Part shown: positions 1 through 64,000 of the stretch, in pieces
Layout of the letters: every line of letters starts with the position of its first letter
Position numbering within the stretch: position 1 is the first letter of the stretch
Source: an uncultured Bacilli bacterium
GTDB lineage: Bacteria > Bacillota_I > Bacilli_A > RFN20 > CAG-826
Direction of reading: 5' to 3'
DNA length: 64,000 nt
NCBI GenBank assembly: GCA_934168325.1
Contig: CAKPNG010000003.1
Coordinates: 918-64,917, forward strand
Translations under genes and position numbers: made by a program
Notes under the pieces: model-generated
Told to the model about the DNA's origin: nothing
Databases searched by the model: none
Seen by the model: only the letters and a program-made list of their open reading frames with translations

Positions 1-468
1 GTTAAACATGATGAATTTTATAAAAATTTAGATATTAGTTTAGATGAAGATATTAAAAAAGAGGAAGAATTTATCAATTTAGAATCTAATAAGAACAAGA
101 AAGATGAAAAAGCTTTATTAAAAGCTAATGAAAACTTAACTTCCTTATTAGAAAAGAAAGAATGTTTAAATAAGATTAAAAATAATAAGCCTCATGAAAT
201 ATATTTTGCGATTAGACCTGAAGATATTCATCATCATGTCGATGCTAATAAACAATATGAAAAGAGTAAATATTTTAATCCTATTATTTCTTTATCAGAA
301 TTATTAGGTAATGAATTCTATGTTCATATTAATTTAAGTAATTTTGAATTAGTTGCTAAAGTTCCATTTATGGAAAGAATATATAAATCGGGTGAAGAAT
401 TTAAAATTCACTTTGATATGGGAAAAATTCATTTATTTGATTTTATTACTACTAAATCGATTAAATAA
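1..468 (+). CDS. ABC sugar-importer ATPase, MsmX/MalK/UgpC type, C-terminal fragment (5' end lies outside the window)
   Basis: Frame 1 is open from base 1 to TAA at 466-468. It is absent from the ORF track because it has no Met. The translation ...IYFAIRPEDIHH...SELLGNEFYVHINL...GKIHLFD parallels the C-terminal regulatory domains of the complete paralogues at 18890-20767 (FGIRPENVF...LLGNEYYLH...KVHIFD) and 39271-41238. Confidence 0.7.
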   Translation, partial: VKHDEFYKNLDISLDEDIKKEEEFINLESNKNKKDEKALLKANENLTSLLEKKECLNKIKNNKPHEIYFAIRPEDIHHHVDANKQYEKSKYFNPIISLSELLGNEFYVHINLSNFELVAKVPFMERIYKSGEEFKIHFDMGKIHLFDFITTKSIK

Positions 469-757
469 TATAAGAATCTATATTACATATTATATAAAGG
501 TAGTCATAACGAGATTGATTACCTTTTTATTAGTGAATTTTATTAATATAATAAGTATAAATAATTAGTTTATTTGTTATAAAAGAAATATAAATAATTT
601 CTAATTATTATAACCATCTTTGCTTAAAATTAAGATTAAATGATATTTTTTAAGATAATAAATACAAAAAATATACAAAAATTAAGATTGCATAATTTTA
701 AATTAGTCTATATATGGCAAAATATTTTATTTAGAAAAATACAAAATATAATATCAT

Positions 758-771
758 TGTAAGCGCTTTCA
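758..771 (+). promoter_or_regulatory. cre-like catabolite-responsive element (CcpA/LacI-type operator) just downstream of a TATAAT box (747-752)
   Basis: TGTAAGCGCTTTCA fits the cre consensus TGWAANCGNTNWCA at every constrained position. It lies 37 nt upstream of the ATG at 808. Confidence 0.55.
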
Positions 772-807
772 GTGCACAATCTTATTTTCAAATTAAAAGG
801 AGCGAAT

Positions 808-2517
808 ATGAAAAAGAGAAAATTATTTATGACATTAGCTGCTATGTCATTACTTACTTTAGGTGGTTTAGCAAGTTGCAATGGTGGTTCTTCAGATAAT
901 CCAACACCAGAGCCTACTCCAACCCCTACACCAGAACCAGAGCCAACACCTGAGCCTGCAAAACCTGCTATTAAAGCAGATAAAGAAGTTGTTACCTTAG
1001 ATGAAGTTGGTAAAGAAGATACTGTTACTTTAACTTTAGAAAACATTGAAGGTGTTCCTACTTGGGAAGCAACTGATGAAGAAGCTATTACTTTAACTCC
1101 TTCAGAAGATGGTAAATCTTGTAAGATTACTAACGTTAAAGGCGGAAAAACAGTTATAGTTACCGCTACACTTGGTGAAGTTTCAGTTGATATTACTGTT
1201 AAAAGTTCAGCTTATGGTGATACTAGAGTAGTTTATGAAGCACATAAAGAAGACGGAGCTTTATTATTTGAAGCAAAAGGATTCTTTAATGCTATCGGTA
1301 AATTAAATGATGATTTAAATAATGTAAATGGTTATATAACTAAAAAAGGTGCAACCGATAAATTATATACATTCCAAAGTGCATACTTAAATGCAGTTAC
1401 AGCAGAAGGAACATCTGATGAATTTGATTCACATGAAAAATTTACAGATGGAAAAGCTGTTGGATGGTTTAAAGATTATGCATTAACAGTTGATAGTAGT
1501 AAAAAATCATATTTATTTACTAGTTTAATTGGAAAAGATGAAAGTAATAATCCAACAAAACATGCTAAATTTAATAGAATCGAAATGTTACCTATTGGTG
1601 CTGATAAATCATTATTTAAAGATGGTAATGCAGGATTCTCAACTGCTGGTGATCCTACAAAGAATGTTTGGAGCGGATTCAGAACTGCTAACTATATAGC
1701 AGGTATGGCTGGTCCACGTTATATTACATGGGCTGATCCATATGCATGGAAAAATATGGATATGACATGGGATTTATCAAAATCTTCATTAATTCCTTCA
1801 TATAATGCTGATCAAGAAACATTTGCACAAATCTATCTTGGCTCAAGTACAGTTATTAAGAAATTAGTTGGTGTATATTTTGATGCAGGATCTATGGAAG
1901 CTAATAAAGCTTTAGCTGATGGAGCAGAAAGAGATATTTATACATTTACAGAAGTTCCTTCAGTTGATGGCGGTTTCAATATTGCAACTATGGGTGAAAG
2001 AGAAATTGGAACAACTTCAATTGGTAAAGCTAAATGGGATGCATTTAATAAATATTGGACATTCCCTGAAGTTACTGTTAATTTAAAAGTTGATATAAAG
2101 TTTAGTAATGACCCAGATTGCAGTGGAAATTACACAAGAGATTACACAATTACTGGATTTAAAGCTAATCAAGAAACAGGCAAAGTTAATTACTTAGTCG
2201 ATGCTGGAAAAGAACAAGCTAGAGTTGGTTCAAGTGAAAGATCACTTTATGGTGTTACTTTAACTCCTAAATATACAGATAAAGTATTACCAGACTTCAG
2301 TTGTGGTGCTAAATGGTTAAATGTCATTCAATCAGATTCAATCGCTGAAAAATATGAAGCACTTGTAGAAGAAGGTAAATCAAAAGAAGCTGATAATTTA
2401 CAGTGGACCGCAGGAAGAACTGTTAATTATGGTAACCAAGTCTTTACATTAGGTGCTAATAACGTTGATAGTTCAACTGATGCTGATGGTAGAAGTATAT
2501 TTAGCATTCATTATTAA
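808..2517 (+). CDS. Surface lipoprotein of unknown family (Pro/Thr linker, Ig-like Big_2-type segment, then an unassigned ~430-aa region)
   Basis: The ORF track gives 772-2517. I prefer the ATG at 808, which has AAAGGAG just upstream. MKKRKLFMTLAAMSLLTLGGLASC is a signal peptide plus lipobox. The linker reads PTPEPTPTPTPEPEPTPEP. The Ig-like stretch reads VTLTLENIEGVPTWEATDEEAITLTPSEDGKSCKITNVKGGKTVIVTATLGEVSVDITV. The C-terminal motif PDFSCGAKWLNV is shared with the next two genes. Confidence 0.8.
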   Translation: MKKRKLFMTLAAMSLLTLGGLASCNGGSSDNPTPEPTPTPTPEPEPTPEPAKPAIKADKEVVTLDEVGKEDTVTLTLENIEGVPTWEATDEEAITLTPSEDGKSCKITNVKGGKTVIVTATLGEVSVDITVKSSAYGDTRVVYEAHKEDGALLFEAKGFFNAIGKLNDDLNNVNGYITKKGATDKLYTFQSAYLNAVTAEGTSDEFDSHEKFTDGKAVGWFKDYALTVDSSKKSYLFTSLIGKDESNNPTKHAKFNRIEMLPIGADKSLFKDGNAGFSTAGDPTKNVWSGFRTANYIAGMAGPRYITWADPYAWKNMDMTWDLSKSSLIPSYNADQETFAQIYLGSSTVIKKLVGVYFDAGSMEANKALADGAERDIYTFTEVPSVDGGFNIATMGEREIGTTSIGKAKWDAFNKYWTFPEVTVNLKVDIKFSNDPDCSGNYTRDYTITGFKANQETGKVNYLVDAGKEQARVGSSERSLYGVTLTPKYTDKVLPDFSCGAKWLNVIQSDSIAEKYEALVEEGKSKEADNLQWTAGRTVNYGNQVFTLGANNVDSSTDADGRSIFSIHY

Positions 2518-2543
2518 CTAATAAAATTTAATTTAATCTAAAA

Positions 2544-2575
2544 AAGGGGATACTCGTTGAGTATCCCTTATTTAG
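2544..2575 (+). terminator. Rho-independent terminator-like hairpin
   Basis: GGGATACTC-gtt-GAGTATCCC is a 9-bp perfect stem, extendable by G-U and A-T pairs. It is followed by a T-rich stretch (TTATTT) 25 nt after the stop codon. Confidence 0.55.
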
Positions 2576-2716
2576 ATAAATGATTGATGTAGTTATTAAG
2601 AAAACAATAAAATAAGTTAACAAATATTAGTATTTAATTCTAATTTATTAGCAATAAACCTATTAAACATATACAAATATTAATATTATTAATAAAATAT
2701 TAACGAGGTAAAAAAT

Positions 2717-4228
2717 ATGAAAAAGAATATTATAACAATTGCTACGATGTTGTGTACAAGTGCAATTCTTGCATCTTGTGGAAATACCCCAAAAGAAGAT
2801 AATAAAGATAAATTTAAAGATAGTCGTTTAGATTTATTTACTGTAGTTAGTGGTGAAATGGATGGAGCTGAATTTGTTCCAGATGGAAAAACTGTTGATT
2901 TTAAATCTTTATATGAAGCTGCTAATTATGTTTATGAAAATTGTGAAAATGGTAGTTTTGTAAAAGCTAAAGATGATGCTACAAATACTAAAATCTTTCA
3001 AAAAAGAACAAGTGTAGATTCTATTAGAGGTGATAATATCTATGATCAATGGTTCTATTATGATATGGGTAATAATGGAACTTTAGATGGTTATAGTCAA
3101 TATGTAGCAGGTTACGTTGATACTAATATTGGTGAAAAATATAATAGATTATATGTTACTACTGATTGTTTAAAGCAAAGTTATCAACCTTATTATTTAT
3201 TAAGACATGAAACTTTAAAAACAGCTAGCTGGAACTTATTACCATTATTAGATACATCTATTAGATATAATCCTCATGCTTTTACAGGTATGAGAGAAAT
3301 CACTTATAAATTTGATTTAACTCAATCTAAAATTAGACCTTCTTATTCAAAAGATCAAAAAGTCGAACCTTTAATTACATTATCTCAAGTTGATTCATAT
3401 AACTGGTCTAACCAAGGTATTTATATGGATACAGATACTGGTAATTGGTATTATCTTAAAGGTGAAACTCAATCTGATTCTAAAATTTTAGATTATGATA
3501 ACAAAGAAGTAATATTAACATCTACTTGGGATAAAGAAAAACAAGAATATACACCAGATGGTGATGTTAAAATGACTCTTACCTATGTATTTGATAAAGA
3601 AGAAGAAACTTGGACTAATGATTTAGCAATTGAAGTTACATATAAAGATGGAACAACTAAATCATTTAAGAAAAATTATGATTATGTAAATATTAATGGT
3701 CGTGGTACTCCTAGAGCTAATATTTCTTTAGATTTAGTTGCAGGTAACGATAAAGTTGAAGAAGGAAGTTATGCACCTGATTTTATGTGTGGAGCTTACT
3801 TTAAAAATATTGTTGTTAGTGAAGCTAAGGGCACTGTACCTGAAGGACTTACTGATGAAGAATACGGTGGCGATAGTGATATGTGCTGTAAACCTGGTGA
3901 AACTTATAATTTATTAGCAAGTGCTGAGAAAAATGATGCAGATTGTGAAATTATTTTAGATAATTATGGCTTAATTAATTATCATAATGATGTTAAAGAT
4001 AAAGATATTTATGATATTAGTTATGAACAAATCGCACCTACTACTTTAAGAACTAAAGAAGTATTAGAGGTTGAACAAGAAATTGCTAAAATTAAAGATA
4101 CTGATACTAAAGATAGTGCAATTGTTATAAAAACATTACCTAAATTTAATAAGTTAAGTGCAGTTCAACAAAAATTAGTTACTAGAATTGATGGTTACAC
4201 TCAATTAGAAAAAGCTATTGAAAGATAA
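2717..4228 (+). CDS. Surface lipoprotein, paralogue 2 of the unknown family
   Basis: GAGG lies upstream of the ATG. MKKNIITIATMLCTSAILASCGN is a signal peptide plus lipobox. The N-terminal module (FKSLYEAANYVYEN...KIFQKRT) and the C-terminal PDFMCGAYFKNIVV motif are shared with its neighbours. Confidence 0.8.
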   Translation: MKKNIITIATMLCTSAILASCGNTPKEDNKDKFKDSRLDLFTVVSGEMDGAEFVPDGKTVDFKSLYEAANYVYENCENGSFVKAKDDATNTKIFQKRTSVDSIRGDNIYDQWFYYDMGNNGTLDGYSQYVAGYVDTNIGEKYNRLYVTTDCLKQSYQPYYLLRHETLKTASWNLLPLLDTSIRYNPHAFTGMREITYKFDLTQSKIRPSYSKDQKVEPLITLSQVDSYNWSNQGIYMDTDTGNWYYLKGETQSDSKILDYDNKEVILTSTWDKEKQEYTPDGDVKMTLTYVFDKEEETWTNDLAIEVTYKDGTTKSFKKNYDYVNINGRGTPRANISLDLVAGNDKVEEGSYAPDFMCGAYFKNIVVSEAKGTVPEGLTDEEYGGDSDMCCKPGETYNLLASAEKNDADCEIILDNYGLINYHNDVKDKDIYDISYEQIAPTTLRTKEVLEVEQEIAKIKDTDTKDSAIVIKTLPKFNKLSAVQQKLVTRIDGYTQLEKAIER

Positions 4229-4233
4229 ATTTT

Positions 4234-5613
4234 ATGAATATAAAGAATATATCTTATTATTTAGGAATAGGTCTTATTAGTTTATCCTTAGTTGGATGTG
4301 GTAAAACTGATAATCCTCCAATTAATGAACCTTCTATTACAAATCCAAATATTTATGACGAGGTAAAAGAAGATTCTAATAAGATCAAATTAACTGCTCC
4401 ATTTTCTATTTATAATGAAGATGGTTCTATTCCAGTAGATTTAAAATATAAAGGAAGTAAATTAGAATCTAATACGTTTACTAATTTATATAAAGCAATA
4501 AGAATTGCTGGAGAAAATTCATCAACTAAGATTAAATTACAAGTTCAAGATAGTAATTTTAATCAAATATTTAAAAGAACAAAAGCAAGTAATTGGTATG
4601 TTTTTGATGGTCATGACTATGTTGGTAATGATACAAAAACTAATGCCTTAACTTATACTACAACTCATAAAGATTCATATGCTATTTCAGGAGATGGTAA
4701 AGGATATTCTTATTTAGGTCGAGATGATTATAGAGAAGATATGAATTTACAATCAAATATATTAGAGCTTAATGCTGGTGCATATAATTATATGTTTTCT
4801 ACTACTGGTGTAGGAAAAGGCGAAAACGGTACTAATATAAATGGTTTTGCATATGCTAATGCTAATGTTAGATTAAGTGAAATGAAATACCGTCAAACTG
4901 AAGATGGAGATCATTGGAATGCTTATATTTTCTTTAATTTACAAGCTAAAAATCATGCAGATCTCGGCTTAATTGGTACAGTTAGTGGTGATAAATTAGT
5001 TTGGAAATTATTTAGAAATTGTGGTTCTAAATCACATGGAACACAAGGATTCTTTGTTTATCAAGATAAAATAATTACAACATCTAAATATTATGATAGT
5101 ACTACAAAAGAATATTCTGGATGTGATGATTTAAATTTTGAAGCTGTTGGATATAGTAATGGATGGATTTTAAATGTTACTAATTTAGCAACAGGTAAAG
5201 TAGAATCATTTAGTGATTTACATTATGAAGAAGATGGAAAAACTCCACTTATTGAAAATGGTAATGATGTAACTACTTATTATAGAGTTCTTGTAGCATC
5301 ATCTTATTGTCCAGTTGTTGGAAATGTATGGAACTGGGATTGTGGTGCTAAAACTGAAAATGTAGTTTGGGATAATATTAAAATTAGTAGATATATTGGT
5401 GATGATATTACTGAATATCGTAAAGATAGTACTATAAAATATGATTTTTATCCTGATACAGATTTATTAAGAGATGGATATTCTCAAGGTGCTTTTGCTA
5501 GTAGTTTTGAATACGGTACTAGAAAAGAAGATGGTAAATATAAATCTGGTAATACTTATAAAAAAGGTGATAAATATTTAATACAAAGCGTTTGTTATAC
5601 AAACAAGTGGTAA
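4234..5613 (+). CDS. Surface lipoprotein, paralogue 3 of the unknown family
   Basis: MNIKNISYYLGIGLISLSLVGCGK is a signal peptide plus lipobox. It shares the module TFTNLYKAIRIAGE...QIFKRTK and the C-terminal WDCGAKTENVVWDNIKI motif. It starts 5 nt after the previous stop. Confidence 0.8.
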   Translation: MNIKNISYYLGIGLISLSLVGCGKTDNPPINEPSITNPNIYDEVKEDSNKIKLTAPFSIYNEDGSIPVDLKYKGSKLESNTFTNLYKAIRIAGENSSTKIKLQVQDSNFNQIFKRTKASNWYVFDGHDYVGNDTKTNALTYTTTHKDSYAISGDGKGYSYLGRDDYREDMNLQSNILELNAGAYNYMFSTTGVGKGENGTNINGFAYANANVRLSEMKYRQTEDGDHWNAYIFFNLQAKNHADLGLIGTVSGDKLVWKLFRNCGSKSHGTQGFFVYQDKIITTSKYYDSTTKEYSGCDDLNFEAVGYSNGWILNVTNLATGKVESFSDLHYEEDGKTPLIENGNDVTTYYRVLVASSYCPVVGNVWNWDCGAKTENVVWDNIKISRYIGDDITEYRKDSTIKYDFYPDTDLLRDGYSQGAFASSFEYGTRKEDGKYKSGNTYKKGDKYLIQSVCYTNKW

Positions 5614-5628
5614 TAGGAGGATTTAACT

Positions 5629-7281
5629 ATGAGAAAGAAAGGACATTTAATTGCTACAAGTTTAGCATTAATTAGTATAATTACTTCATGTGGAAGTGCA
5701 ATTGATCCTACAGCTGATTGGACAATTGATGTAAATAAAAATAAGAGTAATATTACTTTAAATACTTACTTCCCTAATAGTACTAAAAGTAATGATTTCT
5801 TTCAAAATAGTTATATTCCTAAACAATTAGAAAAAATTACTGGTTATAAAGTTAAATATAATCAAACTAGTGAAGGAGCAGCTGATTCTCAAGTTCAATC
5901 AATGTTAACTGGAAAAGAAAAGATTGATATGCTTAAGATATCTCCTACATTATTTAATAATTATGTTACTCAAGGTTATTTTACAGATTTAACTGATGGT
6001 ATCGATAAATATTGTCCTAATCTTAAAACTTGTGCAAAGATAACTAAAGAACAATGGGATGCTGTTACTTATAATGGTAAAATTTATGCTTTACCTGAAA
6101 TTGGTCATACTTCAATGGTTAATGTTGGACTTATTTGGAATTTTGATCATTTAAAGAGTGTAAATATTAATAAGCTTCCTAAAACTATTACTGAAGTTGA
6201 TGAAGCTTTAAAAGCTTTACAAACTAAATATGGTAATGATACTAATTATCATGCTTTAGGACTTCCAGGAACAATGAGCGAAGCTAATCCTTTTGCTGCT
6301 GCTTTTGATGTTCCATGTAATTTCTTTATTAACGATAATAATGAAATTGAAAATATGTTATTTTCTAGTCGTATGGAAGAATATTTAAAATATATGAACA
6401 CTTTAGCAACTGGTAATATTATTGCTCAAGGTTGGTCATCTCAAACAGAAAGTGCTTGTATGAATAACTTTGTTAGTGGTTTTAGTAGTTGTATGGTTAT
6501 ATCTTATTGGAATGTTACTAATTTAAGAAGTTCATTAATTTCTTCTTATAAAGGATTTCCAAGTGATGTTATAACTGAAAATAGTAAAAAAGATTATGTT
6601 TATGGTAAAAATAATCATCAATATGGTTTTGCTAGCGATGATGCTTTAGTTCAATGGGAAGTCTTTATTAAAGGAGATGGAAAATTTGGAACTAATGTTC
6701 AAACTGAAGGTAGATCTAGAGATTCTAGAGGAGTTGGTTATTATATAACTATTCCTGTTGCAAGTAGTAAAAATGCTGCTTATACATTAGATTGGATTAA
6801 TTATAAATTAACTGAAGAAGCAACTATTTTAAATGTTGCTGGTACTGAAGGAATTCATTATGAAAGAGTAACTAAAGATGATAAAGATGCAGTTAAACTC
6901 TTGACTGGTACTGATCCTGAAGAATATGTAAAAGTTTTACCTAAATTCTATGATGAAATTAGTGGAACTAGTCAATATCAAACATCTGTTAATGGAGATG
7001 TTGCTAGAAAATGGTGGCCTGTAGCTGAAGTTGGATTTAATGCTTGGGAAGTATTAATGATTGATGAAAGTAGAGTCATATTAGATCCATTTGCTTTACA
7101 TCCAGTTTTAACTGAATTTTCAAAAGTTGATTTATTAGCTAGAAATTATGTAGTTACTCAATTACAAAATATTATAAATAAAGGAATCGATAAATTAGAG
7201 AATGCTAGAAAGACTTATAAGAGTCGTTTCTGGAAAGAAGCTGTTAAAAACGAAGTAAATAATTGGTATAAAAATAAATAA
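5629..7281 (+). CDS. ABC transporter extracellular solute-binding lipoprotein (large family-1 oligosaccharide SBP, LplA/YtcQ-like)
   Basis: There is a GGAGG RBS. MRKKGHLIATSLALISIITSCGS is a lipobox. At 550 aa it has the size typical of this SBP class, and two CUT1-type permease genes follow directly. Confidence 0.8.
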   Translation: MRKKGHLIATSLALISIITSCGSAIDPTADWTIDVNKNKSNITLNTYFPNSTKSNDFFQNSYIPKQLEKITGYKVKYNQTSEGAADSQVQSMLTGKEKIDMLKISPTLFNNYVTQGYFTDLTDGIDKYCPNLKTCAKITKEQWDAVTYNGKIYALPEIGHTSMVNVGLIWNFDHLKSVNINKLPKTITEVDEALKALQTKYGNDTNYHALGLPGTMSEANPFAAAFDVPCNFFINDNNEIENMLFSSRMEEYLKYMNTLATGNIIAQGWSSQTESACMNNFVSGFSSCMVISYWNVTNLRSSLISSYKGFPSDVITENSKKDYVYGKNNHQYGFASDDALVQWEVFIKGDGKFGTNVQTEGRSRDSRGVGYYITIPVASSKNAAYTLDWINYKLTEEATILNVAGTEGIHYERVTKDDKDAVKLLTGTDPEEYVKVLPKFYDEISGTSQYQTSVNGDVARKWWPVAEVGFNAWEVLMIDESRVILDPFALHPVLTEFSKVDLLARNYVVTQLQNIINKGIDKLENARKTYKSRFWKEAVKNEVNNWYKNK

Positions 7282-7305
7282 AAATATTGGGGTTCTGCAG
7301 GGTTT

Positions 7306-8334
7306 ATGATTAGTTTAAGCGTAAAAAGAAGAGGAATTAAAAAGCTTAATGTTAAGAAAGTTAACTATTTTCATAGAATAGGAGTAAAGATAAAAAAATA
7401 TGCTTCGATATTTTGGTTTATCTTACCAGCTGGATTTTTAGCATTCTTATTTGGATATCTCCCTTTAATTTTTATCTTAGCTGCTTTTAAATCTGATTTT
7501 AATTTAGCTTTAAATTCACCTTTAACAGAACTATTTAGAAACAATTGGTCATTTATTCAATTTAGTAAGATATTTGGAGAAAATGGAGAACAATTTGGAT
7601 TAGCTGTTGCCAATACTTTAATTATTAATGTTATAAAAATATTATTAGTTTTCCCTTTCTCAATATTACTTGCAATTATGTTAAGTGAAGTAAAATCGAC
7701 TTTTGCTTCTAAATTAATATTAATTATTCTTTGCTTACCTAATTTCTTAAGTTGGCCAACTGTTATTGGTATTTGGAATAACTTATTTAAAGATCAAAAT
7801 GGTGTTATTAATAATATTTTGATGAATTTAGGTTTAATTAAGACACCAATTTATTGGTTTGGTGATAATGTTGGTGGTAATGAAGGATTAAATCTATTTA
7901 AATTCTTTGCAATTTTAATGGATGCTTGGAAGGGAAGCGGATGGAATTCTATTATGTTTTATACTGCAATTATGAGTATTGATAAATCATATTATGAAGC
8001 TGCTGAACTTGATGGCGCTAGTAAGATTCAACAAATTAAGAGTTTAACAATTCCTTCAATTTTTCCAACTATTGCTTTGATGTTTATTATGAATATAACT
8101 TATATTCTTTCAAGTGGATTTGAAGAAATTAATTTATTAGCGAATATTAGTGATCCTAATTTAAAAGAATCAATGAAAACACTTGATGTTTATTTATATG
8201 AAGTTGCTTTAGGAGCTGGTGCGGATATGAGTTTTGCTACAGCTTTAGGTATATTTAATTCAACTGTCTCACTTATATTTATGTTATGTGGAAATAAGAT
8301 AAGTAAGAAATTATTAAATAGAGGTTTATGGTAA
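7306..8334 (+). CDS. ABC sugar permease (LplB/YteP-like, CUT1 family)
   Basis: It has multiple hydrophobic helices and the EAA-loop signature YYEAAELDGASKIQQIKSLTIPSI. Confidence 0.85.
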   Translation: MISLSVKRRGIKKLNVKKVNYFHRIGVKIKKYASIFWFILPAGFLAFLFGYLPLIFILAAFKSDFNLALNSPLTELFRNNWSFIQFSKIFGENGEQFGLAVANTLIINVIKILLVFPFSILLAIMLSEVKSTFASKLILIILCLPNFLSWPTVIGIWNNLFKDQNGVINNILMNLGLIKTPIYWFGDNVGGNEGLNLFKFFAILMDAWKGSGWNSIMFYTAIMSIDKSYYEAAELDGASKIQQIKSLTIPSIFPTIALMFIMNITYILSSGFEEINLLANISDPNLKESMKTLDVYLYEVALGAGADMSFATALGIFNSTVSLIFMLCGNKISKKLLNRGLW

Positions 8335-8335
8335 T

Positions 8336-9241
8336 ATGACTGGTTTTATTAGTTTAAAAAAGAAAAGATTAAGAAAAAGTATTAAAAAACCTACTGGTGA
8401 TCGTGTATTTAATGGTTTAAATATCTTCTTTTTAGTTCTTTTTTGTTTAATAGTTATTATTCCTTTATTAAATTTAATTGCTTTTGCTTTTTCTACTGGT
8501 ACTAGAAATAGTGAAGTTACTTTTTTACCAGTTGGATTTACATTTGATATGTTTTCTTATGTTATGAAGGACGTTGCTTTTTGGAGAAGTGCTTTAAATT
8601 CTGTTATTATCACAGTTTGTGTTACTTTCCTTTCTAATTTATTTATGGCAATGGCTGCTTATCCTTTATCTAAACCTGATTTTCCATTTAAAAAAGGTAT
8701 CTTAACATTCTTTATTATCACAATGCTATTTAGTGCTGGTATTGTTCCTGCTGTTTTACTTTTAAGAGATTTAGGGTTATATGGAACTATTTGGGGTGTA
8801 ATTATAATTTCTATTAATAATGTTTTTAATATGTTACTTTATAAATCTTTCTTTGAAGGATTACCTAAAGAAACTATTGAAGCAGCTGAAGTTGATGGGG
8901 TTAGTAATTTCCAAATGTTTATTAAGATAGTTTTACCAATGTCTTTACCTGTATTTGCTAGTTGTGCATTCTTTACAATTGTTGGTACATGGAATTCTTA
9001 TAGTGGTGCTTTAATGTTTATTGGTACGACTAGTGATAAAGAAGCATTCTGGCCATTATCTTTATATATTTATAATTTATTACAATATAGTCCATCTACT
9101 GATCCTACTAGTTTCTTAAATACTAATTTAACTAATGTTCAATCAGCATCAATTATTATTAGTGTTATTCCTATTTTAATTATTTATCCATTTGTTATTA
9201 GATATATTAAATCTGGTATTACTTTAGGTAGTGAAAAGTGA
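8336..9241 (+). CDS. ABC sugar permease (LplC/YtcP-like, CUT1 family)
   Basis: It has the EAA loop IEAAEVDGVSNFQMFIKIVLPMSLP and six predicted helices. It starts 1 nt after the previous stop. Confidence 0.85.
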   Translation: MTGFISLKKKRLRKSIKKPTGDRVFNGLNIFFLVLFCLIVIIPLLNLIAFAFSTGTRNSEVTFLPVGFTFDMFSYVMKDVAFWRSALNSVIITVCVTFLSNLFMAMAAYPLSKPDFPFKKGILTFFIITMLFSAGIVPAVLLLRDLGLYGTIWGVIIISINNVFNMLLYKSFFEGLPKETIEAAEVDGVSNFQMFIKIVLPMSLPVFASCAFFTIVGTWNSYSGALMFIGTTSDKEAFWPLSLYIYNLLQYSPSTDPTSFLNTNLTNVQSASIIISVIPILIIYPFVIRYIKSGITLGSEK

Positions 9242-9251
9242 GGATATAAAT

Positions 9252-10379
9252 ATGTATAGTGATTTAGAAAGAAACGAAATATTTTTAAAAGCTAAAGAAA
9301 GTGCACCTATTTATAATAATGATGATTTAATGTTTTATTATGCCTTAAATAAAGATTTATTTACTTTATATGGGACAGGTATTAAAGAAAAGAATACATA
9401 TTATAGATTTTCTAATGAAGATATTAATAATATTGCTAAAGTAAGTGCTGATGTTAGTTTTTTAGCTACTCATAGTGCTGGTATTAAATTAAGATTTAAG
9501 ACTAATTTAAGAATTATAAGAATTAGAGTATTAGAAAATGGAATTCATGATATGCGTAATATGAATTTTATGGCACAATGTGGATTTGATTTATATTCCA
9601 AAGAAGATGGTGACAAAAAATTTATTTATCAAAATACATCATTTCCTAATTATATAGATAATAAGAAATATATTGCTGATATTGGGTTATATAATGATAA
9701 AAAAGAACGTGATATATTAATTCATTTTCCATTATATTGTGGGGTTATTTATTTAGAAATTGGATTAGAAAAAGATGCAATTGTTAAACCTTCATTTTAT
9801 GAAAATGAAGGTAAGATAGTATGCTATGGAACATCTATCTTACAAGGTGGATGTGTTTCTAGACCTGGACTTAATATTACTAATGTATTAAGTAGAACAT
9901 TTTCTAAAGATATTATTAATTATGGCTTTAGTGGAGCTGGATTAATGGAATTAGAGGTTGCAGAAATTATTAATAAAATTGATGATATTGATTTATTAAT
10001 AATTGATGCTGAAGCTAATGCTGGGTGTGATAAATGGATGTATGAAAATTTTGATATTTTCTTAAATGTATTTTATAAGAAATATCCTAATCTTCCTATT
10101 ATTATTATGAATAAAACTCAAATGGCTATTGATTACCAATTTGAGAAAAATAAATTATTAAAAGAATTCTATGATGATTTTTTAATTAACAAAGTTAAAG
10201 AATATCAAGATAAAGGGAAAAATATTATTTTTATAAATAATTACAATCTATTTGATATTTATAAAAATAATTTTGCTGAATGCACAGTTGATGGGGTTCA
10301 TCCAAATGATCTAGGAATGTATCTATTAACTAATAATTATATAAAAGCAATTAAACAAATTACTAATAAAAACTATTAG
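9252..10379 (+). CDS. SGNH/GDSL-type hydrolase with N-terminal GxDLY domain (probable carbohydrate O-acetylesterase), cytoplasmic
   Basis: The track starts at GTG 9231. The ATG at 9252 is preceded by GTGAGGA. The sequence has the GxDLY motif (QCGFDLYSKEDG), an SGNH block I variant (YGTSILQGG) and block V (DGVHPNDLGM). There is no signal peptide. Confidence 0.7.
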   Translation: MYSDLERNEIFLKAKESAPIYNNDDLMFYYALNKDLFTLYGTGIKEKNTYYRFSNEDINNIAKVSADVSFLATHSAGIKLRFKTNLRIIRIRVLENGIHDMRNMNFMAQCGFDLYSKEDGDKKFIYQNTSFPNYIDNKKYIADIGLYNDKKERDILIHFPLYCGVIYLEIGLEKDAIVKPSFYENEGKIVCYGTSILQGGCVSRPGLNITNVLSRTFSKDIINYGFSGAGLMELEVAEIINKIDDIDLLIIDAEANAGCDKWMYENFDIFLNVFYKKYPNLPIIIMNKTQMAIDYQFEKNKLLKEFYDDFLINKVKEYQDKGKNIIFINNYNLFDIYKNNFAECTVDGVHPNDLGMYLLTNNYIKAIKQITNKNY

Positions 10380-10402
10380 ATGAATGAAAAAAAGGAGAAT
10401 AT

Positions 10403-11905
10403 ATGAAGATCGTATTATTGCCTTTAGATGAAAGGCCATGCAATTACCTATATCCTAAAGAGTTACCTCTACAAAAAAATGTCAATATTGTTACACCAAC
10501 AAAAGATATTTTAAGCTTAAAAAAAGATGTTTGTAATATTGATAAAATTTCTGATTGGCTTAAAAAAGAATGTTTTGATGCTGATTTTGCAGTGATTTCT
10601 TTAGATACACTCCTTTTTGGAGGTATTATACCTAGTAGATTACACCATCAAAGTTATGAAGAATTATGTGAAAAAATTAAAGTATTAGAAGATATTAAAA
10701 ATGTTAATAAAAACATTAAAATTTATTGTAATGAACTTATAATGCGTTGCCCTTCATATTCTTTAAGTGATGAAGAACCATTCTATTTTGATGAATGTGG
10801 AAAAGAAATATTTGAATTAGGTGGAATAATAGATAAAGAAGAACAAGGTATAATTGAAATTAATTCACCTAGAAAAATGGAATTATTAAATATTATTAAA
10901 AAAGAATATTTAGATGATTTTTTATCTCGTAGAGATATAAATATTAAAATATTGTTACATAATTTAGATTACGTTAATAAGGGTATCATTGACTTTTTTG
11001 TAATACCACAAGATGATTGTAGTGAATTTGGATTTCCTTCAAAAGATCAAAGATTAGTTAAAGCAAAAATTAAAAATGATAATTTATTTAATAATGTAAT
11101 TATGTATCCTGGAGCTGATGAAATTGGCTTAACTTTAATTACTAGAGCAATTAATATTTATAATAATTATAGACCTAAAGTCTTTGTTAATTATTGTTCT
11201 GAATTAGGAAAAAATGCTATTCCAATGTTTGAAGATCGACCAATTTCAGAGACTATTAAATATCATTTATTTAGTACTAATTGTCTAGAAGTTTATTCTT
11301 TAATGGAAGCTGATTGTGTATTAAATATTAATTCTGGTAGTGAATTTGTTCCTAAATGGGATAATAGAAAAGAATTAATATTTGGTAAAAATAGAAATTT
11401 ATTAGCGTTTATAGATTTTATTAAATATGCTTTAAATAATAATAAAATAGTTGGTATTGCTGATGTTTGTTATTGTAATGAAGCTGATAAAGAATTAATG
11501 AATTTATTAAAAGATGATAATTTATTATTAAAAATTCATTCTTATGCTGGATGGAATACTTCAAGTAATACTTTAGGTACAACAATTGCTAATATGATAA
11601 GTTATTATTATTCGAAAGATGAAATTAATAAGAATTATAGTCTTATTTATCGTTATTTAGATGATTATATTTATATGGGTATAGTTAGAGATATTATTAA
11701 TAATAAAATAGTTGATTTAAATAATGGTATTACTAGATTTAATTTAAAATCTGACACTAAAGAATTTGAAGAACTTAGTAAAGATTTAATTATAAAAGAA
11801 GCTAATAAATTTGGTATTAATGTAGATAAATATTTTAAGAAATTTGATGTTTCTTTTATATGGAATAGAACTTTTGAGATCGAATTTGATACCGAAAGGA
11901 TATAA
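10403..11905 (+). CDS. DUF4127-like protein of unknown function
   Basis: It has an AAGGAG RBS and is 500 aa. As I recall, the N-terminal MKIVLLPLDERPCNY matches the conserved LPLDERPCN start of the DUF4127 family. There is no signal peptide. Confidence 0.45.
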   Translation: MKIVLLPLDERPCNYLYPKELPLQKNVNIVTPTKDILSLKKDVCNIDKISDWLKKECFDADFAVISLDTLLFGGIIPSRLHHQSYEELCEKIKVLEDIKNVNKNIKIYCNELIMRCPSYSLSDEEPFYFDECGKEIFELGGIIDKEEQGIIEINSPRKMELLNIIKKEYLDDFLSRRDINIKILLHNLDYVNKGIIDFFVIPQDDCSEFGFPSKDQRLVKAKIKNDNLFNNVIMYPGADEIGLTLITRAINIYNNYRPKVFVNYCSELGKNAIPMFEDRPISETIKYHLFSTNCLEVYSLMEADCVLNINSGSEFVPKWDNRKELIFGKNRNLLAFIDFIKYALNNNKIVGIADVCYCNEADKELMNLLKDDNLLLKIHSYAGWNTSSNTLGTTIANMISYYYSKDEINKNYSLIYRYLDDYIYMGIVRDIINNKIVDLNNGITRFNLKSDTKEFEELSKDLIIKEANKFGINVDKYFKKFDVSFIWNRTFEIEFDTERI

Positions 11906-11910
11906 ATAAA

Positions 11911-12774
11911 ATGAATTCTATTTGCTTAGATATCGGTGGTACATCAATTAAAGGTGGATATTTTTCTAATAATAATTTGTTAGAAACTTTTTCTATTCCT
12001 AGTAATGGTAAATTAGGAAGAGTAGAAATACTAAAATCTATTGATTTTATTATGAATGAAATTATTAAGAAATATCCTCATTTTGATTATATTGGTATAT
12101 CTAGTGCAGGTAATATTGATTATAAAAACGGTATATGTATATATGCTAGTAATAATTTAAAAGATTGGACTAATTTTAATATTAAAGAATATTTTAATGA
12201 TAAATATCATAAATTAGTATTTGTTGAAAATGATGCAGTATGTGCTTTACTTGGTGAAATTTATCCTACTTATTTAGATAAGACAATATTTATGATAACT
12301 TTAGGAACTGGAGTAGGTGCTACTTTATATAAAGATAAGAAAATATATTATGGTAATGATTTTGATTTAGGTAAATTTGCTCATCATATTATTAAAGATA
12401 ATGGTAATTTATGTGATTGTGGGAATAAAGGATGTGCTGAAAAAGAAATAAGTGCTACTGGATTAAAAGTAATTATTAATAAAGTTTTTAATAAAGAAAT
12501 TAGTATTATTGAATTATTTAATTTATTTAGAAATAAAGATATATTAGCTAAAAAGGTATTAGATGAATATTTTTATTATTTAAAGAAATATTTAGATTAT
12601 ATTATTAATGATATTGAAGTTGATCATATTATTATTGGTGGTGGACTTATTAATTCTAAAGATGTTTTTGAGTTATATTTAGATTCATATAAAGATATAA
12701 TAATATATGCAGTTAATGGTAATAATGCTGGCATTATTGGTGCTAATTTATTAATTAATAGAGAGGTATTATGA
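11911..12774 (+). CDS. ROK-family sugar kinase (candidate N-acetylhexosamine/ManNAc kinase)
   Basis: It has DIGGTSIKGG (phosphate-1 motif), VENDAVCALLGE (ROK motif) and CDCGNKGCAEKE (ROK zinc motif). The substrate is inferred only from context (nanE lies downstream). Confidence 0.8.
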   Translation: MNSICLDIGGTSIKGGYFSNNNLLETFSIPSNGKLGRVEILKSIDFIMNEIIKKYPHFDYIGISSAGNIDYKNGICIYASNNLKDWTNFNIKEYFNDKYHKLVFVENDAVCALLGEIYPTYLDKTIFMITLGTGVGATLYKDKKIYYGNDFDLGKFAHHIIKDNGNLCDCGNKGCAEKEISATGLKVIINKVFNKEISIIELFNLFRNKDILAKKVLDEYFYYLKKYLDYIINDIEVDHIIIGGGLINSKDVFELYLDSYKDIIIYAVNGNNAGIIGANLLINREVL

Positions 12775-14606
12775 TTAATTTAAATAAGAGTATAAATGAA
12801 TTAAAAATTGAATTTGGTGAAAATTCTTTTTTTAAGGCTAATCCAAATATAAAAATAATTAATACTAGTAGTAATGAATGTTTTTATAATAAATATAAAA
12901 ATGAATTAATTATAAAAACTAATGATAATTCAATGATTTTTAGATTAATTTATGAAACATTTAATTATGATTTCTCTAATGATTTTTATATTAAATTAAC
13001 TAAGAAAATTGATAAATTATCAATTATGGTTGATATGGCTAGAAATAATGTTCTTAAAGTAGATACGATTAAGAAACTTATTAGATATTTAGCTATTATG
13101 GGCTATTCTAAATTTAAAATTTATTTAGAAGATGTATTTGATGTTATCCATGAACCTTATTTTGGCTATCTTAGAGGAAAATATAATAAAGAAGAATTAA
13201 TAGAAGTAGTTGATTATGCTTCAATATTTGGTATTGAAGTTATTCCTTGTATTCAAACATTAGCTCATTTAAATTGTTTACAATTTTTCTGTATGTATCG
13301 TTGGAATTTTGATATTGATGATATTTTACTTGTTGATAGTGATATTACTATTAGATTAATCACTAATATGATTAAAACTTTAAAAGATATATTTAAAACT
13401 GATGTAATTAATATTGGAATGGATGAAGCTCATCATTTAGGAAGAGGGCAATATTTAGATAAATATGGTTATGAAGATCGTTTTAAAATATTTGCTCATC
13501 ATTTAAATAAAGTATTAGAGATTGCTAAAAAATATGGATTTAAATGTGAAATGTGGAGTGATATGTTCTTTGATAATACTTATTATAGCGGAGAAGATAC
13601 TAAAAAGCATAATTACTTAAAAGATATCGATAAAGATTTAACTTTAATTTATTGGGATTATAATGCTAATGATATTAATTATTTTGATAAAAAGATAAAA
13701 CAACATTTAGAAATAACTAAAAATATTAGTGTAGCTGGTGGAGCTTGGAAATGGTTAGGACATGCTCCAAATAATACATATAGTATTGTCAATTTAAAAA
13801 ACTTTATTGAAGCATCTTATAAAAATAAAATTAAAGATTTTATGATAACTTGTTGGGGTGATAATGGTGGCGAAGCTTCTATATTCTCTATATTACCAAG
13901 TTTATCGTATGCATCAAATTTCAATTATTTTGAAATAAAAGACTGCAGAAACCACTTATTTTATGAGTTATCTACTTTAAAATTTGATGATTTTATGAAA
14001 CTAGATTATGTAAATAAAACTAGAGAAGAATTTAATAAAGATGATTTAAATTCTTTAAGTAGAATTTATTTATATAATGATTTATTATTAGGAGTATATG
14101 ATACATGTGTCAATGATAATCAATCAACGATATATAAAAATGTATCTATAGAATTAGCGATTTTTAAAGATAATAATAAATTTGGATATATATTTGATAC
14201 TTTAAGTAAACTAGCTGATTTATTATCTATAAAAGTAGATCTAGGTATAAAACTTAGAAAAGCTTATAAAGATAAAAATGAAAATGAACTTAAGAACATG
14301 ATTAATTTATTAGATGAATTAGATAATAAAATCGATATATTTTATGATGCTTTTTATTATCAATGGAATAAAGAAAGCAAAAGCAATGGATTTGATGTCC
14401 AAGATTTAAGAATCGGAGGGATTAAGCAAAGAATAAAGACGGCAAAAAGAAAAATTAATGATTATTTAGATAAAAAAATAACAAATATTGAAGAATTGGA
14501 GGAAGATTTACTAGATTTTTATGGTCAAGTTGATAACTATTTTAAACCTATTTCTATAGTTGATTCACGTTATCGCCATATGTGCTCAGTAAATGTTAAT
14601 GATTAA
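12771..14606 (+). CDS. GH20-like beta-N-acetylhexosaminidase, cytoplasmic
   Basis: The TIM-barrel motifs appear in GH20 order: SIMVDMARN, KIYLEDVF, IPCIQTLAHL, INIGMDEAHHLG (Asp-Glu catalytic pair position), MWSDM and CWGDNGGE. There is no signal peptide. The start overlaps the previous stop (ATGA). Confidence 0.6.
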   Translation: MINLNKSINELKIEFGENSFFKANPNIKIINTSSNECFYNKYKNELIIKTNDNSMIFRLIYETFNYDFSNDFYIKLTKKIDKLSIMVDMARNNVLKVDTIKKLIRYLAIMGYSKFKIYLEDVFDVIHEPYFGYLRGKYNKEELIEVVDYASIFGIEVIPCIQTLAHLNCLQFFCMYRWNFDIDDILLVDSDITIRLITNMIKTLKDIFKTDVINIGMDEAHHLGRGQYLDKYGYEDRFKIFAHHLNKVLEIAKKYGFKCEMWSDMFFDNTYYSGEDTKKHNYLKDIDKDLTLIYWDYNANDINYFDKKIKQHLEITKNISVAGGAWKWLGHAPNNTYSIVNLKNFIEASYKNKIKDFMITCWGDNGGEASIFSILPSLSYASNFNYFEIKDCRNHLFYELSTLKFDDFMKLDYVNKTREEFNKDDLNSLSRIYLYNDLLLGVYDTCVNDNQSTIYKNVSIELAIFKDNNKFGYIFDTLSKLADLLSIKVDLGIKLRKAYKDKNENELKNMINLLDELDNKIDIFYDAFYYQWNKESKSNGFDVQDLRIGGIKQRIKTAKRKINDYLDKKITNIEELEEDLLDFYGQVDNYFKPISIVDSRYRHMCSVNVND

Positions 14607-16821
14607 TATGATTAAATATGTACAAAACAAAAATATTGTCAATGTAAGTAATAATTTAGATGCTATTAACTTAGAATTTTTTAGTAATGGAACTATTAGA
14701 ATTTTTAAAGAGAAAAACTCGACTAAGTTATATGAATTAGCTTTTCCTAAGAAATTTTTAAAGTTTAATGTTTCTCAAAATAATAATGAAATAGCTATTG
14801 AATATTTGAATTATAGATTTATTATAAATGGAAAATTAGAAATAAAAGTTGAGAATAGCAATGATATTATTTTAAATATCGACTTTTCTACTAAATTTTG
14901 TGATGTAGAAAAACGTAATTATTATTCTACAGTATTAAATATTAACGAAGATTCATATGTTTTTGGCCTTGGTGATAAGATGGGATTTTTAGACAAAAAA
15001 GGTTATTATTATGAATCTCATTCAACTGATGATCCAACTCATCAAGATGAATTATATCCTGCTTTATATAAGTCAATTAATTATATTTTGTTTGAAAACA
15101 ATAAGCATTATTTCTCTATATTTTTACCAAGTACTTTTAGATATACTTTTGATGTTTGTAAAACTAATTTAGATAAAGTAATTATTAACAATTTTGACAG
15201 TGCTAATGATTTATTCTTATTTTTAGGAAATAATCCAAAAGAAGTTACAAGAATATATAGTGATTTAGTTGGACATCCATATTTTATTAGTTTAAAAACT
15301 TTAGGATATCATCAATCAAGATGGTCATATGAAAATGAAGAAATGGTGATGGATGTTTATAATAAATTTAAACAATATAATTTGCCATTAGATTATATTC
15401 ATTTAGACATTCATTATATGGATGGATATAGAGATTTTACATATGATAAGAATAGTTTTTCTAATCTTAAGAATTTAACGGATTTTTTGAAAAAGGATAA
15501 TGTTGGAATAATTGCTATTAATGATGCTGCAATTAAAGTCGATGAAAATTTTGATATATATAGATATATAATCGATAATAAATTAGTTGGAACTCTTAAA
15601 AATAAACCTTATGTTAATGTAGTTTGGCCAGGAGATAGTGTATTCCCAAGTTATATTGATCCAAAATGTAGAGAATATTTTGAAAATAAAGCTAGTGATT
15701 TTATAAAAGAAACAGGTATAAGCGGTATTTGGAATGATATGAATGAACCTGCTTCATTTAAGGGTGAATTACCAAATAATGTTATATTTAAAAATAGTAA
15801 TAAAAAGATCACTCATGCTGAAATTCATAATATTTATGCTGAACACATGGTTAAATGCTTTACTAATGTCTTTAAAAAAGATGATTTAAGACCATTTAAT
15901 TTTTCTAGAGCTGGTTTTGCTACTACTAGTAAGTATGCATTTTGTTGGAATGGTGATAATTTCTCTTTATGGCACCATTTAAAATATTCTATTACCCAAT
16001 CTTTAAGTTTATCATTATCTAATTTTATGTATAATGGCGATGATATTGGAGGATTTGGAGGAGATTCTAATAAAGAATTATTATTAAGATGGTTAGAAGC
16101 GAATTTATTTTTACCATTTTTAAGAAATCACTCAACTATAAATAGTAAGCATCAAGAACCTTATGCTTTTGATGAATATACTATTAAAACATATAAAAAA
16201 TTCTTAGATATTCGTTATAAATTTATCTCTTATTTATATGATTTAGCTTATCGAATGAATAAATATGGAGAATTGATGTCTAGACCTTTATTTTATAATT
16301 ATCCATTTGATAAAGAATGCTTAAAAATAAATGATCAATATATGGTTGGTGATAATTTATTAGTTGCTCCTATTATTGATAAATCTATGACTACTAGAGT
16401 TGTATATTTACCTGAAGGATATTGGATTAATTATTTCACTAATGAAGAATTTAAAGGTAATCAATATATCGTTTGTAATGCTAATTTAGATGAATCTATA
16501 TATTTTATTAAAAAAGATTCAATTATCGTTAATTATGAAAATTTACTTCATATAAATAAAAAAGAAATTACTGAATTAGTAATTCATCTATATGGAAATA
16601 AAGGTGAATATATTAATTATGAAGATGATGGGGAGTCATTAAATTATCAAAAAGAAGAATACAATCTTTATAAAATTAAGTTTAATAAAAATAAATTTAG
16701 TTTAGATACAGTTCATAAAAAATATGTATCTAATTATAAAACCATAAAGATTATTAAAGATGGTAAAGAAAAAGTAATAGCATTTGATTATAAAATAAAT
16801 ATTAATTTGGAGGATTTATAA
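14593..16821 (+). CDS. GH31 alpha-glycosidase (alpha-glucosidase/alpha-xylosidase class), cytoplasmic
   Basis: It has the GH31 nucleophile motif GIWNDMNEPA, followed by WNGDN and GDDIGGFGG. An alternative start is the ATG at 14608, just after the upstream stop. Confidence 0.85.
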   Translation: MLMINMIKYVQNKNIVNVSNNLDAINLEFFSNGTIRIFKEKNSTKLYELAFPKKFLKFNVSQNNNEIAIEYLNYRFIINGKLEIKVENSNDIILNIDFSTKFCDVEKRNYYSTVLNINEDSYVFGLGDKMGFLDKKGYYYESHSTDDPTHQDELYPALYKSINYILFENNKHYFSIFLPSTFRYTFDVCKTNLDKVIINNFDSANDLFLFLGNNPKEVTRIYSDLVGHPYFISLKTLGYHQSRWSYENEEMVMDVYNKFKQYNLPLDYIHLDIHYMDGYRDFTYDKNSFSNLKNLTDFLKKDNVGIIAINDAAIKVDENFDIYRYIIDNKLVGTLKNKPYVNVVWPGDSVFPSYIDPKCREYFENKASDFIKETGISGIWNDMNEPASFKGELPNNVIFKNSNKKITHAEIHNIYAEHMVKCFTNVFKKDDLRPFNFSRAGFATTSKYAFCWNGDNFSLWHHLKYSITQSLSLSLSNFMYNGDDIGGFGGDSNKELLLRWLEANLFLPFLRNHSTINSKHQEPYAFDEYTIKTYKKFLDIRYKFISYLYDLAYRMNKYGELMSRPLFYNYPFDKECLKINDQYMVGDNLLVAPIIDKSMTTRVVYLPEGYWINYFTNEEFKGNQYIVCNANLDESIYFIKKDSIIVNYENLLHINKKEITELVIHLYGNKGEYINYEDDGESLNYQKEEYNLYKIKFNKNKFSLDTVHKKYVSNYKTIKIIKDGKEKVIAFDYKININLEDL

Positions 16822-16823
16822 AT

Positions 16824-18116
16824 ATGAAATGTGTTAATGTTGCAATATTTGGCTTAGGTAATAGAGGTAATACTTATGGGGAATTAGCTCTTATTAAATC
16901 TAATAAAATGAAAGTTGTTCAAATTGTAGACAATAATGAGACAGCTTTAAATTATGCAAAAAACTTATATAAATTAAATGATGAAGATTGTTTTTCTAGT
17001 TTTGAGAAATGGTTAAAAGCTCCTAAAAAGGCTGATGCAGTCATTAATTGTACAATGGACCAATATCACATCGAAACAACAATGCCATTATTTAAATTGG
17101 GATATGATGTATTACTAGAAAAACCAATTTGTAATAATCCAGAAGAATTAGTAATGTTAATGAATGAATCAAAAAAATACAATAAAGTATTAATGATTTG
17201 TCACGTTTTAAGATATACTCCATTTTATTCACGTATTAAAAAGATAATTGATTCTAAAGAATTAGGTGATTTAGTAAGTATTGAAATGGCAGAACACGTT
17301 TACACTCCTCATATGATGTCAAGTTATGTTAGAGGAAAATGGAGAAGCGAAAAGGAATGTGGTAGTGCAATGATTATGGCTAAATGCTGTCATGATACTG
17401 ACTTAATGTGCTGGCTTAATAATGGAGATAAACCAGATTATGTTTCAAGTTTTGGAAGAAGAAGTGTTTTTGTTCCTAAAAATAAACCAAGCGATGCTAC
17501 TGATAGATGTTTGACTTGTCCACATAAAGAAACTTGTAGATATTCTTGCTATTTTTACTTATTAAATAAAGCTCAAGATCCAATTGTATTTAATAATGCA
17601 GTTCCTGGAAAAAGATGGGATGAAGTTACAGTAGAAGATAAGACAAAAGTATTTATGGAATCTCCTACATTAGGAAGATGTGCTTTTGATGGTCCTCAAG
17701 ATTTAGTCGATCATCAAATGACTATTGTTGACTTTAATAATGGTGTAACTTGCTCACTTGCTATGATTGGTGGAACTTCTTATCCATGTCGTACAATTCA
17801 TATAATTTTAACTAATGGTGAAATCTTTGGAACGTTCGAATCTAATAAAATAACCACCAGAAAGTACATAAAAGAAAAGTTTTCTAGAGAAACTAAGAAT
17901 ATTTATTTAGGTGATGTTGGTAAAGGTCATGGTGGTGGAGATATCCGATTAGTAGAAGATTTCATTGACTATTTAAGAACAAGAAAATTGTCGATTTCTC
18001 AAACTAATATTGATACTTCAATCGATGGACATTTGGTTGGAATGGCCGCTGATTTAAGTGATAAAAATAGAAGAACCGTCGAAATAAGTGAAGATAGAAG
18101 GTTAATTTTAAAATAA
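16824..18116 (+). CDS. Gfo/Idh/MocA-family NAD(P)-dependent oxidoreductase with a Cys-rich insertion
   Basis: It has the N-terminal Rossmann motif VAIFGLGNRGNTYG and the EKP motif (LLEKPI). An unusual CLTCPHKETCRYSC cluster lies at 17508-17549. Confidence 0.8.
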   Translation: MKCVNVAIFGLGNRGNTYGELALIKSNKMKVVQIVDNNETALNYAKNLYKLNDEDCFSSFEKWLKAPKKADAVINCTMDQYHIETTMPLFKLGYDVLLEKPICNNPEELVMLMNESKKYNKVLMICHVLRYTPFYSRIKKIIDSKELGDLVSIEMAEHVYTPHMMSSYVRGKWRSEKECGSAMIMAKCCHDTDLMCWLNNGDKPDYVSSFGRRSVFVPKNKPSDATDRCLTCPHKETCRYSCYFYLLNKAQDPIVFNNAVPGKRWDEVTVEDKTKVFMESPTLGRCAFDGPQDLVDHQMTIVDFNNGVTCSLAMIGGTSYPCRTIHIILTNGEIFGTFESNKITTRKYIKEKFSRETKNIYLGDVGKGHGGGDIRLVEDFIDYLRTRKLSISQTNIDTSIDGHLVGMAADLSDKNRRTVEISEDRRLILK

Positions 18117-18117
18117 T

Positions 18118-18792
18118 ATGAAACTCAATGAAGGATTAATTGTTTCTTGCCAAGCTTTAAAAGATGAACCAATGTATGGTGGTGATTCAATCAAAAAATT
18201 TGCTTATGCAGCTTATTTAGCTGGTGCAAAAGGAATTAGAGCTAATACAGTTAAAGATATAAATGGAATTTATCGTAAATTAAAGGGCCAATTACCAATA
18301 ATTGGTATTATTAAAAAAGTTTACGATGATTCAGAAGTTTATATTACCCCAACCTTAAAAGAAGTTAAAAAATTAATTAAATCTAAATGCGATGTAATAG
18401 CTCTTGATGCTACATTACGTTATAGACATAATGGTGAAAAACTTGAAGATTTAGTTAATTATATTAGATTACATTCTAATAAATTAATTATGGCTGATTG
18501 TGCAACTTTAGAAGAAACTAAAAATGCTGAAAAACTTGGATTTGATTATGTATCTTCAACTTTAAGAAGCTATACTGAAGAAACTAAAGGTATAAAAATA
18601 CCTGATATAGAATTTACAAAGTCGTTATTAAAAGAAATCACAAAAACTAATGTTATTTTTGAAGGAGGAATTGATTCTCCTCAAACTTTAAAAAGTGTAT
18701 TAAATACTGGTGTTAAATATATAGTAATTGGTGGTGCTATAACTAGACCATTACAAATAACAAAAAGATATTTAAAGGAATTTGAAAATTAA
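18118..18792 (+). CDS. nanE: N-acetylmannosamine-6-phosphate 2-epimerase
   Basis: GLIVSCQALKDEPMYG is the NanE signature. It also has IRANTVKDI, IIGIIKKVY and ALDATLRYRH. At 224 aa it has the typical NanE length. Confidence 0.8.
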   Translation: MKLNEGLIVSCQALKDEPMYGGDSIKKFAYAAYLAGAKGIRANTVKDINGIYRKLKGQLPIIGIIKKVYDDSEVYITPTLKEVKKLIKSKCDVIALDATLRYRHNGEKLEDLVNYIRLHSNKLIMADCATLEETKNAEKLGFDYVSSTLRSYTEETKGIKIPDIEFTKSLLKEITKTNVIFEGGIDSPQTLKSVLNTGVKYIVIGGAITRPLQITKRYLKEFEN

Positions 18793-18889
18793 CAAAAATT
18801 AATATTTTTTAATTTGAAATTATGCAAAATATATATAAAATTTAAGAAATATTAAGTTTATTATAGAATATAGTTAGCGAGGATTGATT

Positions 18890-20767
18890 ATGTTTAAAAA
18901 TAAGAATGGATTAACAAGAAAAGAAATCAAACAAAAAGAAAGAGAAGAATATGAAAAGCGTGTTATGAACTATAACAATGTTGTAGCAATCGAACTAGCT
19001 AATCGTAATAAACCAAAATCTTCACCAAAAGATAGTTTTGTTTCTATTCAAAAGGTTAATAAAATTTATGATAATTTAGTCCAAGCTGTTTTTGATTTTA
19101 GTTTAGATATTAAGAAAAATGAATTTATAGTTTTTGTTGGACCTAGTGGTTGTGGTAAATCTACTGTTTTAAGAATGATTGCTGGTCTAGAAGAAATTAC
19201 TTCAGGTAATTTATTTATTGATGGACAATATGCAAATTCATTACCTCCTAAGGATAGAAGCATAGCTATGGTTTTTCAAAGTTATGCTTTATATCCTCAC
19301 ATGTCAGTATATGATAATATGGCTTTTTCAATGAGAATTAAAGAAACTTTAGTTCCTGTTTTAGATGAAAATGGTAATCAAGTTTATGGACCTGATAAAG
19401 TTAAAATTGAAGAAATTAATAAGGAATTAGAAGGGTTTTATAAGAAAAAAGAGGAGTTTTCTAATATCGATAAATTAGAAGATGAGTTAAATATTCTTAA
19501 AGATGAAATTAAAAAAATCAAAGATGAAAATCCTAATTTAATTAAAAATAAAGAACTTAAACTTAAAGAAAAAGAAGAACATAAATTAGCATCTAAATTA
19601 TATGAAGCTAAATTAGAATTAAAAGATATAAATAAAAAAATAACTTTATTAGAAGAAAATTTGAAAGAAACTGAAAAGACTAATGTCCTTCAATTTATTT
19701 CTAAAAAACTTAATAAAGAAGAAATTGATGAAAGAGTAGATGAAGCTAGTAAAATTTTACAAATTGAAGAATATTTAGATAGAAAACCAAAAGCTCTTAG
19801 TGGTGGACAAAGACAACGTGTCGCTTTAGGAAGGGCTATTTGTAAAAGAGCTAAGTTATTTTTAATGGATGAACCATTAAGCAATCTTGATGCTAAACTT
19901 AGAGTTTCAATGAGAAGTGAAATTATTAGAATTCATAAAAAAATTGGCGCGACAACAATTTATGTTACTCATGATCAAACTGAAGCTATGACCATGGCAG
20001 ATAGAATTGTAATTATGAAAAAAGGTGTTATTCAACAAATTGGAAAACCTAAAGATATTTATAATCATCCTGCAAATATTTTCGTTGCAACATTTATTGG
20101 TAGTCCTTCAATGAATATCGTTAACACGAAAATTATTGATAATAAAATTAAATTTGATGATGAGAACGTCTTAAATTTAGAACCTTCTTTAGTTGACCAA
20201 TTAGTCCTTAAAATTAAAGAAAAGCTTGCAAAAATCAACTATTTTATTGAAAACGGCAAAGAACAAGAATATGAAAAAAGCTTAAATGTTAAGCACGAAG
20301 AATTTAAACTTAACGCTAATAAGAAAGGTTATAAATTTGAATTTGATGAAAATGATCAATTAATAGACCCATTAACTAGTATAAGTCTTGATGATTACGA
20401 AAAATCAATATGCGATAGAATTTATGAAGATAAATTAACTGAAGCTATTAAAGCTAAAGAACACTATGAAAAATTATTAGAAACTAAAGAATACGAAATA
20501 AAATTTGGTATTAGACCAGAAAATGTTTTTATTGAAAATAATTATGTTGAAGAAAACATTAAAGCTTCTAATAAATTAATATTAAAAATAACTATTCCTG
20601 AATTATTAGGAAATGAATATTATTTGCATAGCTCCTTACAAAATCATGATTTTATATTTAAAGCAAGTGCAAATAACGAATTAAAAGAAAATGATACTAT
20701 AAAAGTTGTATTTGATTTAAATAAAGTTCATATATTCGACACAGTTGACGATGAAATTTTGCTATAA
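18890..20767 (+). CDS. MsmX/MalK/UgpC-type ABC ATPase with N-terminal extension and two large internal insertions
   Basis: The track starts at TTG 18884. The ATG at 18890 follows GCGAGGA. It has Walker [11 protein letters not shown]-loop MVFQSYALYPH, signature [14 protein letters not shown], Walker [13 protein letters not shown] and H-loop VTHDQ. About 120 codons of Lys/Glu-rich coiled-coil-like sequence (about 19347-19711) separate the Q-loop region from the signature motif. Confidence 0.85.
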   Translation: MFKNKNGLTRKEIKQKEREEYEKRVMNYNNVVAIELANRNKPKSSPKDSFVSIQKVNKIYDNLVQAVFDFSLDIKKNEFIVFVGPSGCGKSTVLRMIAGLEEITSGNLFIDGQYANSLPPKDRSIAMVFQSYALYPHMSVYDNMAFSMRIKETLVPVLDENGNQVYGPDKVKIEEINKELEGFYKKKEEFSNIDKLEDELNILKDEIKKIKDENPNLIKNKELKLKEKEEHKLASKLYEAKLELKDINKKITLLEENLKETEKTNVLQFISKKLNKEEIDERVDEASKILQIEEYLDRKPKALSGGQRQRVALGRAICKRAKLFLMDEPLSNLDAKLRVSMRSEIIRIHKKIGATTIYVTHDQTEAMTMADRIVIMKKGVIQQIGKPKDIYNHPANIFVATFIGSPSMNIVNTKIIDNKIKFDDENVLNLEPSLVDQLVLKIKEKLAKINYFIENGKEQEYEKSLNVKHEEFKLNANKKGYKFEFDENDQLIDPLTSISLDDYEKSICDRIYEDKLTEAIKAKEHYEKLLETKEYEIKFGIRPENVFIENNYVEENIKASNKLILKITIPELLGNEYYLHSSLQNHDFIFKASANNELKENDTIKVVFDLNKVHIFDTVDDEILL

Positions 20768-20774
20768 TTAATTT

Positions 20775-22964
20775 ATGAATATTAAATTTGATAATATTAA
20801 TAAAATTTTTATATTAGAAAATAAAAATATAATCTATTCTTTTTATGTTAATGAAGTAGGTGTTTTAGTTAAATTATATTTTGGTGAAAAAATTCATGAT
20901 TTAACTAAAAACGCTATCAATTATATGAGTGATGTATCAGGGGATGTTTATTCTTATTATGATTTAAATAGCAAGAAAGAACATGAATTTTTTAATCCTT
21001 ATTTTTCAGGACAAGGCTCATTAATAGAGATACCATCATATTTAACTTATGATAAAAGAAAACCTTTAATCGTAATTAACCATAGTGATAATAGTTTAAT
21101 TACTGATTTTAGATATATTAGTCATGAAATTTTTAAAGGAAAAACTAAATTTGACAATATGCCTTATATTAAAGGCAAGGAAAATGAATGCATTACCTTA
21201 AAAATTACATTAAAAGATTTAAAAGATGAAATATATTTAGATGCTTATTATACAATTTATGAAGATTTAGATTTAATAGTTAGACATAATGAAATTATTA
21301 ATAAATCTAATAATCCTATTTATATTAATAAAGCTAGTTCATTAGCGTTAGATTTAAATAATGATGATTATAAATTAATGAGTATTCAAGGAACTTATGC
21401 TACTGATAGAGAAATAGAAATTCAAGATATTAAACATAACACTATATTAATAGAAGAAGTTTCAGGAGCTAAAGGCTTCTATCACAATCCAGTTTTTATG
21501 TTAAAACATAAAGATTCTAACGATGATTTTGGTGAAGTTATTGGCGGAGGTCTTGTTTATTCTGGTAATTTTAAATTCGAATTTAATGGAACTAATATGG
21601 ATCAAACAAGATGTATATTAGGCATAAATGATGATTATTTTGAAGCAAAATTAGATAAATTTGAGACTTTTATTACACCTGAAGCATTTTTAATTTATTC
21701 TTCTAAAGGAGTAAATTATGTTACTCATACTTTCCATGACTTTATTAGAAAACATGTTTTAAGATATGTTGATGGATTTGAAAATACTATCTTACTTAAT
21801 TCATGGGAAGCTTGTTTTATGGACTTTGATACTGATAAAATTAAAAATTTTATTACACAAGCTAAGAAAATGAATATTAATTTAGTAGTTTTAGATGATG
21901 GATGGTTTAGTAATAGAAATAATGATAGATCTTCTTTAGGTGATTGGTGGGTTAATAATAATAAAATTAATTTAAAAGAAGTAATTGATTATGCTCATTC
22001 TTTAAATATTAAATTTGGTTTATGGATTGAACCTGAACAAATTAGTTTTGATAGTGAATTATATAGAAAGCATCCTGAATTTGCTTTATTTGATAATTCG
22101 ATAAATCCTACTACATTAAGACATCAATTTGTTTTAGATTTAACTAATAAAGAAGCTAGAGATTATGTTTTTGATTCAATTTGTAAGATATTTGATACTT
22201 ACGATATTGATTATTGTAAATGGGATTTTAACCGCTTATTAACTGAAACTTATTCTATGACTTTATCTAAGGATAAAGAAAGAGAGATATTTCATTTATT
22301 CACTTTAGGAACTTATGATTTATTAAATAGATTTAATAAACGTTATCCTAATATTTTACTTGAAACATGTGCTGGAGGCGGAGGTCGATTTGATATAGGA
22401 ATGTTATTTTATTCACATCAAATATGGGCAAGTGATGAAACAGATGCAATTTCTAGATCACAAATTCAATATTCAACTAATTTATTTTATCCTTTAGAAT
22501 GCATTGGATCTCATGTAAGTGCTAGAAAATATTTATCTATTAAAGAAAAAGCTGCGGTTGCAATGTTTGGTACTTTTGGTTATGAATTAGATCCTACTAA
22601 GTTAAATGATGAAGATTTAAAAGAAGTTCATATTGCTAATGAAAGATTTTTAAATAATAAACATACTATTGATAAAGGAGATTATTATCCTTTAATTAAT
22701 CCTTATGAATCTAATTTTGTATGTTGGGAATTAGTAGAAAAAGATGCTAGTAGAGCTATAATTTATTTTATGAATTATCGACATATAAATTGGAAATCTA
22801 GATTTATTAAATTAAAAGGATTAAATAAAAATTATAAATATAAAAATAGTTTTAATAACGAAATTTATTATGGTGATTTTTATATGAATATTGGATTAAA
22901 TCTATCAATGGGAATGACTAATTTTACTCCACAACTTATAGAAATTATTAGAATTGATGAATAA
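20775..22964 (+). CDS. GH36 alpha-galactosidase / alpha-N-acetylgalactosaminidase family enzyme, cytoplasmic
   Basis: It has the GH36 motifs CKWDFNR, LLETCAGGGGRFD and IWASDETDAISR. It is 729 aa with no signal peptide. Confidence 0.85.
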   Translation: MNIKFDNINKIFILENKNIIYSFYVNEVGVLVKLYFGEKIHDLTKNAINYMSDVSGDVYSYYDLNSKKEHEFFNPYFSGQGSLIEIPSYLTYDKRKPLIVINHSDNSLITDFRYISHEIFKGKTKFDNMPYIKGKENECITLKITLKDLKDEIYLDAYYTIYEDLDLIVRHNEIINKSNNPIYINKASSLALDLNNDDYKLMSIQGTYATDREIEIQDIKHNTILIEEVSGAKGFYHNPVFMLKHKDSNDDFGEVIGGGLVYSGNFKFEFNGTNMDQTRCILGINDDYFEAKLDKFETFITPEAFLIYSSKGVNYVTHTFHDFIRKHVLRYVDGFENTILLNSWEACFMDFDTDKIKNFITQAKKMNINLVVLDDGWFSNRNNDRSSLGDWWVNNNKINLKEVIDYAHSLNIKFGLWIEPEQISFDSELYRKHPEFALFDNSINPTTLRHQFVLDLTNKEARDYVFDSICKIFDTYDIDYCKWDFNRLLTETYSMTLSKDKEREIFHLFTLGTYDLLNRFNKRYPNILLETCAGGGGRFDIGMLFYSHQIWASDETDAISRSQIQYSTNLFYPLECIGSHVSARKYLSIKEKAAVAMFGTFGYELDPTKLNDEDLKEVHIANERFLNNKHTIDKGDYYPLINPYESNFVCWELVEKDASRAIIYFMNYRHINWKSRFIKLKGLNKNYKYKNSFNNEIYYGDFYMNIGLNLSMGMTNFTPQLIEIIRIDE

Positions 22965-24153
22965 CGAATTAAATAAAAAAGACAAATATATATTAGCTAG
23001 CAATAAGTCAATCATACTAGCTAATTTAATTGATTCTCTTATTACTTTATTATTAATAGTAATTTCTTTTTTTGGTATTATTAGACCAATTTATTACAAT
23101 GCTTATCAATATAAAAAAGATGAAGAGATTAGTTTAAATAAAGAAAAAATACTTGAGATTGGAATGGATTCTCATTTAATTTACTATAATAATAAAACCA
23201 ATGCTATTAGTAATGTTGATGGACTTTATAAAATTTTTGTTTATCAAAATATAAAATTTTGCTATGAAAATTATAGTGAAATTTATAAAGAAGATTTAGA
23301 TAATGTTGGTTATTTAACTAAAAAAGATTTCTTTAAAGATGTCAAAAAAAACGATTATTTAAATAATGATTTAGCTTATTTTATGACAACTTATATTATT
23401 GATAAAGTTGATAAAAATAATAATAAAATATTAGAAGTAATAGATAATGATTATAAAAAATATTTTATAGATACTTTTATGGATATTAATAATACTGGTA
23501 GTAAATTTTTTACTTTTGATGGTGATTATAATACTTTACCTAGATTGAATATCGATACTTGTAGATATTTATTTCAATATAATGTAATGAAATCTAATTA
23601 TTCAACTTTAAGAAATGTCGATAATGAATTTTCTAATTATTTTACTAAATTATATAAAACTGCAGGTGATTATTTACTTAAATATAAAGATTATAATGAT
23701 AGTTTTTATAGATATGAAAAATTATATAATACTAAAAGTAATAATTTATTAGGCCTTATATTTTTATCTTATATAACTTCTATATCAATTTCAGAATTAT
23801 TAATACCTTTAGTTAACAAAAAAAGTAGAACTATTGGAGAATATATATTTAAATTATCTAGACTTAATCAAGATAAATCGTTTAATAAAATAACTATATT
23901 TAAAAATTATTTACTAGCTTTTATTAAACTTTTTTATTTATTATTCTTTATTATATTTATTGAAGGAAGTTTAAATTTATTAACATTTAAATTTTTAATT
24001 CTTGGTAATTTAACAATTTCATTTTTACATATAATATCTTTATTTATTATATTAAGTTCTATATCTTTAATATTAAAATTAACTTCTAAAACTCAAAGAA
24101 GTCTTGGAGAAAGAATATTTAAATTTAAATATTATCAAGAAACTATTTCTTAG
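22957..24153 (+). CDS. Polytopic membrane protein with RDD-like segments, function unknown
   Basis: The ATG at 22957 overlaps the GH36 stop (the track uses TTG 22954). The N-terminal LANLIDSLITLLLIVISFFGII helix and the SRTIGEYIFKLSRL / RSLGERIFKFKY segments resemble RDD-family features. The assignment is weak. Confidence 0.4.
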   Translation: MNNELNKKDKYILASNKSIILANLIDSLITLLLIVISFFGIIRPIYYNAYQYKKDEEISLNKEKILEIGMDSHLIYYNNKTNAISNVDGLYKIFVYQNIKFCYENYSEIYKEDLDNVGYLTKKDFFKDVKKNDYLNNDLAYFMTTYIIDKVDKNNNKILEVIDNDYKKYFIDTFMDINNTGSKFFTFDGDYNTLPRLNIDTCRYLFQYNVMKSNYSTLRNVDNEFSNYFTKLYKTAGDYLLKYKDYNDSFYRYEKLYNTKSNNLLGLIFLSYITSISISELLIPLVNKKSRTIGEYIFKLSRLNQDKSFNKITIFKNYLLAFIKLFYLLFFIIFIEGSLNLLTFKFLILGNLTISFLHIISLFIILSSISLILKLTSKTQRSLGERIFKFKYYQETIS

Positions 24154-24967
24154 TTTCTAAATATAATTTACGATATTGCATTGGCGTGATGCCAGCGTGT
24201 ATTTTAAATTTTCTAATAAAATTATTTACACTATTAAAACCACATTCTAAAGCAATTTCTTTTATTGATTTATTAGTAATCTTTAATAATCTTTTTGAAG
24301 CATTTATTTTTATATTAGATAAATAATCTTTATAAGTAAATCCAGTTTTCTTTTTAAAATAATCACAGAAATAATTTCTTTGATAACCACAATAATCACT
24401 TAATTCTTGTAAAGTTGGATTAGAAGAATAATTTTCGTGAATATATTTTAAAACACTAACAATAGGACTTTGAGAACTTTCTATAGCTTCAGGAGTTTGT
24501 CTAGATCCAATAATTATAAGAAGTAAAGCATTTAATAAATGACTTAATATATCTTCTTTATTAGAACGATGACTATTAAATATTTCTTGTATTAATTTAA
24601 TTGTAGTTTTAATTTGATTAAGCTTATTTTCACTTAATTCAATTACAATACCACTTTCATAATTTAAGAAGTTTGAAATAATTTCTTCATCAATTACCGA
24701 ATTAGTAAAAGCAATGTTATACATTGTAATTGGTTTAGTAGCAAAAATTTGATGGTAATCAGTTGGATGAAATAAAAAAATTGTAGAATAATCAATTTCA
24801 TGTCTAACACCATTAATTATTTCATAGCCTTCGCCTTCAATAGGCAATTCTATTTCATAAAATTCATGGAAATGGAGTGGATATTCCTTTTCTATTTTTG
24901 ACATAACAAAATAAATTTCACTTCCATGTAAGAAATTCGTATTTAAAAATTTAGCTTCATTAACCAT
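24143..24967 (-). CDS. AraC/XylS-family transcriptional regulator (cupin sensor domain plus HTH)
   Basis: The C-terminal dual HTH reads LQELSDYCGYQRNYFCDYFKKKTGFTYKDYL...IKEIALECGFNSVNNFIRKFKIHAGITPMQYRK. The N-terminal cupin-like region reads HFHEFYEIELPIEG. It is transcribed divergently from 25236. Confidence 0.85.
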   Translation of the reverse strand: MVNEAKFLNTNFLHGSEIYFVMSKIEKEYPLHFHEFYEIELPIEGEGYEIINGVRHEIDYSTIFLFHPTDYHQIFATKPITMYNIAFTNSVIDEEIISNFLNYESGIVIELSENKLNQIKTTIKLIQEIFNSHRSNKEDILSHLLNALLLIIIGSRQTPEAIESSQSPIVSVLKYIHENYSSNPTLQELSDYCGYQRNYFCDYFKKKTGFTYKDYLSNIKINASKRLLKITNKSIKEIALECGFNSVNNFIRKFKIHAGITPMQYRKLYLETKK

Positions 24968-25235
24968 ATTTTTATTCTAACATTTTAAAATATAAAATAA
25001 CCATATTTTTCTTAAAAAAAGAATATTTTCATTATTTTATGTATTTTTTTGATAATTTAATAAAAATTAATATTCTTTTTTATAAAAACTATTGTTTTTA
25101 GATAAAAATTAACATTTATTAAGAAAAATTATAATCGTAAATTAAAAATAGCATTTAAAAAATCTTAATATTTTATTATTTTATCGAACTTTAAATCAAT
25201 ATTATTATATTATAATAATATTAGGAGTTTAGGTT

Positions 25236-26390
25236 ATGACTTTAAATAATAAATTTAAAATTGCGATGGCAGTTATTGCTACATCATGTAGTGTTCTTTT
25301 TAGTTGTAATAAAGAAAATAATATTATGGGAAATATTGATAAAGAAATATCAAATTTAAATATTTTTAATGATAGTTCAATAAATTTATATGGTAGAAGT
25401 AAAGTTATTGATTATAACAATAAAAAACAAGTATTTTTTGGATTTACTGCTACTGGATTTGAATTAATATGCGAGCCAACTAGTGAGATAAATGAAATTA
25501 AAGCAACATTATTAAGTGAATCTGAAAGTCATGAACATCAATATATAAAAACTTATATAGACGGTAAAGAAAAAGAAGTTATTGAATTAAATAAAGGCGA
25601 ACAAGAAGTTACATTATTTAAAAATTTACAAGCAGGTAAGCATCAACTTAAGGTTTTAAAAATGAATGAACTTAGTACAACTAAATTATATATGTCTAGC
25701 TTAGCTGGTTCTAATTTAAAATATTATAAAAGAACTTATAATCCTAAACGAAATTTAATAGAATTTTATGGAGATTCTATTACTGCTGGCTATGGAAATT
25801 TAGGCGATCCTAGTAGTAAAACTTATTTAACAAAAGAACAAGATGGGACTTTATCTTATGCGCAACAATTAGCAGATAAATTAGATTGTGATTCATCAAT
25901 TATTGCATGGAGTGGAATTGCTTTAACTAAGACTTTAGCTCCTTATGGTGTTGATATGATGGATAAATATGACACTTATGATGGTGTTAATAAGTATGAT
26001 GGTGAAAATAATAAACCTAAAATAGCTATTATAAATTTAGGTAGCAATGATTATGGTGGCTATTTTGATGAAAATAAAAGCAGTGCTGAAAAGAAAAAAG
26101 GCATCGAAGAATTTATTAAAAATTATGGAATTATAGTTGATTATATTAAAGCTAGATCTCCTGAATGTAAAATTATTTCTTGTTATAACATGTGTTATGA
26201 TATCGGAACTAAATTAATAAGTGCTATTAAAACATCAAATAGTAATATTAATGAAAAATATGGAGCAAATACTGGATACGTTTTACAATTTGGTGGAAAT
26301 CAAAGCGGATCAAATGGTCATCCTTCATTAATTGCTCATAATACATATACAAAAATATTATATGATTTTATAGAAAAGAATATTAAATAA
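25236..26390 (+). CDS. Surface lipoprotein, SGNH esterase with N-terminal beta-sandwich (CE2-like architecture)
   Basis: It has an AGGAG RBS. The lipobox is MAVIATSCSVLFSCNK. The SGNH blocks are FYGDSITAGYGNLG (I), INLGSNDYG (III) and SNGHPS (V). A 354-aa paralogue lies at 30867-31931. Confidence 0.75.
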   Translation: MTLNNKFKIAMAVIATSCSVLFSCNKENNIMGNIDKEISNLNIFNDSSINLYGRSKVIDYNNKKQVFFGFTATGFELICEPTSEINEIKATLLSESESHEHQYIKTYIDGKEKEVIELNKGEQEVTLFKNLQAGKHQLKVLKMNELSTTKLYMSSLAGSNLKYYKRTYNPKRNLIEFYGDSITAGYGNLGDPSSKTYLTKEQDGTLSYAQQLADKLDCDSSIIAWSGIALTKTLAPYGVDMMDKYDTYDGVNKYDGENNKPKIAIINLGSNDYGGYFDENKSSAEKKKGIEEFIKNYGIIVDYIKARSPECKIISCYNMCYDIGTKLISAIKTSNSNINEKYGANTGYVLQFGGNQSGSNGHPSLIAHNTYTKILYDFIEKNIK

Positions 26391-26401
26391 AGGGGTTTAT
26401 T

Positions 26402-28339
26402 ATGAATTATAGAAGAATAATTTTTCCACTTGTACTTTCTACTTTATTAGTGGGGTTAGGTAGTAATCAAAAACCTAATAGTATTAATAATGATTTTGAT
26501 AATTCTATTAGTAATAGAAGTGCTATTAAAATTGATACTACTGTTGCTAAAACTTATGATAAGAAATCTAATTTAGTTAGTCCTACTTATTTTAATAGCG
26601 AAATAAGTAGTTTAGATCAATTAAAAGCTTTTAGCGAAAGTGAAATAAGACCATCTAATATTATAATTTATGTTAATAATAAACTTGAAATATGTGATAA
26701 GAATTTAAATAGTTTTAATATAAGTTTAAAAGATGGATTTAATACTTATATCAAAGAAAAAATGATTGCCGATATTTATCTTAGTGATGAAGAAATTACA
26801 GATAAATTTATTGAATATATTGATAATACTTTTTGCTCTTTAGATTTTGCTGTTATTAGTAATAATCCTGCTTTAGTTAAAAAAGTTAGATGTAGTAATG
26901 GTAATGGAGCTAAGATTAGAGGTATTATTGATTATAGTAATAAGACTGAATTAAACTTAGGTAAAATTGTTAATGAATCAACTGATGCTAGAGCCAATAT
27001 CGTGATTATTAATGAGGATTTAGCCACTTATGATAATATTAAGTACCTTTATGGAAGAATGAAAGTTGTATGGACTTTTGTCAATGAATACTCTGATTTA
27101 AAGGTAGTTGATTTATTAAGCAAAGGCATTTACGGAATCATAACTAATGAAATAAATAAAGCTAATGATTGCTATGCATATTTTGAAAAAACTCAACAAC
27201 CACAAAAGAATACTAATAGAACAAGTATAAATATTGCTCATCGTGGATTATGTATGACAACTTATGAAAATTCTTATGAAGGGTGTAAGAAAGCTATTAA
27301 AAATGGTGCATCACATATAGAAATAGATGCTCATCTAACTAAAGATAAAAAGATTGTTGTAATGCATGATGAAACTATTGATCGAACATGTAATGGCACT
27401 GGAAAAATTAAAGAAATGACCAGTGAAGAAATATCACAATATAAGATTATTAAAAACTATAGTGGTATTACAGTTGGAAAAGGAGTTCATATTCCTTTCT
27501 TAGATGAAATATTAAAATTATGTAAAGAAACAGGAACTGTCTTAGTTTTAGAAATTAAATGTGATGATGCTGATTTTGTAGATTATTTAAAACCATATCT
27601 TGATGAATCAGACATGTATGATCAAGTTGTATGCATTTCATTTTATAACGCTCAATTAACTAGAATGATAGATAAGATAAGTACAATTCCTTGTTCAACT
27701 TTAAATAATTTTAATGAATTAATGTTTAATAAAGTTACTAGTGATGGTATAGCTGTATTAAATAGTAATAATTTCGGTATAGATTTAAATAGAAGTTTAT
27801 ATAATAAAACTTATGATAAAAGATTAGCTGAAAGAGGATTTGCAGGATATTATTGGACTTATGATAATGCAACAAGCATGTATCAAGGAATGAATAATGG
27901 TGTTGTTGGATTGACTAATAACTATGCTGATGTTATTAAAGATTTTGCTATTAGACCAATATTACTTGAAGAATATGAATTAGATAAAGGCGTAAGTTAT
28001 AGTGATTTTACTATTGAAAGTAAATATTTAACTTATGGTGGAGATAGTGGTGAAAAAACAATTGAAATGAAACCATTCTTTATCGAAGAACATGATAATT
28101 ATGCTTATGTTGTTATGAGTGGATTATATTTAGGACCTAAAGGTACTCCTCAATATAAGTCTGTTATATTTAGTGATGTTATTAAATTAGTTAATAATAA
28201 TAAAACTGAAACTAAAAAAGGATGTGGAGGAAGTATAGTTTCTACATCAATAATTGCTTCAATAATTGCTTTAATGGGAATTACTTTTACTTATCTTATT
28301 ACACGTAAAAGAAAAGAAGAAAATAGTAATGACTTTTGA
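26402..28339 (+). CDS. Membrane-anchored glycerophosphodiester phosphodiesterase (GDPD) family ecto-enzyme
   Basis: It has an N-terminal signal sequence (IIFPLVLSTLLVGLG). The GDPD catalytic motifs are NIAHRGL...ENSYEGCKKAIKNGASHIEIDAHLTKDKKIVVMHDETIDRTCNGTG. The C-terminal anchor reads KKGCGGSIVSTSIIASIIALMGITFTYLITRKRKEE. Confidence 0.75.
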   Translation: MNYRRIIFPLVLSTLLVGLGSNQKPNSINNDFDNSISNRSAIKIDTTVAKTYDKKSNLVSPTYFNSEISSLDQLKAFSESEIRPSNIIIYVNNKLEICDKNLNSFNISLKDGFNTYIKEKMIADIYLSDEEITDKFIEYIDNTFCSLDFAVISNNPALVKKVRCSNGNGAKIRGIIDYSNKTELNLGKIVNESTDARANIVIINEDLATYDNIKYLYGRMKVVWTFVNEYSDLKVVDLLSKGIYGIITNEINKANDCYAYFEKTQQPQKNTNRTSINIAHRGLCMTTYENSYEGCKKAIKNGASHIEIDAHLTKDKKIVVMHDETIDRTCNGTGKIKEMTSEEISQYKIIKNYSGITVGKGVHIPFLDEILKLCKETGTVLVLEIKCDDADFVDYLKPYLDESDMYDQVVCISFYNAQLTRMIDKISTIPCSTLNNFNELMFNKVTSDGIAVLNSNNFGIDLNRSLYNKTYDKRLAERGFAGYYWTYDNATSMYQGMNNGVVGLTNNYADVIKDFAIRPILLEEYELDKGVSYSDFTIESKYLTYGGDSGEKTIEMKPFFIEEHDNYAYVVMSGLYLGPKGTPQYKSVIFSDVIKLVNNNKTETKKGCGGSIVSTSIIASIIALMGITFTYLITRKRKEENSNDF

Positions 28340-29117
28340 TAAATTTATAAAAATACTTGGGTTTAGCAAGGTTAATTGTAAAAAAATCAAGGAAATCTTC
28401 AATAATAATATTTATAATTTTTATAAAATTTATAGTGATTTAACTAAAGAAAATGCTGATTTTGAAGAAATTAAAAATAGTTTAAACGATGAAGATGGAT
28501 TCATTATGTTAACAACTTATTTATATAAAGCGTTCTCTTTATCTAAAACTTATAAGAGTTTAAATATTAATCAAGATATATATTTTGATACATTTAAATG
28601 CTTTAATAGATTTTTATTAGAAACTAAAAAAGCGACAAAAAAATATATATTTGATAGATATTGGTGGACTTATAGACAAACTGAAATGTTAGAATTTAGA
28701 ATAGGTGAATTAGAATATGAAATATCTCATAAAACAAAAGAAATATATATTCATATTCCTAGTGATGCTAAATTAATTCAAAAAGATATTATTAAATCAA
28801 TAAAAGATGCTCAAGAGTTTTTCTTAAATAAATTCAATATTGATTATAAGTTTTGTTTAAATAGCTGGTTATTAAGTCCAAAATTAAAAGAAATATTAAA
28901 AGAAGATTCTCATATTAAAGAATTTATGAATTTATTTGATATAAAAGATGTTAATAAAGATAGCGACGATTGTATTTTCTGGGTATTTAATACTTATTCA
29001 AAAGATATAAATTCTTATAAAGAAAATACAAGTTTACAAAGATATATTAAAAACATTTTATTAAATGGTGAACATTTAGGCTCAGCCTATGGAATATTAA
29101 AAGGAGGCGTTATATGA
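28329..29117 (+). CDS. Cytoplasmic protein resembling the NAT_N/GNAT_C (DUF5596-type) acyltransferase-like family
   Basis: The pattern FRIGELEYEI...IYIHIPSD...AQEFFLNKF...FCLNSWLLSPKLKEIL matches my recollection of that family (LGRLQF...HIP...SWLL.P.L). It has no signal peptide and overlaps both neighbours. Confidence 0.4.
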   Translation: MTFDKFIKILGFSKVNCKKIKEIFNNNIYNFYKIYSDLTKENADFEEIKNSLNDEDGFIMLTTYLYKAFSLSKTYKSLNINQDIYFDTFKCFNRFLLETKKATKKYIFDRYWWTYRQTEMLEFRIGELEYEISHKTKEIYIHIPSDAKLIQKDIIKSIKDAQEFFLNKFNIDYKFCLNSWLLSPKLKEILKEDSHIKEFMNLFDIKDVNKDSDDCIFWVFNTYSKDINSYKENTSLQRYIKNILLNGEHLGSAYGILKGGVI

Positions 29118-30559
29118 AAAAATTTGCTAATAAAATAGTTTTGGTTGGTATTATGGCTATGGGTTTATTTAGTTGTAATAAAAAAGAAGATGGACCAATT
29201 GTTAAACCTGATCCCGAACCAACTCCTACTCCAACTCCAGAACCAGTAGAAGAAACAATATTTGATTCGCTTGCTCCCGGGAAGAATAAAACTTATCCAA
29301 AATTAGAAGAATTTACTCCTACTTTATTTAAAAAAGATACTTTTAAAAAGGTTAGAGAAATAAATTTAATTGATGGAGCCGATTATATTACATATTCTTT
29401 TAATTTAAATAATGATCATAAAGTAATTGCTAATATTATTGATGTAGACTTAACAAAAGCTAAAATTGATACAAATTATGCTAAAAGTGGGATTGATACT
29501 GCTTATGGACAATTAATTGATTATCAAAATAGTACTAATAAAAAAATAGCAGCTATTATGAATGCAGATTTTTTTGCGACAGGTAGTGGAACTTCAGTTA
29601 ATGCTTATGTTAAAGATAATGAAATTATTAAAAGCAAACATAATGATAATGGAGTATATGATTATAAAGATTTAAAGAGTGATTTACCTGCTTCTAAACC
29701 AATGCTTATAGGATTTAGTGGCAATGAGGCTAAAATTTCCCCAATTGTTAATAATAAAAATATTGAAGAAACAGTAAAAACTGGCTTTAGTTATCAAATT
29801 ATTTATTTAAATGAAAATAAAGATACTATCAATATTAAAGACAATGTTTATTATAATTCTATAAATATGAATGGAGATAATTCATTTAATATAGTTAATT
29901 CTAATATTAGTGTTTCTTTATCTACTAATGATAATATTTATAAGATTAAGAAAGAAGATTCTAATACTTTTATTAAAGGCAAATTAACTAATATTAGTAA
30001 GCAAAAAGCTGATGGTAAGAAATCTTTTAAAGATTGTGATCAATATTTCTATATTATTAGTAAGAAAGAAATGAATTTTAAAATAGATGATCAAATTGGT
30101 TTTAGTATTACTAATAATAAAGATGAAACTTTTGATTATTATAATAATGTAATTGGTGGTAGACAAAGTTTAGTTGAAAATGGAAAAATTGCTCCTACTG
30201 TTACTTTAGAAAATACTAATGGTGCTCAAGTTAAAGATATTCCCCGTAGTGCTGTTGGTGTTGTTAATAAAAATAGAGTTTTATTATGCACGATCGAAGC
30301 TTTAAGATATAACAAAAAGTTAACTAATGTTGAAGCAACTGATTCTTATGGTCTTAATTTACCAGAATTAGCGGAACTTATGCGATATTTAGGATCTTAC
30401 GATGCTCTTAATTTTGATGGTGGGGGATCTACTCAACTTATTACTCAAGATATGAGTAATAATGAACTTACTTTAAGAGTAAGAAGTTCTGATTATGGAA
30501 CTTATAATCTTAAAGATTGTCGTAAAGTTTATAATACAATCTTAGTTACTAATAAATAA
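29114..30559 (+). CDS. Surface lipoprotein with phosphodiester glycosidase (NAGPA/DUF2233-like) domain
   Basis: It has an AGGAGG RBS. The lipobox is LVGIMAMGLFSCNK. The linker reads PDPEPTPTPTPEPVEE. The C-terminal region RSAVGVVNKNRVLLCTIE...YDALNFDGGGSTQL is characteristic of the family (DGGGS motif). Confidence 0.65.
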   Translation: MKKFANKIVLVGIMAMGLFSCNKKEDGPIVKPDPEPTPTPTPEPVEETIFDSLAPGKNKTYPKLEEFTPTLFKKDTFKKVREINLIDGADYITYSFNLNNDHKVIANIIDVDLTKAKIDTNYAKSGIDTAYGQLIDYQNSTNKKIAAIMNADFFATGSGTSVNAYVKDNEIIKSKHNDNGVYDYKDLKSDLPASKPMLIGFSGNEAKISPIVNNKNIEETVKTGFSYQIIYLNENKDTINIKDNVYYNSINMNGDNSFNIVNSNISVSLSTNDNIYKIKKEDSNTFIKGKLTNISKQKADGKKSFKDCDQYFYIISKKEMNFKIDDQIGFSITNNKDETFDYYNNVIGGRQSLVENGKIAPTVTLENTNGAQVKDIPRSAVGVVNKNRVLLCTIEALRYNKKLTNVEATDSYGLNLPELAELMRYLGSYDALNFDGGGSTQLITQDMSNNELTLRVRSSDYGTYNLKDCRKVYNTILVTNK

Positions 30560-30866
30560 TTATTATTAAGATAAATACTTAAGTTAATAAAGTCTACAGA
30601 ATAAAAATGTGGATTTTTAATGTTGATTAAAAATGATGCGTTTTTATCAAATTTGCCACTATTAGCGGCAAAATTTGCATTAACTAATAGCTCAATTTTT
30701 ATCGAACGTATTAAAACCGCGATATTATAATTTGATAAAGGTTTCTTTTTTTATGTGATGTATATTTCATAAGTAATGAGTTAAAAGATTACTATTTTAA
30801 TGATAAATAATGACATAACTAGGTATATTTGTAGTATAATTTCAAATAGATTTAAAGGGAAAGATT

Positions 30867-31931
30867 ATGAATTATATTGATAAAGAAATAGATAATTTAA
30901 ATATATTTGATGGAAGTTCTATTAATTTATATGGTCGAAGTAAAATTCTAGATTATAAAGATAAAAAGCAAATATTTTTTGGCTATACTGGAACTGGTTT
31001 TGAATTAATTATTGAAGCTATTAATATTAATAATGAATTAAAAGCTACATTATTAACTGAATCTGATTTATATGAGCATCAATATATTAAGATATATATA
31101 GATAATAAAGTAGATAAAGTAATTGAATTAACTAAAGGAGAAGAAAAAGTTACTTTAATTAAAAATTTAGAAATAGGTAAACATCAAATAAAAGTAATTA
31201 AAATGAATGAACTTAATACTACTAAATTATATATGTCTAATTTAGTAGGTAAAAATTATAAATATTATAAAAGAACTTATAGTCCTAAAAGAAATTTAAT
31301 TGAATTTTATGGAGATTCTTTAACTGCTGGATATGGTAATTTAGGTAATCCTAGTGTTAAAGCTTATCTAACTAGTGAACAAGATGGAACTATCGCTTAT
31401 GCTAATTTAGTAGCTAATAAATTAGATTATGATCCATCTATTATATGTTTTAGTGGAGTATCTTTAACTAAATCTTTATCTATATTTGGTTTAAATATTA
31501 TGGATAAATATGATACTTATGATGGTATTCATAAGTATCATGGAGATAATAATATACCTAATATAGCAGTTATTAATTTAGGTACTAATGATAATACAGG
31601 TTATTTAGATATAAATACTAAAGAAATAGATAAAGTAAATGGTATTAATGAATATATTAATAATTTTGATATATTAGTTAATTATATTAAAAATAAAGCA
31701 CCTAAATGTAAGATTGTATGTTGCTATAATATGTCTTTTCCTTTTACTAAAGAGATGCTTAATGCTTTAAATATAAGTGTTAATAATGTTAATAAGAAAT
31801 ATGGAGATAATACTTGCTTTATGATTGGATTTAAAGGCGATACTAATGGATCTGATGGGCATCCATCATATTTAGCTCATAAAGAATATGCTGATATTTT
31901 ATATAAATTTATTATTGATAAAATTATATAA
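30867..31931 (+). CDS. Leaderless paralogue of the CE2-like SGNH esterase
   Basis: It is collinear with residues 32-384 of the 25236 gene (MNYIDKEIDNLNIFDGSSINLYGRSK... versus ...GNIDKEISNLNIFNDSSINLYGRSK...). It has the same SGNH blocks (FYGDSLTAGYGNLG, INLGTNDN, SDGHPS). It has no signal peptide. Confidence 0.8.
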   Translation: MNYIDKEIDNLNIFDGSSINLYGRSKILDYKDKKQIFFGYTGTGFELIIEAININNELKATLLTESDLYEHQYIKIYIDNKVDKVIELTKGEEKVTLIKNLEIGKHQIKVIKMNELNTTKLYMSNLVGKNYKYYKRTYSPKRNLIEFYGDSLTAGYGNLGNPSVKAYLTSEQDGTIAYANLVANKLDYDPSIICFSGVSLTKSLSIFGLNIMDKYDTYDGIHKYHGDNNIPNIAVINLGTNDNTGYLDINTKEIDKVNGINEYINNFDILVNYIKNKAPKCKIVCCYNMSFPFTKEMLNALNISVNNVNKKYGDNTCFMIGFKGDTNGSDGHPSYLAHKEYADILYKFIIDKII

Positions 31932-32047
31932 AATATAATTGATATAATCATTATTATTTATATTAATTGATAAATTCACAAATAGTAAATTGACAAGATA
32001 ATTTATTAGAATTATTATTTTTGCGTAATAAATTTAGGGGGAAATTT

Positions 32048-33049
32048 ATGGAACGTGGATTTAAAGATGTGTTCATGAATCTTATTTGCATAGTTTTTTG
32101 TGCAGTTGGATTCTTTATTACATTAGGTTTTGTTTCAAAATCAATGATAATAGTAACTGGAGTTTTAGCTATTTTAATGGGTGTATTCCATTTTATGCAG
32201 AAAAGCGAAGAAATTAATGATAAATTGGAAGATGCCTTTCTTTATATTGGTATTATTTCAATTATATTTGGGATAATTATTTTTATTACTGGATCAGTTG
32301 GTAATGATAAAGCAAGTTATATATCAACGATTCTTTTCTTTTTATTTGGAGCTATTACTTCTTCATTTGCTAATATTGTAAAAGGAACTAGGGCTTATAA
32401 AGATGGAGAAAGTGGATTAAGAATAGCATATAGTTTTATATTTGCTGTTTCTACTATTCTTACTTTTCTTCCTGCCGCTTTTGTTATTGGTGGAGTAGCA
32501 GGAGGCAGCTCTATTGATTATTATTTTGATTCACGTGCTACATATATAATTGCATTATTAGTTATTTCAATTGTTCCTTTAACTGCATTTGTATTAATGA
32601 TTATTGATTATATTTCAAATGGAGGTGTTTCAACTAGTTATAGCGCTAATAGAAGTTATAATAATAGACGTAATAATCATAGTGATGAATCTTGGGATGA
32701 TAGAGATAGAGCTACTGGACCATTTTATAATATATTAAAAGATAAATGTAGATCAGTTGCTAGAGAATATTCGGGTAGACATGAATTAAGCTATGGTAGA
32801 GCTAATTTTGATGTTAATGTAAGAATTAATGGAAATGATATTACATATACTATAGATGTATCTGTTACAAGTAATGCTACTAGTCAATATGATATGAATG
32901 AATTACAAAGAACACTAAAATATGAATTAGAAAATGCTGCTGATAGAATTTATAGTAGAACCGAATCAGCTATTGATAAATTACGTGATAAATATCAAGA
33001 TTTTGATGGTTCATACAGCATTAACGTAAAAGTTGGTAGTGTTAGATAA
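32048..33049 (+). CDS. Membrane protein (about 6 helices) with a ~140-aa C-terminal soluble domain, unknown function
   Basis: The track uses TTG 32021. The ATG at 32048 follows TAGGGGGA. A TTGACA (31990-31995), a 17-nt spacer and TATTAT (32013-32018) lie upstream. I recognised no family. Confidence 0.55.
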   Translation: MERGFKDVFMNLICIVFCAVGFFITLGFVSKSMIIVTGVLAILMGVFHFMQKSEEINDKLEDAFLYIGIISIIFGIIIFITGSVGNDKASYISTILFFLFGAITSSFANIVKGTRAYKDGESGLRIAYSFIFAVSTILTFLPAAFVIGGVAGGSSIDYYFDSRATYIIALLVISIVPLTAFVLMIIDYISNGGVSTSYSANRSYNNRRNNHSDESWDDRDRATGPFYNILKDKCRSVAREYSGRHELSYGRANFDVNVRINGNDITYTIDVSVTSNATSQYDMNELQRTLKYELENAADRIYSRTESAIDKLRDKYQDFDGSYSINVKVGSVR

Positions 33050-33077
33050 TTTATAATATAAATATTAAATAAATATG

Positions 33078-33106
33078 AATGTCTCTAGTTAGTTAGGGAC
33101 ATTTTT
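33078..33106 (+). terminator. Rho-independent terminator
   Basis: AATGTCTCT-agttagtt-AGGGACATT (one G-U pair) is followed by TTTT, 29 nt after the stop codon at 33047-33049. Confidence 0.6.
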
Positions 33107-33250
33107 AATATATTGTTTTAAAAAGAACTAAGAGGATTTAAAAAAAGATATTTAATTACAAAAAAATTACAAAAAAATTACTTTTTACATTAATTTTATT
33201 GTAAAAACATTCGGCTGTATCGAATAAAATTACTATTTTTTAAAATTTTG

Positions 33251-33279
33251 TTGTTTTGTAAGCGCTTACAATTTATAAT
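33251..33279 (+). promoter_or_regulatory. Sigma-A-type promoter (TTGTTT, 17 nt, TATAAT) whose spacer is filled by a perfect palindromic cre (33257-33270)
   Basis: TGTAAGCGCTTACA is a perfect 14-bp palindrome and matches the cre consensus TGWAANCGNTNWCA. The TATAAT box lies at 33274-33279. Confidence 0.6.
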
Positions 33280-33367
33280 AAAGGAGATACGAGAAAACTT
33301 AATTCTTACCGATAAAATAAGTTTTCTATAAATCAATGGAATATTTTTAGGAGGACAATAAAACAAT

Positions 33368-34561
33368 ATGAATAAGAAAATAATTCCGATCGTTGCATTA
33401 ACTGTATTTACAGGTTTAGCAGCAAGCTGTGGTGGTAATTCTACAAGTGCTAAAGAAAAACCACTTATCTTCTATAATAGACAACCATCTAAAGCAGATA
33501 ACACAGTTGATACTAACGTTATGAAATGGAGTGACAAAACTTACTATGGTGGATTTAATGCTGTAGCTGGTGGCGATACTCAAGGTCAAATGATTGTTGA
33601 TTATATTAAAGAACATGCAGCTGAAATGGATGTCAATAAAGACGGAACTATCGGTTATGTTTTAGCAATCGGACAAAACTCACACAATGACTCTGAAGCA
33701 CGTACACGTGGTGTAAGAAGAGCTTTTGGTCTTGCTGATACTGCTCAAGAAACAGCAGTTAGCGGAGAAGGTTCTGTTAAAGCTAAAGATGGTAAAACAT
33801 ATAAAATTAAAGAATTAGCTGCTAAAGAAATGAGAGATGCTGCTGGTCCATGGTCATCATCAGTTGCTGCTGATACAATGGGTGGTTGGATGAACCAATA
33901 TAATGATCAAATCGATTTAGTCGTTTCTAATAACGATGGTATGGCTGAAGGTATGATCGGACAATATGGCAAAAGAGTAATCCCTACATTCGGTTATGAT
34001 GCTAATACTTCAACTCTTAATTTAATTAAACAAGGTGGATCAATGAAAGGTACAATTTCACAAAACCACCATGCTCAAGTCTTAACAGTTTTACAATTAG
34101 CAAGAAACGTTATTGATGGATTAAAAGGTGATGAAGTTACAACTGCTGGCTTTACAAAAGCTGACAAATATGGTAACCAAATTAAATCTGCAGTCGTCAA
34201 TTATAAAACAGATGCTAAAGCTATGTTAGCTGAAAATGGTATCGTTACTGCTACTAATGTTGATGCTATTTTAGAAGATACATTAGATACAGGTATTAAA
34301 CAAACTAATGCTGAAAAGAAGAAACTTTTATGGACAGTTTACTCCGCAACTGATAACTTCTTAAATCAATCATTTATTCCTACAGTTAAAAGATATGCAA
34401 AATTCTATAATTTTGATATTTCTTATATCTATGGTGATGGAACTCAAGAATCTTCACTTACTTCCCAATTCACTAACTTAGGAAACTACGATGGTTATGT
34501 TGTAAACATGGTTGAAACAACTAGTGGTGCCTTATATCAAGAAAAACTTAACGAAGCTTAA
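33368..34561 (+). CDS. Monosaccharide ABC transporter substrate-binding lipoprotein (PBP type I, MglB/RbsB-like)
   Basis: It has an AGGAGG RBS. The lipobox is VFTGLAASCGG. A double-NBD ATPase and a permease of the CUT2 class follow. Its codon usage is noticeably less AT-skewed, which is consistent with high expression. Confidence 0.7.
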   Translation: MNKKIIPIVALTVFTGLAASCGGNSTSAKEKPLIFYNRQPSKADNTVDTNVMKWSDKTYYGGFNAVAGGDTQGQMIVDYIKEHAAEMDVNKDGTIGYVLAIGQNSHNDSEARTRGVRRAFGLADTAQETAVSGEGSVKAKDGKTYKIKELAAKEMRDAAGPWSSSVAADTMGGWMNQYNDQIDLVVSNNDGMAEGMIGQYGKRVIPTFGYDANTSTLNLIKQGGSMKGTISQNHHAQVLTVLQLARNVIDGLKGDEVTTAGFTKADKYGNQIKSAVVNYKTDAKAMLAENGIVTATNVDAILEDTLDTGIKQTNAEKKKLLWTVYSATDNFLNQSFIPTVKRYAKFYNFDISYIYGDGTQESSLTSQFTNLGNYDGYVVNMVETTSGALYQEKLNEA

Positions 34562-34580
34562 TTAATAAAAAGTTAGTATT

Positions 34581-34612
34581 TAGGACACTATCTTAAGATA
34601 GTGTCCTATTTT
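34581..34612 (+). terminator. Strong intra-operon rho-independent terminator/attenuator between the SBP and ATPase genes
   Basis: TAGGACACTATC-ttaa-GATAGTGTCCTA is a 12-bp perfect stem followed by TTTT. Confidence 0.8.
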
Positions 34613-34630
34613 GTTAAAATGGAGTATTTT

Positions 34631-36124
34631 ATGAATGATAATATATTAGAATTAATTAATATTTCAAAAGCTTTCGGAAGTAATAGAGTCTTAAGTAATA
34701 TCGATCTTTACGTTAAAAGAGGCAAAGTTTTAGGTCTTATGGGCGAAAACGGTGCTGGAAAATCTACAATGATGAAGATTCTTTTTGGTATTTACACAAA
34801 AGATGATGGAAAAATAATATTTGACGGAAAAGAAATTGAATTCGACAGTCCTAAAACTGCTCTTGAAAATGGTATTGCAATGGTTCACCAAGAACTTAAT
34901 CAATGCTTAGAAAGAAATGTAGTGGATAATTTATTTTTAGGTAAATATAGAACTAAATTTGGAATTGTCAATGAAAAATTAATGAGAGAAAAAGCGAATC
35001 AACTTTTCAAAAGATTAGGTATCTATGTTGATTTAGATGTTCCAATGAAAACAATGTCAGTTTCGCAAAGACAAATGTGTGAAATTGCTAAAGCTGTCTC
35101 TTATGATGCAAAAGTTATCGTTTTAGATGAACCTACAAGTTCTTTAACAGAAAGAGAAGTTAAAAAATTATTTAAAATTATTTCTGATTTAAGAAATGAT
35201 GGTGTTTCTTTTATTTATATTTCTCACAAAATGGACGAAATTTTTGAAATATGTGATGAAGTTAGTGTCCTTAGAGATGGTCATATGATTATGACTAAGC
35301 CTGTTAAAGAAACTAATATGAATGAATTAGTTTCTGCAATGGTTGGGCGTTCTCTTGAACAACGTTTTCCTCCAGTTGATAATATTCCAGGAGAGATCGC
35401 TTTCGAAGTTAAAAATTTAAATACAAAATATGAACCTACATTAAAAGATATTTCTTTTTCTGTTAGAAAAGGTGAAGTATTTGGAATTTATGGATTAGTT
35501 GGTGCTGGTAGAAGTGAATTATTAGAAACTTTATTTGGCGTTAGAACAATTGCTAATGGTGAAATATTCTTAAATGGCAGAAATTTAGTTTTTAACAATT
35601 CAAAAGATGCTATGGATAATCACTTTGCTTTCGTTACTGAAGAAAGAAAAGTAAATGGTATGTTTGCAAAAGGTGATTTAATTTATAATACAACTATTTG
35701 TAGTTTAGATAAATATATGGATTATAAAATCCTAGCTAATAAAAAAATGAAAGATGCTACTACTAAATCATTAAAATTAATGCATACTAAATATAGTGAT
35801 GAAACTGATTTAATTACTGCTTTATCTGGTGGTAATCAACAAAAAGTTATTATTGGTAAATGGCTTGCTAGAGATCCAGAAATATTATTACTTGATGAGC
35901 CTACTAGAGGTATTGATATTGGTGCAAAATATGAAATTTATCAATTAATCAATAAAATGGCAAAAGATGGTAAAATTATTATCGTTGTTTCTAGTGAAAT
36001 GCCAGAAATTTTAGGTATAACAAATAGAATCGCTGTTATGAGTAATTATCGACTTGCTGGTATCGTTGAAACAAAAGACACTAATCAAGAAGAATTATTA
36101 AGACTCAGTGCAAAATATTTGTAA
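34631..36124 (+). CDS. CUT2-family sugar ABC ATPase with duplicated NBDs (MglA/RbsA-like)
   Basis: The track start (GTG 34601) lies inside the terminator hairpin. The ATG at 34631 follows GGAG. It has Walker A GENGAGKST, signature 1 MSVSQRQMCEIAKA and Walker B VLDEPTSSL. The second NBD has LSGGNQQKVIIGKWL and LLDEPTRGID. Confidence 0.85.
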   Translation: MNDNILELINISKAFGSNRVLSNIDLYVKRGKVLGLMGENGAGKSTMMKILFGIYTKDDGKIIFDGKEIEFDSPKTALENGIAMVHQELNQCLERNVVDNLFLGKYRTKFGIVNEKLMREKANQLFKRLGIYVDLDVPMKTMSVSQRQMCEIAKAVSYDAKVIVLDEPTSSLTEREVKKLFKIISDLRNDGVSFIYISHKMDEIFEICDEVSVLRDGHMIMTKPVKETNMNELVSAMVGRSLEQRFPPVDNIPGEIAFEVKNLNTKYEPTLKDISFSVRKGEVFGIYGLVGAGRSELLETLFGVRTIANGEIFLNGRNLVFNNSKDAMDNHFAFVTEERKVNGMFAKGDLIYNTTICSLDKYMDYKILANKKMKDATTKSLKLMHTKYSDETDLITALSGGNQQKVIIGKWLARDPEILLLDEPTRGIDIGAKYEIYQLINKMAKDGKIIIVVSSEMPEILGITNRIAVMSNYRLAGIVETKDTNQEELLRLSAKYL

Positions 36125-36144
36125 TATAGTTAGGAGAGATATTT

Positions 36145-37818
36145 ATGAATAAAAATACAAATACTGTAGATTTATCAACTTATGATCTTGCTGCTGTTAA
36201 ACATGAGATACATATTTATCAAAGAAAATTAGCAGATTTAAGAAAAGATGGATCTACAAAAGTATTAGAACTTGAAGAAGATATTAGTGCAATTAGAAAT
36301 GATAAATTAATATCTAAAGAAGAAAAGAAATCAAAAATTGAAGCCTTAAAAAGTGAAGTAAAATCTGCACAAGGAATTAAGCATAATTATAAAGAAGAAG
36401 AAAAAGCTATTATTGCTGAAGCTAAAAGTTATTTAAATGATAACTTAAGAACATATTATGTTGCCAAAAAGCAAGAAGCAAAAACTTTAAAAGCTGAAGA
36501 AAATGCTCTTTATAAGCAAAAAGTTGAAGAAGAAAAAGAAAGATTTAATAAACTTATTTTTGAAGAAAAAGCTAATGCTGATGGTTCAAGTAGAGAAGAA
36601 GTTTGTCGACGTTTAGCTAATTTAAAAAGAACTCATTCATCTAAATTATTCGAGTTAAAATTAAATCATAAGAAAAGACTTGCTGATATTAAAACAGAAG
36701 TTCATGAAATTTATTTAGATATTGTTAGATATTTAAATAGTTTCAATGATGATAAATTATTAATTAATGAAAAAATAGCTGCAAGTTGGGAAAGATATGT
36801 ATTCCGTTTCAATTTTAAAGATTATTTATTAAGAAATGGTTTATATATTGCTATGGTCTTATTCTTCTTAGTATGTTGTGCAATAAGTAGACCAATGGGC
36901 AAAGGTGATCTTATTGACTCTAAGAATTTATTTGAAATTTTAAATCAATCTTCACCTCGTATTTTCTTAGCTCTTGGTGTTGCTGGTTTAATTCTTCTTG
37001 CTGGTACTGACCTTTCTATTGGTAGAATGGTTGGTATGGGAACTGTTATTACCTGTATATTCTTGTATCCTGGTAAAAATAATGCGCCTATATTTGGAAG
37101 TCAATTTGATTTTACTAGTTTACCTGGTGGAGCTAGAATTTTCCTAGCTTTATTAACAACTATATTCTTTACTACTTTATTCTCATGTATTGCAGGATTC
37201 TTTACAGCTAAATTCAAGATGCATCCATTTATTTCAACAATGGGTACTCAACTTATTATTTTCGGTTTAATGGCTGTTGCTACAGATTCAAAAAATACTG
37301 GTGTTATTGATTTAAGCCTTAAATCAATGATTGCTGGTAAAATTGGTGGTGTATTCCCATTATTATTAATTTACGCAATTATTGGTATTATCATTGTTTC
37401 GTTTATTTGGAATAAAACTAAATTTGGTAAAAATATGTATGCTGTAGGTGGAAATACTGAAGCTGCTAGTGTCTCTGGAATTTCTGTTTTCTGGGTTACT
37501 ATGGGTGTATTTATTATGGCTGGTATTTTATACGGCTTTGGTTCATTCTTTGAAGGAGCTAGAATTGGTACAGCTAAATTCGATACTGGAACTGGTTATG
37601 AAACTGATGCTATCGCTGCTTGTGTTGTTGGTGGTATTTCTTTCTCTGGTGGTATTGGTAAAATAAAAGGTGCTGTTATTGGTGCTATTATCTTTACTGC
37701 TTTAACTTATGCTTTAACTTTCTTAGGTATTAACCCTTATTATCAATTCGTTTTAAGAGGTGTTATTATTATTGTTGCAGTTGCTCTTGACTGCTTAAAA
37801 TACTTAAAGAAAAAATAA
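36145..37818 (+). CDS. CUT2-family sugar ABC permease (MglC/RbsC-like) with a ~235-aa N-terminal charged extension
   Basis: It has an AGGAG RBS. The C-terminal ~320 aa form a typical branched-chain/ribose-type permease core (GTDLSIGRMVG..., YAVGGNTEAASVSGISV). Residues 1-235 are Lys/Glu-rich and lack any transmembrane segment. Confidence 0.8.
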   Translation: MNKNTNTVDLSTYDLAAVKHEIHIYQRKLADLRKDGSTKVLELEEDISAIRNDKLISKEEKKSKIEALKSEVKSAQGIKHNYKEEEKAIIAEAKSYLNDNLRTYYVAKKQEAKTLKAEENALYKQKVEEEKERFNKLIFEEKANADGSSREEVCRRLANLKRTHSSKLFELKLNHKKRLADIKTEVHEIYLDIVRYLNSFNDDKLLINEKIAASWERYVFRFNFKDYLLRNGLYIAMVLFFLVCCAISRPMGKGDLIDSKNLFEILNQSSPRIFLALGVAGLILLAGTDLSIGRMVGMGTVITCIFLYPGKNNAPIFGSQFDFTSLPGGARIFLALLTTIFFTTLFSCIAGFFTAKFKMHPFISTMGTQLIIFGLMAVATDSKNTGVIDLSLKSMIAGKIGGVFPLLLIYAIIGIIIVSFIWNKTKFGKNMYAVGGNTEAASVSGISVFWVTMGVFIMAGILYGFGSFFEGARIGTAKFDTGTGYETDAIAACVVGGISFSGGIGKIKGAVIGAIIFTALTYALTFLGINPYYQFVLRGVIIIVAVALDCLKYLKKK

Positions 37819-37847
37819 TAATTCCAAATTTTAATTATAATGATATT

Positions 37848-37880
37848 AAAATGCGTCCCAATCGGGATGCATTTTGTTTA
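37848..37880 (+). terminator. Rho-independent terminator of the mgl-like operon
   Basis: AAAATGCGTCCC-aatc-GGGATGCATTTT forms the hairpin (one G-U pair), and the T run continues as TTTTGTTT. Confidence 0.75.
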
Positions 37881-37890
37881 TAATATACGT

Positions 37891-38259
37891 ATGGTATTAG
37901 AAATTTTATTTATATCGTTTGCTTTAGGAATTGTAACTAATTATGTATTAGCTATTAAATATCTAAGAGGATTAAGAGGTGAACTTCAAGAAATGAACGA
38001 TACAGTTCTTATTCCTTGCGGTATTTTATGGGGATCAATAGTTTATATTTTATTTTTCTTTATCTTTAAAGAAGTTAGATATAAAGACTATGAAAATAAA
38101 TATCGACTTATTATTTCTCAATCTATATTTTTAGTTTTACAAATTACTTTAGTTATTGTTTTAGGTGTATTAGGTTATTTAAAATTACCTACTAATACAC
38201 CAAATGAAGAAACTACTACTTTATTAATCAATATCATCAATAGTTTTATCTCTTATTGA
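37891..38259 (+). CDS. Small hypothetical membrane protein (3-4 helices)
   Basis: The track start at 37840 falls inside the terminator hairpin, so I use the ATG at 37891. The sequence is hydrophobic and I found no recognisable motif. Its 3' end overlaps the convergent gene by 36 nt. Confidence 0.35.
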   Translation: MVLEILFISFALGIVTNYVLAIKYLRGLRGELQEMNDTVLIPCGILWGSIVYILFFFIFKEVRYKDYENKYRLIISQSIFLVLQITLVIVLGVLGYLKLPTNTPNEETTTLLINIINSFISY

Positions 38260-39039
38260 TTCTAAAAATGTTAAGAATTCAATAATTTGAGAAGGTGAAG
38301 AATCTTCATTAATAGAAATGGTTATTTTCTCGTTTTTTTCTATTTGAAATGTTGAATATAAAAATAAAGTATCTAAATTAACTTCTCTATCAACTATTTT
38401 ATGGTATCCAAAAGGCTTAAAAATAGATAAATAAGATTTAATATCTTTTTCTTTTTTAATGAAATGAGAGTGATAATTTAATAAAGAGAAGATATAAAAA
38501 GATGTTTCATCATCAATTAATATAATATCATCATGATTTTCAAATATATTATTTAAAGGAACAATTTCTTTAAAATCATCAAGAGATTTTAAAGATTTAT
38601 ATAAATCAGTGTTAGTATCAAATTTATCAATTAAACCTAACGATATTTCTTTATCATTTATATGTGTTAAATAATATTTTTTAACTTGATTATATTTTTC
38701 TATTATTGAGTCAATAGATGAGTCTTTTTTATAAAAAAGAAATAGTTTTTTTGTTCTATTAATGGTATCATCATAGATTCTAAAATAAGTATAATTATCA
38801 TTTTGTTTTAATTTTTCAAATGATTCATATGGTTTTATATAATAAGTAATATTTTTTAAATCAGAATCATCGAATTTATTACGTCTACGGACGTTTTTTA
38901 AATCTTCTAATGAAGGATATTCTAAGGCATCAGCTTTTAAAAATATTTCAATATTTCCTTTTATATTACTATAAGAACTTAAAGCTTCACTTATAACATG
39001 TTTATTTTTAAAATCATTGATATCTATATATATTTTCAT
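38224..39039 (-). CDS. Hypothetical cytoplasmic protein, unknown function
   Basis: I prefer the ATG at 39039, with AGGAG 9 nt upstream on the - strand (MKIYIDINDFKNK...). The track extends to 39075. It is the only - strand gene in a 30-kb + strand block. I recognised no motif. Confidence 0.55.
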   Translation of the reverse strand: MKIYIDINDFKNKHVISEALSSYSNIKGNIEIFLKADALEYPSLEDLKNVRRRNKFDDSDLKNITYYIKPYESFEKLKQNDNYTYFRIYDDTINRTKKLFLFYKKDSSIDSIIEKYNQVKKYYLTHINDKEISLGLIDKFDTNTDLYKSLKSLDDFKEIVPLNNIFENHDDIILIDDETSFYIFSLLNYHSHFIKKEKDIKSYLSIFKPFGYHKIVDREVNLDTLFLYSTFQIEKNEKITISINEDSSPSQIIEFLTFLESIRDKTIDDID

Positions 39040-39184
39040 TTTTATAACTCCTATATCTCTCAAATACTCTAACATTATAACATAAATGTAATCGATATTA
39101 ATTTTCTTATTATATAAAAAATGAATAAAATAATAGCTATATTATGCGATAAAACTTTGTTTTTAAAGCAATTAAAACATATTT

Positions 39185-39199
39185 ACTAAATCGTTTTAG
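39185..39199 (+). promoter_or_regulatory. LacI-family operator O1 (upstream of -35)
   Basis: ACTAAATCGTTTTAG has a central CG and AAA/TTT arms. It is the exact reverse complement of the 15-mer at 39243-39257. Confidence 0.6.
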
Positions 39200-39206
39200 A
39201 AAAATA

Positions 39207-39235
39207 TTTACAAACGAATTTTAATGTTGTATAGT
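39207..39235 (+). promoter_or_regulatory. Putative sigma-A promoter of the LacI-controlled operon
   Basis: TTTACA (39207-39212), a 17-nt spacer and TATAGT (39230-39235), with TG immediately upstream of the -10 box. Confidence 0.5.
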
Positions 39236-39242
39236 AAAGTTA

Positions 39243-39257
39243 CTAAAACGATTTAGT
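39243..39257 (+). promoter_or_regulatory. LacI-family operator O2 (between -10 and the RBS)
   Basis: CTAAAACGATTTAGT is the reverse complement of O1. Extended to ACTAAAACGATTTAGT it is a 14/16 symmetric palindrome. Confidence 0.6.
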
Positions 39258-39270
39258 TGGAGCTAATAAT

Positions 39271-41238
39271 ATGGCAAATTTATCGCTTAAACACATTTAC
39301 AAAATATATGAAAACGGCACTAGAGCTGTTGATGATTTTAATTTAGAAATTAAAGATGATGAATTTATAGTTTTTGTAGGACCTAGTGGATGCGGTAAAT
39401 CTACTACTTTAAGAATGATTGCAGGGCTTGAAGAAATTACTGCAGGAGATTTTTATATTGATGGTGTTTTAGCTAATAATTTAGAACCAAAAGATCGTGA
39501 TATGGCGATGGTTTTCCAAAATTATGCTCTTTATCCACATATGTCAGTTTATGATAATATGGCTTTTGGATTAAAAATTAGACATGTTAATAAAGAAGAA
39601 ATAGATAAAAGAGTTCATGAAGCTGCTAAAATTTTAGATATTGAAAATCAATTAGATAAAAAACCTAAAAATATGAGTGGTGGTCAAAGACAACGTGTTG
39701 CTTTAGGTAGAGCCATCGTTAGAAAACCTAAAGTATTTTTACTTGATGAGCCTTTAAGTAATTTAGATGCTAAACTAAGAAGTTCAATGAGAAGTGAAAT
39801 AACTAGATTGCATAATGTTTTAAAAACTACTTTTATTTATGTTACTCATGATCAAGTTGAAGCGATGACTATGGGTAGTAGGATTGTTGTTATGAAAGAA
39901 GGTGTTATTAAACAAGTTGATACACCAATGAATTTATATGATTATCCTGAAAATATATTTGTTGCTGGATTTATTGGAACTCCTCAAATGAATTTTATTA
40001 ATGCTAAATTAGATTATGATAAAGAAGAAATATTATTAAAAACTATTTTTAAAGATATAAGTTGTTCTATATCTGATATTTCTAAGATTGATAAATTAAA
40101 TATTATTAAGAAAAAAGATATTGTAATTGGAGTTAGACCTGAACATATTTCAATATGTAATAAAGATGATATTAATGCTTTTGAATGTGAAGTTGTAGTA
40201 ATTGAGAATTTAGGTAATGAAGCTAATATTATTGTAGAAACTACTTCTAATAAAGAGAAATTAGTTATTAAAACTATTAGAAATGATTTATTAAATGTAG
40301 GTAGTCATATTTATATTAAATTTAATATTAATAAAATACATCTATTCTTAAAAGAAGATGAACATACTTTATTAAATAGAATTCCAAAATCATTTACTAT
40401 TAATGCTAAATTATTTAATAAAGAATTAACTTTATTAAATAATAAAATAATATTAAATGATTATTTATATAATAAGATTAAAGATAATAAAGAATTATTA
40501 TTAAATATACCTTTAGATGCTTTGCATATTGGTAATGAATTTGAATTAATTATTACTAAAAAAGAAAAGATTAATAATAAATGGTTATATGAAGTTAAAT
40601 TAAATGATGAATATTTATATTATGCTGATGATAATTATATTGATGGAGATAAATTAAATATATCAATAGATTTATCTAAAGTTAGTTTTTATGATATTAA
40701 TGGTAATTTAATATTAGATAGATTAAATAAAGATAATATAATTGATGGTGAATTAACTGAGATTAAAAAGAAATTACCTTGTAAGAAAAATAATTTAGTT
40801 GATGTTGATTTATATAATAAATATTTATTAGCTTTATCTAATAATGATACTAATTTACTAAAAGAATTAAATATTAAAGAAAAAGTAAGAAAAGTATTTA
40901 ATTATAAGTTATTAAATACTGAAATAGAAACGTCAATAGAAAATATAATTAAAATTTATGGTTTATTAGGAAAGAAATTTTATTTACATCATATTGGCTA
41001 TATTTCAAATGCTGATAATTTAAAAATAGAAGAAAGAGGGGAGATTAGAGGGGTTATTGAAGAAATAATCGACTTTAATATTTCTAAATATTATAAAGTT
41101 AAATTATTAGATTTAGATAAAACTATAATAGTAAAAGATAACGATAATAATTGTAATATAAATGATAATGTCAATATATTAATTGATAAAGATCATATTG
41201 GTGTTATTGATAAAGACTTTAATGTGAGGTTAATTTAA
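39271..41238 (+). CDS. MsmX/MalK/UgpC-type ABC ATPase with a ~295-aa C-terminal extension
   Basis: It has a canonical NBD ([50 protein letters not shown]). The TOBE-like domain ends at ...NINKIHLF (about 40350). A further ~295 aa of Asn/Lys/Ile-rich sequence follows with no motif I recognise. Confidence 0.85.
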
Positions 41239-42248
41239 TGGGTGTCACAATAAAAGATATTGCAAAAGAATGTAATTGCTCAATAACTTCCGTTAGCTTT
41301 GTTTTAAATGATAAAAGTGATTTAGTAGGTAAAGAAACTGCTGAAAGAATTTTAGCTACTTGTAAAAAATATAATTATAAACCTAATTATATTGCTGCTG
41401 CTTTAAAAAATAAAACTACTAAAACAGTTGGTATATTAATTCCTGATATTGAAAATAGTTATTATGCTCGAATTATTAAATGTTTAGAAAATTTATTAAA
41501 AGAAAAAGGATATTCATTAATATTCGCTGATTCTGGTTATAATTTTGATCAATTTGAAAAGAATGTAATTGATATTACAAATAGATCAATTGATTATTTA
41601 ATAATTGTTCCACCAAGTTTATTCCAAGAAGTAGATGAAGAAAAAATTAATAGTGTTGCTAAAATGATTACTGTCCCTTATGTAATTTTAGATAGAAAAA
41701 TATCATTTGGAGATTGTCCTATTATTATTAATGATGATATTAAAGGTGGATATTTAGCTACTAAATATTTAATTGATTTAGGACATAAAAAAATTGCTTG
41801 TATTACTGGACCTAAAAATATTTCTTCATCATTAGAAAGATTAAAAGGTTATAAAAAAGCTTTAAAAGAAGCTCATATTCCTTTTGATAATAGTTTATTG
41901 GTAGAAGGAAATTATAGATTTGAAGGATCTATTAATGTTGCTAAAGATATTATTTTAAATAAAAAAGCCGATGCAATCTTTGCTTTTAATGATTTAAGTG
42001 CTTATGCTGTATATAAAATAGCTAATGATAATGATATTAAAATTGGTGAAGATTTATCTTTAGTTGGATTTGATGATAACCAATTTTCTGGCTTAATATC
42101 TCCAGGACTTACTAGTGTAAAACAAAATATTGAAGGTTTATGTAAAACTGTGATAAAGAAATTAATGAGTGGTAATCAAACAAATAATACAACAAAGATT
42201 GAACCAACATTAACGATTAGAGGAAGTGTAAAAAATGTTAAGTCTTAA
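41238..42248 (+). CDS. LacI/GalR-family transcriptional repressor
   Basis: It has the N-terminal HTH VTIKDIAKECNCSITSVSFVLN and a periplasmic-binding-protein-like effector domain (LVGFDD). The start overlaps the upstream stop (TAATG). Confidence 0.85.
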   Translation: MGVTIKDIAKECNCSITSVSFVLNDKSDLVGKETAERILATCKKYNYKPNYIAAALKNKTTKTVGILIPDIENSYYARIIKCLENLLKEKGYSLIFADSGYNFDQFEKNVIDITNRSIDYLIIVPPSLFQEVDEEKINSVAKMITVPYVILDRKISFGDCPIIINDDIKGGYLATKYLIDLGHKKIACITGPKNISSSLERLKGYKKALKEAHIPFDNSLLVEGNYRFEGSINVAKDIILNKKADAIFAFNDLSAYAVYKIANDNDIKIGEDLSLVGFDDNQFSGLISPGLTSVKQNIEGLCKTVIKKLMSGNQTNNTTKIEPTLTIRGSVKNVKS

Positions 42249-43227
42249 GTTAAAAAAGAAAATCAAACCTTATGATGAAGCATTAAAAACTATTTCTCCA
42301 TTAGCTAGACATCATAAAGAGAAGAAATGGAATAAAAGTAGTATTGAATTAATGACTATGGTTTCTTTTGGAATAGTTTTTATTGCAATATTTGCTTATT
42401 TACCAATGTTTGGATTAATTTTAGCTTTTAAAAGTGGTGATGGATATTTAAATATTATGCAAGCAATATTTGACTCAAGTTGGGTTGGATTTGATAATTT
42501 TAAAACATTTTTTGAAGATCCTGAATTTAGTAACGTTATGTTAAATACATTAGGATTAAATATTTTACAATTATGTATTAATTTTCCATTACCTATATTT
42601 TTTGCAATATTATTAAGTGAATTACCTTGGAAAAAGATACGTAAAACTATTCAAGTTATTACTTATTTTCCTTATTTTTTAAGTTGGATTACTTATGGTG
42701 CAATTATTTTAGCTTTAATAAATAGTGATGGAATTATTAATGTAATATTACTTAAAACTGGAATTATCGATCAAGCAATTAATTTTGGAGAACCTCAATA
42801 TTTTTGGGCAACTATTATTATAACTTCTTTACTTAAAGGTATGGGTTGGGGAAGTGTAATTTATGTTGCTGCTATTGCTGGTATTGATCCACAATTATTT
42901 GAAGCTGCTGATATGGATGGTGCAAATAGATTTTATAGAATTTTCCATATCACAATTCCTTCAATTGCGCCTACTATAATTTTATTCTTTATTTTGTCAG
43001 TCAGTGGATTATTAAATAATGGCTTTGATCACATATATACCTTCCAAAACCAGATTAATTTATCGAAATCGGAGGTTTTAGATACCTATATTTATAAGTA
43101 TGGAACTGTCAATCTACAATACTCTTATACGACAGCTGTTGGCTTATTTAAATCAATTGTTGCAGTTATTTTATTAGGCTGTGGAAACTTTGTTGCTAAG
43201 AAAACAACAGGAAGTGGGATTTTCTAA
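42235..43227 (+). CDS. ABC sugar permease (LplB/YteP-like)
   Basis: It has the EAA loop LFEAADMDGANRFYRIFHITIPSI and is a paralogue of 7306-8334. Confidence 0.85.
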   Translation: MLSLKLKKKIKPYDEALKTISPLARHHKEKKWNKSSIELMTMVSFGIVFIAIFAYLPMFGLILAFKSGDGYLNIMQAIFDSSWVGFDNFKTFFEDPEFSNVMLNTLGLNILQLCINFPLPIFFAILLSELPWKKIRKTIQVITYFPYFLSWITYGAIILALINSDGIINVILLKTGIIDQAINFGEPQYFWATIIITSLLKGMGWGSVIYVAAIAGIDPQLFEAADMDGANRFYRIFHITIPSIAPTIILFFILSVSGLLNNGFDHIYTFQNQINLSKSEVLDTYIYKYGTVNLQYSYTTAVGLFKSIVAVILLGCGNFVAKKTTGSGIF

Positions 43228-44150
43228 TGGTTAAGCATAAGATATATAAAAAGAATCAATTAATGATTGGAAGTAATGGAAGAAAACAAAAGAAGCATAC
43301 TTTTGATTGGATAAATTTAGTTGTTTTAAGTGTCTTTGCTTTAGCTAGTATTTATCCTTTAATATACGTTATTGCTGGTTCATTTAATGAAGGCAGTGAT
43401 TATATTAATGGTGGTATCTGGTTATATCCTCGTGTATTTTCTTTAGAAAATTATCAAGTTGTTTTAAATGATGCTAGATTATGGAAAAGTTATGGAATAA
43501 CTATTGCTAGAACTGTTATTGGAACTATTGCTAGTGTTTTATACACTGCAGTTGTTGCTTATGCAATGAGTAGACCTAATCTAGTTGGTAAACCTATTAT
43601 TTATAGATTCTTTATTATTACAATGTTTTTTGGTGGAGGACTTATTCCTTATTTCTGGGTTATTAATTTATTAGGTTTATTTGATAATTTCTTAGTTTAT
43701 ATAATTCCTGCTTTATTCTCTGTTTATAATATGTTAGTTTTTGTAAATTTCTTTAAAGGAATACCTGAAGAAATTCATGAATCTGCTGTAATGGATGGAG
43801 CTAGTGAATTTAAAATATTCTTTTCAATTATGCTTCCTTTAAGTGGTCCTGTTTTATCAACTGTTGCTTTATGGAATGCCGTGGGTCACTGGAATTCTTT
43901 TTTCGATACGATGATTTATACATCTAGTGAGAATTTATGGACTTTACAATATTATTTAATGAAAGTTATTAAAGAATCATCAATGCCTGCTGCTGGAGTT
44001 AATTTACCAATTGAATTATTGAATAAAATTGCTCCTGAAACTGTCTCTTTAGCAGCAATTATGGTTAGTGTTATTCCAATATTTATTTTATATCCAGTAA
44101 TTTTAAAAACCTTAACAAAAGGAGTAGTAGTTGGCTCTTTAAAAGGTTAA
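43227..44150 (+). CDS. ABC sugar permease (LplC/YtcP-like)
   Basis: It has the EAA loop IHESAVMDGASEFKIFFSIMLPLSGP and is a paralogue of 8336-9241. Confidence 0.85.
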   Translation: MVKHKIYKKNQLMIGSNGRKQKKHTFDWINLVVLSVFALASIYPLIYVIAGSFNEGSDYINGGIWLYPRVFSLENYQVVLNDARLWKSYGITIARTVIGTIASVLYTAVVAYAMSRPNLVGKPIIYRFFIITMFFGGGLIPYFWVINLLGLFDNFLVYIIPALFSVYNMLVFVNFFKGIPEEIHESAVMDGASEFKIFFSIMLPLSGPVLSTVALWNAVGHWNSFFDTMIYTSSENLWTLQYYLMKVIKESSMPAAGVNLPIELLNKIAPETVSLAAIMVSVIPIFILYPVILKTLTKGVVVGSLKG

Positions 44151-44165
44151 TAGGAGGTTATCTTT

Positions 44166-45905
44166 ATGCATAAAAAAATTACTTTATTATTTTTAATGTC
44201 ATTAATGACTTTAAGTTTAGTTAGTTGTGGTAATAATAAAACTGCAACTTATCCTAATTTTCCTAATACTCCAGGCGATAAAGATTCTTGGGAATATCTT
44301 AAAGATGAAAATGGAAAAGTCGAAAGTTGGGATTTAGAATGGTATGTTAATGATTCTTCATTTTCTTGGAATACATATGGAAATGATCGAGTTAGTGAGA
44401 TAATTAAAGAAAAAACAGGTGTTAATATTAAATTTGTTTCTCCTGTTACTGATGATAATCAAAAATTATCTACTTTAATTAGTGGTAATAAATTACCTGA
44501 TATGATAAGTGTTCAATCTTGGTATAGTCAATGTTCTCAACTTGCTAATCAAGGATATTTATATTCTTTAGATGGTTTAATTGAAAGATGGGCTCCTTCT
44601 TTTAAAAATAAGATCCAAGAAGATATGTGGAATTATTTTAAAGAAGGTGATGGTAATACTTATGGTGTACCTAATTTTGCTTATTCTACTAAATATATAA
44701 GTGATGATGAAAAATTAGAACCTAATGGATGTTTAATGGTTAGAGAAGATTGGTATAAAGAAGCTTATCTAGCAGGTTATGATATGACAACTACTAAATC
44801 TTTTATTCAAGGTTGTAAATATATTAAAAATAAATATGAAGAAGCTATTCCTTTCCAATTAGATGCTTTTACTGGTGAAGGAAATGACTCAATTGATTGG
44901 CTAGCTCAATATTTTTGTTCATCTTATGAAGATAAAGATGGTAATTATTTAGATATTAGATTAACTGATCGATATAAAGAAATGCTTGGTTTTTTAAATG
45001 AATGTAATAAAGAAGAAATTATTAGACCAAGTAATTATTCTGATAAAGCTGCTCAAATTAGAACTAATATATCTAGAGGTAATTGTTTTGTAACTGCTGT
45101 TACTCCTCAAGATTATCAAGCTGCATTTTTAAATGCTTATGCTGATAATAAAACATATGTTCCTTTAATATTAAAAAATAAAGATAATGAAGCTCCTATT
45201 TTACAAGATATTTCTGGTAATGGTTATTTATTAACAATGATTACTAGAAATTGTAAAAGACCTGATAAAGCTATTAAATTATTAGAATTTTTATATAGTG
45301 AAGAAGGTCAAAGATTAGTTGCTTTTGGTGTTGAAGGTGAATCTTATACTTGGAATGATACTCATACTGAAATTAGTTGGACTGATCGATATATTAGTGG
45401 TGTTAATGGTAATAAAGAAGATCAAGCTTGGATCAATAGTTTAGGTTTATATAACATGACTTTAGTTATGAATTTAGCTTATATTAATAAGCTTAAACCA
45501 TTAAATGGTCGTAAAGATAAAGATATTTATATTGATAATATGAAAAGACCTTTAACTCCTTATTCATATAATTTTAAACCAACTTTCTTAAAGCATGATA
45601 CCGGTGATAAATCTTATTTTAATGTAACAACAACCGCTAATAAGATTAAAACTAAATGGGCTGAAGCTTTAATTAAGATTATTAGAGCAGAAAATTACGA
45701 AACAGAATATGATAGTGCTATTAATTATGCTAAAAGACAAGGTTTAGAAAAAGTTATTACATTTTATAAACAAAGTTATACAAATACTAAAAAAATATTA
45801 GGCGTTACTTATGGATATCCTAAAAATAATCCATCTTATAAAGAACCTACTTTTGTAACTAGTAATGGAGATTTTTCTTATTGGAGAGGAGCAACACATG
45901 AATAA
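44166..45905 (+). CDS. ABC transporter solute-binding lipoprotein (large family-1 SBP)
   Basis: It has a GGAGG RBS. The lipobox is LMSLMTLSLVSCGN. It is 579 aa and adjacent to the permeases. Confidence 0.8.
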   Translation: MHKKITLLFLMSLMTLSLVSCGNNKTATYPNFPNTPGDKDSWEYLKDENGKVESWDLEWYVNDSSFSWNTYGNDRVSEIIKEKTGVNIKFVSPVTDDNQKLSTLISGNKLPDMISVQSWYSQCSQLANQGYLYSLDGLIERWAPSFKNKIQEDMWNYFKEGDGNTYGVPNFAYSTKYISDDEKLEPNGCLMVREDWYKEAYLAGYDMTTTKSFIQGCKYIKNKYEEAIPFQLDAFTGEGNDSIDWLAQYFCSSYEDKDGNYLDIRLTDRYKEMLGFLNECNKEEIIRPSNYSDKAAQIRTNISRGNCFVTAVTPQDYQAAFLNAYADNKTYVPLILKNKDNEAPILQDISGNGYLLTMITRNCKRPDKAIKLLEFLYSEEGQRLVAFGVEGESYTWNDTHTEISWTDRYISGVNGNKEDQAWINSLGLYNMTLVMNLAYINKLKPLNGRKDKDIYIDNMKRPLTPYSYNFKPTFLKHDTGDKSYFNVTTTANKIKTKWAEALIKIIRAENYETEYDSAINYAKRQGLEKVITFYKQSYTNTKKILGVTYGYPKNNPSYKEPTFVTSNGDFSYWRGATHE

Positions 45906-46818
45906 TACATTAAAAAAAGTAATCTTAGATACTGATATTGGTGATGATATTGATGATTCTTTTGCTTTATTACTTTTATTAGAAAGTCATAAATTTGATT
46001 GTTTAGGTGTTACTACTGTTTTTAGAAATTCAATAAAAAGAGCAAAGATGGCTAAATGTCTTATTGCTTCTTTAGGATATGATATTAAAGTTTATCCAGG
46101 TATAGATAATCCTATTAAACAAGATATTAATCATTTAATTTCTAAAGAAATAAAAGCAAAAGAAGTAGTTGATGAAGATGGTAAATATTTATTCCCTCAA
46201 TGGGATGAGAAAATGAAAGATTATCGAATAGAAAGCACTAATGCAGTTGATTTTATTATTGAATCTATTCATAAATATCCTAATGAAGTAACTTTAATTC
46301 CGATTGGTCCAATGACTAATATTGCTTTAGCCATTAAAAAAGATCCTTCTATAATTCCTTTAATTAAAGAAATTAGATTTATGGGAGCAGGGCTTGATTT
46401 TAATTTTGTAGAATGGAATATATTTTGTGATCCTGAAGCAGCAAGTATTGTTATTAATAGTGGTGTTAAAAAAATAGTTGGTATTACTTTAAATACTACT
46501 AGTTTAACTACTTTAACTGATAAAGAAGTTCATGATTTAAAAAATAATAAATCAAATGCAATTAAACTTGTTTATGAAGCGATGATGAAATGGTTTAGCC
46601 ACTATCAATTTGCTAATCCTGTAATGCATGATCCTTTAACAGTAGCAAGTTTAATTGATGAAGATATAGTGACATTAAAAAAGGCTAAATTAGATGTAGA
46701 TTTATCTAGAGATGGTTATACATTTATAAATGATAATAAATCTAGTGAAATTTATATTTCTACATCTTTGAATAAAGAGAAGTTCTTTAGTTTATTTAAA
46801 GAAATTCTTGATATTTAA
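45898..46818 (+). CDS. Nucleoside hydrolase (IUNH) family protein, cytoplasmic
   Basis: The ATG at 45898 follows GGAGAGGAG (the track starts at 45865). The N-terminal Asp cluster VILDTDIGDDIDDSFALLLLL corresponds to the DxDxxxDD calcium/ribose-binding fingerprint. There is a later WNIFCDPEAA motif. Confidence 0.7.
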   Translation: MNNTLKKVILDTDIGDDIDDSFALLLLLESHKFDCLGVTTVFRNSIKRAKMAKCLIASLGYDIKVYPGIDNPIKQDINHLISKEIKAKEVVDEDGKYLFPQWDEKMKDYRIESTNAVDFIIESIHKYPNEVTLIPIGPMTNIALAIKKDPSIIPLIKEIRFMGAGLDFNFVEWNIFCDPEAASIVINSGVKKIVGITLNTTSLTTLTDKEVHDLKNNKSNAIKLVYEAMMKWFSHYQFANPVMHDPLTVASLIDEDIVTLKKAKLDVDLSRDGYTFINDNKSSEIYISTSLNKEKFFSLFKEILDI

Positions 46819-46842
46819 TGCAAATTAGAAAGGAGTGATAAT

Positions 46843-49377
46843 ATGACTAAAATTGCATTAGGTTTATCATTTGCAAGTACTGTTGCAATGATTGTAGCAC
46901 CATTTAGTACTAAAAAATTAAAAACTGAAACTAGTCTTGATGGTGATTTATATGGAGCAGCTCACATTAAATGTAGTAAAAAAAGAGATGCTGATAGTGG
47001 TAATGTCTTTGAAATTAATGCTGAACGTAATGGAAATTCTAATTTTTCAGGGGATGGGATCTATTTAAGAATAAGAAATTATACAAGTACAGATACACCT
47101 ATTACTTTTAAGATTAATTCAACTAATGGTGTTATAATTGCGCCTACTACTAACGTTAAACAAACTTATTATACAGCTGATGGAGTGGAAACTGATGGTA
47201 TTGCTCCTCGTGGTTGGGGAAATTACATGATGCTACCTGCTAATTTTGATGGTTTTATTTATATGAATTACACCACTCAAATGTCTAAAATTGCAGGGGA
47301 AGGTAATTTTACAAGTAATTCTATTTGGAGAATATATGTTGAATATAGCGGATTTTATGATCATTATGCAGATTTTGCTATAGGTGATATATTTACAAAT
47401 ACTAAAAGTATTTTAGATACTTCAGAATTATCTACTGAAGAATTTAATAAAACATTTATTAATCAATGCCCTGATTATCAAAGTGTTACTCAATTAGAAA
47501 GAGCAGATTCTTTTGTACCTGATGGTGATTTTAAAGGTGGAATTAATTATAAATTAGGAAGTTATGGCGGATTTATGGTTAAATTCGATTCATTTGATTT
47601 TACTGATGGAGTTTATATTCGTATTAAAAATAATTTAGATAAGATTACTTGGCTCATGATTCATGCTGCTAGTGATGTATTTGCTAATAGATCAATTATT
47701 AAAGCAGGTGGAGAAGTATCTTATTACGATAATACTGGTAAATTTAGTAAGAAAGTAACTGCTAATGAATGGAAATATTTTGAATTACCTGCTAATTTTG
47801 ATGGTTATTTAAGTTTTAATAAAGATGCTTTAGAAGGTGATACTGGTTGGGCTGGATCAAATTATAATATTAAAACTACTAATGCAATTTATTTTGAAGC
47901 TGATGGTATCGATATTAATGTTGGTGACATATTCTCTAAAGTTAATAAAGCATATGATGGTAGTGAAATATATGCTAGTGTTGCTTTAAGTAATCATTTT
48001 GAAACTTGGAGTGGTGGAACTGGTACTATTTTAGAAGGCAGTAAAGAATTACCTATCGTTTTATTTGATTATACTAAGATTAATTTAAGTGGCGATGTTG
48101 AAAATGGTGTTAATATTACTAGTAATAAAAATAGTGATAGTAGTGTATTTTCTACTGCAACTGCTAGATTTAAAGAAAATATTAATTTAAGTGAAGGTGA
48201 AGCAATATCTATTAGTTTTGAAGGTGCTGGAAATTATGCTTTCCAATTAGAATTTGTTGATGCTAACGATAATATTTTAAATATGCCAAGTGCTTCTAAT
48301 AGTACTAGAAATCCAATTTATTTTATTAGTAATGGTGTAGCTACTCCAATGAATCATACTACTGGAGATCCTAATACTATTCACACAATCGAAGGAAAAG
48401 GAAATATTGTTATTGAAAAGAGTTTCTTAAATCAAAAAGCTGGTGAAAGTTTTGATTGGAGTAAAGTTAAAGGATTTAATGTTATTTGTCATACTTTCTA
48501 CGATTCTGGATTAAATATTTCTTTTGGTGATATAGGTGTTATTTCTCAAACTGATTTAAAACAAACTCTTGTTTATAGAGTTAGTGAAGTAGAATATGAT
48601 GGAGTTTATAGTGCTTTAGATGCATTTATGAATGTTAATAAAGTTTATACTTCTATTCCATCTAGTTGGATTGGTGATGTTAAAATTATTGATTCATTAA
48701 ATTATAAAGATGATAAGACTTTAAAACAAAATGTTACTTATGATATAGGTGATAATGCTTGTAGTTATAATAAAGAAAAAGACGGTATGTTTGTTCATAT
48801 TGGACCTTTTGAATCCGGACATACTTATGGTAATTATATGTGTTTAGGTATGTTTGATAAAAATGTAACTAGTGACCGTAAAATTGCTTATAGAACGAAC
48901 GAAGAAAATAAAGAATATGCTAAAGGTATTACTTTCTATTGTGAAAATAGATCAGTTAAAGAAATTGGTTTAACTTTACAATTTGATGAATTAATTCCTG
49001 GTAAAACTACTACTGAAAGATGGTGTATTACTGGATATCCTGCAATGTATTTAGCTTATGACGTTGAAAAAGATATTGATTACATGATGTATTCAAAATC
49101 TGATCAAGTTCAAATTCCTGTCGGATTTAAAGGATATATTAGAGTTCCATTTACATCTTACACTGTTCCTGATTGGAATAAAGGTATGGATGGAGTCGAT
49201 GCTATTTTAAATTTAGATAATTTTTCAGGTAATTTCTTCTTAACTAGTGATAATACTAGATATGAAGATTTAGAATATTTTATTAAGAATGTTGGCTTAT
49301 ATTTTAATGATACATATAAAACTACTTTCTTATCAAAAGAAAATACTATTAAAACTAATATGGGGTTAAAAGACTAA
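46843..49377 (+). CDS. Large secreted or membrane-anchored protein built from four degenerate ~140-180-aa modules, unknown family
   Basis: It has an AAAGGAG RBS and an N-terminal hydrophobic segment IALGLSFASTVAMIVAPF with no lipobox Cys. The internal repeats are GIYLRIRNYT...LPANFDGFIYMNY...FAIGDIF and GVYIRIKNNL...LPANFDGYLSFNK...INVGDIF. Two more divergent copies end in ISFGDIGV and IKNVGLYF. Confidence 0.75.
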   Translation: MTKIALGLSFASTVAMIVAPFSTKKLKTETSLDGDLYGAAHIKCSKKRDADSGNVFEINAERNGNSNFSGDGIYLRIRNYTSTDTPITFKINSTNGVIIAPTTNVKQTYYTADGVETDGIAPRGWGNYMMLPANFDGFIYMNYTTQMSKIAGEGNFTSNSIWRIYVEYSGFYDHYADFAIGDIFTNTKSILDTSELSTEEFNKTFINQCPDYQSVTQLERADSFVPDGDFKGGINYKLGSYGGFMVKFDSFDFTDGVYIRIKNNLDKITWLMIHAASDVFANRSIIKAGGEVSYYDNTGKFSKKVTANEWKYFELPANFDGYLSFNKDALEGDTGWAGSNYNIKTTNAIYFEADGIDINVGDIFSKVNKAYDGSEIYASVALSNHFETWSGGTGTILEGSKELPIVLFDYTKINLSGDVENGVNITSNKNSDSSVFSTATARFKENINLSEGEAISISFEGAGNYAFQLEFVDANDNILNMPSASNSTRNPIYFISNGVATPMNHTTGDPNTIHTIEGKGNIVIEKSFLNQKAGESFDWSKVKGFNVICHTFYDSGLNISFGDIGVISQTDLKQTLVYRVSEVEYDGVYSALDAFMNVNKVYTSIPSSWIGDVKIIDSLNYKDDKTLKQNVTYDIGDNACSYNKEKDGMFVHIGPFESGHTYGNYMCLGMFDKNVTSDRKIAYRTNEENKEYAKGITFYCENRSVKEIGLTLQFDELIPGKTTTERWCITGYPAMYLAYDVEKDIDYMMYSKSDQVQIPVGFKGYIRVPFTSYTVPDWNKGMDGVDAILNLDNFSGNFFLTSDNTRYEDLEYFIKNVGLYFNDTYKTTFLSKENTIKTNMGLKD

Positions 49378-49378
49378 T

Positions 49379-50482
49379 ATGAAAACAAATCGAGTTATAT
49401 TTTATTTCTTATCGACATTACTTTTGGTTAGTTGTGGTAATAAAGTTAAAACACCTATTTATGAATTAGGTGATAAAAAAGATGTGATGGGTAGTGGATT
49501 ATTATTTAGTGAAACTATTGGATTTAATACTAAAGATGCTACTATTTTTGAAGAAAATGATGAAAGATTTATTATTTATGATGCTAATGAAGTAAGTAAA
49601 GGTAATCAAGTATTTGCTATTAGAAAAGGTGTTAAAGAAAATAATAAATGGGTTTATAAAGAAAAAAATATTATATTTAAAGGTAATGAAGAAGGCTGGG
49701 ATAAATATATTTATCAGCCTAGTATCATTAAAGGTAAATTTAATTATAACAATGAAGAATATAAATATTTATTAGCTTATCAAGGTAATAATAGTAATGA
49801 TAATTACAATAATCATATTGGTTTAGCTGTTACTAATGATTTATTTTCTAATTTTATTAGAGTAGGTAATACTCCTATATTAACTAATCCTACTATATAT
49901 AGTGGTAGTTTTGGATTTGGTAGTCCTAGTTTAACTTCTATTAATAAAGAAGGTAAAGTAATGTTATCTTATTCTTTTGGTGAAACTAATTTATCAGGTA
50001 CTAGAGTAATGGAATTAGATCTTTCTAATCTTAATAAAATTAATAGTGAAGTAGGTTATACAGAACTTAATGCTAGTGGATTAAAATTAAGAGAAGATGG
50101 AATTATATCTAATGCGACATTTATTTTTAATGATGATTATAGTAAAGCTTATTTAGTTAATGATGGAATGCCAAGTAGTAATGCTCCTGGTCAAGCTAAT
50201 GCTATTGAAGTAGCTAGTGCTAATAGTTCAATTATTTATGATATTAATACTAAATGGAATTCTATTAAAAATATTATGGGTAGTGATACGATGATTAAAG
50301 AAGATGAAACTTCTTTAGGATGGGATGAAATTTATAGTGGAACTATCGTTACTAATGAATATGGTTTAGTTAATAAAGATAGTAAGAAATTAGAAGTTAT
50401 TTATTCTACTTATCAAGAAGGTATAGAAGATTCTAAATTCACTGCTCAATTATGTTCTTTTGAGGTTAATTTAAGTGAATAA
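49379..50482 (+). CDS. Surface lipoprotein, beta-propeller-like (GH43/GH32-superfamily-like?), unknown specificity
   Basis: The lipobox is FLSTLLLVSCGN. The recurring blade-like motifs are YIYQPSIIKG, IGLAVTNDLFSNF and GSPSLTSINKEGKVMLSY. It is a paralogue of the next gene. Confidence 0.35.
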   Translation: MKTNRVIFYFLSTLLLVSCGNKVKTPIYELGDKKDVMGSGLLFSETIGFNTKDATIFEENDERFIIYDANEVSKGNQVFAIRKGVKENNKWVYKEKNIIFKGNEEGWDKYIYQPSIIKGKFNYNNEEYKYLLAYQGNNSNDNYNNHIGLAVTNDLFSNFIRVGNTPILTNPTIYSGSFGFGSPSLTSINKEGKVMLSYSFGETNLSGTRVMELDLSNLNKINSEVGYTELNASGLKLREDGIISNATFIFNDDYSKAYLVNDGMPSSNAPGQANAIEVASANSSIIYDINTKWNSIKNIMGSDTMIKEDETSLGWDEIYSGTIVTNEYGLVNKDSKKLEVIYSTYQEGIEDSKFTAQLCSFEVNLSE

Positions 50483-51674
50483 GAAATATTTAATATTAAG
50501 TAGTATATTATTTATGCTTACTGGTTGTAATAAAGTAGATAATCAAGATAATATTATTCCTACTAAAAAGGAAGATTTTATTCCTGAAGTAGGGGAAGTT
50601 AGATTATTATTTGAACATGGGACAATTGGGGAAGATAAATATTATGATTATTGTCCATCAATATTTATCGAAAATAATGAATCTCATGTTTATTATTGTA
50701 CTAATAAAGATGAAGGTAATGTAACTGACTATGTTGGTTATAAAAATGGGAAAATAATTAATGATAAAGTAGTTTATCCTAGTGAAATGAATTATGTTTT
50801 AAGTCATGGGGAACATGGATCTTGGGATTCTAGACATGCTTGTGATCCTAGTGTTATTAAAGGTGAATTTAAATTTCATAATGAAACTTATAATTATTTA
50901 ATGGCTTATTTAGGATGTGTTCCTAGTGACTGTACACTTAATGAAACTGGTATTGCAGTTAGTAAAACTCCTAGTGGTCCTTGGATAAAATGTGATTTTA
51001 AAAGTGATGGAGTAACTAAAATTAATCCCCTTGTTAAATATAGTGAATTTGATTGTAATGACTCTAGCTGGGGAACAGGTCAACCTTCTTTAGTATCGGT
51101 TGATAAAAAAGGAAGAGTATTATTATTTACTACTATTGGAGCAAAAAATGGTACTTTTACTAATTTAAGAGAATATGATTTTTCTGATATTGATAATTAT
51201 AAATTAATTAGAGAAAGAAAAGCGATTAATACAACAGGTATTAGAGGTACTGGAAGTAATGCTAATATGATTAATAATGCTGATTTTGCTTATGATGAAG
51301 TTAAAAATAGAATCATAGTTAGTAAGCCTCGTCAATATTTTGGAACTGATGGTAAAGCACCTAATTTTATTGCTGATACGATTGATGTTTATTATATTGA
51401 TAATGATGGAAGTAGTGTTGGTGATGTATTCTTTAAAGGAAATAATACGACTGCATCGTGGAAATTAATAGGTAGTATTAATCAAGAATTAACTGGATTT
51501 TTAAGAAATCATAATACTGGATTAATTACTGATGAATTTGCTAGAATTATTCAAGATAAGAATTTAGGTGTAGCTTTTACTAGAAGTGATGAATCAGCGG
51601 GTAGTAGTGATTGGGGTCATTTATCTACTTATAGAATTTATGCTACTGGTATGAAATTACCTAGTGATTATTAA
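50475..51674 (+). CDS. Surface lipoprotein, beta-propeller-like paralogue
   Basis: It has a GTG start with GAGG 8 nt upstream. The lipobox is SSILFMLTGCNK. The motifs are WDSRHACDPSVIKGEF, TGIAVSKTPSGPW and GQPSLVSVDKKGRVLLF. Confidence 0.35.
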   Translation: MNKKYLILSSILFMLTGCNKVDNQDNIIPTKKEDFIPEVGEVRLLFEHGTIGEDKYYDYCPSIFIENNESHVYYCTNKDEGNVTDYVGYKNGKIINDKVVYPSEMNYVLSHGEHGSWDSRHACDPSVIKGEFKFHNETYNYLMAYLGCVPSDCTLNETGIAVSKTPSGPWIKCDFKSDGVTKINPLVKYSEFDCNDSSWGTGQPSLVSVDKKGRVLLFTTIGAKNGTFTNLREYDFSDIDNYKLIRERKAINTTGIRGTGSNANMINNADFAYDEVKNRIIVSKPRQYFGTDGKAPNFIADTIDVYYIDNDGSSVGDVFFKGNNTTASWKLIGSINQELTGFLRNHNTGLITDEFARIIQDKNLGVAFTRSDESAGSSDWGHLSTYRIYATGMKLPSDY

Positions 51675-51684
51675 TTAAATTTAT

Positions 51685-52392
51685 ATGGGTAAAAAGACAC
51701 TAGAAGGGAAATTAAATAGTCCTTTATATAGATATTCTAAGCTTGCTTTTGATTTATTAATGCTTAATATAATCTTTATTTTAGTAAGTGTATTATCTTT
51801 ATTTAGTTTATTTTTTCCTGGTTTAGTGTCTTTACATACCATTATGAATAATATAATTAATAATAAAGATGATGAAAATGTTTATAAAACTTTCTTTTTA
51901 GAGATTAAACGTCAATGGAGTTTTTCTTGGAGAATTGAAGTTTTAGGAATAATCATCTTATTAATTATTGGTGTTATTATTTATTTTGATTTTGTTGTAA
52001 TAGTTAATACTAAAGTTAGTTATATTGGTTATATTTCTTTATGTTTTATTATTCCAATATTTTTAGTATTACTTAGTATATTTATTAATTTAATGTTATT
52101 TAATAATTATTATAAAGATGATACTTTCGTGATGATGATTCAAAAATCAGCGTTAATATCGCTTAAAAAGAAATTATTAACTTTTATTAATTTAATAATA
52201 TTTATATGTTTTTTTGTAATTTTATTTTTTATACCTTATATTGCTCCTTTTATTTCGTTTAGTTTATATATTTATATTATTGAAGCTATTAATCAAAAAG
52301 CGTTTATAGAAATATCTAATAACGAAAAAGAAAGAGCATTGATGGTTGAGAATTTATTTTTACCGATGGTTATTGAGGAGAAAGATAAATGA
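51685..52392 (+). CDS. YesL-like (DUF624) integral membrane protein
   Basis: It has about 5-6 helices. The N-terminal part YRYSKLAFDLLMLNIIFILVSVLSLFSLFFPG resembles DUF624 proteins that accompany CUT1 sugar transporter loci. Confidence 0.5.
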   Translation: MGKKTLEGKLNSPLYRYSKLAFDLLMLNIIFILVSVLSLFSLFFPGLVSLHTIMNNIINNKDDENVYKTFFLEIKRQWSFSWRIEVLGIIILLIIGVIIYFDFVVIVNTKVSYIGYISLCFIIPIFLVLLSIFINLMLFNNYYKDDTFVMMIQKSALISLKKKLLTFINLIIFICFFVILFFIPYIAPFISFSLYIYIIEAINQKAFIEISNNEKERALMVENLFLPMVIEEKDK

Positions 52393-53273
52393 AGAAGTGT
52401 TTAGTAGTTGGTAGTTTAAATATGGATTATACTGTTTATTTAAATAGTGATTTCCCTATTAATGGTGAGACTTGTTTTGGAAGAAATAGATTTATTCAAC
52501 CTGGGGGAAAAGGTGAAAATCAAGCAGTAGCTTTAGCTAAATCTAAAATGTGTGATGTGACAATGATTGGTGCTATTGGTAATGATAGTGATGGAACTAT
52601 TATTAAAGATACTTTAATTAAATATGGTGTTAAACCAGTTCTTAAAGTATGTGAAGATAGCGAAACTGGTAATGCGACAATTGTTATTGATAAAAATAGT
52701 GAGAATAAGATCATTATTATTGAAGGAAGTAATGGTAAATTAACTAGTAAAGATATTGAATTAAAGTTATTTGATGAAATGGATTATTTAATAATTCAAA
52801 ATGAAATTAGTGAAGAAGTTAATGAATTTTGTATTAAAGAAGCTAAAGCTAGAAATAAAATAGTTATTTATAATCCTGCTCCTTATAGAGCTATTAAGGA
52901 AGAGTTATATAGTTATATTGATTATTTTATTCCTAATGAAATTGAACTTAAAATGTATACTAATCTTGATGATATTAATGAATCTATCGATTATTTATTA
53001 TCTAAAGGAATTAAAAATGTATTAGTTACTTTAGGTACTCAAGGTAGTTTATTTAAGTCTATTGATCAAGAAATAAAAGTAGGATGTTATAAAGTTAATG
53101 CTATTGATACAGTCGCTGCTGGAGATACTTATGTTGGATATTTTACTAGTTCATTAGCTAGTGGATATTCTATTAAAGAATCTATGGATATAGCTAGTAA
53201 AGCTAGTTCAATTACAGTAAGTAGAAAAGGAAGTGTAATATCTATTCCTTATAAAGAAGAAGTTTTTAAATAA
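52389..53273 (+). CDS. rbsK: Ribokinase (PfkB family)
   Basis: It has GGKGENQAVALAK (the GGKGANQA motif) and DTVAAGDTYVGYF (the PfkB C-terminal signature). At 294 aa it has the expected length. Confidence 0.8.
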   Translation: MKKCLVVGSLNMDYTVYLNSDFPINGETCFGRNRFIQPGGKGENQAVALAKSKMCDVTMIGAIGNDSDGTIIKDTLIKYGVKPVLKVCEDSETGNATIVIDKNSENKIIIIEGSNGKLTSKDIELKLFDEMDYLIIQNEISEEVNEFCIKEAKARNKIVIYNPAPYRAIKEELYSYIDYFIPNEIELKMYTNLDDINESIDYLLSKGIKNVLVTLGTQGSLFKSIDQEIKVGCYKVNAIDTVAAGDTYVGYFTSSLASGYSIKESMDIASKASSITVSRKGSVISIPYKEEVFK

Positions 53274-53395
53274 TTAATAATATTTTTAATATATCTTTTT
53301 AAGTTTCTAGATTAATTAGAAATATTATTTTATATTGCAATAAAATATGAAACTACCTATACTAGTATTATAAACTAGATAAAGGAGTATTCGAT

Positions 53396-54121
53396 ATGAG
53401 TTTAAAAGAAGTTGAACTTCCTAATTATAAGCTTAGACATGAATTATGGAATAGTATTACTCATGGTTTAGGTGCGTTATTTGGTATTTTTGTTTTAATA
53501 TTTTCTTTAATTAAAATAGTTAATATAGGTTATGATATAACTTTACCTAGTAGTAATCCAAATAGTTATACATCTTATATTATTAAGATTATATCGATTA
53601 TTATTTATAGTGTTTCTTTAATGATTACCTATACAATTAGTTGTGTATATCATGCTTTAGCTAAAAATAATGGGAAGAAAGTATTAAGAATTATAGATCA
53701 TGATACTGTTTATTTATTAATTGCAGGATCTTATACTCCATTTTGTTTAGTAAGTTTAAGAGATGTTACTTTGTGGGGAGTTATTCCTTATTCAGGGTAT
53801 ATTATATTTAGCATAGTATGGATATTAATAACTATAGGTATTGTATTTAATTCTATTAATATTAATAAATATAAAATAATTAGCTTTGTTATGTATATTG
53901 TAGCGGGGTGGATTATTATTTTAGAAGCTAAAGAATTATTAAATGCAATTGGTTTTAATGGGTTTATGTTTTTATTATTTGGTGGGATTAGTTATAGTTT
54001 AGGATCTATTTTATATGGGATAGCATCTAAAAAATCTATATGGTTTCATACTGTATTTCATATATTTGTTTTAGTAGGTACTATCTTACAATTTATATCT
54101 ATATATTTATATGTAATATAA
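53396..54121 (+). CDS. Hemolysin III / PAQR-family membrane protein
   Basis: It has an AAGGAG RBS and seven helices. The motifs are WNSITHGLGALFGI, IDHDTVYLLIAGSYTPF and FHTVFHIFVLVGTILQF. Confidence 0.8.
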   Translation: MSLKEVELPNYKLRHELWNSITHGLGALFGIFVLIFSLIKIVNIGYDITLPSSNPNSYTSYIIKIISIIIYSVSLMITYTISCVYHALAKNNGKKVLRIIDHDTVYLLIAGSYTPFCLVSLRDVTLWGVIPYSGYIIFSIVWILITIGIVFNSININKYKIISFVMYIVAGWIIILEAKELLNAIGFNGFMFLLFGGISYSLGSILYGIASKKSIWFHTVFHIFVLVGTILQFISIYLYVI

Positions 54122-54124
54122 ATA

Positions 54125-56059
54125 TTATAATTTAATATCTTTATCTAAGATTTGATTTTGATATATATCTAATTGAGAATCTATTTCTAATTCTTTAAAT
54201 TGATTCATATATAAAGAATAATAATATCCTTTTTTATTCATTAATTCTTTATGAGTGCCGTTTTCTATAATATAGCCATCTTTCATAACAAATATTGAAT
54301 CACAATTAACGATAGTAGATAATCTATGAGCAATCATAATAGAAGTTCTACCTTTAAGCATTTTATCTATAGATGATTGAATTTTAGCTTCTGTTTCAGT
54401 ATCGATAGAAGAAGTAGCTTCATCTAATATTAATATAGATGGATTTCTAATTAATGCTCTAGCAAAAGATATTAATTGTTTTTGTCCTAAAGATAATTCA
54501 CTACCTCCATCTTTTAAATAAGTATTATAGCCATCTTTTAAGTTAGATATAAATTCATCAATATCTAATAATTTACAGATTGAAATTGTTTCTTCTTTAG
54601 TAGCGTTATGATTTCCATATCTTATATTATCTAAAATAGTTCCTTTAAAAATAAATGGAGTTTGTTGAACATACCCTATATTAGATCTAAGCCAACCAAC
54701 GGATCTTGCTTTATAATCTAAACCATCTATTAAAATAGTTCCTTTAGTAGGCTCATAAAATCTACATAATAAATTGACAGTTGTAGATTTACCACTTCCT
54801 GTTTCTCCAACAAAAGCAACACTAGTTCCTTCTTTAATAGTTAAATTTAAATCATGAATAATTTCAGTATCTTTATTATAAGAGAAGTAGATGTGACTAA
54901 ATTCAATATCACCTTTAATTTTTTCAAAATTTTCTACTTTATTATTAAAAATATCTCCATATTTTTCTATTACTTCAGGAGTGTCAACTAATTCTGGTTT
55001 AGTATCAAGTAAAGAAAACATTTTTTCAACGTTAGCTTGAGCATTCATTAATTCAGAAAATAGTTCACTAAGTTGTTTTAATGGATCATAAATTTGATTA
55101 ACAAATCCAATAAATTAAACTAAAGTAGCAGTATTAAAAGTAGTTTCTTTATTAGCTCCAAATATAGGGAATAAGATAATAATTAAAGCAGAAGTTAATG
55201 AACTAATAATAGAAATTATAGGATAAAAACTAGCACCAACTTTCATTGATTTACGTCTTTTAACCATGACATCATTCGTAATTTCTTTACTTTCTTCAAA
55301 TATTGTTTCTTCAATTGCTAAAGTCTTAATTGTTTGAGATCCATTAATACATTCACTAAGCCATCTAGCAAAATCACTATAAGCATTTCTAGCAATTCTA
55401 CTGGCTTTTAGAATGATTTTTTCAAAAAAGACGATGATAATGAAAACAAAAGGGGTAGTAGCTAAGATGATTAAAGATAGCTCCCAATTGATTGTAAACA
55501 TTGTAATAAGAGTAAAAAGTAATGCTAAAATAATCCAAAAAACATTGATCAAACTATTACCAACTATATCGCCAATATTACTAGCATCATTTTGTAATCT
55601 AGATATAAGCCAACCGCTAGGAGTCTTATCATAATAATTAAATGAAAGTTCTTGAATTTTCTTAAAAGCATCAGTTCTTAAACTAGTCATAATCTTCATA
55701 GCAAAGTAATTAGAAAAATAGAAAACTATAAAAATTCCAACACTTCTAATAAGAATCATAATTATATAAATTATGATGTAATTTAAGAAAGTTAAAGTAA
55801 AATTAAAACCTAAAATTTTTAGATTTAAATTAACTTTAAAAATGTCAGTATAAAAATTTAAATCGGTTTTACTAGCATTAATTAAAGCGGCATTCATACT
55901 AGGAACAAAACTAGAATCATAAAAAGAAACTGCCATTAGCCAAAAGATAAGTAAAATAATAAGAGGCCATAAAGGAAGTAAATATTTAAATACTTTTAAC
56001 CAAACTCTTAAATCTATTTTTTTATTTGTAGTTACATCTTTATATACATTCGTTGACAT
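54125..56059 (-). pseudogene. ABC exporter (fused TMD-NBD, type I) interrupted by a single in-frame TAA at 55115-55117
   Basis: The track splits it into 55115-56059 (TMD) and 54125-55048 (NBD: GETGSGKST, LSLGQKQLISFARAL, ILILDEATSSID). The 66 nt between them read in frame as FIGFVNQIYDPLKQLSELFSEL, which is the conserved TMD-NBD linker. There is no RBS before the internal Met. Confidence 0.7.
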
Positions 56060-56062
56060 AAT

Positions 56063-57886
56063 TTACACCATCTTTGTTTGAATATCATAGATCTTTTTAT
56101 ATAGACCATCTTTTGAAACTAATTCTTTATGATTACCAGACTCAATAATTTTACCTTCATCTAAAACAATAATTAAATCAGCATCTTTAGCAGTAGAAAT
56201 ACGATGCGTAATAATTAAAGTAGTAGCTTCTTTTTCATATTCCTTTAATGATTTTCTAATTTGAAAATCAGTTTCAGTATCAACAGCACTTAAAGAATCA
56301 TCAAATATCAATATTGGAGTTTTCTTTAATAAAGCTCTAGCAATAGCTAGACGTTGCTTTTGACCACCACTTAAAGTAGTTCCTTTTTCTCCAACAGGAG
56401 TATCATAACCATCTTTAAATTTATTAATAGAATCATCAATATGAGAAATTCTTGTAACACTTCTAACTTCTTCAAAATCAGTATCTTTATTAGTAATAGT
56501 GATATTTTCTTTAATAGTTTTAGAAAATAAGAAAGGTTCTTGTAAAACTATTGAAATATTATTTCTTAAACAATTCTTTTGAATATTTTTTAATTCAACT
56601 CCATCGATAGTAATAGAACCAGAACTATAATCAAATAATCTAGTAAGTAAATAAACTAAAGTAGATTTACCACTCCCAGTTTTACCCATAATCGCAATTG
56701 TTTGACCTTTATTTATCTTAAAAGATATATTTTTTAAAGTATCAATATTACTATCTTCATAATTAAAAGATACATTATTAAATTTTATATTACCTTTAAT
56801 ATCAATAATTTCACCACTATCAATATCTTCTAAAGGATAATCTAATAAGATATTAATTCTATCTAAACTAGCACTAGCTTGAGCTAAATTACTTAAAACA
56901 GTAGCAACATCTCTAATAGGCCAAACCATCATAGAAACAAAACTAAAACTAATAACTAAAGTACCAACACTAATTTGTTTAGTAAATATAAGATAAAATC
57001 CAAATATTGTAGTTAAAGCTATTTGACTAAAAACAAATATATCACTACTAGCAAAAAAGAAAGCAGATAGCCTTCTCCAACTTAAATATTTTCCTTTATA
57101 ATCATTTATATATTTATTAAAATCATTAACTTCATAAGCTTCATTATTAAAAGCTTTAACTAGTCTAACACTAGCTAAATTTTCTTCAATTTTACCAGTC
57201 ATTTGAGATTCAGAATCATCAGTAATACGATATCTTTTTCTAACGTCTTTTATAATAAAGAAACTATAAATAAACATAAAAGGCATTAAACACATTGAAA
57301 TAAGTGCTATTTTATAATTGGTTATACATAAAATAGTAAAAGATATAGCAACTATAAAGAATGTATAAACAATTAAAGATATATTAAAACCAAAGAATCT
57401 TTTTAAAACATCTTCATCTCTAGTACAAGTTTGAATAATATCACCTTTATTTAAAGATTTAATTGTAGAAAATGGTAATCTTTCAATATGATAGAAAAGA
57501 AGTTGTTGCATATTTTTACTCATTCTTGCCATAAAATCACTTCTTTGAAAGAATCTTATTAAAGATATTATTCCACCAATAATAGCAAATCCTAAAATAA
57601 TAACTGCAAACATATATAGATGAGTAGATAAAAACTTAATTCCACCAAATGAATTAATAAATAATTTTTCTAATATATCAATATCATTTAAATCTGTTAA
57701 TAAGATCTCTTTATTAAAAGATAAATTTAATCTACCTTGGGCTTCTAATATATCAACTAATACTTTAGTAGCATAAGTTGATAAAAGCATAAATAAAACA
57801 CTAAAAAACATTAAGATAAAATAAGTAATATATTCAATTTTACAATCTTTAATTAATAGATTTAAAGCCTTAACCATTTTCTTCAT
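56063..57886 (-). CDS. ABC exporter (fused TMD-NBD), probable heterodimer partner
   Basis: It has six N-terminal helices. The NBD has GKTGSGKSTLV, LSGGQKQRLAIARAL, ILIFDDSLSAVD and ITHR. The downstream partner gene starts 4 nt after its stop codon (stop 56063-56065, partner start codon 56057-56059). Confidence 0.85.
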   Translation of the reverse strand: MKKMVKALNLLIKDCKIEYITYFILMFFSVLFMLLSTYATKVLVDILEAQGRLNLSFNKEILLTDLNDIDILEKLFINSFGGIKFLSTHLYMFAVIILGFAIIGGIISLIRFFQRSDFMARMSKNMQQLLFYHIERLPFSTIKSLNKGDIIQTCTRDEDVLKRFFGFNISLIVYTFFIVAISFTILCITNYKIALISMCLMPFMFIYSFFIIKDVRKRYRITDDSESQMTGKIEENLASVRLVKAFNNEAYEVNDFNKYINDYKGKYLSWRRLSAFFFASSDIFVFSQIALTTIFGFYLIFTKQISVGTLVISFSFVSMMVWPIRDVATVLSNLAQASASLDRINILLDYPLEDIDSGEIIDIKGNIKFNNVSFNYEDSNIDTLKNISFKINKGQTIAIMGKTGSGKSTLVYLLTRLFDYSSGSITIDGVELKNIQKNCLRNNISIVLQEPFLFSKTIKENITITNKDTDFEEVRSVTRISHIDDSINKFKDGYDTPVGEKGTTLSGGQKQRLAIARALLKKTPILIFDDSLSAVDTETDFQIRKSLKEYEKEATTLIITHRISTAKDADLIIVLDEGKIIESGNHKELVSKDGLYKKIYDIQTKMV

Positions 57887-58024
57887 ATAGCCCCCATTCT
57901 ATTTGATATTTTACTTATTGTAAAGAGGGATAAATCTTTTCTAATTTTTTTTATTGTTTTTAAGTAAAAAGTCTACTAAATAAGGATATTTTTTTTAGAA
58001 TTATATTATATAAATTATCTTTAA

Positions 58025-58054
58025 TTGACAATTTTTATATATAAAAATTATATT
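58025..58054 (+). promoter_or_regulatory. Candidate promoter of the hydrogenase operon
   Basis: TTGACA (58025-58030), an 18-nt spacer and TATATT (58049-58054). AT-rich context makes chance matches likely. Confidence 0.3.
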
Positions 58055-58139
58055 ATATAAAATCTTATCCATGGTTAACTTACATTTTTCTTTTGTTATT
58101 TGAAAGGGGTTACATTATAATCTAAAAGATAGGAGAAAT

Positions 58140-58634
58140 ATGAATATGCATTTAAGAAAAGAAGCAGTAGATATTATAACAAATATTTGTGCAAAGTATA
58201 AAAACGAACCATCTCCATTGATGTTAGTTTTATCTGAAACACAAAAAGAATATGGTTATATACCTTTAGAAGTTCAAGAGATTATCTCTAGTGAACTAGA
58301 TATACCAGTTAGTGAAATCTATGGTGTTGTTACTTTCTATTCATTTTTTAGTTTGACACCAAAAGGTAGATTTGTTATTGGAGTTTGTTTAGGAACAGCC
58401 TGTTACGTTAAAGGTGGTCAAAATATATTAGACAAATTCTCAGAATTATTAAAAATTAAGCCAGGTCAAACAACTGAAGATGGATTATTTACTCTTGATG
58501 CTCTTAGATGTATTGGAGCATGTGGAATTGCTCCAGCTATTTCAATTAATGGTAAAGTTTATCCTAAAGTTACCCTTTCTGGTGTAAAAAAGATAATCGA
58601 CGAATATCGTGAATTAGATAAGAAAGGAGCATAA
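58140..58634 (+). CDS. NuoE-like [2Fe-2S] subunit of a bifurcating-type [FeFe]-hydrogenase (HydC/HndA)
   Basis: It has an AGGAG RBS. The thioredoxin-like 2Fe-2S motif is VCLGTACYVKGG...LRCIGACGIAPA. The alternative ATG at 58146 has better RBS spacing. Confidence 0.8.
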   Translation: MNMHLRKEAVDIITNICAKYKNEPSPLMLVLSETQKEYGYIPLEVQEIISSELDIPVSEIYGVVTFYSFFSLTPKGRFVIGVCLGTACYVKGGQNILDKFSELLKIKPGQTTEDGLFTLDALRCIGACGIAPAISINGKVYPKVTLSGVKKIIDEYRELDKKGA

Positions 58635-58635
58635 G

Positions 58636-60513
58636 ATGGCTATTAAGAAATTTAAAACTGAAACTGAATTAGTTAGTGAACTTAAATCTTGTTCTAAATG
58701 TTTACAATCTAAATTCGATGGAAAAGATGGAAAAAGACATATCGTTGTTTGTGGTGGTACTGGATGTTTATCAAGTGATTCTCAAGCAATTATTGATAAA
58801 TTAAAAGCACTTATTAAAGAAAAGAAACTCGAAGATAAAGTAACAGTTAATGTTGTTGGTTGCTTTGGATTCTGTTCTCAAGGTCCTTTCGTTAAAATTT
58901 ATCCTGAAGATAGACTTTATCACGCTGTTAAAGTATCAGATTGTGAAAAAATTATTGAAGAAGATATTATTAATGGTAAATGTATTGAAGAATTATTATA
59001 TTTAGATCCTATAGTTAATAAAAAAGTCGAAAGACAAGATGATATTACTTTCTATAAAAAACAATTACGTATTGCATTACATGGTTGTGGAACTATTAAT
59101 CCTGAAGATTTAAAAGAAGCTTTTGGATATGATGCTTTTGTTGGATTAATTAATGCATTACATATGGATAGAAAAGAAGTTATCCAAGAAATGATTGATT
59201 CTGGATTAAGAGGCCGTGGAGGCGGTGGATTCTTAACTGGTAAAAAATGGAATTTTGCTTATTTACAAGAAAATGATACAAAATACGTCGTTTGTAATGG
59301 TGATGAAGGCGATCCAGGTGCATTCATGGATAGATCAATCTTAGAAGGTAACCCAGTATCAGTTATTGAAGGTATGATGATTGCAGGTTATGCAATTGGA
59401 GCAGAAAACGGATATTTCTATATTCGTGCTGAATATCCTATCGCTGTTAATAGACTTGCTAAAGCAATCGAAGAACTTCGTGCAGTTGGTTTACTTGGTA
59501 AAAATATTTTAGGAAGTAATTTTAATTTTGATTGTCATATTAGATATGGAGCTGGTGCTTTTGTTTGTGGTGAAGAAACAGCTTTATTAAATTCAATTGA
59601 AGGTAAAAGAGGTATGCCTAGACCTCGTCCACCATTCCCAGCAATTAAAGGTTTATGGGGTAAACCTACAATTATAAATAACGTTGAAACATTAGCTAAT
59701 GTTCCTTATATATTAAGAGTAGGTGCTAAAGAATTTAAAAAGATTGGTACAAAAAATTCGACTGGAACGAAGGTTTTTGCTTTAGGTGGTAAAGTTAAAA
59801 ATGTTGGTTTAGTTGAAGTACCTATGGGAACTACTTTACGTGAACTTGTTTTTGATATTGGTGGAGGAATTCCTAATAATAAAAGATTCCAAGCTATTCA
59901 AACTGGTGGACCAAGTGGAGGATGTTTAACATTAAGTGAACTTGATACACCGATTGATTTTGATAATCTTATTGAAAAAGGTTCAATGATGGGAAGTGGT
60001 GGCGCTATCGTTATGGATGAAGATAACTGTATGGTTGATGTCGCTAAATTCTATCTTGAATTTATTTGTGATGAATCTTGTGGTAAATGTTCTCAATGTA
60101 GAATTGGTACTAAAAGATTATTAGAAATCATTACTAGAATTACTGATGGTAAAGGAACTATGGAAGATATTGAAAAACTTGAAACATTAGCTCATTCAAT
60201 TCAAGTAGGATCTCTTTGCGGTTTAGGTCAAACAGCACCTAACCCAGTATTATCAACATTACATAAATTTAAAGAAGTTTATCTTAGACATATTAATGAT
60301 AAAAAATGTGATGCTGGTGTTTGTAAGAATTTAATTTCATACCATATTGATCCTGAAAAATGTAAAAAATGTTCTTTATGCGCTAGAAATTGTCCACCTA
60401 ATGCTATTAGTGGTGTTGTTGGTAAAGAACCATTTGTTATTGATCAAAATAAATGTATTAAATGTGGTACTTGTATAAGTGCATGTAAATTTAATGCTAT
60501 ATATAAAGAATAA
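58636..60513 (+). CDS. NuoF-like flavoprotein subunit (HydB/HndC): N-terminal 2Fe-2S domain, FMN/NAD(P)H site, N3-type 4Fe-4S, two ferredoxin-type clusters
   Basis: It has GLRGRGGGGF (FMN site), CNGDEGDPGAF (NADH site), ESCGKCSQCRIG, and the C-terminal CKKCSLCARNCP / CIKCGTCISACK clusters. Confidence 0.85.
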   Translation: MAIKKFKTETELVSELKSCSKCLQSKFDGKDGKRHIVVCGGTGCLSSDSQAIIDKLKALIKEKKLEDKVTVNVVGCFGFCSQGPFVKIYPEDRLYHAVKVSDCEKIIEEDIINGKCIEELLYLDPIVNKKVERQDDITFYKKQLRIALHGCGTINPEDLKEAFGYDAFVGLINALHMDRKEVIQEMIDSGLRGRGGGGFLTGKKWNFAYLQENDTKYVVCNGDEGDPGAFMDRSILEGNPVSVIEGMMIAGYAIGAENGYFYIRAEYPIAVNRLAKAIEELRAVGLLGKNILGSNFNFDCHIRYGAGAFVCGEETALLNSIEGKRGMPRPRPPFPAIKGLWGKPTIINNVETLANVPYILRVGAKEFKKIGTKNSTGTKVFALGGKVKNVGLVEVPMGTTLRELVFDIGGGIPNNKRFQAIQTGGPSGGCLTLSELDTPIDFDNLIEKGSMMGSGGAIVMDEDNCMVDVAKFYLEFICDESCGKCSQCRIGTKRLLEIITRITDGKGTMEDIEKLETLAHSIQVGSLCGLGQTAPNPVLSTLHKFKEVYLRHINDKKCDAGVCKNLISYHIDPEKCKKCSLCARNCPPNAISGVVGKEPFVIDQNKCIKCGTCISACKFNAIYKE

Positions 60514-60523
60514 GGAGACTAAT

Positions 60524-62305
60524 ATGGGAAAAATTACTGTTTATTTTGAAAACAAACCTTATTTAGTAGATGATAATTTAACTATATTAGAGGCTGCTAA
60601 AATTTGTGGATATAACATTCCTAATTTATGTACATGGAAAAAAGGAATGTGCTCTGTTGCTAGTTGTAGAGTATGTTTAGTTAAAGTAGAAGGAGAAAGA
60701 AGACTTGTTCCATCTTGTGCTTATCCTGTTAGAGATGGCTTAAAAGTATTTATTAGTGATCCTGATGCAGTTGTAGCTAGAAGAACTAGTGTTGAATTAC
60801 TTTTATCAAATCACTCTTTATCATGTCAAACATGTAGAAAAAACGGTAAATGTGAATTACTTGAAGTTTCTAAAAGAGTTGGAGCTGAACCTGATAAATA
60901 TTTAGGTGAAAAAACTAAAACTACATATGATGATGTCGCTCCAGGACTTATTAGAGATACTTCAAAATGTATTTTATGTGGTAGATGTATTTCAGCTTGT
61001 AAAGAAATTCAAGGTATTGGAATTCTTGGATTTGAAAAAAGAGGTTTCAATACTTTTGTTGGACCAAGTGAAAATAGATCATTTAATAATGTTCCATGTA
61101 TTCAATGTGGTCAATGTACATTAGTTTGTCCAACTGGAGCTTTAATGGAACATTCTGAAATTGATAAATTAGATAAAGCTTTCCAAGAAGGAAAATATGT
61201 TATAGTTCAAACTGCTCCTGCAGTTAGAGCAACTTTAGGTGAAGAATTTGGTGATAAAATTGGTACTAATTCCGAAGGAAAAATGGTTGCTGCTTTAAGA
61301 AGACTTGGATTTTACAAGGTTTTTGATACAAATTTTGGAGCTGATTTAACTATTACTGAAGAAGCTAATGAATTTGTTCAAAGAGTTATTACTCATCAAC
61401 CAATGCCTATGATTACATCATGTTCTCCAGGTTGGATTAATTATATTGAATATTATTATCCTGAACTTTTATCTCATTTATCAAGTTGTAAATCACCTCA
61501 TGAAATGATGGGAGCAATTATTAAATCATATTATGCAGAAAAGAAAAATATTGATAGAAGTAAGATTACTGTCGTATCAATTATGCCTTGTACTGCTAAA
61601 AAATATGAAAAAGAAAGAGAAGCTAATTCAGTTGATGGAATTAAAGATGTCGATATAGTTTTAACTACTAGAGAATTAGCAGCTTTAATTAGAAGAAGTG
61701 GTATTATTTGGAATAAATTACCTAATGAAAAATTTGATGATGATTTAATTGGTGAATCTAGTGGTGCTGCTGATATTTTTGGTGCTAGTGGTGGAGTTAT
61801 GGAAGCTGCAGTTAGAACTGCTTATAATATCTTAACTAGTGAAGAAATGGAACCAATTGATTTTACTCCTGTTAGAGGACTTGAGGGTATAAAAGAAGCT
61901 GAAATTTCTATTTTAGGAGCAAAATATCATTTAGCAGTTTGTAGTGGTATGAAAAATGCTAAAGTTTTATTAGAAAAGATTAAACATCATGAAAATAAAT
62001 ATGATTTCATTGAAGTAATGGGATGTCCTGGTGGATGTGTTAATGGTGGTGGTCAACCTTATGTCTATCCAGTATTCTTAGAAAATGAAGATGATAATAT
62101 CTTAGATACTTATGTTAGTAAAAGAGCTGCTGTTTTATATAATTTAGATAAAGCTAAAGAAGTAAGAAGATCTCATTTAAATAAAGATATTATTACTTTA
62201 TATAAAACTTATTTAGGAGAATATGGTTCACCTTTAGCTCATAAATTATTACATACTCATTATAATGCTCATCGTGAAAGATATCCTGATTTAAATAATA
62301 AATAA
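60524..62305 (+). CDS. hydA: [FeFe]-hydrogenase catalytic subunit, M3-type with accessory clusters
   Basis: It has an AAGGAG RBS, and the ATG at 60524 is in frame with the track ORF. It has an N-terminal 2Fe-2S domain, a His-ligated cluster (HSLSCQTCRKNGKCEL) and two 4Fe-4S clusters (CILCGRCISAC, CIQCGQCTLVCP). The H-cluster motifs are L2 MPCTAKKYE, L3 EVMGCPGGCVNGGGQP and an atypical L1 TSCSPGW. Confidence 0.9.
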   Translation: MGKITVYFENKPYLVDDNLTILEAAKICGYNIPNLCTWKKGMCSVASCRVCLVKVEGERRLVPSCAYPVRDGLKVFISDPDAVVARRTSVELLLSNHSLSCQTCRKNGKCELLEVSKRVGAEPDKYLGEKTKTTYDDVAPGLIRDTSKCILCGRCISACKEIQGIGILGFEKRGFNTFVGPSENRSFNNVPCIQCGQCTLVCPTGALMEHSEIDKLDKAFQEGKYVIVQTAPAVRATLGEEFGDKIGTNSEGKMVAALRRLGFYKVFDTNFGADLTITEEANEFVQRVITHQPMPMITSCSPGWINYIEYYYPELLSHLSSCKSPHEMMGAIIKSYYAEKKNIDRSKITVVSIMPCTAKKYEKEREANSVDGIKDVDIVLTTRELAALIRRSGIIWNKLPNEKFDDDLIGESSGAADIFGASGGVMEAAVRTAYNILTSEEMEPIDFTPVRGLEGIKEAEISILGAKYHLAVCSGMKNAKVLLEKIKHHENKYDFIEVMGCPGGCVNGGGQPYVYPVFLENEDDNILDTYVSKRAAVLYNLDKAKEVRRSHLNKDIITLYKTYLGEYGSPLAHKLLHTHYNAHRERYPDLNNK

Positions 62306-62334
62306 TATTTATATATTTAATTAATTAGAATTAT

Positions 62335-62370
62335 AAAAATCGTAATTAGATTAAATAATTACGATTTTTT
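62335..62370 (+). terminator. Rho-independent terminator of the hydrogenase operon
   Basis: AAAAATCGTAATTA-gattaaa-TAATTACGATTTTT forms the hairpin, and the T run ends at 62370. Confidence 0.8.
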
Positions 62371-62597
62371 ATGTTGATTAGTAGTTTTTATTAATTAAAT
62401 ATAAGTATAAGAAGAGTTTCTAGAAAGAATTAATGCGTAAATACGCAAAAATTTTTAGTATCTAATTTATTTTTTAGTTATTCTATCGAACACTTTTGCT
62501 AATTTTAGTAAAAGTGTCTCATTGCACGAAACAATATTGTTGGTTTTTGATAAAGTGTATCGCAAACTTAAGTTAATTAATATATTGAGGTGATTTT

Positions 62598-63778
62598 ATG
62601 ATAATTAGAGAAAAATACTTAAAAATGATTAGAGGCTTTTATGATAGTGATTTAGTAAAAGTTATTACTGGTGTTAGAAGATGTGGAAAATCTGTAATTT
62701 TAGAAACAATAATTAATGAAATTAAAGAAAAAACAGATAATGTTATATATTTAAATTTTGAAAAAACAAGTGATTTTTCAAAAGCTAGTAATGTAAATGA
62801 ACTAATTAATTATGTTAAAAGTAATAGAAAAGAAGGAAAATGCTATTGTTTCTTTGATGAAATTCAAGAGATTGATAATTGGCAAGTTGCAGTTAAAGAC
62901 TTAAGACTAGATAATTGCTCAGTTTTTGTTACTAGTTCAAATTCAAAGTTATTATCTAGTGAATTTCTAACTTTATTAAGTGGTCGATTTGTTTCTTTTA
63001 GAATTAGACCTTTTGTATATAAAGAAATAAAAGAATATTCTAAAGAACTTAATATCGATATTGATATAGCTAATTATTTAGTATGGGGTGGATTTCCTGG
63101 TAGATTTATAAATACTACAATTGATGAAACTAAAACATATTTAACTGATTTAGAAAATACAATAGTTATTAATGATTTAATTAAAAGATATAAGATTAAA
63201 AAAGAAGTAGCTTTTAAAAGATTACTAACTATATTTTGTGTAGTAATTCTAGAATTTTCTCAATTAGATCGATATATAAATATATGAAAAATGATTTTCC
63301 TGATGTTTCTTTATCTACAATTTCTAGATTCATCGAATATTTAAAAGAAGCTTATATAATTGATGAAATTCCTCAATATTCAACTAAAACAAAAAGAGAA
63401 TTAAAATATTATGGAAAAATATATGATAGTAATGTATGTTTTTCTTCTTTAAGAGCAAATAATAATCGATATGATTTAGATCATAATCTTGAAAATATTG
63501 TATATAATGAACTTCTTTATATGGAATATGATTTAAAAGCATTCGATAATAATGGTAAAGAAATAGATTTTATAGCTTCAAAAGATAATAAAACATATTT
63601 TATTCAAGTAGCTTATAGCGTAGCAAATGAATTAGCTTATGAAAGAGAAATGAGTGCTTTTGATAAGTTAGATAATCGAAGTCAAAAAATATTAATTACA
63701 AATGATATTATTGACTATTCAACTTCAGTTATTAGACATATTAAATTAATAGATTTTTTAATGATGGAAGATTTATAA
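62598..63778 (+). pseudogene. AAA_14/DUF4143-type ATPase disrupted by a 1-nt frameshift near 63227
   Basis: It has a GAGGTG RBS and the Walker A-like GVRRCGKSV. The track ORFs 62598-63287 and 63236-63778 overlap in different frames. Joining ...AFKRLL with NYILCSNSRIFSIRSIYKYMK... restores one ~393-aa protein of the usual length for this family. Confidence 0.65.
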
Positions 63779-63808
63779 AAAATATATAAAAGAAATAGAA
63801 GAATTTAA

Positions 63809-64000
63809 TTAATAATTATTATCTAATAATAAATATATTCTAAATTCTGTACCAATTTTTCTAGTTTTAAGTTCAATATATCCATTAGCGTTATTTAATT
63901 GAGATTTAATTAAATATAGACCTAATCCTTCGTTATTATTTTTTTGTTCTTTATATGGTTCAAATATATGCTCAGGATTTTCAATTCCTTTTCCATCATC
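63809..64000 (-). CDS. Sensor histidine kinase, C-terminal HATPase_c fragment (5' part lies outside the window)
   Basis: The reverse strand reads DDGKGIENPEHIFEPYKEQKNNNEGLGLYLIKSQLNNANGYIELKTRKIGTEFRIYLLLDNNY*. It has G1 (DxGxG) and G2 (GLGL) boxes. The stop codon lies at 63809-63811. Confidence 0.6.
   Translation of the reverse strand, partial: DDGKGIENPEHIFEPYKEQKNNNEGLGLYLIKSQLNNANGYIELKTRKIGTEFRIYLLLDNNY

Follow-up and report, generated by a model that had tools for sequence, protein, structure and literature searches.

What role is played by a large four-module protein, in which neither a Pfam scan nor an AlphaFold2 (AF2) model reveals a recognisable catalytic domain, when its gene lies among genes for the uptake and degradation of a glycan? 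We asked this of P0001, an 844-aa protein encoded in a window of 64,000 nucleotides (the whole stretch of DNA that was analysed) from an uncultured Bacilli bacterium.

The gene and its operon

The open reading frame at 46843-49377, which an earlier sequence-only reading had assigned to an 844-aa protein, is intact and lies between the following features.

39271..46818, + strand: upstream operon half, described by Pfam and NCBIfam scans
45865-46818, + strand: nucleoside-hydrolase-fold enzyme (PF01156, 200 bits)
46829..46835, + strand: ribosome-binding site AAAGGAG, read off the sequence, 7 nt 5' of the ATG
46843..49377, + strand: gene of the four-module protein (P0001), ending in a TAA stop
49379..51674, + strand: lipoproteins LP1 (49379-50482) and LP2 (50475-51674), paralogous GH43/GH117-like propeller candidates
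51685..53273, + strand: downstream operon end, with a DUF624 protein and a ribokinase
51685-52392, + strand: DUF624/MusI-type membrane protein (DUF624, E 1.2e-7)
52389-53273, + strand: ribokinase (PfkB, E 1.4e-52, 179 bits)

The upstream half encodes a MalK/MsmX-type ATPase with a long C-terminal extension, a LacI regulator, two permeases and a 579-aa lipoprotein solute-binding protein (SBP); the importer, to which this SBP belongs, is an ABC system of the CUT1 type. The P0001 gene is separated by only 24 nt from the nucleoside-hydrolase-like gene upstream and by 1 nt from LP1 downstream. The ribokinase scores 274 bits against TIGR02152, just below the equivalog cutoff of 299.65. LP1 and LP2 are 33% identical to each other. 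LP2 matches PDB entry 3r4y weakly, an entry that we take to be a GH117 enzyme, and relatives of the two lipoproteins match Pfam GH43 (E 6.6e-11, 42.5 bits against a cutoff of 32.2), a cutoff that only some members pass. LP1 and LP2 are the probable enzymatic partners of P0001.

The order ABC importer, nucleoside hydrolase, P0001-type gene, propellers and ribokinase recurs in at least 13 genome loci (L001, L002, L008, L014 and further loci), whose hosts are gut and rumen Bacilli, Mollicutes and Erysipelotrichaceae. The P0001 gene is therefore located within, and conserved together with, a locus for glycan uptake and degradation. Its distribution is patchy: within the genus, 3 of 37 species carry it. 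We found 56 homologues at E<=1e-3 in a set of 5.8 billion proteins, none of them annotated. The modules of P0001 constitute a dark superfamily, outside Pfam and NCBIfam and with no sequence relative in the PDB, and its 92 representatives among 1.84 billion protein clusters likewise have no annotation.

Four homologous modules and their predicted fold

P0001 consists of an N-terminal segment and four modules, D1 to D4.

46843..46938, + strand: N-terminal export segment, aa 1-32, hydrophobic IALGLSFASTVAMIVAPF followed by STKKLK
46939..47478, + strand: module D1, aa 33-212, with GDLYGA, GIYLRIRN, LPANFDGF and AIGDIF; all-beta, pLDDT ~90-96
47479..48036, + strand: module D2, aa 213-398, with GDFKGG, GVYIRIKN, LPANFDGY and NVGDIF; homologous to D1 by hhalign
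48037..48618, + strand: module D3, aa 399-592, with GDVENG, AISISFEG and a retained ISFGDIGV; homologous to D1 and D2 by hhalign
48619..49374, + strand: module D4, aa 593-844, with WIGDVK, AKGITFYCENRS, IPVGFKGYIRVPF, NVGLYF and, at the extreme C-terminus, TIKxNMGL; an enlarged CBM11-like beta-sandwich

All of the motifs by which the sequence-only reading had defined the modules are present where it had placed them. In D1 and D2, respectively, these are GIYLRIRN (aa 72-79) and GVYIRIKN (aa 256-263), LPANFDGF (aa 131-138) and LPANFDGY (aa 315-322), IWRIYVE (aa 161-167) and AIYFE (aa 348-352), and AIGDIF (aa 179-184) and NVGDIF (aa 359-364). In the later modules they are ISFGDIGV (aa 559-566), IPVGFKGYIRVPF (aa 758-770) and IKNVGLYF (aa 814-821); the central motif of D3 is degenerate (IHTIEGKGNIVIEKSFL). 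We found two more landmarks in common: a strand of the form GD-hydrophobic-x-x-G at the start of every module, and the D4 segment AKGITFYCENRS (aa 693-704), which aligns with the G-x-Y-x-R-I-K-N landmark.

The relatedness of the first two modules is evident from direct comparison (30% identity over 130 aa, pairwise E 8e-10). Pairwise BLAST among the modules detected this pair alone, matching D3 and D4 to none. Profile-profile comparison with hhalign brought in the other two: D1 matched D2 with E 1e-44 over 163 columns, D3 matched D1 (E 1.5e-14) and D2 (E 1.7e-13), and D4 matched D1 with a probability of 98.1% (E 1e-13, 145 columns), D2 with 96.8% and D3 with 95.8%. The comparisons with D4 used profiles enriched in distant relatives, from which, for D1-D4 and D2-D4, overlapping members had also been removed. 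Modules 3 and 4, which had been included in the set on retained motif patterns, thus belong there by homology. Judged by profile comparison, D1, D2, D3 and D4 are diverged copies of one module superfamily.

The first two modules also share a stretch of DNA: 19 nt are identical between 47236-47254 and 47788-47806, as had been reported. A second copy of these 19 nt arose in none of 100 shuffles. Given the identical peptide and the strong codon bias of the locus (25% GC), however, all six PANFDG codons coincide with P ~0.09. We reject recent duplication or gene conversion as the source of the identity, since codon bias and the identical PANFDG peptide suffice; the identity carries little information beyond the common peptide.

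The description of the protein as four degenerate jelly-roll-like modules is borne out by the AF2 model, which has four all-beta domains (mean pLDDT 89); D4 modelled alone reached a pLDDT of 91.6 and a pTM of 0.88. In a Foldseek search of the PDB with the D4 model, the best match was CBM11 (E 2.8e-6, probability 1.0), and CBM11 entries occupied ranks 1-4 (1v0a, 6r3m, 6r31 and 2lro; E 3e-6 to 3e-5, probability 1.0; TM 0.53-0.58 on target). The structural match is moderate, with TM 0.42 on query and 0.58 on target and an rmsd of ~7 Å. The list continued with the N-terminal CBM-like domain of a GH50 agarase, CBM28, the laminarin-binding X584, CBM29 and CBM22. At ranks 5 and 8 stood the CIA30/NDUFAF1 complex I assembly factor domain (PDB 7zkq and 7zkp), which is of the same beta-sandwich class; this is a eukaryotic mitochondrial chaperone from an unrelated context, with 6-8% identity, and the resemblance is one of fold only.

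At the level of sequence the modules fall outside the known families. Searches of Pfam, NCBIfam and PDB sequences with the whole protein, the 45-member alignment (P0001 and 44 homologues), the D4 alignment and 16 distant modules returned nothing significant; a match to DUF237 (E 0.17) is noise. Against Pfam CBM_11 (PF03425), P0001 gave no match at E<=10 and the 45-member alignment none at E<=1. Three of the 16 distant D4-type modules did match CBM_11, the sole recurring family, but below its gathering threshold of 27 bits (best E 1.9e-4). In P0114, a module at aa 914-1116 matches the D4 profile (E 4e-26) as well as CBM_11, and the whole protein reaches 38 bits against CBM_11 only by the summing of several modules. 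By sequence, P0001 is thus not a member of CBM11, whereas the D4 model is superposable on CtCBM11. The earlier view that the modules look like CBMs and yet cannot be assigned to a CBM family therefore stands, with a CBM11-like fold added and nothing above threshold in Pfam, NCBIfam or PDB sequences. What is new is the sequence family and not the fold, which in the model is CBM11-like. A recent paper on CBM112 (2026) is unrelated, as it concerns a beta-mannan binder of Bacteroidota.

CBM11 (CAZy family 11), represented by the module of Lic26A-Cel5E from Clostridium thermocellum (PDB 1v0a and 6r3m), has a beta-sandwich jelly-roll as predicted for D4, and it occurs appended to glycosidase-like domains, as do members of the P0001 module superfamily. 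D4 is ~80 residues larger, however, and the four modules of P0001 make up a free-standing protein that has no catalytic domain. CBM11 binds beta-1,4 and beta-1,3-1,4 glucans in a cleft on its concave sheet; this beta-1,4/mixed-linkage glucan specificity cannot be transferred to the P0001 modules.

The relatives place the modules beside candidate enzymes. In other genomes, we found modules of both the D1 and the D4 type joined in one protein with the GH43-like propeller family to which LP1 and LP2 belong: P0071 (99% identical to L014:13661-16345) is a propeller followed by two modules and a C-terminal transmembrane segment, P0119 is a module followed by a propeller, and P0085 is a propeller with several modules. 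Such fusions are consistent with CBM-like domain shuffling. When 28 distant relatives were scanned with Pfam for partner domains, weak matches to GH43, CBM_11 and Big_1 were all that appeared. Among orthologues the number of modules varies from two to five, D4 always being the last, and the longest tandem array has seven modules (P0079). Together, the predicted fold and the fusions to glycosidase-like propellers mark the modules as a probable new CBM family.

Capture, docking or catalysis

The CBM-like fold, the module-propeller fusions and the conserved operon support a non-catalytic role, and we favour, on balance, the reading that P0001 is a multivalent substrate-capture protein without catalytic activity whose modules form a probable new CBM family. 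The sequence-only reading had named it the most likely substrate-capture component of the locus; this role, which we infer, gains independent support from the fusions to the propeller family and from a gene order kept in at least 13 genomes.

The order of events that we envisage is as follows. The Sec system would export P0001, which may then stay close to the membrane, either because its N-terminal helix is not cleaved off or because it docks to a partner that carries a lipid anchor. There it would bind a polymeric glycan, with the diverged, fast-evolving D1 to D3 adding avidity or breadth and the enlarged, highly conserved D4 recognising a defined feature of the ligand, and would present the bound glycan to LP1 and LP2, the GH43-like propeller lipoproteins. 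The large lipoprotein SBP would take up the fragments for import by the ABC transporter. In the cytoplasm, the nucleoside-hydrolase-fold enzyme may free ribose or a related pentofuranose, which the ribokinase would phosphorylate.

Retention at the surface is the step on which the N-terminus bears. As had been noted, this end of the protein is hydrophobic and has no lipobox, since its first Cys is at position 44. The AF2 model places a helix at aa 2-17, at pLDDT <50, and the N-terminal segment is the least conserved region (mean identity 17%); from its sequence it may be a signal peptide, or it may stay uncleaved as a signal anchor. The homologues carry Sec signal peptides of the MKK-hydrophobic-AxA type, most of them cleavable-looking, and we found no C-terminal anchor in them. 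These features do not establish the label of surface protein that P0001 had been given. Nor did we find a penicillin-binding transpeptidase or Mur ligases in the host genome. The lack of wall-synthesis genes indicates a wall-less cell, with no wall to which a protein could be attached. The combination of no recognisable anchor and no wall counts against capture, because a released soluble binder would serve the cell poorly.

These same features bear on a second explanation, that P0001 is mainly a scaffold: D4 and the TIKxNMGL tail would dock on a protein anchored in the membrane, be it one of the propeller lipoproteins, the SBP or the DUF624 protein, and so assemble a surface complex, with any glycan binding left to D1 to D3. 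In its favour, most homologues have no anchor, the organism has no wall, and a fusion protein of modules and propeller comes with a C-terminal transmembrane segment of its own. The pattern of conservation also fits. The modules are not equivalent: D4, at 252 aa, exceeds D1 to D3 in size and, by a wide margin, in conservation, with 93 of its 252 columns (37%) at least 90% conserved, compared with 6-10% in the other three. Its last nine residues, the C-terminal TIKxNMGL tail, are extremely conserved, as would be expected if D4 and tail co-evolved with equally conserved partners. This level of conservation, a further point against capture, exceeds what is expected of an ordinary CBM and is not explained by simple avidity; it could point to catalysis or to a protein-protein interface. 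However, D4-type modules are found in many proteins outside this type of locus and in tandem arrays, which argues for a generic ligand-binding module, and the fold family is a carbohydrate-binding one. We therefore regard the scaffold explanation as improbable.

If the conservation of D4 instead reflected catalysis, D4 would be a jelly-roll enzyme of a new kind (a glycoside hydrolase, a lyase or an esterase), with D1 to D3 as its CBMs, and P0001 would be the endo-acting enzyme of the locus. The contrast in conserved columns between D4 and D1 to D3 fits this proposal as well. D4 is single and C-terminal in every orthologue, is ~75 residues longer at its N-terminal end than D1 to D3, and has numerous invariant residues of the types Asp, Glu, His, Arg and Tyr; its invariant positions include D612, E657, H660, D678, R679, D715, R726, D740, K752, D754, R767 and D803. 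Moreover, catalytic beta-jelly-rolls are known, for example GH12, GH16 and PL7. Yet P0001 has no Pfam or NCBIfam match to jelly-roll glycoside hydrolase or polysaccharide lyase families of this kind, and the best structural matches of D4 are non-catalytic CBMs, the first enzymes in its Foldseek list being a GH12 at rank 36 (TM ~0.33) and an esterase at rank 47. Across 29 distant D4-type modules, only D612 is kept among the acidic and His residues that are invariant in the core family; what conservation persists in these modules lies mainly at G, P, F, W, N and R. D4-type modules also occur in tandem arrays of two to seven per protein, a habit of binding modules, and D4 is homologous to D1 to D3. 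From these results, we judge it quite unlikely that D4 is an enzyme.

Finally, we regard it as very unlikely that P0001 is an adhesin for plant fibre, host mucus or other microbes, loosely tied to the surrounding catabolic genes. Adhesins often contain beta-sandwich domains in tandem, a Foldseek search with the whole model gave matches to arrays of laminin LG and neurexin LNS domains, and the distribution within the genus is patchy, but the position of the gene between the nucleoside hydrolase and the propellers is strictly conserved in distant genomes, the flanking gaps are short, and the modules are fused elsewhere to propeller enzymes.

Functional parallels and the putative ligand

Capture by a non-catalytic protein would have a parallel in the SusE/SusF-type surface glycan-binding proteins (SGBPs) of Bacteroidota polysaccharide utilisation loci. 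Like P0001 as we read it, these consist of several tandem beta-sandwich domains without catalytic activity and are encoded in a glycan-utilisation locus beside a transporter and surface enzymes; the proposed common role would be to keep the substrate close to the cell. We found no sequence relationship between them and P0001, which has neither a lipid anchor nor a SusC/SusD partner and whose host is wall-less and single-membrane and relies on an ABC importer. The parallel is one of functional analogy only.

The composition of the locus invites a second comparison. The ribose utilisation system of Bacteroides thetaiotaomicron, Rus (BT2802-BT2809), pairs its ribokinase and nucleoside-hydrolase-family enzyme with a regulator, with proteins for binding and transport at the surface, and with a glycosidase-like surface lipoprotein that has no assigned family; its natural polymeric substrate was not identified in the 2019 preprint (bioRxiv 10.1101/574913). 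The P0001 locus likewise joins a ribokinase and a nucleoside-hydrolase-family enzyme with candidate surface hydrolases and uptake genes. It differs in its transporter, for Rus, which is induced by ribose, has a SusC/SusD outer-membrane pair and a permease where the P0001 locus has an ABC importer with a lipoprotein SBP, and Rus has no described counterpart of the CBM11-like four-module protein. By this analogy, the P0001 locus looks like a version of the Bacteroides ribose utilisation system in which an ABC transporter does the import.

Extended to the ligand, the analogy leads to a more specific hypothesis, which we put forward as speculative and rather doubtful. D4 might found a new CBM family specific for a ribofuranose-containing (or related pentofuranose) polymer used by ribose-utilisation-type loci, and P0001 might form, with the propeller lipoproteins and the SBP, a membrane-surface complex by which wall-less bacteria capture and cleave the polymer, the single-membrane equivalent of the utilisome of Bacteroides. 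If the ribofuranose-polymer reading were true, P0001 would be a ready-made affinity probe for that substrate. Whatever the ligand, a stable non-catalytic binder of four modules is a potential tool for finding it, and identifying the ligand would show what the propellers and the nucleoside-hydrolase-fold enzyme do. P0001 is also relevant to the way in which wall-less, Mollicutes-like bacteria of the gut and rumen, with genomes of 1-2 Mb and no wall for protein attachment, harvest polymers.

The chemistry of the family narrows the range of candidate ligands. P0001 is acidic, as is its whole family (pI 4.4-4.8), and a nucleic acid or teichoic acid ligand is thus disfavoured by charge. Together with an aromatic content of 14%, this acidity gives a composition typical of proteins that bind neutral glycans and not polyanions.

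Four modules of one superfamily in P0001

P0001, the 844-aa protein under study, is encoded by an uninterrupted ORF of 844 codons (46843-49377, + strand) with a TAA stop. An AAAGGAG ribosome-binding site lies 7 nt 5' of the start, and the gene begins 24 nt past a nucleoside-hydrolase-family gene and ends 1 nt ahead of the following one. Modelling with AlphaFold2 on a 45-sequence family alignment of P0001 and its homologues gave four confident all-beta domains (mean pLDDT 89), in agreement with the beta-sandwich or jelly-roll architecture put forward in the sequence-only reading, and a low-confidence N-terminal helix (aa 2-17).

We cut the alignment at the domain borders of the model into D1 (33-212), D2 (213-398), D3 (399-592) and D4 (593-844). 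Pairwise BLAST detected only the D1-D2 relationship (30% identity over 130 aa, E 8e-10). With hhalign on the alignment pieces, we found matches of D1 to D2 (E 1e-44), D1 to D3 (E 1.5e-14) and D2 to D3 (E 1.7e-13), and a match of D4 restricted to 23 columns around LPANFDG/IPVGFKGY. The profiles were later enriched with modules from distant relatives, and the few members overlapping D4-type matches were taken out. These enriched, cleaned profiles aligned D4 with D1 (98.1% probability, E 1e-13, 145 columns) and D2 (96.8%); D3 and D4 matched at 95.8% probability with profiles enriched with distant relatives. Four landmarks aligned across the modules.

Aligned landmarks
1: GD-hydrophobic-x-x-G, opening every module
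2: G-x-Y-x-R-I-K-N; D4 counterpart, AKGITFYxKNxS
3: (L/I)P-x-x-F-(D/E)-G-(F/Y/W)-x-x-(I/V)-P-F
4: (I/V)GDI(F/G); D4 counterpart, N(V/I)G-x-YF

Because profile comparisons and landmarks connect all four modules, their membership in one superfamily is confirmed at the level of sequence. The four-module repeat proposed earlier is thus extended, as profile matches now tie D3 and D4 to D1 and D2. The motifs listed with it were all found in place, as was the 19-nt identity CCTGCTAATTTTGATGGTT, with exact copies at 47236 and 47788 and no second copy in any shuffle. We reject this identity as evidence of recent duplication, since codon bias and the same PANFDG peptide account for it: in this locus of 25% GC, CCT, GCT, AAT, TTT, GAT and GGT each predominate among their synonymous codons, so that two independent PANFDG encodings are expected to coincide with P about 0.09 (from locus codon usage). 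The real signal is the conserved peptide.

Relationship to CBM11 and conservation of D4

Modelled alone, D4 reached a pLDDT of 91.6 and a pTM of 0.88. In Foldseek searches of the PDB, ranks 1-4 were C. thermocellum CBM11 (E 3e-6 to 3e-5, probability 1.0, TM 0.53-0.58 on the target), followed by the CIA30/NDUFAF1 domain, the N-terminal CBM-like domain of GH50 agarases, CBM28, the laminarin-binding X584 module, CBM29, CBM22 and the N-terminal domain of a C. difficile surface protein. Enzymes first appeared at rank 36 (a GH12, TM about 0.33). Whole P0001 matched tandem beta-sandwich arrays (laminin LG, neurexin LNS) and again CBM11.

Searches of Pfam, NCBIfam and PDB sequences with P0001, its homologues and the D4 profile gave no significant match. 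Of 16 distant D4-type modules, three had sub-threshold matches to Pfam CBM_11 (best E 1.9e-4), and this was the sole recurring Pfam family. P0114 contains a module (aa 914-1116) that fits the D4 profile at E 4e-26, and the first half of this module is the best CBM_11 stretch. On the basis of these sub-threshold matches, we conclude that the superfamily is a remote relative of CBM11 and, by the curated criterion, no member of it. The earlier description of the modules as CBM-like without an assignable family therefore holds, with CBM11 as the best structural fit. The fold and likely role, that of a CBM or surface glycan-binding protein, are already known in kind; the sequence superfamily is undescribed.

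The family is rare, with 56 proteins at E<=1e-3 in a 5.8-billion set, none of which has a name or a Pfam domain, and 92 representatives in a 1.84-billion set. Its genome records are MAGs of uncultured Mollicutes, Erysipelotrichaceae, Bacillales and Bacilli, several of ruminant origin (e.g. roe-deer omasum, reindeer). The locus is accessory; the D4 profile is present in 3 of 37 species of the genus and in 2 of 24 genomes from elsewhere in the order.

Module architectures
D1-D2-D3-D4: 39 proteins
D2-D3-D4: 5 proteins
D1-D1-D2-D3-D4: 3 proteins
D2-D2-D2-D3-D4: 2 proteins
Further: D3-D4; tandem D4 arrays

Three giants from other genomes (P0079, P0085 and P0114; 1419-1766 aa) carry 5 to 7 modules of this superfamily, up to seven in P0079. 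P0114 has Big_1 domains and a summed CBM_11 score above threshold; the three are otherwise without annotation.

D4 is C-terminal in every orthologue and by far the most conserved part of P0001, with a mean identity of 63% and conservation of 90% or more in 37% of columns, as against 38-51% and 6-10% for D1 to D3. We consider it unlikely that D4 acts as a scaffold or docking element. A catalytic D4, for which its strong conservation and invariant polar residues speak, is quite unlikely: its structural neighbours argue against it, tandem D4 arrays exist, and of the invariant acidic and His residues distant D4 modules keep D612 alone. That P0001 is an unrelated adhesin is very improbable.

The operon and a proposed role in glycan capture

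Genes of the operon
39271-41238, +, MalK/MsmX-type ATPase with a long C-terminal extension (Pfam/NCBIfam)
41238-42248, +, LacI regulator
42235-44150, +, two permeases
44166-45905, +, lipoprotein solute-binding protein (SBP), 579 aa
45865-46818, +, nucleoside-hydrolase-fold enzyme (PF01156, 200 bits)
46843-49377, +, P0001
49379-51674, +, propeller-type lipoproteins LP1 and LP2
51685-52392, +, DUF624/MusI-type membrane protein
52389-53273, +, ribokinase (TIGR02152, 274 bits)

This gene order is kept in four related loci (L001, L002, L008 and L014). The ATPase extends about 295 aa past its TOBE domain; ATPases of comparable length (622-648 aa) come first in the same four loci, so the extension is a conserved trait of the locus type.

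LP1 and LP2 are paralogous (33% identical). LP2 weakly matches PDB entry 3r4y, which we take to be a GH117 enzyme, and a relative in L014 exceeds the Pfam GH43 threshold (42.5 bits, cutoff 32.2). At E<=1e-3, LP2 has 373 homologues, nearly all unnamed; among the matches listed, only 1 of 120 carries a precomputed GH43 Pfam domain. The propeller family seems to form a branch of the GH43/GH117 clan that is so far unclassified.

P0001-type modules also occur fused to this propeller family. P0071, 99% identical to an 894-aa fusion in L014 (L014:13661-16345), joins an LP2-like propeller (40% identity to LP2) to a pair of D1-type modules and has a transmembrane segment at its C-terminus; P0119 combines a module with a propeller, and P0085 an N-terminal LP2-like propeller with several modules. 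L014 also encodes a 563-aa protein with two D1/D2-type modules (L014:8268-9959). Classical CBMs are attached to catalytic modules, tandemly repeated and variable in copy number. Fused to propellers, repeated and variable in number, the P0001-type modules behave alike, and we regard their fusion elsewhere to the enzyme family that neighbours P0001 here as the key functional evidence. In L014, the most distant syntenic locus, the module family is expanded and the regulator is DeoR rather than LacI.

On balance, P0001 is probably a non-catalytic, multivalent glycan-binding protein that would capture a polymer and present it to LP1 and LP2. Fragments would then be imported through the SBP and ABC system, and ribose or a related pentofuranose would be released and phosphorylated in the cytoplasm. 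Because the family is acidic (pI 4.4-4.8) and 14% aromatic, a neutral glycan fits better as ligand than RNA or teichoic acid. P0001 would be a practical probe for finding the substrate of its locus.

The DUF624/MusI-type and ribokinase genes are separate in the window, with a 4-nt overlap, and fused in L001, L002 and L008 (about 529 aa; L001:16206-17795); the N-terminal half of the L001 fusion is 44% identical to the DUF624 protein of the window. Such fusion implies that the ribokinase may act at the membrane beside the importer. The Bacteroides ribose utilisation system is a PUL encoding two ribokinases, a nucleoside hydrolase, SusC/D, a permease and a surface glycoside hydrolase not assigned to any family; its enzymes showed weak activities only, in roles that the authors call "enigmatic" (bioRxiv 10.1101/574913). 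The window locus may be read as its ABC-transporter counterpart. A record titled 'Bacteroidaceae bacterium' (L012/L002, CAVKNZ010000002.1) holds the same Firmicutes-type locus adjoining an EzrA gene; this bin label is probably wrong.

Export and surface retention

The N-terminus, MTKIALGLSFASTVAMIVAPFSTKKLK, has no lipobox, as the sequence-only reading had stated; no Cys occurs before position 44. Most homologues have MKK-hydrophobic-AxA signal peptides and no C-terminal anchor. If P0001 is retained at the surface, either its signal anchor must stay uncleaved or the protein must dock to a partner that is lipid-anchored. The tail TIKxNMGL (aa 834-844, window 49342-49374), almost invariant family-wide (I836, K837, N839, M840, G841, L842), closes the protein with no anchor beyond it; we speculate that it may serve in docking or packing.

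The whole genome (1.69 Mb, 25% GC, 96.5% complete) gave no match to PBP transpeptidase (PF00905) or Mur ligase (PF08245), both found in control genomes, and the organism is on this account apparently wall-less and Mollicutes-like. At 94% identity, the nearest record bears the title 'Mollicutes bacterium'.

Follow-up and report, generated by a model that had tools for sequence, protein, structure and literature searches.

The [FeFe]-hydrogenase subunit HydA encoded in the window (the whole 64,000-nucleotide stretch of DNA analyzed here) very probably carries a natural, long-maintained cysteine-to-serine exchange at one of the four residues through which the protein ligates the [4Fe-4S]H subcluster. 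The replacement lies in motif L1, which reads TSCSPGW in place of the textbook TSCCPxW (61415–61435, forward strand; ACA TCA TGT TCT CCA GGT TGG). An earlier, sequence-only reading of this DNA had pointed out the deviation, and we confirm the sequence. A serine-ligated variant has already been published for the enzyme of Acetobacterium woodii (A. woodii), which makes the substitution an established natural one, neither an error nor the mark of a broken gene.

The HydABC operon

The gene hydA (60524–62305, forward strand; 593 amino acids) encodes the catalytic subunit and closes a hydC-hydB-hydA operon. It starts with an ATG at 60524, and the ribosome-binding site AAGGAG lies just upstream. The operon had been described as a normal HydABC operon, and hydC and hydB do indeed precede hydA. 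The hydC gene (58140–58634, forward strand) encodes a NuoE-like thioredoxin-fold [2Fe-2S] subunit of 164 amino acids (PF01257, E 6e-49), whose product also matches NCBIfam models of the NuoE/HoxE family. The hydB gene (58636–60513, forward strand) encodes a NuoF-like FMN/NAD(H) subunit of 625 amino acids, which scores 461 bits against TIGR01959 (nuoF_fam). It contains PF01512 and PF10589 domains, together with a [2Fe-2S] domain at the N-terminus (PF01257, residues 31–109) and a 2x[4Fe-4S] ferredoxin domain at the C-terminus (Fer4, residues 570–623). This set of domains in HydB and HydC is of the bifurcating type. When neighboring ORFs were clustered at 60 related loci, including as much as 6 kb of flanking sequence where the contig was long enough, hydB was conserved at 59 loci and hydC was kept beside hydB and hydA at 58. 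Beyond these three genes, the clustering revealed no extra conserved neighbors that could be novel maturases.

HydA is composed of an F-domain with [2Fe-2S], His-ligated [4Fe-4S] and 2x[4Fe-4S] clusters (PF13510, PF10588 and Fer4), an H-domain that matches PF02906 across the entire profile (positions 1–245 of 245; 322 bits), and a small-subunit-like C-terminus (PF02256, 69 bits). It scores 784.4 bits against NF040763, ‘NADH-dependent [FeFe] hydrogenase, group A6’ (cut-off 765), and 509 bits against TIGR02512, the group A model (cut-off 406). Judged by its sequence, HydA is the catalytic subunit of a HydABC-type [FeFe]-hydrogenase of group A3, which corresponds to ‘A6’ in NCBIfam. The cofactor-free AlphaFold2 model of HydA (pLDDT 90.4) has 7q4w_A as its top fold match, with TM scores of 0.92/0.94. 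A Pfam search detected no PAS or other sensory domain in HydA, and the neighboring genes encode HydB and HydC.

The DNA comes from a MAG assembled into 87 contigs, and the organism has a 1.7-Mb genome. Genetic code 4 was considered on account of a split ABC gene and was rejected, since it is a TAA codon that splits the gene and the usage of stop codons agrees with table 11.

Serine at a cubane ligand position

The fit of L1 to the clostridial pattern had been proposed to be gapless, and our alignment of HydA with CpI is ungapped, placing Cys300-Ser301 of HydA on Cys299-Cys300 of CpI. The roles given earlier for the two CpI residues are also correct, with C299 acting as proton relay and C300 binding the cubane. 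In HydA, Cys300 would retain the role of proton relay to the adt bridgehead, and Ser301 (TCT, 61424–61426, forward strand) would take the ligand position of CpI Cys300, like Ser301 in the A. woodii HydABC structure. The alignment with CpI shows that the proton path is retained, from the relay Cys300 to the residues that correspond to E279, E282, R286, and S319.

The other two H-cluster motifs conform to the MPCxxKxxE and ExMxCxxGCxxG patterns. Motif L2 (MPCTAKKYE, 61586–61612, forward strand) contains Cys356, which corresponds to the cubane ligand C355 of CpI, and motif L3 (EVMGCPGGCVNG, 62012–62047, forward strand) contains Cys501 and Cys505, which correspond to C499 and the bridging C503 of CpI. 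In an alignment of 63 homologues, the L2 residues P355, C356, K359, and K360 are nearly invariant, and the L3 residues are E497, M499, C501, G503, G504, and C505. The accessory-cluster ligands C36/C48/C51/C65, H97/C101/C104/C110, C149/C152/C155/C159, and C192/C195/C198/C202 are invariant or nearly so among the same 63 sequences. The translation and this alignment thus bear out the initial statement that L2, L3, and the accessory-cluster cysteines are intact. One further difference is found in L3, where HydA has Gly500 at the position of an alanine in TSCCP enzymes.

HydA1 of A. woodii, which is part of an electron-bifurcating HydABC(D) complex, departs from the textbook L1 motif in the identical way. 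The two proteins (590 bits, E 5e-176, and 48% identity against 7q4v_A, ungapped around L1) share the PMITSCSPGWI context, Ser301, the SSCKSP segment, and L2, as well as the order of domains and the HydB/HydC partners. In the A. woodii structures (PDB 7Q4V/7Q4W/8A5E), Ser301 is modelled as replacing the cysteine cubane ligand, which is Cys299 in Thermoanaerobacter kivui (T. kivui), while the FTIR signatures are normal and unchanged, and the enzyme is reported to be active, a bidirectional hydrogenase whose activities resemble those of T. kivui (Katsyv et al., 2023; PMC10021017). A caveat is that the Fe-O(Ser) bond is modelled without atomic-resolution proof, because the map was obtained by cryo-EM. 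Among the readings originally put forward, the identical PMITSCSPGW of A. woodii HydA1 supports the one with a Ser-ligated H-cluster.

The two enzymes also differ. The corresponding part of L3 is ELMACPGGC in A. woodii HydA1 and EVMGCPGGC in the window HydA, and the node that unites A. woodii HydA1 with the clade of the window protein has only moderate support (SH-aLRT 91). A. woodii is an acetogen with the HydEFG maturases and a HydD subunit, and the host of the window HydA is a Mollicutes-like bacterium of the gut that has a 1.7-Mb genome and no HydEFG. HydA further shares its fold with T. kivui HydA1 (8A6T), HydA of Thermotoga maritima (T. maritima; 7P5H), and CpI (for example, 3C8Y and 4XDC), with TM scores of 0.86–0.92, and it agrees with these enzymes in the residues that bind the clusters, in L2 and L3, and in the proton path. 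However, T. kivui HydA1, whose Cys299 aligns with Ser301 of HydA, and CpI have TSCCP and an all-cysteine cubane, whereas HydA has TSCSP. In addition, CpI (Clostridium pasteurianum) is monomeric and ferredoxin-dependent, whereas hydA lies in an operon with the genes for HydB and HydC.

Overlaying these comparisons suggests that HydA works like the HydABC enzymes of A. woodii, T. kivui, and T. maritima. In this scheme, electrons from NADH, entering at the FMN of HydB, and from reduced ferredoxin would be combined and passed through the F-domain clusters of HydA to the H-cluster, where H2 would be released during fermentation. Serine ligation and activity are known for A. woodii and would carry over to the window HydA by analogy, and the protein would presumably be matured in vivo. 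Full activity of a serine variant is not automatic, as the slow and only partly active C170S mutant of CrHydA1 (Chlamydomonas reinhardtii) indicates. The cubane is still present in this mutant, [2Fe] is inserted, and the enzyme turns over, but maturation is slow: 1 h of it yields ∼9% of the wild-type activity, and 30 h yields ∼32% (Kertess et al., 2017; PMC5855289). The ligand position is identical, but C170S is an engineered single mutant, whereas the natural TSCSP enzymes have long co-evolved with their serine, as the L3 change may illustrate.

The proposed check for lineage conservation of the Cys-Ser pair returns serine throughout, with TSCSPGW in all 120 of the nearest homologues (72–99% identity). 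At 98 related loci, the codon for this serine is TCA in 47, TCT in 39, TCG in 5, AGT in 4, and TCC in 3, and the use of five different serine codons argues for selection for the amino acid. The sequence-only reading had a cluster ligand replaced through a single TGT to TCT change; the replacement stands, but a recent single change does not, since the serine is old and is encoded by five codons in relatives. In the HydA tree, the window protein falls in a clade of 24 sequences (SH-aLRT 99), 22 of which have Cys-Ser, and the two TSCCP ‘revertants’ inside it carry alanine before the first L3 cysteine. Cysteine and serine have switched repeatedly at the ligand position along the tree, and TSCSP is found in about one-sixth of the nearest HydA clusters at 50% identity.

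Glycine or cysteine precedes the first L3 cysteine in 28 of 37 TSCSP sequences, compared to 1 of 107 TSCCP sequences. This is suggestive of an Ala-to-Gly/Cys change in L3 that co-varies with TSCSP, in a test that comprises only 3 phylogenetically independent pairs on supported branches. A cysteine at the position of CpI Ala321, which is present in the SSCKSP segment of both HydA and A. woodii HydA1, was also considered as a substitute ligand. This idea was rejected because, in the representatives at 50% identity, the position is alanine in four TSCSP clusters and cysteine in most TSCCP clusters, and an independent-pairs test gave no association between the cysteine and TSCSP.

TSCSPGW had also been noted in L1 of the trimeric confurcating-type HydA of Melainabacteria (ACD20_9246_G0007 and G0010; Di Rienzi et al., 2013; PMC3787301). 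In the ACD20 copies, an L3 cysteine is changed to isoleucine too, whereas L3 of the window HydA is intact.

Missing maturases and alternative readings

HydG was found in none of the 401 species genomes (70 genera) of the gut, Mollicutes-like order to which the window belongs, and HydE, HydF, and HypD were found in none of a sample of 41 of these genomes. Intact [FeFe]-hydrogenase genes are nevertheless present in 30 of the 41, and the order keeps genes for both HydABC and a group B [FeFe]-hydrogenase, intact and fully conserved. In the window’s own genome, no HydG was detected, HydE matches occur only at the generic radical-SAM level, and HydF matches cover only the GTPase domain. Furthermore, nothing in this genome matches the hydEGF operon of a TSCSP-bearing Clostridiales MAG in a tblastn search. 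A Hyp-based substitute for HydG was rejected, with HypD absent in 41 of 41 relatives. Among Clostridia with a TSCSP HydA, hydG is present in three of the five genomes searched, and one of these three (L121) has a full hydE-hydG-hydF operon. Because the TSCCP-type HydA in the order is equally maturase-less, and because these Clostridia combine TSCSP with hydG, no link between the missing maturases and the serine ligand is indicated.

Several other explanations for the serine were weighed. An error in sequencing or assembly might be entertained, as might an incipient pseudogene that was recently inactivated by mutation, given that TCT is one step from TGT and that the DNA comes from a MAG of many contigs. 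However, the same serine in 120 of 120 homologues and at 98 loci from independent assemblies, including TCA, TCG, and AGT codons, refutes the base-call error that had been listed as one option. The reading frame is intact, all other motifs are conserved, and the identical L1 motif occurs on a 99%-identical contig of another record, the independently assembled MAG contig L041, so that the probability we assign to error or recent mutation is negligible. We consider it highly improbable, too, that the register is shifted, with Cys300 as the cubane ligand and Ser301 as a mere bystander; the enzyme would then be deprived of its proton relay and be slow and sensor-like. Sensory [FeFe]-hydrogenases of groups C and D do have an altered L1, and the cryo-EM resolution of the A. 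woodii structure leaves some room in the ligand assignment. Nonetheless, the alignments to both CpI and A. woodii run through this region with neither gap nor shift, and the conserved equivalents of E279, E282, R286, and S319 would have no purpose without the relay cysteine. The HydABC of A. woodii is reported to be active with the identical motif, and hydA is operonic with hydB and hydC. HydA is also unlike a sensory HydS of groups C and D in having the relay cysteine and the proton path and in showing no signalling domain in the Pfam search, and these features lend no support to the earlier suggestion of a sensory-type register shift.

The third explanation is that HydA never receives [2Fe], in which case HydABC would be an iron-sulfur/flavin oxidoreductase (for example, NADH:ferredoxin) that performs no H2 chemistry, and the serine would be irrelevant to hydrogen catalysis. 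The distribution of maturases described above, both across the order and in the window’s own genome, speaks for this explanation. On the other hand, L1 to L3, the relay cysteine, the proton path, and the L2 lysine do not vary among the HydA sequences, over 100 in number, of genomes that lack the maturases, which is hard to explain without an H-cluster. The second hydrogenase, of group B, is intact as well, and archaea and protists that lack the maturases have been reported to make or encode active [FeFe]-hydrogenases (PMC11216029). On balance, a HydA without [2Fe] appears unlikely, although less so than the two explanations above, and we favor a Ser-ligated H-cluster. It is quite possible, at a little short of an even chance, that the hydrogenases of this order are active in vivo, in which case the order would install [2Fe] by an undescribed HydEFG-independent route or obtain [2Fe] from neighbors.

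Consequences for annotation and for the order

Taken together, these observations mean that annotators of [FeFe]-hydrogenases should treat TSCSPGW as neither defective nor erroneous, and that a serine in place of the cysteine cubane ligand is a common natural state instead of a peculiarity of A. woodii. Sister enzymes with TSCSP and TSCCP (for example, L036 versus L021 and L024) offer a natural series for the effect of an oxygen ligand on cubane potential, catalytic bias, and oxygen sensitivity.

The prior publication of the variant removes most of the novelty of the serine itself, and the maturase-less host lineage matters more. H2 production has been predicted from the [FeFe]-hydrogenases of gut RFN20/RF39 ‘Tenericutes’, an ecological and taxonomic group shared with the window organism, and some of these hydrogenases were noted to deviate in their active-site motifs and to cluster separately; the available portion of that report neither identifies a serine ligand nor mentions maturases (Wang et al., 2020; PMC7301438). 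Where such gut bacteria are counted among the H2 producers in published models, a maturation step is assumed. If the enzymes are active, the order would provide a large bacterial clade in which to test the ‘missing maturase’ question that has been raised in archaea and protists.

The L1 motif and setting of HydA

Translation of the window bears out in every detail the L1 motif that the sequence-only reading had described for the [FeFe]-hydrogenase catalytic subunit HydA. The codons ACA TCA TGT TCT CCA GGT TGG at 61415-61435 encode TSCSPGW, where TSCCPxW is canonical, and Ser301 is specified by the TCT at 61424-61426. In a gapless alignment, Cys300-Ser301 of HydA sits on Cys299-Cys300 of the Clostridium pasteurianum hydrogenase CpI. 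It is established for CpI and Chlamydomonas reinhardtii CrHydA1 that CpI Cys299 relays protons to the adt amine and that the [4Fe-4S]H cubane is bound in CpI by Cys300, Cys355, Cys499 and Cys503. The roles that the sequence-only reading had assigned to the two cysteines are therefore correct, and the serine occupies a cubane-ligand position.

The hydA ORF (593 aa) begins at the ATG at 60524, which is preceded by AAGGAG and lies after the stop codon (TAA) of the gene upstream. The proposed HydABC operon is also present, as Pfam domains identify NuoE-like hydC (58140-58634) and NuoF-like hydB (58636-60513) directly upstream. HydB has an additional 2Fe-2S domain at its N-terminus and a 2x4Fe-4S domain at its C-terminus. 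Pfam again shows HydA to have all the domains of a long clostridial-type enzyme: a 2Fe-2S domain, a His-ligated NuoG-type 4Fe-4S region and two ferredoxin-type 4Fe-4S motifs in its N-terminal part, the H-domain (PF02906 at 322 bits) and PF02256, which resembles the small subunit. It matches NCBIfam NF040763, ‘NADH-dependent [FeFe] hydrogenase, group A6’, at 784 bits (curated cut-off 765 bits). L2 (MPCTAKKYE), L3 (EVMGCPGGCVNG) and all accessory-cluster ligands are intact, as had been claimed, both in the translation and in comparison with homologues.

On the minus strand at 54125-56059, an ABC exporter gene is split by a single in-frame TAA (55115-55117) into a membrane domain (55115-56059) and an ATPase (54125-55048), adjacent to an intact partner gene (56063-57886, 607 aa). 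The split gene is either a pseudogene or naturally split; genetic code 4 was rejected as the cause, because the interrupting codon is TAA. Just downstream of hydA, the overlapping plus-strand ORFs 62598-63287 and 63236-63778 look like a single AAA-ATPase/DUF4143-type gene with a frameshift (62598-63778).

Interpreting the serine

Three readings of the motif had been offered: a base-call error, a register shift of the sensory type and a serine-ligated H-cluster. Comparison with homologues had been proposed as a check, and it shows the Cys-Ser pair to be conserved: the best 120 matches in a 5.8-billion-protein collection (72-99% identity) all carry TSCSPGW with intact L2 and L3. At loci fetched from species-representative genomes, the serine codon is TCA (47), TCT (39), TCG (5), AGT (4) or TCC (3), some of them two steps away from any cysteine codon, so serine has been retained through many synonymous changes. 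The motif recurs in an independently deposited MAG, ‘Mollicutes bacterium SUG431’, on a contig with 99% identity. A sequencing or assembly error is therefore rejected, and the deviation is real and conserved.

A precedent for serine ligation is available in the best solved-structure match, HydA1 of the electron-bifurcating A. woodii HydABC (7Q4V/7Q4W/8A5E; 590 bits, E 5e-176), whose L1 region reads PMITSCSPGWIKF...HLSSCKSP and whose Ser301 aligns with the serine in the window. An AlphaFold2 model of HydA (pLDDT 90.4) also has 7q4w_A as its closest fold (TM 0.92/0.94, 48% identity). Katsyv et al. (PMC10021017) model Ser301 of the A. woodii enzyme in place of a cysteine ligand of the cubane and report infrared signatures and catalytic activities similar to those of the all-cysteine T. 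kivui enzyme. This precedent, the gapless CpI alignment, and conservation of the relay cysteine and of the equivalents of the CpI proton-path residues E279, E282, R286 and S319 lead us to reject the register shift. With the same motif and an aligned serine in A. woodii HydA1, the serine-ligated H-cluster is favored, and the deviation is best read as the serine-ligated cubane already described for that enzyme, hence not new. In 2013, TSCSPGW was pointed out in confurcating hydrogenases of Melainabacteria (PMC3787301), and a 2020 study remarks on odd motif positions in hydrogenases of RFN20 and RF39 gut ‘Tenericutes’ (PMC7301438). In the engineered equivalent, CrHydA1 C170S, the cubane is retained, the [2Fe] subsite is taken up slowly and the enzyme is active, with lower activity (PMC5855289).

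Being homologous, the complex should act like HydABC of A. woodii, T. kivui and T. maritima. HydB would exchange hydride with NAD(H) at its FMN and contact ferredoxin through its ferredoxin-like domain at the C-terminus, and the electron chain of HydA would terminate at an H-cluster with a serine oxygen as fourth cubane ligand and proton delivery by Cys300. The expected direction in a fermenting gut bacterium would be from NADH plus reduced ferredoxin to H2.

Distribution and covarying residues

Among the nearest 50%-identity cluster representatives, about 140 have a recognizable L1, of which about 22 are Cys-Ser and about 100 Cys-Cys. In a maximum-likelihood tree built from 145 H-domains, this state changes at least 12 times, with three changes forced by strongly supported branches, compared to 33 expected for shuffled labels. 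The HydA of the window falls in a clade (SH-aLRT 99) in which 22 of 24 sequences are Cys-Ser, the loci L021 and L024 being the Cys-Cys exceptions, and A. woodii HydA1 attaches at the next node with moderate support. The clade includes Mollicutes-like Bacilli (Ca. Onthovivens relatives, Acholeplasmatales, Anaeroplasmataceae and Erysipelotrichaceae MAGs) and Clostridia (Saccharofermentans and others). The window's own order is mixed by family, with TSCCP in some and TSCSP in others. One cluster representative, P0121, is a predicted protein of 4122 aa in which seven HydA H-domains stand in tandem, six of them with an exact 444-aa period; it has L2 MPCTVKKTE and L3 EIMMCEGGC, lacks a TS..P.W L1 motif, and could be either an artefact of repeat assembly or an unusual protein with multiple H-domains.

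Gly or Cys precedes the first L3 cysteine in 28 of 37 TSCSP sequences (Gly500 in HydA, 62021-62023) versus 1 of 107 TSCCP sequences; the nested TSCCP revertants L021 and L024 have Ala there. This may be a second-shell accommodation of the shorter serine side chain, although the phylogenetically independent contrasts are too few to establish it. A cysteine at the CpI Ala321 position (SSCKSP) was rejected as a substitute ligand, being common in TSCCP enzymes and missing from several TSCSP enzymes.

Hydrogenases and maturases in the order

Two hydrogenase genes are present in the window's genome, which measures 1.69 Mb and is 96.5% complete. The second, outside the window on contig C16 (locus L002, 862-2304, plus strand), encodes a 480-aa group B enzyme (TIGR04105, 536 bits) with L1 TSSCCPAF, L2 GPCTAKKQE and L3 EGMACVGGCIGG, and is flanked by an iron-type alcohol dehydrogenase fragment and an arginase/agmatinase-like gene. 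Most members of the genus likewise pair one A-type with one B-type enzyme. Separately, three Anaeroplasmataceae MAGs (L070, L074, L098) carry an extra HydA-like gene of about 500 aa within about 6 kb of hydABC, with L1 GTSCCPSW, L2 GPCSAKKLE and L3 EGMACP(L/H)GC.

In the window's genome, HydG was not found, searches for HydE gave nothing past a generic radical-SAM match, those for HydF gave GTPase-domain matches only, and tblastn with the hydE-hydG-hydF operon of a TSCSP-HydA Clostridiales MAG gave no match. In a sample of 41 genomes from the genus and order, intact [FeFe]-hydrogenase genes occur in 30, and HydG, HydF, HydE and HypD in none; a wider search of the order, over 401 species genomes (70 genera, 299 high quality), likewise gave no HydG. 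No further gene beside hydCBA is conserved among the related loci compared. Of the 28 genomes reached via TSCSP HydA loci, 23 are small Bacilli genomes without HydG, whereas three of the five Clostridia have HydG at >900 bits, one with a full hydE-hydG-hydF operon, so the search is effective in this region of the tree. Since these three carry TSCSP enzymes and the TSCCP enzymes of the order share the gap, the lack of maturases is not linked to the serine.

Hosts that have [FeFe]-hydrogenases without the maturases are documented among archaea and certain protists, and an alternative pathway is suspected in them (PMC11216029). For this bacterial order, we found no such report in the literature searched. 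The order-wide absence of HydEFG (HydG in 401 genomes, HydE and HydF in the sample of 41) beside strictly conserved hydrogenase genes is the point worth pursuing.
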